The notes below the pieces were generated by a model. The model did not search any database and had not been told where the DNA came from. It was given only the letters and a program-made list of their open reading frames with translations. The translations under genes were made by a program, and so were the position numbers. From positions 78,534 to 110,533 of the forward strand of contig CAYZRF010000003.1 of the NCBI GenBank assembly GCA_964480775.1: a stretch of 32,000 bases of DNA, given 5' to 3'. Within the stretch, counting starts at the first letter, position 1. The number at the start of each line of letters is the position of its first letter. Positions 1 to 32,000 of this stretch are shown here, piece by piece. Source of the DNA: an uncultured Nitrososphaerota archaeon (lineage in GTDB: Archaea > Korarchaeota > Korarchaeia > Korarchaeales > Korarchaeaceae).

Positions 1-671
1 ATAGCAAAGACAGCACCTTTTGGTAGGTAGGGGGTGAGGTTTATGTTCACTAAGTTTATCCCTATCGTACCCAGACCGTACTGTAATAACGTAATTATGA
101 GCCCTGCTAAAGCAGAAATCCCGACTAATTTTGCTTCGCCACCTCCTTTTATGCAAGCATCTATAAGTGATGCAGAAACTGCATAGTTTGGAAATACCAT
201 CTTTTCGCTCTTAACAAACTCACTGCTCAGGAGAACTGCAAATACAAGGCCTAAGGTGGTCGCCATAAGCTCGAGAGAAAACAACATCAAAACGGGCTTT
301 GTCCATACTCCAAAACCCAAGGATGGATCTGTATTTGGAGGATACAGCCAAGATGGAAAAGAAACATCCGAGAAACGCTCTGTTAAGAAAATAGCTAGAC
401 CTAGTATCCAGTGGGCTGCAAGCGTTGAGGTGCTAATAATGTAAGCAATACCTAGCTCTCCCCTAGAACTTCCACCAAGCATTTTGTGAAGCATTGCATA
501 TGAAACGATGATTGTCACTACACCAAATCCAAAACCCATACCGAAATTTATTCCAAGGTAAGCGTTCAATATGGTTGAAAGAACAGCAAAGAAAAGACCT
601 ATAATAACAGCTCTAAGGGTAAACTTTCTTTTTGATCTCAAGATCTTCACCTGTCTTAAGCCAGATCCCAT
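1..671 (-). CDS. OPT-family oligopeptide transporter, N-terminal part (gene runs off the left edge of the window)
   Basis: Not in the supplied ORF track because there is no stop in the window. My own translation from the ATG (complement of 669-671) gives MGSGLRQVKILRSKRKFTLRAVIIGLFFAVLSTILNAYLGINFGMGFGFGVVTIIVSYAMLHK... It stays open to position 1 and has several hydrophobic helices. The TLRA..I.G....NAYLG...G start matches what I recall of OPT superfamily permeases. Confidence 0.6.
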   Translation of the reverse strand, partial: MGSGLRQVKILRSKRKFTLRAVIIGLFFAVLSTILNAYLGINFGMGFGFGVVTIIVSYAMLHKMLGGSSRGELGIAYIISTSTLAAHWILGLAIFLTERFSDVSFPSWLYPPNTDPSLGFGVWTKPVLMLFSLELMATTLGLVFAVLLSSEFVKSEKMVFPNYAVSASLIDACIKGGGEAKLVGISALAGLIITLLQYGLGTIGINLVNINLTPYLPKGAVFA

Positions 672-742
672 ATTTGTCACCAATTTTAATACCTCCGCAC
701 ATGTGTTAATCACAAAATGTTAGTATCCCAAAGGGTAAGCTA

Positions 743-760
743 AAATTACAATTGTAATTT
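743..760. promoter_or_regulatory. 18-bp perfect palindrome AAATTACAATTGTAATTT in the divergent transporter/TetR intergenic region (candidate operator)
   Basis: Read directly: AAATTACAA|TTGTAATTT is its own reverse complement. It lies ~72 nt upstream of the transporter ATG (671) and ~107 nt upstream of the TetR ATG (867). Confidence 0.45.
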
Positions 761-829
761 CTTCTTGTTTTTTCTTACTGCAAAACTACTTCGGTGTGGA
801 TTCTTGGTCGTTTAATCGTTTTCATCAAG

Positions 830-853
830 TTTATATAGACTGACTAGTCAGTC
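830..853 (+). promoter_or_regulatory. TATA box TTTATATA (830-837) abutting a 16-bp perfect palindrome GACTGACTAGTCAGTC (838-853); candidate autoregulated promoter/operator of the TetR operon
   Basis: Read directly. The palindrome covers the expected transcription start zone, about 14-29 nt upstream of the ATG at 867. TetR-family dimers typically bind 15-17 bp palindromes. Confidence 0.55.
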
Positions 854-866
854 AAACTAGAAAATA

Positions 867-1463
867 ATGGTGGAACCTACAAAAAAGAAAATCCTGGACG
901 CAGCCGCAAAGTGCTTTTCGAAGTGGGGATACGCAAAAACTACAATGGATAAGATAGCAGAAGAAGCTGGTGTTAGTAAAGGAACTCTATATTGGTACTT
1001 CAAGAGTAAAGAGGAACTGTTTGTTGAATTAAAAAAGAAATCAATTGCAAAGGTTAGAGATCAATTTGAAAAGCTGTTTTCTCAAAATAAGACGTTTGAT
1101 TTGAAGTTAAAGAAAGCTATAGATTTGTACCTCTCTCCTTTAGTTCCTGAAAAAAGAGAAATTGCAAGGTTAAAGGCAGAATTCTTGGCAGAGGCACCTA
1201 AAATTCCTGAATTGAATAACATGCTGAAGCAACAGTACGAGCTCATTCAAGGACTTATTGCTTCTACAATACAAGAAGCAATTAAGAAGGGGGAATTGAG
1301 AAACGATATTGATCCAAAATCACTTTCAATGATTCTACTTGCTATGCTTGATGGCTTAGAGTTACACTGGGCAATTCTCGAGCTTGATATCGACTGGCAG
1401 AAGGTCAAAGCTATTTTGCTGGACGTTCTAATGGTGGGATTAAAGGCGCAGAGATTGAGGTGA
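867..1463 (+). CDS. TetR/AcrR family transcriptional regulator
   Basis: The N-terminal HTH signature KKILDAAAKCFSKWGYAKTTMDKIAEEAGVSKGTLYWYFKSKEELF is classic TetR_N. An all-helical C-terminal ligand domain follows. Length 198 aa. Confidence 0.9.
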   Translation: MVEPTKKKILDAAAKCFSKWGYAKTTMDKIAEEAGVSKGTLYWYFKSKEELFVELKKKSIAKVRDQFEKLFSQNKTFDLKLKKAIDLYLSPLVPEKREIARLKAEFLAEAPKIPELNNMLKQQYELIQGLIASTIQEAIKKGELRNDIDPKSLSMILLAMLDGLELHWAILELDIDWQKVKAILLDVLMVGLKAQRLR

Positions 1464-1756
1464 ATAAGTTGTCAGTACGTTCGAAGAGAACAAGATACGA
1501 GGTTTATGCAGACCTACTCAACACAATAAGAATGGAGGATAGGTGCACCATAACAAGAGCCTCTTACGGTGCAAGAATCCCTGTTGACAGGGCAAACAGG
1601 TTTTTGCACGAGTTGATGGAAAAGGGATTGGTGAGAGTTGAGGAAGAAGACGGATCGAGAATTTACAGGGTAACAATAAGGGGAATTGAATTTCTTGAAC
1701 TTTTTGAGAGGTTAAAGAAACTGTTGGGGGAGCCCTTAAGTTCCAGAGGGTATTAG
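1460..1756 (+). CDS. small winged-helix DNA-binding protein
   Basis: The GTG start overlaps the TetR TGA stop (GTGA at 1460-1463). The 98-aa product has a wHTH-like pattern (TITRASYGARIPVDRANRFLHELMEKGLVRVEEEDGSRIYRVTIRG) typical of small archaeal winged-helix regulators. Confidence 0.7.
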   Translation: MNKLSVRSKRTRYEVYADLLNTIRMEDRCTITRASYGARIPVDRANRFLHELMEKGLVRVEEEDGSRIYRVTIRGIEFLELFERLKKLLGEPLSSRGY

Positions 1757-2095
1757 TATTCACTCATTTGTGATCACCAAACGTTACTACAACAAGTGAT
1801 CCTCTCTTGTGCGCTTCTTCTATAAGTCGGGAAAAGAAAAAAGGCTTGATGATGAAAATGAAGTTCAGAAATGGGTTTTCCAAGATACCTGTTGAGGCTG
1901 GAATGATTGGGCTCAGGGTAACTAGATCATTGGACACGAAATCGGCTTTGCATGAAATAATAACCATAAACATACTGCTAAATGAGGGCAAGGACTCGAG
2001 TTCAAGCCCATTGAAAGTGTAATTTATCTATGGAATGATAGTCTCAAATTGTGAGTTGAGATAAAAAGCGCGTATGGTGAGGTGGCTTGGTAGGC

Positions 2096-3427
2096 ATGCC
2101 AGATGTAACACGGATAGAGCCTTGGAGCAAAGCGAGACTAGGCGAGGTAAGCGGAAGCCTTCTTATTGGTGAAGGAGCAACTATTCGAGGGGAAGGAGAG
2201 CCACCCAAGGTCAAAGTAGATGGATCCGTGATATGCAAGGGCGATTGTACTTTTCTATGTAGTTTAGAGGCTTTGAAACTTGATGTAAAAAGAGGAGATA
2301 TAAACATTGAGGGTGACCTGAGCGTTGAAACTAGCGTTAGGGTGAAAAGAGGAAGCTTGATGGTAAAAGGCGCCGCTAAGGCCGAAACCTTCGAAATCGA
2401 TAAGAAATTGATTGTTCAAAGAAACCTCGAGGGTGAAGAAATTAGGGTTGGCGGATCGTTAGAAGTCGGTGGAGAGACTAAAGCGGAGACAATCGATGTT
2501 GGAGGGGGGTTCATAGCCAAAGACAAGGTCAAAGCCGAGAAAGTAAAGGTTGGAGGGAAGTTTACTGGAGAAAAGGATGTCGAATTGGAAGAGCTAAATG
2601 TCGGAGGAAAAGCTGTCATCACAGGTGGAAAAATCACTGATATAAATGTCGGAGGGGGATTCGAATCAAAGGGTTCTCTCGTGTTTGAAAATATGGATGT
2701 GGGAGGAGTTGCAAAACTTGGAAAAGGGAGCGCAGGCGGAGAAATAAATGTCGGAGGGGCTCTAAAAGCTGAAGATGGACTGAAGTTCGATAAAATAGAT
2801 GTTGGCGGGCTTGTTTCTATTAAAGGGAGTGCAGAAGGAGGCGAAATCAACGTTGGAGGTGTACTCAAAATCTCTGGCTCCATAAATTTCGATAAGCTTG
2901 ATGTTGGCGGTAAAGCCAGCATTTCAGGCAGAGCACAGGGGGAAGATGTTGAGGTCGGCGGTGCCATAACAGTTGATGAAGACCTTTTACTTACTGGCAG
3001 ACTCGATGTTGGAGGAACATGCAAGGTTAGAGGTCTTCTAAAGGCGGAATCTATGAAGGTTGGTGGAGGAGTTGAGGCAGATCTCATTGAGGTAGAGGAT
3101 CTGATAAAGGTTGGCGGCTATATTAGAACATCAAGGGGCACAAAGGCTAGAGAAGTAAGAATAGGCAAAAGAGGAGAGATAAAAGGTCCTGTTATAGCAG
3201 AAGAAGTCTTGATCGAGGAAAGGGCCAGGGTAGAGGATGTTTATGCCGACGAAATTGTTATGGAAGAAAGATCGAGAGCAAAAAGCCTTCATGGTAGGAG
3301 GATCTACTTGGAGAGGAGGTGTAGAGTTATAGGAGAGGTAGAATACACAGAAAGCCTAGAGAAAGAAGCAGAAGTTGAAATAGGATCAGAGAAAAAGATT
3401 GATGACCTCAGAAAACCTGAAATCTAA
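2096..3427 (+). CDS. bactofilin-like (polymer-forming cytoskeletal, beta-helix) repeat protein with charged C-terminal tail
   Basis: About 15 copies of a [IVK][DNEK]VGG turn motif recur every ~10-20 aa (IDVGGGF, VKVGGKF, LNVGGKA, INVGGGF, MDVGGVA, INVGGAL, IDVGGLV ...), as in bactofilin/DUF583 beta-helices. The ORF track starts at TTG 2087. I prefer ATG 2096, which lies 11 nt after GGTGAGGTGG (2075-2084). Confidence 0.7.
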   Translation: MPDVTRIEPWSKARLGEVSGSLLIGEGATIRGEGEPPKVKVDGSVICKGDCTFLCSLEALKLDVKRGDINIEGDLSVETSVRVKRGSLMVKGAAKAETFEIDKKLIVQRNLEGEEIRVGGSLEVGGETKAETIDVGGGFIAKDKVKAEKVKVGGKFTGEKDVELEELNVGGKAVITGGKITDINVGGGFESKGSLVFENMDVGGVAKLGKGSAGGEINVGGALKAEDGLKFDKIDVGGLVSIKGSAEGGEINVGGVLKISGSINFDKLDVGGKASISGRAQGEDVEVGGAITVDEDLLLTGRLDVGGTCKVRGLLKAESMKVGGGVEADLIEVEDLIKVGGYIRTSRGTKAREVRIGKRGEIKGPVIAEEVLIEERARVEDVYADEIVMEERSRAKSLHGRRIYLERRCRVIGEVEYTESLEKEAEVEIGSEKKIDDLRKPEI

Positions 3428-3430
3428 AGG

Positions 3431-3450
3431 TTTTAGATTTTTTCTTTATT
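3431..3450 (+). terminator. oligo-T tract downstream of the bactofilin-like gene
   Basis: TTTTAGATTTTTTCTTTATT starts 4 nt after the TAA stop (3425-3427). Archaeal RNA polymerase terminates at T-runs. Confidence 0.35.
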
Positions 3451-3781
3451 GCGTAAAAAGGCACAATAAGCTTCTACAAGTTTAAATGTCTTGTTTTTGG
3501 GATGCGAAGTTCTTGTTGATTGAAGAAAGAGATTTTTACAAGTATTGGTCAGTAAGCCGACCGACGATCATCTTTCAATCTCTTCCTGCTGGATTCATCA
3601 TCCCAAACATCTCAATAAGGGATTAGGATCTATATTCTTATCTAAATTTCTGACCCTATCTCTTAAGGCTTTATAGCAACCTGAATAAGCTTTTCTTTTG
3701 GAATTCTAGGATAATCATCTCAAAGAGGGATTAAGATTACTATCAGATCTTTTAAGTAAGGATAAAGCAAAATTAAGAAAG

Positions 3782-4927
3782 ATGAATTCGTTCTCTAAGA
3801 TATTTAAAGGCTGGAAAATGTTCTGTTTTAAATGCGGCCGTACTCAGAAAATAAGCAAGTCATGGAAGTGTGAATGTGGGCATCCTTTATCCCTTACTAT
3901 GGATCTTAAAGGCATTCAAGTAGATCCTTCGGAGCTTAAAAAAAGAACTTCTACTTTGTGGAGGTATAGGGAACTTCTTCCAGTAGCATTTAACAGAGAG
4001 GTATCTCTGGGAGAACCAATTACACCTCTCATCCAACTTGATTTGATGGGTTTAGATTCATGCTTCCTTAAGCTGGAATTCCTATTTCCAACGGGCTCAT
4101 TTAAGGATAGAGGATCCTCAATCATGATATCGGTAGCTAAGATTATGGGAGTTGAGAAAGTAGTAGAAGATTCTTCAGGTAATGCTGGGGCCTCTGTTGC
4201 GGCTTATTCTGCAAAAGCAGGCATTTCTTGCAAAATATTTGTACCTTCTTACGCCTCTGGGTCAAAACTTCTCCAAATAAAAGCTTATGGGGCAGAAGTC
4301 ATTGCAAGAGGTTCAAGGAACGATGCCTCAATTTTTGCGATAAAAGAAGCTGAGAAAGGGATTTTCTACGCGAGCCACGTGTGGAATCCCTTCTTTTTAG
4401 AGGGAACCAAAACTTTTGCATTTGAGATCTGGGATCAAATCGGATTTAAGGAACCAGACGCTCTGATATTGCCCGTTGGTCACGGAACTCTCTTGTTAGG
4501 AGCATACAAGGGATTTTTGGAACTAAAAGAGATAGGTATGATCAATAAGTTGCCTAGGTTATTCGGAATTCAGGCAGAAGGTTTCTCTCCTCTAGTCGAT
4601 AGACTGCACGGACAAACTCAAAGTGAAGGCAGCTCTCACTTAGCTGACGGTATAATGATAAGGGATCCGCCTAGACTAGATGAATTGGTGAATTCCATTC
4701 AAAAGACTAGAGGAGATGCTCTTACTGTTAGAGACGCTGAGATAAAAGAAAATTGGAAGAGATTGGCTAAAAAAGGACTTTTTGTTGAGCCCACTTCTGC
4801 CGTAGCTCTTGCTGGGTTAGAGAAGCTGATAGCCGAAAGACTTATTGATAGGGACGAGTATATAGTTGTTCCTTTAACTGGAAACGGGCTTAAGACTCCT
4901 CATAAGATATCAAAACTAATGATCTAG
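3782..4927 (+). CDS. thrC: threonine synthase (PLP-dependent), short archaeal type with N-terminal Zn-ribbon
   Basis: PLP-lysine motif FPTGSFKDRGSS, the SSGNAGASVAAY loop, and an N-terminal CxxC...CxC ribbon (FKCGRTQKISKSWKCECGHPL). An alternative in-frame ATG at 3818 (MFCFKCG...) is equally plausible. Confidence 0.85.
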   Translation: MNSFSKIFKGWKMFCFKCGRTQKISKSWKCECGHPLSLTMDLKGIQVDPSELKKRTSTLWRYRELLPVAFNREVSLGEPITPLIQLDLMGLDSCFLKLEFLFPTGSFKDRGSSIMISVAKIMGVEKVVEDSSGNAGASVAAYSAKAGISCKIFVPSYASGSKLLQIKAYGAEVIARGSRNDASIFAIKEAEKGIFYASHVWNPFFLEGTKTFAFEIWDQIGFKEPDALILPVGHGTLLLGAYKGFLELKEIGMINKLPRLFGIQAEGFSPLVDRLHGQTQSEGSSHLADGIMIRDPPRLDELVNSIQKTRGDALTVRDAEIKENWKRLAKKGLFVEPTSAVALAGLEKLIAERLIDRDEYIVVPLTGNGLKTPHKISKLMI

Positions 4928-5487
4928 CAATCCTTTGAATTCTAAATAGTTTAGAGGATAGAATCGTAATTCTAAAGCAAGATCTTATAGTTCGAATTTT
5001 CGGCCAAAAAATTGGGCCTTTTTGCTCCCAAAACTGAAGTTCACAGAAGAGGTTTGTTGGAGCTGTATTCTCATATAGTCCCTTAAATTGGGTTTCATTC
5101 ATGGGAAGTACTGTCTTTTTTAATTCTATGTTGGAGAAATTACATTGGAGATAGAAGAAGGCATCTCTGGAATAATAAATAAGAAGACGTTATATGAGCC
5201 GAAAATAAACAATTTCAGACTAAATTTTTGTTCTTGACAATTTGATAATTCTTATTGAGTCGAAAGCCAAAAGATAAGTTTTGCGATTTTCTTTCTGTTT
5301 GAAAGAGTGAAATGTTGGCCTATATACATATGTTAGTCAGGTTAACCCCTGCACCTATTGCTTGGTAACGTTGGAAATCAATAACAAGTTATAATAAACT
5401 GTCAAACTCGATGAAGGGCATCCTAATCGATAAACAGCTTTTTGGTCAAAAGGTAAAGATTAGAAAATAGAAGCTTATAGATGGCCT

Positions 5488-6108
5488 ATGCATACAACCT
5501 TAGAGGGTATACATCCGGTTTCTCTCAATGGTGTTAAGGCATTCCTTCTTACTTGCGGCAATACACTAGTCCTAGTGGACACTGGAGGATCTGAGGAGGA
5601 TGCTGACACCATCCTCAGGTACATCAAGAGCCTGAACAAAAGTCCAAAAGATGTTGAAATGTGTTTGATAACTCATCGTCACAGGGATCACATAGGAGGT
5701 CTCTATAAGCTAAAAAAGGGGTGCGGCTTTCGGGTCGCATCACATGAAGGAGATGCTAGTGCTATTAAGGAAATCACAGGCATTCTCGTTGACGTAATAC
5801 TGGAAGACGGGCAGACCTTGCAATACTGCGGAGGGATAAGGGTAATTCACATTCCAGGTCATACTTCAGGAAATATCTGCTTATTTATAGAGAGTAAGAG
5901 AGCAATAATTGTCGGAGACACCCTCTTTGTATTCAATGGTAAGCTCTCTCCTCCACCAGAGCGTTATTGTGAGGATTATGAAATGGCAAAGAGAGGATTG
6001 AGAAGATTACTGGAGTTAGATTTCGATACCATGCTAGTATCCCACGGAGAAGACTTATGGAGTGGGGCAAAAGCAGAGCTAGCTGGACTCTTAAGAAAGC
6101 TTGAATGA
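5488..6108 (+). CDS. MBL-fold metallo-hydrolase
   Basis: HxHxDH motif (ITHRHRDHIGG), a later HIPGHTSG histidine, and the LVDTG beta-strand motif. Length 206 aa. Confidence 0.85.
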   Translation: MHTTLEGIHPVSLNGVKAFLLTCGNTLVLVDTGGSEEDADTILRYIKSLNKSPKDVEMCLITHRHRDHIGGLYKLKKGCGFRVASHEGDASAIKEITGILVDVILEDGQTLQYCGGIRVIHIPGHTSGNICLFIESKRAIIVGDTLFVFNGKLSPPPERYCEDYEMAKRGLRRLLELDFDTMLVSHGEDLWSGAKAELAGLLRKLE

Positions 6109-6123
6109 TAGGTTCACTCAAGG

Positions 6124-6717
6124 TTATTTCAAAGGAATAGGGTTAGACCAGCTGTTCAGAAATGAAACATCTAAAGCACTAAATCTAGATTCCTTTGGTT
6201 TTTCATCAGCGGAGAACCCAATTGGAAGTATTGCCTCTAATCTAAATTCTTCTGGAGCATTGACTTCATCCAATATACCTGTAGGATTAGAGGGCGTATA
6301 GGTCACCGTGCTAAGTCCAAGTTCCTCCAAAGCGAGCAAGATATACCCTATCGCCAACCAAACAGAGTGGGTTGAGTAAGGTGCTTTCTTTTCAGAAAAG
6401 ACAAGGACTAAGAGAGGGGCCTCTTCTAAAAACGGCTTTTTCCAGCTAAATCCCTTTGAGAGCAACCATCCTCTTAATTCTCCCCTTACTTTTGAGTAAA
6501 ATTCCTTCTCACCATTCTCGCATATCTCCCTTATTCTCCTTTTCTTTTGAGGATCGGTAACTATTACAAACCTCCATGGTTGAGTATTAGCTCCTGAAGG
6601 GGCTTGACAAGCAGCCTCTAGGGCCAACAGAACTTCATTTAAGTTAACTAGGCTTGATGAGAACTTCCTAACTGTTTTTCTTCTCCTAGCAAGCTCTAAT
6701 ATCGAGCTCTTTTGCAT
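6124..6717 (-). CDS. nitroreductase family protein (FMN-dependent)
   Basis: N-terminal RRKTVRKFSS and SGANTQPWRFVIV motifs are characteristic of the nitroreductase fold. Length 197 aa. Confidence 0.85.
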   Translation of the reverse strand: MQKSSILELARRRKTVRKFSSSLVNLNEVLLALEAACQAPSGANTQPWRFVIVTDPQKKRRIREICENGEKEFYSKVRGELRGWLLSKGFSWKKPFLEEAPLLVLVFSEKKAPYSTHSVWLAIGYILLALEELGLSTVTYTPSNPTGILDEVNAPEEFRLEAILPIGFSADEKPKESRFSALDVSFLNSWSNPIPLK

Positions 6718-6833
6718 GAACTACCCCCCTTTGCCCAAGACAAAAAGCCCATTAGTGTTTTGATCTTCTCCTTTAAAATAGGAGGTACAGGGTTAACTAC
6801 TTTATTTATTGAACCTTTTATTGAGAACAGACC

Positions 6834-7985
6834 TTGGCTAAATCCAGAAATCTAACGCTCTTGCTCTCTTTCATCTTACTTCTAGGACTTGTTAGCTTTT
6901 TCTTAACTTTGAGATATGGCCAATCACCGCATTTTAGTGAGGAAATGCCAACAAAAACTCATCTTAACGATAAGATATCTGAAGCTCCAGTATTTCCTCC
7001 TGAACTCAAAGAAATGGCTTTAACTCTTATTCCTACAGAAGAAGAGGTACAAATAGAAATAAAGAGGTTCAAAGAGGCAAGAGGATATGAGCCTGAAGCG
7101 ATCGTTATAGGAATGCCTCCAGCAATTTTTAACAGAGATCAGGTAAGACAGATTTTAGCGAAAGTAGAGGTTTTGTTGGAAAAAGGCTATCAGATAGAAG
7201 TTATATGGAACATCCCAAAATACACTTGTTTATGTTACGCTGACATGCTTGCAGAGGAGATCGAAATGCACTCCATTCCTACAAAAGTATACTCCATCAT
7301 CAGAGAAGAGGAGGCAGAAACATTGGAAATCATAAATACCTTTAAAAGCAGAAACATCTCTATATGGATCAAATCAGCAGAGGGAAGGTCCAAATTCGTT
7401 AAGGTTCCACCCTCACTTGACGAAGAAAAGTTAAGCATCATTTTGAACGCCACCCAGGCATTATATTCTGGTGAAAATCTCTCTATCGTAGTGACTGAGG
7501 GGTGTGGTGAGGGAAACTGGGTCCGAGACAAGATATATCATGGTTGGATCTGCGTTTTCAATCATTGTTTTAATCACAAGTGGTGGTTTTGGAGGGATTG
7601 CTCACTTGGCATCTTATCTGGCTGTAGAGATGAAGGTCCTTCGGAGTTAACAGCCTGTGATATTCATTACATGAGAGAGATGTATTTCTACGGAGATATG
7701 GGCAGAACAAATGGCCTGATAAATTTCCCAGGATGCAAGCCCGCTGAAAATCCAGAAAAATGCAAGGGTAGCTGTGGAGTGATTAACACACTTTGGATGA
7801 GCAACTGTAACCTAACCTTCTCTAAATTGCCGTTAAATGAAGAAATCTACTTCATATACGCATGTTACATACCAACTCACACGAGTAAGGATCCTTTTCC
7901 CTATCTCAGTTATTGTGGATGTTTTGGAAGGTGTCCAGATCCGCAGATCTTCATAATCGACATAAAATATGTTTTCACACCTTAA
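6834..7985 (+). CDS. hypothetical membrane-anchored/secreted protein with Cys/Trp-rich C-terminal domain
   Basis: A long ORF with an N-terminal hydrophobic anchor (LTLLLSFILLLGLVSFFLTL). The last ~160 aa contain 14 Cys and 6 Trp. The start is TTG with no nearby in-frame ATG upstream of the anchor. I recognise no family. Confidence 0.5.
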   Translation: MAKSRNLTLLLSFILLLGLVSFFLTLRYGQSPHFSEEMPTKTHLNDKISEAPVFPPELKEMALTLIPTEEEVQIEIKRFKEARGYEPEAIVIGMPPAIFNRDQVRQILAKVEVLLEKGYQIEVIWNIPKYTCLCYADMLAEEIEMHSIPTKVYSIIREEEAETLEIINTFKSRNISIWIKSAEGRSKFVKVPPSLDEEKLSIILNATQALYSGENLSIVVTEGCGEGNWVRDKIYHGWICVFNHCFNHKWWFWRDCSLGILSGCRDEGPSELTACDIHYMREMYFYGDMGRTNGLINFPGCKPAENPEKCKGSCGVINTLWMSNCNLTFSKLPLNEEIYFIYACYIPTHTSKDPFPYLSYCGCFGRCPDPQIFIIDIKYVFTP

Positions 7986-8082
7986 TTCTAGAAAGAGACT
8001 TTCTTTAATTTCCAGCATATTAATGAATGTAAAACATTCTAAACATATTTGAAAAATAAGAAAAAAGGAGGGGGAGGTCATC

Positions 8083-8325
8083 GGGCCGGAGGATGGCCTT
8101 TAGCCTTCCTTCTTAAGCGATAAAATTAGACGGCTCCCGTAGAAGTTGTAAGAATGCTCGCGCGAACTTAGCTTTTCGCCTAAAAAAGGCGAGCATACGA
8201 ATTTTGTCATTTTTTCTTCCTTAAGATGGATATTTGGCTCTACATTAAGCAGTAGATCGAAAACAAAAGCAGAGAAGGTCGCTAGAAGGAATTTCATGTC
8301 CAGCCTCTCCTCTATCCTCCGGCCC
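8083..8325. repeat. 243-bp cassette bounded by 12-bp perfect inverted repeats (GGGCCGGAGGAT ... ATCCTCCGGCCC); candidate MITE-like element or structured RNA
   Basis: Read directly: 8083-8094 is the exact reverse complement of 8314-8325. Nested complementary segments are TTCCTTCT 8106-8113 / AGAAGGAA 8284-8291 and ATGCTCGC 8153-8160 / GCGAGCAT 8190-8197. The ends are GC-rich in an AT-rich 588-bp intergenic gap. A 65-codon ORF (8100-8297, minus strand) sits exactly inside. Confidence 0.5.
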
Positions 8326-8573
8326 TCACTTTAATTATAGGAAGTCTGATGTATTTTTAGAACACTGCAGAATTTTTTGAAAACACTGGAATTTCATGGA
8401 ACATCTTTTTGACATAGACCCGGGGTTTTATTATCAAAAAATTAAACTATAATCTTGTTGGTCGAATGCTTGGGTGCAAACTCTAAAAATAAAAGCTTTA
8501 ACTTGAATATAGAAGAACTTAATGGAGAATTCTTTTCCTCTTTAGGAATGTTTTTTACATTTACTCCCTCATA

Positions 8574-9572
8574 TCACCTTTTTCTAATAATATTAAGGAC
8601 TTCACTAACCCTTTGCAACTCTCTTAAGGTAGGAGTGAGTTGCAACAAGACGTGATCTATCCCTACCACCTCCAACAAGTTTATTTTCTTGGCTACGGTC
8701 TCGGGCGATCCTACCAAACCCTTATCCAGTATGCGATTTATCAAATCCTTTCTTCCTTCCGTGATCCTTTCCACGTATTTCCTAGCATCTTCATCTGTCT
8801 CTCTGATGAACGCTAGGGCGGGAATAGCGAACTGTATCCTTCGTCTTCCCCTCTTCCTAAGTCGCTCCTGCATATCTACCACGTTTTTTCTTGCCTCTTC
8901 CAAGCTACAACTTTCCATCAACCAGCCATCAGTTTCATCGGCTGCGAGGTTACGAGAAGCTTCTGAGACTCCAGCATACCATATTGGTGGTCTTAGATCT
9001 GGTTTAGGTTCCAATAGACCTTCGGTTATCGAGTAGTACTTCCCTTCGTAGGTAACCTCGTCTCCTTCCCATAATCTCTTTATGATCTGAATTGCCTCCC
9101 TTGCCCTTTCAACTCTGTTATCGTGTTCATAAAACGGCAAGCCATAGGCCTCGTACTCCCTCTTAAACCAACCAGCGCCTATGCTCAGCCAAAACCTTCC
9201 CTTACTAATTTCAGCCAAGGTTACTGCTTGCTTTGCCAAAACAGCTGGGTGACGAAATGCTTCGCAAAGAGTCGTATGAGATATTATGACCCTTTCAGTC
9301 GCTTCAGCTATCGCTGTGGCAAGGGTCCAAGCCTCTAGGCAAGGTGCTCTTTCTCCTTTTATTGGATTTAACATGTGATCAGGAATCTACAAGGAATCTA
9401 TACCCATCTCTTCTGCTTGAATTGCCACCTTCTTCACGTAATTGTACGTAGGCGAATGTTCCTCCTCATCAACACCTCGAAGCCATCCACCATAAACAGG
9501 CAGGTATATCCCGATTTTAACCGTTTTTAACACCCTATCAAGCACACCCGAAGGATCAATTAAAATTAACAA
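8574..9572 (-). pseudogene. LLM-class (luciferase-like) flavin/F420-dependent oxidoreductase interrupted by one in-frame TAG
   Basis: ORFs 9387-9572 and 8574-9374 are in the same frame. The junction reads ...EEMGIDSL-TAG-IPDHMLNPIKG. LLM proteins carry G[FI]DS[LV]W[VI]xDH here, so the stop (complement of 9387-9389) replaces the conserved Trp codon (TGG to TAG). The rest matches the family (KIGIYLP start, SIGAGW, TIM-barrel length). The likely true start is GTG at 9533 (MLKTVKIGIYLP). Confidence 0.7.
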
Positions 9573-9736
9573 CCACGAAATATCTCAAAACAATTGTCTA
9601 TGCATAAATCCCCTAAATTTAGTGAAAATAAATCATCAGCACGATAGGATGATGGAATAAGAGGTCTCATCCAAATTTTCTTGAGACCATTTTTCCATTG
9701 GAAAATGAAAAATTTGTTACCCGTTTTCTCTACAAG

Positions 9737-10993
9737 ATGAAATTGTACAAAGTGAAAGATATATCGCTTGCTCCTGAGGGAAAAAAGAAGATAGATTGGG
9801 TCTCCAGATTCATGCCTGTCCTAAACAAGATAAATGAGGAATTCAAGGAAAAAAGCCCTCTAAAAGGTTTGAAGATAGCCTGTTGCCTACATCTAGAGAT
9901 GAAAACTGCTTATCTGACATTAGTTCTGAAGGCAGGCGGTGCTGAGGTCTCACTAGCTGGTAGCAACCCTCTTTCCACGAAAGACGATGTTTGCGCAGCC
10001 CTAGCCACAGAGGGGATCAGGGTTTACTCTTGGCATGGAATGACAAGGGAGGAATACTATGAGAATCTCCACAAAGCATTAGACATCGAACCAAACATAA
10101 TAATAGATGACGGGGCAGATCTTACGGCAATATTGCATAAGGAAAGGAAAGAGCTCATTCCAGATATAATGGGTGGGAGTGAGGAAACCACAAGCGGAGT
10201 GATCAGACTTAAAGCTATGGAAGCTCAAGGAGTCCTCAGATTTCCAGTAATAGCAGTGAACGACTCAAAGTGCAAGTACATGTTCGACAATAGGTACGGA
10301 ACCGGGCAATCAGCTTTCGACGGCATAATGAGGGCCACGAATCTTCTAATAGCTGGAAAAAACGTTGTAATAGTCGGCTACGGTTGGGTAGGTAGAGGCC
10401 TTGCAGTAAGAGCTAATGGTCTCGGTGCCAACGTTATAGTGACAGAAATAGATCCTATAAGAGCCTTAGAGGCTAGAATGGACGGATTCAGGGTTATGTC
10501 AATGCTGGAAGCTGCAAGAATCGGAGATGTCTTTATCACAGCGACTGGTAACATAAATGTTATCAGGAAGGAGCACTTCAAAATCATGAAAGACGGCGCT
10601 ATTCTAGCAAACGCAGGGCACTTTGACGTTGAGATAAGCAAACCTGACCTTGAATCCTTGGCTAAGGAAGTTAATAGGCCAAAAGAAAACGTTACAGAGT
10701 ACTTAATGTCAGATGGAAGGAGGATATACCTGCTCGCTGAAGGAAGGCTGGTCAACCTTGCAGCAGCAGACGGTCACCCGGCGGATATAATGGATATGAG
10801 CTTCGCTCTCCAAGCTTTAGCAGCAAAATACATAAAGGAATACTCTTCAGAGCTAGAGCCAAAAGTTTACAGACTTCCGGAGGAAATAGACAGGAGAGTC
10901 GCCGAGATAAAGCTTGAATCTATGGGAATTCAAATAGATAAGCTTACAAACGAACAAAAGGAATATCTGAAGAATTGGAAGGCTGGAACCTAG
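9737..10993 (+). CDS. ahcY: adenosylhomocysteinase (S-adenosyl-L-homocysteine hydrolase)
   Basis: Family hallmarks throughout: [45 protein letters not shown]-binding [12 protein letters not shown] and GHFDVEI. I start at ATG 9737 (MKLYKVKD) rather than the TTG at 9698 in the ORF track. Confidence 0.93.
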
Positions 10994-11478
10994 CAAAGGC
11001 TCTCTCTGTGACGTTGAAGGAAATTGTAAAGCTTATGAACGATCTCTTCTTGGGAAGGGACCTCAACTGCATGGGGAATCTTCCTTCTAACCTCTGAAAG
11101 AGCTTCAGAAGGAGTTAATCCATCTCTATAAACCAGGTAGCATGCAGCTATCGTACCCGTTCGCCCTATCCCGCCATAACAGTGGATTAATACGGGTTTT
11201 CCTTCAGAAACTCTCTCGGATATCCATTTAACGAGCTTCATGCACTGATCAAGGCTTGGAGCTGAAAAATCCCTAATCGGGGAGTGGTAAACATCAAATC
11301 CTAAATCCCTTAGCTCGTTTAGATAGCTTTCAATGGACTTCCAAAGAGGAGCTATCTCATGATCCTCAATTAAGACTACAATCGCTCTGATCCCAGAATT
11401 TAACCAGCGAAGAAGATCTTTTTGACCATTAGGCATTGGGGATCCAGCTATCTCTCCCTTTCTTACCCATTTGAGCAT
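10990..11478 (-). CDS. Cys-based protein tyrosine / dual-specificity phosphatase
   Basis: The P-loop [11 protein letters not shown] matches the HCxxGxxR[ST] signature. The 162-aa size is like small archaeal PTPs. Its stop overlaps the ahcY stop (CTAG at 10990-10993). Confidence 0.85.
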
Positions 11479-11565
11479 TTTTCAAACCTAACGTCTGATG
11501 CTAATAAGCATCGCTAATATTGAGGCAAAGATTTTTACGCCTGTTTTTGGGAACTTGAGGTTGAA

Positions 11566-12465
11566 ATGAGGAACAGAGCAATTATCCTCCTGCTAGTGGC
11601 AAGTCTTGTGGTAAATGGTATTCAGATGTTTGTTTACATCAATGCAAGCTCAACTAATGCACAGCTACGGGACTGGGTTGTTAGGCTCAGCGAGGAAAAT
11701 CAGGCACTATCTCAACAGGTCGCTCAGCTAAACAACTCGCTTAGAGTTCTCTCCTCACAGCTCTCTTATTATAAGAAGATTGCTGAGAAATCGACCTCTG
11801 CAGGCTATGAAGGGGGAGAGACATCTACAGGAAACGCTTCTGTATCTATTGTTGCAGTACGCATGATAGGGCCTTGGTGGAGCCAAAGAATGGAAGGAGT
11901 TGTCATGAAAGCTTCTGTGCAGATAAAACCTGGAGAGGGAGGAGTATACGTTAAGACAAGCCCCTACATTGGAATAGATCTACAAAGTAGCCTAAATAAC
12001 GCCATAACTGCTGTGGAATCCATAACTAATAGATCGCTAAAAAACTTCGATGTTTTCGTGACGATTAAGGCAGAGGAGGAGGTGGAGATAGTAGATGGTC
12101 CAAGCGCAGGAGCACCTCTAGCAATCGCAATCTTGGCCTCAGTGGAAGGAAAAGTCGTCAGATCAGATGTTATGGCAACTGGAGTCATTTACCCTGATGG
12201 GACAATAGGCAGAGTAGGTGGAGTTCCTGAAAAGGCAAAAGCAGCAGCAGAAATGGGAGCAAAGGTTTTTGCAGTACCCCCAGGACAGTCTAAAGTTATC
12301 ATTATGATTCCAATAACCAAGGAGATAGCTCCTGGTTTCTTCATCACTAGATACGAGGAGAAAGTGGTCTCATTGGAGCAATACCTCAAGGAGAACGGCT
12401 ACGACTTGAAGGTCGTGGAGGTCTCAACCCTTAGAGAACTCTCAGATCTGATGATATCTGGATGA
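11566..12465 (+). CDS. membrane-anchored Lon-like (S16) serine protease domain protein
   Basis: N-terminal TM helix (AIILLLVASLVVNGIQMFVYI) followed by a coiled-coil-like segment. The Lon proteolytic domain shows the catalytic Ser context VDGPSAGAPLAIAILAS and the Lys context GGVPEKAKAAAEMGAK. Confidence 0.8.
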   Translation: MRNRAIILLLVASLVVNGIQMFVYINASSTNAQLRDWVVRLSEENQALSQQVAQLNNSLRVLSSQLSYYKKIAEKSTSAGYEGGETSTGNASVSIVAVRMIGPWWSQRMEGVVMKASVQIKPGEGGVYVKTSPYIGIDLQSSLNNAITAVESITNRSLKNFDVFVTIKAEEEVEIVDGPSAGAPLAIAILASVEGKVVRSDVMATGVIYPDGTIGRVGGVPEKAKAAAEMGAKVFAVPPGQSKVIIMIPITKEIAPGFFITRYEEKVVSLEQYLKENGYDLKVVEVSTLRELSDLMISG

Positions 12466-12469
12466 TTTT

Positions 12470-12988
12470 CTATTCTTTTCTCTTAGAAGCCCACAGAATA
12501 GCCGAGATGGTTTTTAGATCTCTTATCTTTCCTTTTTTTACCATTTCAAAGGCTTCAGACAAATCCACCCAGATGGCTTGCGTTATCTCATCTTCCTCAG
12601 GAGAGAAAGTCCCTTTTTGAAGCTCTTCAGCTAAAAAGAAAAAGAGCAGTTCGTTACTATACCCAGGGGCCACGTAGGCACGGAATATCTCCTTAACCTT
12701 TCCTGGCTTGTATCCTGTTTCTTCCTCTAATTCTCTCTTTGCGCAGTCTTCTGGACTTTCACCTATTTCCAAGGTTCCAGCCGGAATCTCCAGTAACCAC
12801 TCTCTCACTGAATGTCTGTATTGCCTAATCAAAAGTATCTTTCCATGTTGAAGAGAAATTATAGCAACAGCTCCAGGATGGTTCACAAATTCTCTTTTGA
12901 TCCTTTTACCAGTCGGAGTCTCAAGCTGAGATACCCTCAAATCAAATACTTTACCGTAATATACCGTTTTTTCCTCTAGAATTTTCAT
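12470..12988 (-). CDS. NUDIX hydrolase (ADP-ribose pyrophosphatase-like)
   Basis: Nudix box GTLEIGESPEDCAKRELEEETGY (GX5EX7REUXEEXGU). I prefer ATG 12988 (MKILEEK) to the TTG at 13003, which would overlap the upstream gene. Confidence 0.85.
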   Translation of the reverse strand: MKILEEKTVYYGKVFDLRVSQLETPTGKRIKREFVNHPGAVAIISLQHGKILLIRQYRHSVREWLLEIPAGTLEIGESPEDCAKRELEEETGYKPGKVKEIFRAYVAPGYSNELLFFFLAEELQKGTFSPEEDEITQAIWVDLSEAFEMVKKGKIRDLKTISAILWASKRKE

Positions 12989-12989
12989 T

Positions 12990-13916
12990 CTAAATACCCC
13001 CAAACTTCATGGACTGAAACTCCCCTAACTGCCTACTACCTGACACTAAAGTTAGATGGGAACCATCGCACGAAACACCTTTAGAATGGAGTGCAGGCAT
13101 TCCCTCTCTACAAGTTGCAAAAGTCATGCCAGCTTCCTCAACCATGGCCCTTACTCTTTCTAATATGCTTCTTCTCAGCCTGTACGGAAGATAAATATAG
13201 CCTCCTATCTTCTCTCCCTTGCTATAAAGTTCCTTAATCCAGTTAAGCTCTGGAAAAGAGGAAAGGATTCTCTTGATGCTATCTACTCTAGCCTTGTAGG
13301 TAGAGGAGACAACATGTAACACCCCAGCCTTCCTAGCTCTGTTTACCACCTCTGATATGATTTCATCAGAGTCGTTTAGGCCAGGTATTATTGGATCGAA
13401 CCTTAAGATGGTTGGAATTCCAGCTGAAGATGTCCTTTGAAGTGCTTTCATCCTATCCTTAGGAGAAGGAGCTCCCGGCTCCAGCAACATTGCAATATTC
13501 TCATCCATGGTAGTTACAGTGATAGAGACAGCTGAGGCTCCCTTTGAAAGTATATCTAGGTCACGCACAACGAGGTCAGACTTAGTGACGATCAAGACCC
13601 TTAAGCCAAAGTCGATAAGTAATTTTAGTGCAGCTCTACTTAACTCAAGCTCATTCTCAGGTGGAGTGTAAGGATCCGAACTGTTGCTGATCGAAACAAG
13701 ATATCCAGGTTTAACTTTCTTAAGATCCATTGTTAGCTTCTTAAGGAAATCCTTCTTGGGTCTCGGCTTGAAAGGATTCCTAATATAGGCACTTATATAG
13801 CAGTAAAGGCAAGAGTGTCCGCATCCAGTGTAAGGGCTAAGAGAGTACTTGATTGGACACGTACAAAGGCTTCCACGCCAAGGATCGAATCTTCTAAGAA
13901 CCCTGCCTTCTATCAT
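12990..13916 (-). CDS. radical SAM protein (SPL/SplB-like, DNA-repair-photolyase COG type)
   Basis: CxxxCxxC cluster motif in SPYTGCGHSCLYCYISAY, with overall TIM-barrel-like length (308 aa). The stop lies 1 nt from the NUDIX start, so the two probably form an operon. Confidence 0.85.
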   Translation of the reverse strand: MIEGRVLRRFDPWRGSLCTCPIKYSLSPYTGCGHSCLYCYISAYIRNPFKPRPKKDFLKKLTMDLKKVKPGYLVSISNSSDPYTPPENELELSRAALKLLIDFGLRVLIVTKSDLVVRDLDILSKGASAVSITVTTMDENIAMLLEPGAPSPKDRMKALQRTSSAGIPTILRFDPIIPGLNDSDEIISEVVNRARKAGVLHVVSSTYKARVDSIKRILSSFPELNWIKELYSKGEKIGGYIYLPYRLRRSILERVRAMVEEAGMTFATCREGMPALHSKGVSCDGSHLTLVSGSRQLGEFQSMKFGGI

Positions 13917-14007
13917 CTTTTGGAAAAATAGGTAATGGGCAATAAAACATTACTTGAATGTAAGAAACTCTCCTAACTACCATACTTGTAATCTCTTAGC
14001 CTTATTC

Positions 14008-14232
14008 CTACCTACTTTTTCTTATTTCTTCTATTATTTCCTCACATTTGTCGGCATACTCGCACCACTGAAGACATGATTGTACTTTCCTGGATACCTT
14101 TGCTCCACAGTTTTCACAAACAGTTTCATCCTCATCAGTCCATATTTCCACTTCTCCACCGCAGTTAGGGCATTTTATGTACTCTGGTTTAGGCCTTAGG
14201 AAGTTGTCTAGTCCAGGACATGTCGACCCCAT
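14008..14232 (-). CDS. small Cys-rich zinc-ribbon protein (8 Cys)
   Basis: CPNCGGEVEIW...VCENCGAKV is a classic CxxC-x14-CxxC ribbon. There are four further Cys (STCPG, SCLQWCEYADKC). The likely ATG start is at 14232, the second Met of the track ORF. It is divergent from the HTH gene. Confidence 0.6.
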   Translation of the reverse strand: MGSTCPGLDNFLRPKPEYIKCPNCGGEVEIWTDEDETVCENCGAKVSRKVQSCLQWCEYADKCEEIIEEIRKSR

Positions 14233-14235
14233 CAA

Positions 14236-14697
14236 ATGTCATATATAACTATCGTAATAACAATTATATTTATCGTTTTTCATACTAACGTTGGGGGATC
14301 TCAACTGCTAATTCCATGTGAAGTTGCAGTAAAATGTGTACTACCTGTCATAAGAGCAATGATTGCCAAAAGACTAGTCAAGGACTATGGTCTGAAGCAG
14401 GTTGAAGCTGCAAATCTTCTCGGAGTAAGTCAACCGGCCATAAGTCTTTACAGCAGGAAGCTCAGAGGAAGAGCAATAGACCTAGAGGGCGAGAAAGATA
14501 TATCGACAATGGTAGATGAAATAGCTAGCTCTCTCGCTAACAAACAGATATCTTACAAGGATTTCATCATAAGATTCTGCGACGTTTGTAGGGCTGTTAG
14601 AAGAAAAGGCCTTATGTGCGAGCTACATCGTGCTTTTGATAAGAGCATAGACATAGAGGAATGCAAGCTATGCGCAGCCATAGCTTCGATGTGCTAA
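14236..14697 (+). CDS. HTH transcriptional regulator with Cys-rich C-terminal (metal/Fe-S?) domain
   Basis: Helix-turn-helix segment GLKQVEAANLLGVSQPAISLYSRKLRG. C-terminal Cys/His pattern FCDVCRAV-x8-CELH...EECKLCAAIASMC. The first ~20 residues of the track ORF (MSYITIVITIIFIVF) overlap TATA-like sequence and may not be translated, so the true start is uncertain. Confidence 0.65.
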   Translation: MSYITIVITIIFIVFHTNVGGSQLLIPCEVAVKCVLPVIRAMIAKRLVKDYGLKQVEAANLLGVSQPAISLYSRKLRGRAIDLEGEKDISTMVDEIASSLANKQISYKDFIIRFCDVCRAVRRKGLMCELHRAFDKSIDIEECKLCAAIASMC

Positions 14698-14830
14698 CAA
14701 GTTCTAAAATCTCTTAGTTTCCCTGTTATCAAATAAATGTTAAAATCTGGAAAAGAGAACTATTTTCAGTTGAGATATAGGATAAGTGATATTCTAGAAT
14801 TTAAGTAATTACGGTGTTGTTCTTATCGGA

Positions 14831-16699
14831 ATGTTCGGATACTGTGGTAAGATACTGAGGGTAGACCTTTCTAATGGTAAAACTTGGATTGAAGAACCAG
14901 AAGAGAAGTTTTATCGCTATTACATAGGCGGAAGGGGTTTCATATCCTATTACCTTCTGAAGGAAACAAACCCCAAAACGGACCCGCTCGGTCCAGAAAA
15001 CCTCTTAATATTTGCTTTAGGAGCAGTCACAGGAAATCCAATTCCAGGAGCCGGAAGACACAGCGTGGGAGCCCTATCACCATTAACAGGCGGATATGGG
15101 GAGGCCGAAGCAGGTGGGTACTGGGGAGCCGAGCTTAAAAGGGCTGGCTTTGACGCTGTAATAATAAAAGGAGCTTCTGAGAAGCCCGTCTACCTTTGGA
15201 TTCAAGATGGAAAGGTTGAGATAAGGAATGCCTCTCATCTATGGGGAAAGGAGACAAAGGAAACTCAAGAATCGATTAGAAAGGAGTTAGGTGATGAGGG
15301 AGTTAGAATAGCCTGCATAGGGCCTGCAGGAGAGAAGCTAGTAAGGTTTGCCTGCGTGATGCATGATATAACCAGAGCGGCGGGAAGAGCTGGCCTTGGA
15401 GCCGTTATGGGATCGAAGAAGCTGAAAGCAGTGGCAGTAAGGGGATCTAAGCCTCCAAAGGTGGCTAATCCAGGGAAGCTCAGAGAGATGTCTAAATGGC
15501 TCGCTCAAAACGTTGAAAACCTCGTGAGAAACCTTCATCTCTATGGAACTGGTGCAGCTATGGACATAGGATTGCAAACGGGCAATCTACCAATAAACAA
15601 CTTCAGAGGAGATCCTTTTCCAAACGTTATGGAGATAGACGCTAGGACTCTAAAAAAGAAGTATGGAGTCAAAATGGATACTTGTTTTGCCTGCCCAGTG
15701 GCCTGTAAGAAGGTTGTAAAGATAGATGAACCTTGGAACGTAGATCCAGCTTATGGGGGGCCAGAGTACGAAACTCTTGCATCATTAGGATCTGATTGTG
15801 GAATTGACAACCTAGAAGCGATATGTAGGGCCAATCAGCTTTGCAATGCTTACGGAATGGATACTATTTCCGTAGGAGCTACGATTGCTTTTGCAATGGA
15901 GTGCTACGAGAATGGAATACTAACAAAAGAGGATACTGGGGGCTTGGAACTTTCCTTCGGGAACGCTGATGCAATGGTAAAGATGGTTGAAATGATAGGT
16001 GACAGAAAAGGAATTGGTGACCTCTTGGCCGAAGGATCAAAAAGAGCCGCTGAAAAACTTGGAAGAGGAGCAGAGAAGTTTGCAATCCACGTAAAGGGAC
16101 AGGAAGTTCCGATGCATGAGCCAAGATTGAAGAAAGGACTTGGATTAGGATATGCCGTATCTCCAACTGGAGCTGATCATTGCCACAACATGCACGACAC
16201 GATCCTTAACCTTGAAAGGATAACAGACGAGTTGAAATCCCTTGGCATAACTGAAATACCACCTGTAGAGGATTTAGGTCCTCAAAAGGTCAGAACATTC
16301 TACTACTACGTAAATTACCGCGTGCTAAATAATGTGCTGCCAATATGCCTCTTCATGCCATTTAACGTCATTCATAAGGTAGAGATGGTCAGAGCTATCA
16401 CTGGATGGAATACAACGGCTTGGGAACTACTCAAAGTAGCTGAAAGGGCAACAACTCTGACCAGAGTAATCAACGTTATGAGAGGGTTCAAATCTGATGA
16501 CGACTGGCTTCCTGAGAGGTTCTTCCAGCCACATAGAAGTGGTGCTCTCTCAAGAACGGCTTTGGACCCAGTTCAGCTGAAAAAGGCCATAAAACTGTAT
16601 TATTTGATGATGGGCTGGGACGAAAACGGGGTTCCAAAAGAAGAGAAGCTTCAAGAACTAGATGTTGCGTGGGCGATGGAAAAAATCCCTACAAAGTAA
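14831..16699 (+). CDS. aldehyde:ferredoxin oxidoreductase family enzyme (tungstopterin, [4Fe-4S])
   Basis: N-terminal GKILRVDLSNGK...YIGGRG, the EAEAGGYWG motif, DTCFACPVACKK cluster cysteines, and a 622-aa length typical of AOR/FOR/WOR members. The subfamily cannot be resolved by eye. Confidence 0.93.
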   Translation: MFGYCGKILRVDLSNGKTWIEEPEEKFYRYYIGGRGFISYYLLKETNPKTDPLGPENLLIFALGAVTGNPIPGAGRHSVGALSPLTGGYGEAEAGGYWGAELKRAGFDAVIIKGASEKPVYLWIQDGKVEIRNASHLWGKETKETQESIRKELGDEGVRIACIGPAGEKLVRFACVMHDITRAAGRAGLGAVMGSKKLKAVAVRGSKPPKVANPGKLREMSKWLAQNVENLVRNLHLYGTGAAMDIGLQTGNLPINNFRGDPFPNVMEIDARTLKKKYGVKMDTCFACPVACKKVVKIDEPWNVDPAYGGPEYETLASLGSDCGIDNLEAICRANQLCNAYGMDTISVGATIAFAMECYENGILTKEDTGGLELSFGNADAMVKMVEMIGDRKGIGDLLAEGSKRAAEKLGRGAEKFAIHVKGQEVPMHEPRLKKGLGLGYAVSPTGADHCHNMHDTILNLERITDELKSLGITEIPPVEDLGPQKVRTFYYYVNYRVLNNVLPICLFMPFNVIHKVEMVRAITGWNTTAWELLKVAERATTLTRVINVMRGFKSDDDWLPERFFQPHRSGALSRTALDPVQLKKAIKLYYLMMGWDENGVPKEEKLQELDVAWAMEKIPTK

Positions 16700-16717
16700 A
16701 AAGAAAAAGAGTGGGAG

Positions 16718-17104
16718 TCAAGAAGCCTCTTCTTTAATCCAAAGTCCATGGATGTTACAATATTCTTTGACCACTAATCGTTTCTCTTTTATTTCAAACC
16801 CGGCTTCTGGCTTGTCTCCAGGCTTCAAAAACTTTCTGAGGACGTTACCATTCGCAATTACTTCAATCCATTCTATGTAGTGTTTTTCTTCCATTGGGTG
16901 TGGTATCGAACCGATTTTCACCTTTACTCCTGTCTCAGTCCTTTCGACTACTGGAACGTGCTTTTCCTTCCCAACATCTTCTTTCTTTTCTTCAAGAAGT
17001 TCCATGGGCTGACCGCAACAAACAAGAGTTCCAATTCCCGTGTGCAGAACCTCGACTATGTTTCCACAGATGTTACATCTATATACCTGAAGGAGTTCAG
17101 TCAT
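16718..17104 (-). CDS. dfx: desulfoferrodoxin (2Fe superoxide reductase)
   Basis: N-terminal desulforedoxin-like centre I ([12 protein letters not shown]...LVCCGQPM), followed by the SOR centre II domain (KEKHVPVVE..., [23 protein letters not shown]). Length 128 aa. Confidence 0.9.
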
Positions 17105-17134
17105 AAGCTACTACCTCCCAAATCTCTTTGCTGA

Positions 17135-17554
17135 TTATATATCCTCAAGCAGGCTCGTGAAGAAGTCGTGATGTTCTTCTTCATCTTCCAATATCTTCCT
17201 AAAGAGCCTGCCAGTCGTAATATCATCCTCTTTCCTTGCAACTTCAATTATTCTCCTATACAAATCTATAGCCGTCTCCTCATCCTTTTTATCTCGCTCT
17301 ATCATCTCCTTCAAACTTTCCCCAATAAAGATAGGATCTGGCTTCGTAGTTGGGGACCCGCCAAAATATGCCAATCTCTCAGCAATTGCTTCTGCATGCT
17401 TCATCTCCTCTATAGCTATGTTTTTTAGCTCTTCTTTTACTGCAAAGCCCCTAACTCCCTTCCACATGACGTGTTGCCACATGTACTGTATGGCAACTTG
17501 AAGTTCTCTTGCGATGGCTTTGTTCAGCAACTCCATTAATTCTTCAGAAACCAT
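17135..17554 (-). CDS. bacterioferritin/Dps-like ferritin-fold protein
   Basis: Four-helix-bundle di-iron ligand pattern (ARELQVAIQYMWQH, EEMKHAEAIAERL, DEETAIDLY, LEDEEEHHDFF). The 139-aa gene lies 30 nt upstream of dfx on the same strand, so they probably form an operon. Confidence 0.8.
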   Translation of the reverse strand: MVSEELMELLNKAIARELQVAIQYMWQHVMWKGVRGFAVKEELKNIAIEEMKHAEAIAERLAYFGGSPTTKPDPIFIGESLKEMIERDKKDEETAIDLYRRIIEVARKEDDITTGRLFRKILEDEEEHHDFFTSLLEDI

Positions 17555-17560
17555 TACATC

Positions 17561-17580
17561 ACCTTTGTTATAACAAAGGT
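17561..17580 (-). promoter_or_regulatory. 20-bp perfect palindrome ACCTTTGTTATAACAAAGGT abutting the RBS of the ferritin-like/dfx operon
   Basis: Read directly. On the minus strand it runs into AAAGGTGATGTA-ATG, so one arm overlaps the GGTGAT Shine-Dalgarno, 6 nt from the ATG at 17554. It is either a candidate operator or an SD-sequestering hairpin. Confidence 0.5.
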
Positions 17581-17670
17581 TATCAAAATTAAACTTAATG
17601 GTTCGGGATTTTATCTGGAAGTCATAACATTTTATCTGCTCTATGAAAAGAAGCTTTGAACCATTTTTTC

Positions 17671-17704
17671 AAAAAAAGGTGGGGGTGAGGGTTTTTGAAC
17701 CCTC
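17671..17704 (-). terminator. hairpin plus T7 run downstream of the peroxiredoxin gene
   Basis: The minus strand reads GAGGGTTCAAAAACCCTC (7-bp stem, 17687-17704), then ACCCCCACC and TTTTTTT (17671-17677). It begins 13 nt after the prx stop. Confidence 0.5.
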
Positions 17705-17717
17705 GCGATTTGTTTAT

Positions 17718-18374
17718 CTATATTTTCTTGTGGCAGAACCACCAATCAAAGCATTCGTACTCTTTCAACCTTTTCTTAGCTGTTTCCTCATCTGTTGCTG
17801 GGGGTATTATTGCTCTATCACCAACCAGCTCGTTGTTGGGCCAGTTCGCAGGCAAAGCCACACCTTTTTCATCCGATATTTGAAGTCCCTTTACCATTCT
17901 TAGAATCTCATCCATGTTTCGTCCTAGCTCTTGTGGATAATAGAGAATAGATCTGATAATACCTCTAGGATCTATGATGAAAACGGCCCTAACAGTGTTT
18001 GTTCCCTTAGAAGGATGAACCATTCCAAACAAACAAGCGATCCTTCCGGTATCATCAGCGATTATTGGGAACTTTATCTCAACATCAAGCTTCTCCTTTA
18101 TCCACTCAACCCACTTTATGTGACTAAATACCTGATCTATGCTCAATCCTATTAAATCACAATTGAGTTTCTTGAACTCATCATATCTCTTCTGGAAAGC
18201 TACGAACTCAGTGGTGCATACCGGCGTGAAATCAGCGGGATGAGAGAACAAAATGACCCATTTCCCTTTGTAATCCTCTGGAAACTTAATCTTGCCCTTT
18301 GTAGTTTGAGCTTCAAACGATGGAGCCTTTTCTCCTATAAGTGGTAGTCCTCCTGCTTTAACTTCAACTTCCAT
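17718..18374 (-). CDS. peroxiredoxin (archaeal Prx6/1-Cys-like thiol peroxidase)
   Basis: Peroxidatic Cys motif [15 protein letters not shown], plus [15 protein letters not shown] and RAVFIIDP. I use ATG 18374, which is preceded by GGTGAC, rather than the TTG at 18386. Confidence 0.92.
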
Positions 18375-18685
18375 TTTTGTCACCAAATCAATTTGGATGT
18401 TATTATTACCTTATTGTATCTATATAAAAATGAATAGGTTTACTTTTCGAACCTTTTGATAAACTGAGATCACAGCAAGATCTTCAGAAAATCAATGGTC
18501 GTGTGAACCAATAGGAAGGGTACTGTACCCTTTGATCAATGCCATTTGATAAAAAATGGCGAATTGAGGTAAAAAGGGTGGCAGAAAGATTAAAAAGAAA
18601 AAATGAAATTTTGTCCAACCTTCAAGGTGGAAGAGGATGAATGTAGGGGATCTAGTTTGGCTGCTATAACCCTGAAGAAGTCTGT

Positions 18686-19123
18686 TTGAAAAGTATTACT
18701 CGTAAGTCTAGCGGAGTAGTCTTTTTGCCCACTAAGTCTTTGCATCCTCACGAGAAGATACGTCCATCGCGTCTCAAAGAATTATCAAAAGAGATCTTGG
18801 ATGAAGGTGTTTTGAGGAGGCCCCTCGTTGTCGATCGCAAGACGAGGGTGATCTTGGATGGACACCACAGATATCGTATTTTACAATTGCTTGGAGTAGA
18901 AATCATTCCAGTTCTGCTCGTTGAATACTCCTCCCCAGATGTAAGCGTGTTTCCTAGAAGGGTAGGATACAGGGTTTCAAAGCAACTTGTGGTAGACATG
19001 GGGCTTAGCGGTCAGCTAATGCCCCCAAAGACTACTAGGCATGTGCTGGAAATAGATACAAGACCAGTTGATCTTCCCTTGAAATACTTGCTGAAGGTAG
19101 GTGTAGGAGGAGATCTGTTTTGA
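18686..19123 (+). CDS. ParB/Srx-fold (ParB N-terminal domain-like) small protein
   Basis: [31 protein letters not shown]...[16 protein letters not shown] matches the ParB/sulfiredoxin nucleotide-binding fold pattern (DGxHR). The start is TTG with no in-frame ATG nearby. The stop overlaps the next gene's start. Confidence 0.65.
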
Positions 19124-20409
19124 AAATAAGAGTGGATATGTCTGCGGAAGATATTCCAAAATCTTGGTATAACATCCTGTCTGATCTGGGGGAAATCCCT
19201 CCAATGATCGATCCAAGGACTAAAGAACCTTTGAGCCCAGATGCATTGTCCGTTCTATTCCCAAAGGAATGTGTTAAGCAGGAAACTTCAAAGGAAAGAA
19301 GCATAAGAATCCCTGAAGAGTTAAGGGAACAGTATATCAGAATAGGAAGGCCAACCCCCCTTTACAGGGCAAAGAGATTAGAGGAATATCTCAGAACTCC
19401 AGCAAAGATATTCTTCAAGAGAGAGGATGTAACGCCGACTGGTAGCCATAAGCTAAACACAGCCTTAGCTCAAGCATATTACGCAATGCAGGAGGGAACT
19501 GAGAGGCTTACTACAGAGACTGGGGCAGGTCAGTGGGGATCTGCTCTATCTTATGCAGGAGCAATGTTCGACCTCAGTGTATTGGTCTTCATGGTAAGAA
19601 TATCCTACAATCAAAAACCATATCGGAAGTTTGTGATGAAGCTTTATGGAGCCGAGGTTGTTCCATCGCCAAGTGACAGAACAGAAGTAGGCAAACACTT
19701 CTTGGAGGAGAATCTAGAACACCCTGGCTCGCTAGGTATAGCGATAAGTGAAGCAATAGAGGTCGCTGTTAAGGATGAAAAGAGTAAATACTCTCTAGGA
19801 AGTGTTCTTAACCACGTTCTTCTACACCAAACAGTCATTGGACAAGAAGTCCTAGAGCAGCTAAGAAGACTCGAATTAAAGCCAGACGTCATGATAGGGT
19901 GCGTTGGTGGAGGAAGCAACTTTGCAGGTTTTACCTTTCCGATGATAGGCTGCGTTCTCAGAGGTGAGGAAAAAGAGACTAGGTTCTTGGCTGTAGAACC
20001 TGTTGCGTGCCCATCAATGACTAAAGGAGAATACAGATATGATTTCGGAGATGCAGGAAAGACAACACCACTAATGAAGATGTTTACTCTCGGCTGTGAC
20101 TTCGTTCCACCTCCCATCCATGCGGGAGGACTCAGATATCACGGCGCAGCTCCAACAGTATCTCTCTTGAAGAAGGAGGGAATCATAGAGTCCATTGCCT
20201 ACCCTCAGGAAGAGGTCTTCAAGGCCGCAAGGCTTTTCGCAGAACTTGAAGGCTTTATACCGGCCCCAGAAACATCTCATGCAGTTAAAGCAGCTATAGA
20301 TGAAGCCATTAAAGCTAAAGAGAAAGGAGAAGAAAGAGTGATTGTGTTCAATTATTCGGGACACGGACTGCTAGACTTATCAGGATACGATCAAGTCCTT
20401 GGGTTGTAG
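19120..20409 (+). CDS. trpB2: TrpB-like PLP-dependent enzyme, TrpB2 (long) type tryptophan synthase beta chain
   Basis: PLP-lysine motif [34 protein letters not shown] and the C-terminal SGHGLLDL. The N-terminal extension with [12 protein letters not shown] and the ~429-aa length are typical of TrpB2. The TTG start at 19120 overlaps the upstream TGA (TTGA) and lies 9 nt after GGAGG (19106-19110). Confidence 0.9.
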
Positions 20410-20423
20410 GAGGACATCTAATC

Positions 20424-20438
20424 TCTTCCCCTTTTTTC
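20424..20438 (+). terminator. pyrimidine/oligo-T tract after trpB2
   Basis: TCTTCCCCTTTTTTC begins 15 nt after the TAG stop. Confidence 0.4.
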
Positions 20439-20765
20439 AAAACGCAACACTTTGATAAGTGATAAGATAGAATCACTCATTTAGTAGCATGTTTTAAGCA
20501 AGGCACAGGATACGCGGGTAAAACCCTCCTTATGATCTTTTTCTCACTATTACCTTCGCATAGCAGCCTCACATGAAGGCTTAACACAAAGAAGATCAAA
20601 CTATCCTATCGGGCCCTTTTATCTCCTCTTAGCTGAGATACCCTCTGTACTGAGCTTCTCTTCTTTTAGAGGGTTTTCTCAGCACCCGGACGAAATATCT
20701 TAGGGAAGAACAGTAAAGAATATAACCACTCCTATGGTGAGGTTCTCGCTAACCGGTGTCCAAGA

Positions 20766-21506
20766 ATGCCTGACAATATTCTCCTATGGTTGGGTTGTGT
20801 TTATAGAAAAAACCTTATTCCAGAAAAAGAGAGCATATTATCAGTGTTCAGGACAGCTGGGGTGAATTTTGAAACTCTAGATGAAGAGGGATGCTGTTAC
20901 TTTCCATTATTCCTAGCTGGTCAAACTGAAATGGCAAAAAAACGTGCGAACGAGCTTGAAAAGGTTCTATCAGAATATGAAGTGATAGTGACCCCCTGCC
21001 CTGCGTGTTACAGGATGTTCACTCAAATTTTTCCAGAGGAGCTAGGAAAGAAATTGAAGCCAAATGTGCTTCATACAAGTCAATTTTTCCTTAAACTCAT
21101 AAAAGAAGGCAGACTTGTGCCTAAAAACAAGGTGAGCATGAAGATAATGTATCATGATCCTTGTGAATTGGGAAGGCATTCTGGAATCTATGACGAGCCA
21201 AGAGAGCTCATCTCCTCCATCCCTGGCTTAGAAATCTTTAGACCCAGATTTGAAAGGGAGAAGTCTGTTTGCTGTGGTGGGGGAGGCCTACTCCCTGCTT
21301 TCTTTGCCTCTCTATCTGCCAAGATTGCGGCAAGAAAAATCGAAGAGGAGGACAGGGTACCAGAGGATCTTGATGCGATAGTAGCAGGATGCCCTCAATG
21401 CATCTCAAACATAAGGATGGGACTTCCTTATCTGAAGAATAAGGATCTAAGGAATCTAAAGGTGATAAACTTGGCCCAGCTAATCGAGATGTCCATTAAG
21501 AGGTGA
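20766..21506 (+). CDS. lutA: (Fe-S)-binding CCG-domain oxidoreductase, LutA/LldE-like
   Basis: Two cysteine-rich CCG-type motifs (PCPACYRMF...HDPCELGRH and KSVCCGGGG...GCPQC). The length (246 aa) and the position directly upstream of a LutB-like gene also fit. Confidence 0.8.
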   Translation: MPDNILLWLGCVYRKNLIPEKESILSVFRTAGVNFETLDEEGCCYFPLFLAGQTEMAKKRANELEKVLSEYEVIVTPCPACYRMFTQIFPEELGKKLKPNVLHTSQFFLKLIKEGRLVPKNKVSMKIMYHDPCELGRHSGIYDEPRELISSIPGLEIFRPRFEREKSVCCGGGGLLPAFFASLSAKIAARKIEEEDRVPEDLDAIVAGCPQCISNIRMGLPYLKNKDLRNLKVINLAQLIEMSIKR

Positions 21507-21510
21507 GAAT

Positions 21511-22776
21511 ATGATGGAAAGAACTGAAATGGAAAAGATTTATTCGGACTACGTTAGACAGCTTAGTAGGGCATCAAGAAATAAGTTTCTGAGATTAGCC
21601 CTTGAAAGAGCCGTTGAATCCTATAGAAGAAATAGAGATACGGCCTTTAGGCTTTTCCCTAATACTGTGGAGTTGGCAGAAAAAGTAAGGGAACTTAAGG
21701 AATACTCCTTGCTTCACGTTGACGAGCTAATTTCTCAAGCAAGAGATATGATAGAAGACATGAAGGGTAACTTTTACCTGGCAAAAACGGCGGAGGATGC
21801 CTTCGATTACATAAAAGAGCTAGTTAAGCCTGGAGACATAGTGGTTAAGGCAAAGAGTATTACTTCAGAGGAACTTCATATAAACCCAAAGCTCGAAGAA
21901 CTTGGTTGCCAAGTTTATGAAACTGATTTAGGTGAATTCATAATTCAACAACTCAAAAGCAAGCCGATGCACATACTTTCTCCAGCAATTCATGTGCCAA
22001 GAGAGAAGGCTGCAGAGGTTATATCTAAGGCAGTTGGAAAGGATCTTCCTCCCAACATAGCAGTTCTTGTAGGAGAGGTTAGAAAGTTTCTAAGGAAGAA
22101 GTTCTTCGAGGCTAACGTGGGAATAAGTGGAGCAAACGTCATAGCAGCAGATACCGGCTCAGTTTTCGTGATAGAAAACGAGGGAAATGCTAGGTTGGCC
22201 ACAGGCCTTCCTGAGAAGCACATTGTCATTGCTGGGATTGAAAAGCTCGTTCCAACGCTTCTTGATGCTATGATGACAGCAGAGGTGACCTTCCGATATG
22301 CAAACTACAAAGCGCCAGCTTACATAAGCATAATAAGCTGCCCAAGCAAGACTGGAGACATTGAAAAGCAAACAACCTATGGAGCGCATGGACCCAAAGA
22401 GTACCATGTGGTGCTACTGGACAATGGAAGGAAAGAGATGATAAAGGATCCTGTTTACAGGCAGGCCCTTTACTGCCTTAGGTGTGGCGGTTGCATGTAT
22501 AACTGTACTGTATATCCGCTTGTTGCTGGAAACTTCGGACACATTTATATGGGCGGAATAGGTGTTCCTCTAACGAGATTTCTACTCGGAGGCTTGGAAA
22601 GAGCCGCACCTGTTGCTTACACATGTACAATGTGCGGAAGGTGCGTTGAATACTGCCCAATGAGAATAGACGTCCCGAAGATAGTTCAGAAAATAAGAGA
22701 AGAGGCAGCGAAGGCTGGGATTATGCCTGAAAGGCTAAGGGAAAACTTGGAGCAGATAACTGGCGTAAAGATTTGA
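21511..22776 (+). CDS. lutB: LUD-domain iron-sulfur protein, LutB/LldF-like
   Basis: LUD/DUF162 core (GISGANVIAADTGSVFVIENEGN...IVIAGIEKLVP) followed by two ferredoxin-type motifs (CLRCGGCMYNCTVYP and CTMCGRCVEYCPMRI). It starts 5 nt after lutA. Confidence 0.85.
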   Translation: MMERTEMEKIYSDYVRQLSRASRNKFLRLALERAVESYRRNRDTAFRLFPNTVELAEKVRELKEYSLLHVDELISQARDMIEDMKGNFYLAKTAEDAFDYIKELVKPGDIVVKAKSITSEELHINPKLEELGCQVYETDLGEFIIQQLKSKPMHILSPAIHVPREKAAEVISKAVGKDLPPNIAVLVGEVRKFLRKKFFEANVGISGANVIAADTGSVFVIENEGNARLATGLPEKHIVIAGIEKLVPTLLDAMMTAEVTFRYANYKAPAYISIISCPSKTGDIEKQTTYGAHGPKEYHVVLLDNGRKEMIKDPVYRQALYCLRCGGCMYNCTVYPLVAGNFGHIYMGGIGVPLTRFLLGGLERAAPVAYTCTMCGRCVEYCPMRIDVPKIVQKIREEAAKAGIMPERLRENLEQITGVKI

Positions 22777-22844
22777 TTATATTACACTGAAATGAGAGAA
22801 CAACCCAATAGATCGAAAGAATTTTTACTGCAACATGTGATCAC

Positions 22845-23537
22845 ATGCCTATGGACCTGGCTTTCTTGATCTTTGCCTACACCGCTGGCATCTTCACATT
22901 TCTCTCTCCATGCTCCTTCCCGATGCTTCCTTCATATATCTCCTACTTCTTGAGAAGAGAGGAAAGATCAGAAAGAATGTCGGCTCTTATATTGAGCGGC
23001 ATAAAGTTAGGGCTGATTACGAGCCTAGGGTTTCTAGTGGTTTTGGTTGTGTCGGGGTCTTTGATATCCTTAGCCCTCGTACAAATAGGTAGGCTAATCC
23101 CCTATTTTATCATAACTGTTGGAGCGATCTTTACAGTCTTAGGAATTTTCTACCTTGCGGGAAAAGGTAGATCTTTTGGTTTATTCCTTAAGGCTTCTCA
23201 CTTAGTCCATAAGAAATACGGAAAGAAGCTGGGGCCCTTCCTCTATGGAGTTGCCTATGCTCTTGCGGCCATGGGCTGTTCTCTTCCAATGTTTCTTGTG
23301 ATAGTCTCTGGATCTGCAGCATTCGACCTAAGCTCCGCCATACTCTCCCTTTTCTCATACTTCCTAGGGATGGCTACCCTGATGGTGCCCGTCTCAGTGC
23401 TCACATCATTGTCAGGCGGGCTATTCTCTCGAAGGTTTATGAGCCTGATGCACTACGTTGAGAGAGCAACAGGGCTAATATTGCTATTGACAGGTCTCTA
23501 TCTGATATGGTACGAGGCTCGCGCTTTTCTACCATGA
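22845..23537 (+). CDS. ccdA: CcdA/DsbD-family transmembrane thiol-disulfide electron transporter
   Basis: Six predicted TM helices. The signature FLSPCSFPMLPSYISYF (SPC..P.LP) is in helix 1, and a second Cys lies in AAMGCSLPMFL. Confidence 0.75.
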   Translation: MPMDLAFLIFAYTAGIFTFLSPCSFPMLPSYISYFLRREERSERMSALILSGIKLGLITSLGFLVVLVVSGSLISLALVQIGRLIPYFIITVGAIFTVLGIFYLAGKGRSFGLFLKASHLVHKKYGKKLGPFLYGVAYALAAMGCSLPMFLVIVSGSAAFDLSSAILSLFSYFLGMATLMVPVSVLTSLSGGLFSRRFMSLMHYVERATGLILLLTGLYLIWYEARAFLP

Positions 23538-23577
23538 GAAGTTGCTTCTTAGGTTTCTCGAAGTCAGCTTTCGCTGT

Positions 23578-24753
23578 CTAAGATCTCTCTACCACTCTAA
23601 GGTAGATTTCCAGCTCACTACCCTCTATTTTCCCGCGCCAATCCACTAAGTAGCACTTGAAACCAAAGATCCATCCTGGTGGTGCGTCAGCATACCATCC
23701 AGTAACACAATATCCATTTTCATCCACAACTCCTTGTCCTCCGCATTCTTGACCCTTGTACGGATGATCCTGCGTGAAGTTAACTGTATCACAGTAGCAA
23801 ACGATCCCCATCCCCTTGAACTTCGGCGAAGTCTTGAATGTTATGTTAAAGGACGTCGCGACTTCTACCTCTATAACCGTCCTATTATCAACCCTTACTA
23901 TGCGTCCATTACTCACATTCACCAGCTCTATCTTGGTTGGCGGCATTTTTTCTACTTTCAAATAAATTTCCAGCTCACTACCCTCTATCTTTTCTTCTCC
24001 TTCAGTTAAATAACACTTGAATCCAAAAATCCATTCAGGGGGCGCATTAGCAACCCACCCGGTTGACACACAATACCCGTTCTCGTCAACAAGCCCATAC
24101 TCATGGCATTCCATCCCTTTGTACGGGTGATCCTGCGTGAAATTTATCGTATCACAATAGAAGCGAATTTTCTTTCCTGCATATACCGGTGAAGTCTTGA
24201 ATGTTATGTTGAATTCATCCCCATACTCGAATACAATCAGGGGTTTATCATCTACTCTGGTAATGTTCCCCTTGCTCACATTTACTAGTTCTATCTTAGC
24301 TAGCGGCAATTCCTTTATCTTTATGTAGAGATCAAATTCGCTTTTTCCTAACTTTTCTCCCTCTTCCACCAGATAGCATTTGAATCCAAATATCCACCCT
24401 GGAGGAGCATCAGCAACCCACCCAGTCGTGATACAATATCCTTGATCATCCACAAAACCGTATCCGCCACATTCTTTCCCTTTGAAGGGATGATCCTGCG
24501 TGAAGTTAACTGTATCACAGTAGCAAACGATCCGCGCTCCTTTATACCTAGGATCTGTCTTGAACGTTATGTTGAATTCATCCCCATACTCAACGAGGAT
24601 TAGGAGTTTGTTATCTACACTAGTTATGTTACCCCTGCTCACACCAATCAATTCGATTTTCGGAGGCACTACCTTGGCTTTGTAAAACAATAGTGCCGCT
24701 ATAATAAGGAAAAGAAAGAGAAGAAGGATAAGCGTAAGCTTTTTTGCCTCCAT
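23578..24753 (-). CDS. secreted/anchored protein composed of three ~121-aa Cys-containing repeats (unknown domain)
   Basis: N-terminal hydrophobic signal/anchor (LTLILLLFLFLIIAALLF). Three repeats follow, each with IEL.xVSxGNIT..D, FNITFKT.P, CYCDT[VI]NFTQDHP[FY]KG.EC, GYC..TGW.A.APP.WIFGFKCYL. I recognise no family. Confidence 0.75.
   Translation of the reverse strand: MEAKKLTLILLLFLFLIIAALLFYKAKVVPPKIELIGVSRGNITSVDNKLLILVEYGDEFNITFKTDPRYKGARIVCYCDTVNFTQDHPFKGKECGGYGFVDDQGYCITTGWVADAPPGWIFGFKCYLVEEGEKLGKSEFDLYIKIKELPLAKIELVNVSKGNITRVDDKPLIVFEYGDEFNITFKTSPVYAGKKIRFYCDTINFTQDHPYKGMECHEYGLVDENGYCVSTGWVANAPPEWIFGFKCYLTEGEEKIEGSELEIYLKVEKMPPTKIELVNVSNGRIVRVDNRTVIEVEVATSFNITFKTSPKFKGMGIVCYCDTVNFTQDHPYKGQECGGQGVVDENGYCVTGWYADAPPGWIFGFKCYLVDWRGKIEGSELEIYLRVVERS
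23581..24660 (-). repeat. intragenic tandem repeat, 3 units of ~360-363 bp
   Basis: A 46-nt exact identity links 23762-23807 and 24488-24533 (726 bp apart, repeat units 3 and 1). A 23-nt exact identity links 23606-23628 and 23966-23988 (360 bp apart). The middle unit is diverged at the 46-nt site. Confidence 0.9.
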
Positions 24754-24998
24754 AAATCAAGTAAACAAGCTTGTACATTTAAACTTAACTAGAAGTAATA
24801 TTATGATACCTAAAAATGAAAATACGCTTCATCCTTTACTCTACTACATGTTTGATCCTTAACTGAAGTCGAAAAACCTACGGTGTTATATTACATGTCC
24901 CGCATCCTAAGAATTGGCAGCCATCGACGATAACAACAGCTTTTTCTCAAGGTTTCAAGATTTTACCCGTGTTTTTGTGGAATTTTAAAGGGAGTGTT

Positions 24999-25526
24999 AT
25001 GGATAAATTAGAAAGGAGGTCAATCCCAGAGATGAGCATCGAAGAGATGGAAGAGTTCAAGTACAGGCCGATAGGCATAATACACTCCCCATCTAAGGAC
25101 GTGAAAGGGATGCCGATTCAACCGCCCGGTGCAAAGGGAATATATGGTAAAGTTGAGGTCTTTCCAGAATACTGCAAGGGGCTAAAGGACATTGAAGGCT
25201 TTTCTCATATAATCCTAATTTACCACTTTCATAAGTCCAAAGACTACTCTCTCCTGGTTAAACCCTATATGGATGAACACGAACATGGGGTGTTTGCCAT
25301 GAGAGCCCCCAAACGTCCTAATCCGATAGGTATTTCGATAGTACGTTTAGTAAAGGTAGAAGGATGCGTTCTTCACATAGAGGGAGTCGACGTTCTTGAC
25401 GGAACACCACTGCTTGACATCAAGCCATATGTCCCCGAATTCGATCATAGAAACGCGGAAAAAATAGGTTGGCTTAAAGAAAAAGCTATTTTAGTGAGGA
25501 AAAAGAGATCCGACGGAAGATTTTAG
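24999..25526 (+). CDS. trmO: tRNA (t6A37-N6)-methyltransferase TrmO / TsaA-like (UPF0066)
   Basis: YRPIGIIHSP, IEGFSHIILIYHFH, GVFAMRAPKRPNPIGISIV, VDVLDGTPLLDIKPYVPEFD are family hallmarks. ATG 24999, preceded by AAGGGAG, is preferred to the GTG at 24969. Confidence 0.85.
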   Translation: MDKLERRSIPEMSIEEMEEFKYRPIGIIHSPSKDVKGMPIQPPGAKGIYGKVEVFPEYCKGLKDIEGFSHIILIYHFHKSKDYSLLVKPYMDEHEHGVFAMRAPKRPNPIGISIVRLVKVEGCVLHIEGVDVLDGTPLLDIKPYVPEFDHRNAEKIGWLKEKAILVRKKRSDGRF

Positions 25527-25627
25527 GTGAAAATGTATAGAAATCCAGTTAAGTAAATCAACCACGGGCATACAAAGAGATTTCTACGTCTTTGATCCTT
25601 TTTTGATTCTCAATGAAATGCAACCCC

Positions 25628-26212
25628 TCAGTTTCGCTTTAGAAACCTTAAACAAAGGATCCAGATGCATATTGTGATCCCAAGGGCGCCTATAATCTCT
25701 GGAATCGCGGCTCCATGCCATTTTGGAACCGAGGAAAGCACAATTGAGAGCGTGATTGTAGTAATCATGATAAGCGAAGAAAGAGGATCCTTTTTAACGA
25801 AACTTAACGCAAGGAGAGAAAGACCAATAGGCGTAAGTATGTAGAAAAAGGCTGTCACAGGTACGTGCAAATGAGTTCCGCTTGGAAAAATCCCTATAAA
25901 AGCCAAAGAAATTGATCCTGCCAGAACCAATGTAGAAGCTAATCTTTCAAATAGTCTCTTGCTCTTAACTAAGAGTCCTATCGCAAAAAAAGCCATCATT
26001 GACCCAGAAATAATGAGTCCAAGGTTGTAAAACCAAGGATACGTGCAGTAATTCTTTCTAATGTCTCCAAGTTCGCTTAGAGCATGTCCCACTATAGAAA
26101 ACCATGGATTTAGCTTTATAGATACTCCTATGAAAAAGTAAGCAATTAGCGGCCCGATGAAACCAAAGAACCTTGCAAATTGAGCTATTTTTGACTTAAA
26201 ATCGGTTGACAC
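25628..26212 (-). CDS. polytopic membrane protein (about 6 TM; possibly DUF998-like)
   Basis: A 194-aa hydrophobic ORF with regularly spaced helices and a GTG start. The family assignment is only a recollection of DUF998-like topology. Confidence 0.55.
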   Translation of the reverse strand: MSTDFKSKIAQFARFFGFIGPLIAYFFIGVSIKLNPWFSIVGHALSELGDIRKNYCTYPWFYNLGLIISGSMMAFFAIGLLVKSKRLFERLASTLVLAGSISLAFIGIFPSGTHLHVPVTAFFYILTPIGLSLLALSFVKKDPLSSLIMITTITLSIVLSSVPKWHGAAIPEIIGALGITICIWILCLRFLKRN

Positions 26213-26573
26213 AAGTATTTAAATGATTTCTAATATTTAAAACATTCATCGATTGGCTTGAGCAATTCAAAACCAAAGAACGCCACAACATGGAGACAAT
26301 CGATATGCAAGCAATTTCACCTTTACAAATTGAGCAATATGGAAAATTTTGAAAAATAGGATAAAAACCTCTTTCAAGATAGTTCTTAGCCTTTTAAAAT
26401 GGATCCTTTGAAATCTTTGAGTAGAGAACCATGATGGACACAAAAAGCCTTTTAGAAAGAAGTAGATTGCTTCTTTTTCGCTTTTTATCGAATAATAAAG
26501 TTCGTACGGAGCTGTAAAGCCAAGACAATCTCTAAAAACAAAGGTTTTTATCCTCTGAACGCAAAAAGACGTG

Positions 26574-28964
26574 ATGAGCAAACTTCGGGTTTTGTACTGT
26601 GCGGCCTTGGCAGCATTACTGATATCTCAATTACCAATAGTTGCACAGCAACCTAAGCAATACATCCTCTATACCTTGCTTAGAAATGGAAACATCGTTA
26701 AGATATTTCCAAATGGTTCTATGAAGTCTGTAGGAGGCGTTGGAAAAGCTTTCTATTCGATAGATGTGTACGGGAATAGAATCTACATTCCAGACCTAAA
26801 CATGGGTAAAGTAAAGGTCTACAATCTAGATGGGAAATTCCTTAGGTACATTTCCATGCCGGAGACGGAGGGATTTGCTGAGATAGTTGCCCTTCCAAAG
26901 GGTAGGGTGGCACTTATTGACAATGCCCTAGATGTAATCTTCATACTGAATGATTATGGAACCCTCTTGAAGACGATAGACCTTCCAGTGGGCCTTGATA
27001 ATAAAAGACAGGTCGTAGATGCGGGAGTTGTAAACGAAACCCTTTATGTCTTCGATGGTGCCAGCGGAATGATACTTAGAGTGTACCTTAACAACTACAT
27101 GCTGGCAACCTCTATGGACATACAGAGCAAGCTAGGGGAAGAAATCAGAGCTGTAGCTTTTACTTCCGGAAACTATTACTTGGCAACTAGGAGTAGGATA
27201 TACAACAGCTCCTTTGATCTCGTGGCTGAACTTGAGGACTGGCCAATTGAAAGCATAGTTGTAGCAGGAGACCATCTTTATGTGGCCGTGGGTTTTGGAG
27301 GCAAAATATATGAGGTTAACATAAAAACAGGGAACGTGAGCGTTTATGCATCCGGATTAGACTATCCCATAGAGCTCACAGTTCAAGAGATAGAGCTTCC
27401 TTCTTCTCCCACTCCCACACCTACAACAGCGCCACCAACCACAACAACACCACCTACTCCTCCATCAACTACGCCCAGTCCAACCCCTTATCTTCCAACA
27501 ATATCCAAACAGACATTGATCTGGGCCTATGGACTGATAGGGGGTGGAATTCTATTCATAGGCTTGACTGCGATTCTTATTAGAAGGAGGAGAAGGCCGA
27601 AAAGGCCTAAATATCCTGTTTGGACTGAAGGAACATTTGAGGAGCCTATGCCTGTCCCAATGGAGGAGCTCAAAGTCGAAGTTGAGCCAAAGCCTGAGGA
27701 GTTCAAAGTTAAGGGGCCTTCCGTTGAGAAGGTGAAAGAAGAAGTTCCTGAGATACCAAAACCTCCTTTGGAGAAAGTTGAAGAGGTAGAAAAGCCCGAG
27801 AGGATAGGTGAGGTAGGATTACCAGTAGTTTCTGAGACTAAGGAAGAGAAAATAGATATAGTCGAGCCAGAAGAGCCAAAACTGGTTGAATTGGAGGAGG
27901 TTGAGAAACCTAAGCCAATTGCTGAAATCAAAGAAAAGCCAAAGCCAGAGAAAGCTGAAAAAGTCCCTGTAGAGAAAGTCAAGAGAGAGATCAAGATGCC
28001 CAGGCTTAGAGCGCTGATAGAGGAAGCCAAGAAAGAAATGGAGTTAAAGGAGCATGAAAAGGTTCCCGTAGCGATAATAAGAAAAGAAGGCCTGAAAATC
28101 CCAAAGAAACCAATCATCGAGGAAGTCAAGAAAGAAGTTAAACCAGAGGAAGAGAAGCCAGAAATACCCTCAATTCTCGAGGAATTCAAGAAAGAATTGG
28201 TTCGTAAGGAACCCAAACCAAAGCTTATACCAGAACCGGAGCCTAAACCTAAGCCAGAGCCAGAGACTAAGCCCGAACTTCCAGAAATTGAGGAGACAGG
28301 GGAAGAGAAAAAACCAGTAATGCCGAAAGAAATCTTTATTGAGAAAATATTTGAGAAAAAGCCAGAGGAACCCGAAATAATTGAAGAAATTAGGGAGGAA
28401 GTCGAAAAAGAAATAGTACCGAAAGAAATCGAAGAGAAGGGGATTCCTCCTCCGGAAACGGTGGAACCGGAAAAAATAGTTGAAGAATTAGAGAAGCCAG
28501 CGTTATCTTTGGAGGAGACGTTAAAAGAAGAGAGACTTAAGCTACCAGAGAAACCCTCGATACTAGAGGAATTCAAGAAAGAAGTTTTGCGTAAGAAGCC
28601 CACACCCGAGCCAGAATTACCAACAAAACCTGTACCAGAACCAGTCAAGGAAGAAGTGAGAACAGAGGAGAAAATAGTAAAGGAAGAAAAACTAGAATTG
28701 CTAGAAACACTAGAAAAACCCATTGAAGAGAGAGGATATGAAGAGCCCGAAGTACCGGAAGAGATTAGCGTCAAATCTCTTTGGGAGTACTTCAAAGAGA
28801 AAGCTAGGAAGGAAGAGAAGGCAAAAGAAGCAGAAGAAGAGAAGAAGGAAGAAGAGTTGAAACCTCAGGAAGAAGAGGAAGTAGAAGAGGAAATTGATGT
28901 CGAAGACCTATGGGAGTACCTTAGGAAGAAGTATGAATCTGAAAAAGGAGAAAAGAGCGAATAA
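26574..28964 (+). CDS. type-I membrane protein: signal peptide, beta-propeller-like (NHL-like) ectodomain, Thr/Pro linker, TM helix, ~450-aa E/K/P-rich tail
   Basis: Signal peptide MSKLRVLYCAALAALLISQLPIVAQQ. Repeated strand motifs (IYIPDLNMGKVKVYNLDGKFLRYI, LYVFDGASGMILRV, LYVAVGFGGKIYEV). Linker SSPTPTPTTAPPTTTTPPTPPSTTPSPTP. TM helix LIWAYGLIGGGILFIGLTAILI followed by RRRRRPKRPK. The tail is low-complexity with repeated PSILEEFKKE[LV][VL]RK and [SD]LWEY[FL][KR]K motifs. Confidence 0.75.
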   Translation: MSKLRVLYCAALAALLISQLPIVAQQPKQYILYTLLRNGNIVKIFPNGSMKSVGGVGKAFYSIDVYGNRIYIPDLNMGKVKVYNLDGKFLRYISMPETEGFAEIVALPKGRVALIDNALDVIFILNDYGTLLKTIDLPVGLDNKRQVVDAGVVNETLYVFDGASGMILRVYLNNYMLATSMDIQSKLGEEIRAVAFTSGNYYLATRSRIYNSSFDLVAELEDWPIESIVVAGDHLYVAVGFGGKIYEVNIKTGNVSVYASGLDYPIELTVQEIELPSSPTPTPTTAPPTTTTPPTPPSTTPSPTPYLPTISKQTLIWAYGLIGGGILFIGLTAILIRRRRRPKRPKYPVWTEGTFEEPMPVPMEELKVEVEPKPEEFKVKGPSVEKVKEEVPEIPKPPLEKVEEVEKPERIGEVGLPVVSETKEEKIDIVEPEEPKLVELEEVEKPKPIAEIKEKPKPEKAEKVPVEKVKREIKMPRLRALIEEAKKEMELKEHEKVPVAIIRKEGLKIPKKPIIEEVKKEVKPEEEKPEIPSILEEFKKELVRKEPKPKLIPEPEPKPKPEPETKPELPEIEETGEEKKPVMPKEIFIEKIFEKKPEEPEIIEEIREEVEKEIVPKEIEEKGIPPPETVEPEKIVEELEKPALSLEETLKEERLKLPEKPSILEEFKKEVLRKKPTPEPELPTKPVPEPVKEEVRTEEKIVKEEKLELLETLEKPIEERGYEEPEVPEEISVKSLWEYFKEKARKEEKAKEAEEEKKEEELKPQEEEEVEEEIDVEDLWEYLRKKYESEKGEKSE

Positions 28965-29185
28965 CCTCTATATACCCAATCTATGAGTTTTCTTTCCTAT
29001 AAAAATCATCGTAGAAGCTAGAACAAATGAAAAAAGCTTGCTTTTCCTAAGGTTTGAAAACAAACTCAAAGTAGAAATAATATTGGAGTTTAATATGAGT
29101 GCAGTACGGGAGATGTGGAGGATTAACATATAGCCACTCAATCAAGGTTTGTTGCCATCCTTTATCCTTCAAAGCAGGTGATGAT

Positions 29186-30127
29186 ATGTCTGAACTAAGA
29201 TCAACCGGTGAGAGATGGTTCCCTGAAAAGACAAGTTTCTCGGAAGATATGCATTGGGTCTGGGGAGAATGGGGACTGAATTCTGAGGTCGGCAAGCTCA
29301 GAGCAGTGCTCCTTCGTAAACCTGGAAAAGAGATAGAAGATGTTGATCCAAAAGTTGCAAGGTTCAGCGAAGTTGCACTCGATGTAGAGGAGGCACGAAG
29401 AGAACACGATGAACTAGCAGAAATCTACAGAAATCACGGAGTCGAGGTGTATTACGTTGAAGAAACTTGTTCAAATTGTCCTAACGCATATTTCGTTCAC
29501 GATCAATTTGCAATGACTCCAGAGGGAGCGATAATTGCAAGACCAGCTATGAAAATCCGGAGGAAGGAGGTTTACTACACCTACAAGAGGCTTGCTGAGC
29601 TTGGCATTCCCATCTTGAGAACAGTCCACGGTCACGGAACATTTGAGGGAGCTGACCTCTTATGGGTAAACGAGGAAGCAGTTGTCCTTGGAATAGGCGT
29701 CAGAACAAATCAAGAGGGAGCTCGTCAGGTAGTAGAGGTTTTGAGGACGATGGGCGTTAAGGAGGTTATAGAATTCCACATACCATATGGCCAAGCTCAT
29801 GTGGATGGACGTTTGAATATAGTTGATAAAGATCTTGCAATACTTTTCCCTTGGCACGTGCCTTACACCGTTGCCTCAAAATTGAAAGAGCACGGGTACG
29901 ACATAATAGAGGTAGAAGATCCTCGAGAGGCGATAATGAACAAAGCAACAAATGTTGTTGCCTTGGAGCCTGGGACGATAGTCATGGGGAAGACGGGTGC
30001 CGAAAAGACGAAACAAAGGCTTAGAGAAGCCGGAGTAAAGATAGTAGAAGTAAAGGTGGACGAGTTAATGAAAGGCCGAGGAGGCATATCTTGCATGACT
30101 GGTAGGCTTAAACGAGATAAACTGTAA
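29186..30127 (+). CDS. guanidino-group modifying enzyme (amidinotransferase / arginine deiminase / DDAH superfamily)
   Basis: FEGADLLWV, GIGVRTNQEG, AHVDGRLN and the C-terminal catalytic-Cys motif GRGGISCMTG. ATG 29186 is preceded by AGGTGATG. The 29 residues before it in the ORF track are probably not translated. Confidence 0.8.
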   Translation: MSELRSTGERWFPEKTSFSEDMHWVWGEWGLNSEVGKLRAVLLRKPGKEIEDVDPKVARFSEVALDVEEARREHDELAEIYRNHGVEVYYVEETCSNCPNAYFVHDQFAMTPEGAIIARPAMKIRRKEVYYTYKRLAELGIPILRTVHGHGTFEGADLLWVNEEAVVLGIGVRTNQEGARQVVEVLRTMGVKEVIEFHIPYGQAHVDGRLNIVDKDLAILFPWHVPYTVASKLKEHGYDIIEVEDPREAIMNKATNVVALEPGTIVMGKTGAEKTKQRLREAGVKIVEVKVDELMKGRGGISCMTGRLKRDKL

Positions 30128-30185
30128 TTAAGCGATGCAGAGCCCCTCTTCAACTTTTTTATCTGAACAAGGTGAAGTTCTGATC

Positions 30186-30884
30186 ATGAAAACCATAGGC
30201 CTCATAGGCGGTATGAGCTGGGAGTCTACGGTTGAATACTACCAAATAATTAATGAACTCGTAAAGCAAAGGCTTGGAGGCCTACACTCCGCAAAAATTC
30301 TCATGTATTCGGTTGACTTTGAGGAAATTGCAAAATTGCAGCACGAGGGGAAATGGAAGGAACTTACAGAGGTCATGGTTGATATAGCCAGAAGGTTGGA
30401 AGGAGCTGGTGCAGATTTCTTGCTCATCTGTACGAACACAATGCACAAGATGGCTGACGACGTTCAGCAGAGCATAAACATACCTTTGTTGAACATAATA
30501 GACGTAACAGCTGAAAGGGTCAAAAAGCTCAATTTAAGGAAAATTGGTCTTCTGGGGACCAAATTTACTATGGAAGACGATTTTTACAAGGGTAGACTGA
30601 TAAAAAAGCACGGAATAGAGGTTGTAATACCAGATGACGAAGAAAGGCAAGTGATTCATGATATAATTTACAAAGAGCTATGCTTAGGAGTGATAAAGCG
30701 ATCTTCCAAGGAGAAAGTTAAAAGAATATTAGAAAATCTAATTTCTAAAGGAGCTGAGGGAATCATACTTGGTTGCACCGAGTTACCACTTCTGATCAAG
30801 CAAGAGGACTGCAATGTCCCGATACTTGATACTACAAGGATCCATGCTGAAGCCGCAGTTGAATATGCCATTAGTGACTGCTAA
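30186..30884 (+). CDS. aspartate/glutamate racemase family protein (aspartate racemase-like)
   Basis: MKTIGLIGGMSWESTVEYY start, with two catalytic-Cys motifs LICTNTMH and ILGCTELPLL. I start at ATG 30186 rather than 30135. Confidence 0.85.
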   Translation: MKTIGLIGGMSWESTVEYYQIINELVKQRLGGLHSAKILMYSVDFEEIAKLQHEGKWKELTEVMVDIARRLEGAGADFLLICTNTMHKMADDVQQSINIPLLNIIDVTAERVKKLNLRKIGLLGTKFTMEDDFYKGRLIKKHGIEVVIPDDEERQVIHDIIYKELCLGVIKRSSKEKVKRILENLISKGAEGIILGCTELPLLIKQEDCNVPILDTTRIHAEAAVEYAISDC

Positions 30885-30909
30885 TTTGTAATAAGTTAGA
30901 GAGAGGCAA

Positions 30910-32000
30910 CTAGCGACCTGCTTTAAGTTTTAATGATATTAGGATGAGAACTACAAAGAAAATTGAGACTAACGCAATGAACATCCATCTAAGATCGGAT
31001 GAAGGCACAGAAAACTCCATCTCTGCCCTGTTATTCTCCTCGTTAATCTCTGGTATTTCATCAGAAGGATCGACAATAAGCTCAATTACGTGTTTTCCGG
31101 GCTGGGCTGACCAACTAAATGATATCGAGCCCTCCCTGCTGAGCGAAACCCTTTTGCTGTCCTCCACAATGCCATCAACGACTAGGGCTACTTCTGCTTC
31201 GACCTCTTCTCGACTTTGAACTAGAAAATTAGCCATTATTTGGATGTTCTCATCTGGTTTCAGATCTCCTTCAATCCTAAGATCCTCTATGATAAGGTCT
31301 ATTCCTCCAGACAGGGCTTTTAACACGAGGGTCTCCCTCGGGCCTATGGAGAAGGTGACTTTCGTCCAGTTACCGAGATTCTCCACGCTAACGTTCCTAC
31401 CTTTCCATATCTCAACCACTTTAGCTTCGAATTCAATGATTAGGGAGGCCCTAACTTCAGCCTCTCCAGAGTTGTAAGCGGTAAAGAAACAGGCTGGAGG
31501 GTCGCCATACCTCTCAACCCACACACAAGATGGCTCCCTTCTCGCCGTTGTTATTGGCTTCCAACCTGCCTGCATTAGTTCAAGGGAAATTTCAGCCTCC
31601 TTCTCGAGGAGTTCACCAACCGCCTCTAAGAACTCTGAGTTCTGATAGTGTTCCAATCTAAACTGCGCTAAGGCGCCGTAGAACAAGCACTCGTCTATGA
31701 AATGCTCCACTTCTTCCCGATGCATGGGGTCTTTTATGTCAATCTTCGTTTCTGTATGAACAACAATCATTGGCTTTTTCAGAGCTATGAACCTCCTGTA
31801 AAGAAGCTCGCGATCTCCCCAGTTGAATCCTCTGACGCTATTGGCCTCAAAAGGAATCGCATCCAGGTAGATGGCTCCAAAGCTGGTTGTACCTTCAGCT
31901 ATGAAATTACCAGTGAGACCTGGATCCTCCATGTTCTCATCAATCCACTTTCTCAGTTCTTTCAGGTATTCGACCGCGGAGAAGGAAAGGTGAACCGCTG
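30910..32000 (-). CDS. C-terminally anchored surface protein with CARDB-like domain (5' end beyond the right edge of the window)
   Basis: The reading frame stays open to position 32000, upstream of the first Met in the track. The CARDB-like pattern is DLRIEGDLKPDENIQI...VALVVDG...SFSWSAQPGKHVIELIVDPSDEIPEINEENN. A C-terminal TM helix follows (WMFIALVSIFFVVLILISL). Confidence 0.65.
   Translation of the reverse strand, partial: AVHLSFSAVEYLKELRKWIDENMEDPGLTGNFIAEGTTSFGAIYLDAIPFEANSVRGFNWGDRELLYRRFIALKKPMIVVHTETKIDIKDPMHREEVEHFIDECLFYGALAQFRLEHYQNSEFLEAVGELLEKEAEISLELMQAGWKPITTARREPSCVWVERYGDPPACFFTAYNSGEAEVRASLIIEFEAKVVEIWKGRNVSVENLGNWTKVTFSIGPRETLVLKALSGGIDLIIEDLRIEGDLKPDENIQIMANFLVQSREEVEAEVALVVDGIVEDSKRVSLSREGSISFSWSAQPGKHVIELIVDPSDEIPEINEENNRAEMEFSVPSSDLRWMFIALVSIFFVVLILISLKLKAGR

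What the first reader, a model, noticed from the sequence alone, without database searches (positions are those of the whole stretch)
18686..20409. ParB/Srx-fold mini-protein translationally coupled to a stand-alone TrpB2: candidate serine-kinase + O-phosphoserine tryptophan synthase module
Seen in sequence: a 145-codon ORF carries ParB/sulfiredoxin-fold motifs (LHPHE..., ILDGHHRY). It ends in a TGA that overlaps the TTG start of a long-type TrpB (TTGA at 19120-19123). A GGAGG lies 9 nt upstream, inside the first ORF, which points to tight translational coupling. There is no trpA or other trp gene in 32 kb. Established knowledge, recalled from memory: TrpB2 enzymes were reported to prefer O-phospho-L-serine over serine. 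The only known free-serine kinases (archaeal SerK, staphylococcal SbnI) are ParB/Srx-fold proteins that were once annotated as ParB. Inference: the pair could form a self-contained module that phosphorylates serine and condenses it with indole (indole salvage or detoxification). Alternatively, the ParB-like protein could be a new non-TrpA partner of TrpB2. Caveat: at 145 aa it is clearly shorter than what I recall for SerK/SbnI (~250 aa), so it may keep only the nucleotide-binding half.
Basis: partly seen in the sequence, partly recalled or inferred. Interest (0 to 1): 0.7.

Follow-up and report, generated by a model that had tools for sequence, protein, structure and literature searches.

The report
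Mini serine-kinase-like gene coupled to TrpB2
A 145-residue protein that looks like a serine kinase (SerK) missing its middle domain is translationally coupled to a stand-alone TrpB2, and its many unannotated relatives usually sit beside enzymes of phosphoserine, serine, glycine or cysteine metabolism, so it probably makes the O-phosphoserine that TrpB2 turns into tryptophan.

Summary
ORF A (18686-19123, 145 aa) overlaps the TTG start of a true TrpB2 (19120-20409) in TTGA, with GGAGG 9 nt upstream. No other trp gene lies in the 32 kb.

ORF A is not a generic ParB. Its closest relatives by sequence and predicted fold are the free-serine kinases SerK (Foldseek TM 0.78) and SbnI. It aligns to SerK in two pieces, residues 13-105 and 204-241, so it lacks SerK's central ~100 residues. 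It keeps the catalytic Glu (PHE), DGHHR and the C-terminal KTTRH motif.

It belongs to a large unnamed family: 375 loci in GTDB species genomes and 297 representative clusters at E<=1e-30. Of 85 loci chosen through the small protein, 10 are next to TrpB2, 24 next to CysM or Aeropyrum-type O-phosphoserine sulfhydrylase, and 21 next to glycine-cleavage genes with or without SerA. Two natural fusions to CysK/M exist.

All 8 assessable TrpB2 relatives at >=65% identity carry the small gene immediately upstream. More distant TrpB2s rarely do.

I found no paper linking TrpB2 to a serine kinase. Verdict: new variant of a known kind, interest about 0.65.

The parts
18686..19123 (+). ORF A: 145-aa 'mini-SerK' protein. 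ParB/Srx-fold core plus the SerK-type C-terminal helix and strand. Key residues: H22-E23 (PHE), D58-G-H-H-R62, K115-T-T-R-H119. An alternative start is TTG 18725.
   Evidence: - ORF.
- NCBIfam best hit SerK, 58.5 bits.
- PDB SerK 5x0b matched in two stretches.
- AF2 model pLDDT 86.4.
- Foldseek SerK TM 0.78.
- Invariant motifs across the family.
19106..19110 (+). GGAGG Shine-Dalgarno-like motif inside the 3' end of ORF A, 9 nt before the TrpB2 start.
   Evidence: Sequence. An equivalent GGAGG/GAGGTG motif occurs 8-15 nt upstream of the TrpB2 start in all 12 A>B pairs examined.
19120..19123 (+). TTGA stop/start overlap: the TrpB2 start TTG overlaps the ORF A stop TGA.
   Evidence: Sequence. The same 4-nt overlap occurs in L001, L080, L097-L099 and L121. 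All A>B junctions are <=21 nt.
19120..20409 (+). ORF B: 429-aa stand-alone TrpB2 (TrpB-like PLP enzyme). The PLP-lysine motif GSHKLN is present.
   Evidence: - NF009057 690 bits, TIGR01415 672 bits, both above cut-off.
- PDB best matches are S. solfataricus TrpB2 structures 6hul_B, 4qys_B and 6hte_B.
- Motif read from the translation.
20433..20438 (+). T6 run 24 nt after the TrpB2 stop; a possible archaeal oligo-T terminator ending the two-gene unit.
   Evidence: Read directly from the sequence. This is inference only. The next ORF starts at 20766.

Best explanation
ORF A is a minimal, lid-less relative of the free L-serine kinases SerK and SbnI. It has the ParB/Srx-fold catalytic core and the SerK C-terminal segment, but not the ~100-residue central domain.

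**Proposed mechanism (inferred).**
- It binds a nucleotide through the DGHHR loop.
- It uses Glu23 (equivalent to SerK Glu30) as the base to phosphorylate the hydroxyl of free L-serine, giving O-phospho-L-serine (OPS).
- The tightly coupled downstream TrpB2, a PLP enzyme class reported to prefer OPS over serine, eliminates phosphate from OPS and condenses the aminoacrylate with indole to give tryptophan.

The two genes would then form a self-contained serine + indole -> tryptophan unit, transcribed and translated together. This follows the same logic as SbnI-SbnA and SerK-CysK, with TrpB2 as the OPS consumer.

**What is shown.** Gene structure and coupling. Specific homology and predicted fold similarity to SerK/SbnI. 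Retention of the catalytic motifs. Conserved linkage to TrpB2 in this clade. Family-wide linkage and fusion to enzymes of the OPS-using type and to serine/glycine enzymes.

**What is inferred.** Kinase activity, phosphate donor, direction of flux, OPS use by this particular TrpB2, and the source of indole.
For: **Homology**
- NCBIfam best hits are SerK (58.5 bits) and SbnI (33 bits), against Noc 23 and ParB 18.
- A family profile against the PDB gives SerK 95 bits and SbnI 56 bits, against ParB about 24.

**Fold**
- AF2 pLDDT 86.4.
- Foldseek: SerK TM 0.78-0.79, SbnI 0.64-0.70; ParB, Noc and Srx about 0.4.

**Catalytic residues**
- E23 aligns with SerK E30, the residue mutated in PDB entries 5x0e and 5x0j.
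- D58 and HHR align with SerK D69 and H71-R73. KTTRH aligns with SerK 221-225.
- All are invariant or nearly so in a family of <=40% identity.

**Coupling**
- 4-nt overlap plus an internal SD motif, conserved down to 42% (A) and 53% (B) identity.

**Linkage to TrpB2**
- All 8 assessable TrpB2 relatives at >=65% identity have it upstream.
- 10 of 85 loci chosen through the small protein are TrpB2-adjacent, in two gene orders and several phyla.

**Family context**
- 24 of 85 loci are next to CysM or OPSS-like enzymes. One archaeal example tested scores best against A. pernix OPSS (1wkv, 244 bits).
- 21 of 85 are next to GcvH/GcvP, with or without SerA.
- P0035 and P0068 are fusions to CysK/M.

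**Literature**
- TrpB2 enzymes reported as OPS-dependent: Busch 2014, as cited in PMC11917138.
- SerK feeds OPS to cysteine synthesis: PMC5120207.
Against: - No biochemical data exist for any member of the short family.
- It scores far below the SerK and SbnI equivalog cut-offs (58.5 vs 380; 33 vs 350) and lacks the whole central domain of SerK. I could not establish that domain's role in serine binding or domain closure, because the structural papers were not readable here.
- TrpB2 is a minority neighbour for the family, and only 2 of 70 TrpB2s at 55-62% identity are linked.
- 30 of 85 family loci have none of the tested neighbour types within 400 nt on the same strand.
- A. pernix, which has the characterised OPSS, keeps its family member unlinked.
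- Domain fusions to SET, NTP-transferase and NAD-binding modules suggest the fold is used in other ways too.
- A SerK-like archaeal protein was reported to bind CTP rather than ATP (PMC12704722), so the nucleotide chemistry is unsettled.
- Cells with the SerA/SerC pathway already make OPS, so a kinase is not strictly needed.
Confidence: 0.6

Rival explanations
1. The protein is a non-catalytic or regulatory partner. It binds a nucleotide (possibly CTP) as a ParB-type switch and docks on TrpB2 (or on CysM/OPSS in other lineages) to activate, stabilise or gate it. It would be a substitute for TrpA-type allosteric activation and would produce no OPS.
For: - Tight translational coupling suggests 1:1 stoichiometry.
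- Natural fusions to CysK/M exist.
- The SerK lid domain is missing.
- A SerK-like protein was reported to bind CTP.
- TrpB2 lacks a TrpA partner in this window.
Against: - The invariant residues are exactly the catalytic set of SerK and SbnI: Glu of PHE, Asp of DGHHR, and KTTRH. A pure docking protein would not be expected to conserve these.
- The family associates with unrelated partners (TrpB2, CysM/OPSS, SerA, glycine-cleavage proteins) whose common denominator is a metabolite, serine or OPS, not a shared protein surface.
- Many members are unlinked to any PLP enzyme.
Confidence: 0.15
2. The enzyme works mainly in the opposite or another direction on the same metabolite pair. It would convert OPS to serine (OPS + NDP -> Ser + NTP, or hydrolysis), replacing phosphoserine phosphatase as proposed for the unrelated DUF1015 'SerBK' family. 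Its linkage to TrpB2 would then reflect serine/OPS balancing, not OPS supply.
For: - SerA-like dehydrogenase lies immediately upstream with a 4-nt overlap, and GcvH/GcvP lie downstream, in the Thermodesulfobacteriota clade.
- GapMind 2026 argues that SbnI-like kinases can substitute for SerB and that serB is often missing.
Against: - The reverse kinase reaction is thermodynamically unfavourable, as that paper itself notes.
- The partners TrpB2 and OPSS consume OPS. An enzyme that destroys OPS would be an odd operon or fusion partner for them.
Confidence: 0.1
3. It is a generic ParB-like protein unrelated to amino-acid metabolism: a DNA-binding regulator or partition protein, a ParB-type nuclease, or a sulfiredoxin that repairs the peroxiredoxin encoded just upstream. 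On this view the adjacency to TrpB2 is incidental.
For: - Pfam sees only ParB_N (27.6 bits).
- Database names are 'transcriptional regulator' or 'ParB N-terminal domain-containing protein'.
- The P. furiosus SerK homologue was once reported as a nuclease.
- A 1-Cys peroxiredoxin lies divergently upstream at 17718-18386.
Against: - There is no HTH or dimerisation domain, and TIGR00180 gives 18 bits against a cut-off of 58.
- The motif is DGHHR, not ParB GERRxR or Srx GGCHR. The protein contains no cysteine at all, which excludes sulfiredoxin chemistry.
- Peroxiredoxin adjacency is absent in the 73% relative.
- Phage and defence libraries give only 19-29-bit generic hits.
- Linkage to TrpB2 and CysM/OPSS recurs far beyond chance in independent lineages.
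Confidence: 0.05

Closest known systems
SerK, archaeal ADP-dependent free L-serine kinase (T. kodakarensis TK0378; PDB 5x0b/5x0e; NCBIfam NF053625)
   Same: - Best sequence and fold match.
- Same ParB/Srx core.
- Same PHE catalytic Glu, identical DGHHR motif and identical KTTRH C-terminal motif.
- Same inferred role of supplying OPS to a PLP beta-replacement enzyme.
   Different: - 145 aa against 242 aa; SerK residues ~106-203 (central domain) are absent.
- Scores 58.5 bits against the 380-bit family cut-off.
- About 17% identity in the structural alignment.
- Operonic with TrpB2, whereas T. kodakarensis serK is not in an operon and is linked physiologically to cysteine and 3-phosphoglycerate.
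- Far wider taxonomic spread than the Thermococcales and Desulfurococcales reported for SerK.
SbnI-SbnA of Staphylococcus (ATP-dependent serine kinase/regulator feeding OPS to a CysK-family PLP enzyme)
   Same: - ParB/Srx-fold kinase encoded with its OPS-consuming PLP enzyme.
- The equivalents of SbnI E20 and D58 are conserved (E23, D58).
- Second-best sequence and fold match.
   Different: - SbnI is ~254 aa with a C-terminal region and a regulatory role.
- Its motif is DGVHR, and its C-terminal motif is only weakly similar (VTRF).
- Its partner SbnA makes a siderophore precursor, not tryptophan.
TrpB2 (TrpB-like PLP enzymes; S. solfataricus TrpB2i/TrpB2a structures 6hul, 4qys, 6hte)
   Same: ORF B passes both curated TrpB2 models and aligns end to end with these structures. 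It stands alone outside a trp operon, as described for trpB2_o genes.
   Different: Earlier neighbourhood analysis found no conserved trpB2 context outside trp operons (PMC1854888). Here the TrpB2 clade at >=65% identity always has the mini-SerK gene upstream.
DUF1015 'SerBK' putative serine kinases (GapMind 2026 preprint)
   Same: Another recently proposed SbnI-like family acting on serine/OPS and encoded next to serA.
   Different: A different family: about 410 aa, DUF1015. ORF A gives no DUF1015 hit in Pfam. SerBK is proposed to replace SerB, not to feed TrpB2.
Canonical ParB/Spo0J/Noc and sulfiredoxin
   Same: They share the ~90-residue ParB/Srx nucleotide-binding fold.
   Different: ORF A has no HTH or dimerisation domains, no GERRxR arginine patch and no catalytic Cys. 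TM-scores are only about 0.4, and it falls below the family cut-offs.

Membership tests
SerK (NF053625, ADP-dependent L-serine kinase) | Whole-protein score at or above the curated equivalog cut-off (380 bits) | tested here: not met
   58.5 bits, matching only model positions 8-97 plus a short C-terminal stretch.
SerK (NF053625, ADP-dependent L-serine kinase) | Two-domain architecture of ~240 aa, including the central domain (SerK ~106-203) | tested here: not met
   The alignment splits into SerK 13-105 and 204-241, with nothing matching the region between. The Foldseek alignment spans 225 columns for a 145-aa query.
SerK (NF053625, ADP-dependent L-serine kinase) | Catalytic Glu of the PHE motif (SerK E30) | tested here: met
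   E23 aligns with E30, the position changed in the E30A and E30Q crystal entries. It is invariant in the family.
SerK (NF053625, ADP-dependent L-serine kinase) | DGHHR nucleotide-phosphate loop and C-terminal KTTRH motif | tested here: met
   D58-G-H-H-R62 and K115-T-T-R-H119 are identical to SerK 69-73 and 221-225. They are invariant or nearly invariant.
SerK (NF053625, ADP-dependent L-serine kinase) | Phosphorylation of free L-serine with ADP (or ATP) as donor | not testable with these tools
   Needs an enzyme assay.
SbnI (NF033589) | Score above the cut-off (350 bits) and a ~254-aa architecture with a C-terminal regulatory region | tested here: not met
   33.2 bits over the N-terminal 80 residues only.
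SbnI (NF033589) | Residues equivalent to E20 and D58. Their essentiality is recalled from Verstraete 2018, which was not readable here. | tested here: met
   The profile alignment to 5uje places E23 and D58 on those positions.
ParB/Spo0J/Noc partition or DNA-clamp proteins (TIGR00180, TIGR04285) | HTH DNA-binding domain, C-terminal dimerisation domain, GERRxR box; score above the cut-off | tested here: not met
   18.4 bits against 58.45, and 23.1 against 315. The protein ends after the Srx-like core plus 45 residues. The motif is DGHHR.
Sulfiredoxin | Catalytic cysteine in the GGCHR motif | tested here: not met
   The translation contains no cysteine; DGHHR is at that position. Foldseek TM is about 0.38-0.42.
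TrpB2 / TrpB-like PLP enzyme (NF009057, TIGR01415) | Score above both curated cut-offs; long-type N-terminus; PLP-lysine motif | tested here: met
   690 bits against 366, and 671.7 against 518.85. The TrpB1 model is below its cut-off (157 against 392). GSHKLN is present. The protein aligns 1-427 to 4qys, 6hte and 6hul.
TrpB2 / TrpB-like PLP enzyme (NF009057, TIGR01415) | Preference for O-phospho-L-serine over L-serine | not testable with these tools
   Reported for the class (Busch 2014, cited in PMC11917138). Not assessed for this protein.
Proposed 'mini-SerK' family (unnamed) | 125-170 aa; PHE, ILDGHHR and (P)KTTRH motifs; no central SerK domain | tested here: met
   Alignments A1 and A2. 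297 representative clusters at E<=1e-30, mostly 125-170 aa. 375 loci in GTDB species genomes.

The most novel reading that the evidence does not exclude
The lid-less mini-SerK does not work alone. It docks on its PLP partner (here TrpB2; elsewhere CysM/OPSS, to which it is sometimes fused), so that the partner closes the kinase active site and OPS is handed over directly. That would be a new two-enzyme 'phosphoserine-channelling tryptophan synthase', in which a kinase takes the place that TrpA occupies in the classical complex. It would also give TrpB2 a physiological role and a partner for the first time.
Probability: 0.15. Interest if true: 0.85.

Novelty: new variant of a known kind. Interest (0 to 1): 0.65.

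Why it matters
**The TrpB2 question.** TrpB2 enzymes are widespread, yet their physiological role and the origin of their preferred substrate OPS have stayed unclear. A dedicated neighbourhood analysis in 2007 found no informative context (PMC1854888). A conserved, translationally coupled serine-kinase-like partner makes a concrete pathway directly testable: serine -> OPS -> tryptophan, with free indole.

**The wider family.** The finding exposes a large family present in hundreds of archaeal and bacterial species. Members are currently labelled 'ParB N-terminal domain protein' or 'transcriptional regulator'. Their context points to serine/OPS metabolism.
- If they are kinases, free-serine kinases are far more common than the few Thermococcales, Desulfurococcales and staphylococcal examples known.
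- OPS-dependent cysteine synthesis in many Thermoproteota and in Cryosericum would gain its missing first step.
- The catalytic core of SerK would be defined as about 130 residues.

Tried and rejected
- **Sulfiredoxin for the adjacent peroxiredoxin.** Rejected. The protein has no cysteine, the motif is DGHHR, and the adjacency is not conserved.
- **Defence or phage ParB-nuclease role.** Rejected. Only weak generic hits.
- **Second PALP gene in the window (3782-4927) as an OPSS that might share the kinase.** Rejected. It is a threonine synthase.
- **A. pernix OPSS physically linked to its family member.** Not so. The A. pernix gene lies next to topo VI genes. Stetteria does have the pair.
- **Locus scan with the 15-sequence alignment.** Failed because the alignment was too divergent. 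It worked after pruning to 12 sequences.
- **First word-indexed protein search.** It found only 28 homologues and badly underestimated the family. The exhaustive profile search and the genome scan corrected this.
- **Reading the SerK (Nagata 2017) and SbnI (Verstraete 2018) structure papers** for ligand-contact residues. Neither is held, so the roles of KTTRH and of the missing domain remain inferred.
- **Contig for P0001.** Only a 3.7-kb contig was returned, not the 110-kb one. The organism's other trp genes could not be checked.
- **Co-folding of A with TrpB2.** Not possible with the tools.
Full report
**1. The observation**

- ORF A runs 18686-19123 (+): TTG start, 145 codons, with LHPHE at residues 19-23 and ILDGHHRY at 56-63.
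- Its TGA stop overlaps the TTG start of a 429-codon ORF B (19120-20409) in the tetranucleotide TTGA.
- GGAGG at 19106-19110 lies 9 nt before that start, inside ORF A.

ORF B is a true TrpB2. It scores 690 bits on NF009057 (cut-off 366) and 672 bits on TIGR01415 (cut-off 519). It scores only 157 bits on the TrpB1 model (cut-off 392). It aligns from residue 1-2 to the S. solfataricus TrpB2 structures 6hul, 4qys and 6hte, which supports the TTG start.

Pfam scans of the other large ORFs, leaving out seven that lie antisense within larger ORFs, found no further trp gene.
- Upstream, on the minus strand, lie desulfoferrodoxin, a ferritin-like protein and a 1-Cys peroxiredoxin.
- Downstream lie LutA/LutB-like genes.
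- A second PALP enzyme at 3782-4927 is a threonine synthase.

One caveat concerns the start of ORF A. A 99%-identical database entry is called from the internal TTG at 18725. The longer form is favoured for two reasons. Its N-terminus is conserved in a 73% relative. Residues 6-18 align to SerK, and residues 11-15 form a confidently predicted strand.

**2. What ORF A is**

Pfam sees only a marginal ParB_N domain: 27.6 bits against a gathering score of 26.3. Every more specific comparison points to the free-serine kinases.

| Comparison | SerK | SbnI | ParB / Noc / Srx |
|---|---|---|---|
| NCBIfam (bits) | 58.5 | 33 | Noc 23, ParB 18 |
| Family profile vs PDB (bits) | 95 | 56 | ParB ~24 |
| Foldseek TM, normalised to the query | 0.78-0.79 | 0.64-0.70 | ~0.4 |

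The AlphaFold2 model used for Foldseek has pLDDT 86.4 and pTM 0.81.

The match to SerK comes in two pieces. ORF A 6-94 aligns to SerK 13-105, and ORF A 98-135 aligns to SerK 204-241. ORF A therefore corresponds to SerK with its central ~100 residues removed. It is not merely the N-terminal half.

Three residue groups are kept:
- Glu23 aligns with SerK Glu30, the residue changed in the E30A and E30Q crystal entries.
- Asp58-Gly-His-His-Arg62 equals SerK 69-73. Asp58 also corresponds to SbnI Asp58.
- Lys115-Thr-Thr-Arg-His119 equals SerK 221-225.

These positions are invariant or nearly so in an alignment of homologues only 37-41% identical to ORF A.

ORF A fails the curated SerK and SbnI cut-offs by a wide margin and lacks a defining domain. 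It should therefore not be filed as a SerK or an SbnI. It also lacks the hallmarks of ParB (HTH, dimerisation domain, GERRxR). It has no cysteine at all, which excludes sulfiredoxin chemistry despite the neighbouring peroxiredoxin. Phage and defence libraries give only weak generic hits.

**3. The family**

The first word-indexed search found just 28 relatives. Exhaustive methods show a much larger family.
- 375 loci in GTDB species-representative genomes.
- 6409 representative clusters at E<=1e-3, and 297 at E<=1e-30, mostly 125-170 aa.

Members occur in Thermoproteota, Bathyarchaeia, Korarchaeia-type, Thermoplasmatota, Micrarchaeota, Njord- and Brockarchaeota. Bacterial carriers include Thermodesulfobacteriota/Syntrophia, Cryosericum/Caldiserica, Patescibacteria and others. 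Sources name them 'ParB N-terminal domain-containing protein', 'transcriptional regulator' or 'hypothetical'. No curated model claims them.

**4. Genomic context, starting from the small protein**

I clustered the neighbours in the loci chosen through the small protein and labelled same-strand neighbours within 400 nt (n=85).

| Same-strand neighbour within 400 nt | Loci |
|---|---|
| TrpB2 (4 downstream, 5 upstream, plus truncated L010) | 10 |
| Archaeal CysK-family enzymes of 386-420 aa | 13 |
| CysM-like enzymes in Cryosericum | 11 |
| GcvH followed by GcvP (3 also with a SerA-like dehydrogenase overlapping upstream) | 21 |
| None of these | 30 |

The one long archaeal CysK-family enzyme searched against the PDB (L016) scores best against Aeropyrum pernix O-phosphoserine sulfhydrylase (1wkv, 244 bits, about twice any other cysteine synthase).

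NifS/IscU genes recur upstream in the CysM-linked clade. Two representative proteins, P0035 and P0068, are fusions of the domain to CysK/M.

A neighbour-joining tree groups the small proteins by neighbour type. The window's protein falls in a clade whose members all have TrpB2 downstream. The members with TrpB2 upstream branch separately.

The common denominator of all these partners is serine or O-phosphoserine, not a shared protein surface.

Several observations do not fit neatly:
- The Thermoplasmatota members at 38% identity are unlinked to any such gene.
- The A. pernix member lies beside topoisomerase VI genes.
- The domain is also found fused to SET, NTP-transferase and NAD-binding modules.

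**5. Genomic context, starting from TrpB2**

I examined the 80 closest metagenomic relatives of the window's TrpB2.
- All 8 at >=65% identity with enough upstream sequence carry the small gene immediately upstream.
- Only 2 of the 70 at 55-62% identity have it, and there it lies downstream.

In the 12 pairs with the small gene upstream that I examined, the two genes overlap or lie at most 21 nt apart. Seven have the same 4-nt overlap. Every one has a GGAGG or GAGGTG motif 8-15 nt before the TrpB2 start, down to 42% identity for the small protein and 53% for TrpB2.

A further pair in an unrelated neighbourhood was seen in L008.

The pairing is therefore strictly conserved within one TrpB2 clade. 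It has also arisen, or been rearranged, independently in other lineages. It is not a general property of TrpB2.

**6. Mechanism**

The best-supported reading has three parts.
- ORF A is a minimal free-serine kinase.
- The OPS it makes is used by the co-translated TrpB2 to form tryptophan from indole.
- This parallels SerK feeding cysteine synthase in Thermococcus (PMC5120207) and SbnI feeding SbnA.

TrpB2 enzymes have been reported to depend on OPS (Busch et al. 2014, as cited in PMC11917138).

The following are shown here:
- the gene structure and coupling;
- the specific homology and fold;
- retention of the catalytic motifs;
- the conserved, non-random context and the fusions.

The following are inferred:
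- catalysis itself and the phosphate donor, noting that a SerK-like archaeal protein was reported to bind CTP (PMC12704722);
- the direction of flux;
- OPS use by this TrpB2;
- where the indole comes from.

The main structural doubt is the missing central domain. I could not read the SerK and SbnI structure papers and had no access to coordinates. I therefore cannot say which serine contacts are lost.

One argument suggests the essentials are retained. The two experimentally validated kinases resemble each other, and the mini family, mainly in the N-domain and the C-terminal segment. This is an inference.

I put the kinase-plus-TrpB2 module at about 0.6. The rivals are:
- a non-catalytic nucleotide-switch partner of the PLP enzymes (0.15);
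- an enzyme running mainly from OPS to serine, as a SerB replacement, as proposed for the unrelated DUF1015 'SerBK' family in the GapMind 2026 preprint (0.1);
- a generic ParB, nuclease or sulfiredoxin role (0.05).

**7. Novelty**

- Merkl (2007) reported that neighbourhood analysis gave no conserved trpB2 context outside trp operons.
- Makino et al. (2016) found clear SerK homologues only in Thermococcales and a few Desulfurococcales, with no link to tryptophan.
- The 2025 survey of the ParB-CTPase fold notes very short single-domain archaeal proteins but assigns no function.
- No paper in the searchable library mentions both TrpB2 and a serine kinase.

Within those limits the mini-SerK family and its coupling to TrpB2 appear undescribed. 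Many subscription papers are not held, so this is not certain.

The logic, a kinase supplying OPS to a PLP beta-replacement enzyme, is already known. I therefore rate this a new variant of a known kind, not a categorically new system.

**8. Verdict**

- Interest is 0.65. The finding makes the long-open question of TrpB2's physiological role and OPS source directly testable. It also points to a large, mis-annotated family of probable serine kinases.

Noticed in passing
L013-L044 (Thermodesulfobacteriota/Syntrophia loci), e.g. L041 3708-4145: In this bacterial clade the mini-SerK gene sits between a SerA-like 2-hydroxyacid dehydrogenase (upstream, 4-nt overlap) and GcvH plus GcvP, often with an ACT-domain protein nearby. 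This suggests a serine/glycine assimilation or SerB-replacement role, possibly tied to the reductive glycine pathway.
   Followed up: partly
L023, L045, L049, L058, L060, L063, L064, L075, L077 (Cryosericum/Caldiserica): A mini-SerK gene followed by a 295-aa CysM-like enzyme. In several of these loci (at least L023, L045, L049, L058, L060, L063, L064) NifS-like cysteine desulfurase and/or IscU-like genes lie upstream. This looks like a serine -> OPS -> cysteine -> Fe-S supply cluster.
   Followed up: partly
P0035, P0068, P0041, P0058, P0111 (representative proteins): Natural fusions of the mini-SerK domain. Two are to CysK/M (supportive). Others are to NAD_binding_1 oxidoreductase, SET and NTP-transferase domains, which hints at additional uses of the module. 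Several top hits (P0029-P0034) contain two copies of the domain.
   Followed up: partly
L037, L076, L086: TrpB1-like genes (about 150 bits to the window TrpB2) lie ~0.8 kb from the mini-SerK gene in three Nitrososphaeria/Calditenuaceae-type MAGs. Whether these are trp operons was not checked.
   Followed up: no
window 16718-18386 (-): An oxidative-stress cluster of desulfoferrodoxin, a ferritin-like/rubrerythrin protein and a 1-Cys peroxiredoxin, divergent from ORF A across a 299-nt A/T-rich spacer. In the 73% relative only the desulfoferrodoxin is kept at this position.
   Followed up: partly
window 3782-4927 (+): A second fold-type-II PLP enzyme with a ~70-residue N-terminal extension. Its best PDB matches are threonine synthases (170 bits).
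   Followed up: yes
window 26571-28964 (+): A 797-aa ORF with no Pfam match at E<=1e-5. A 422-aa ORF lies antisense within it (27527-28795).
   Followed up: no
window 10990-11478 (-) and L172 3295-3804 (-): A dual-specificity/PTP-type phosphatase ORF lies in the window 7 kb from the pair. A similar DSPc phosphatase lies divergently just upstream of the mini-SerK/OPSS pair in Stetteria hydrogenophila. This may be coincidence.
   Followed up: no
window 18725 (alternative TTG start of ORF A): The 99%-identical database protein P0001 is annotated 13 residues shorter than the ORF read here. That would delete the first beta-strand of the fold, so it is probably a start-codon mis-call in the public record.
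   Followed up: partly
window 2087-3427 (+): A 446-aa ORF with a bactofilin-like repeat region (40 bits), unusual for an archaeal-type contig. A TetR-family regulator lies at 867-1463.
   Followed up: no
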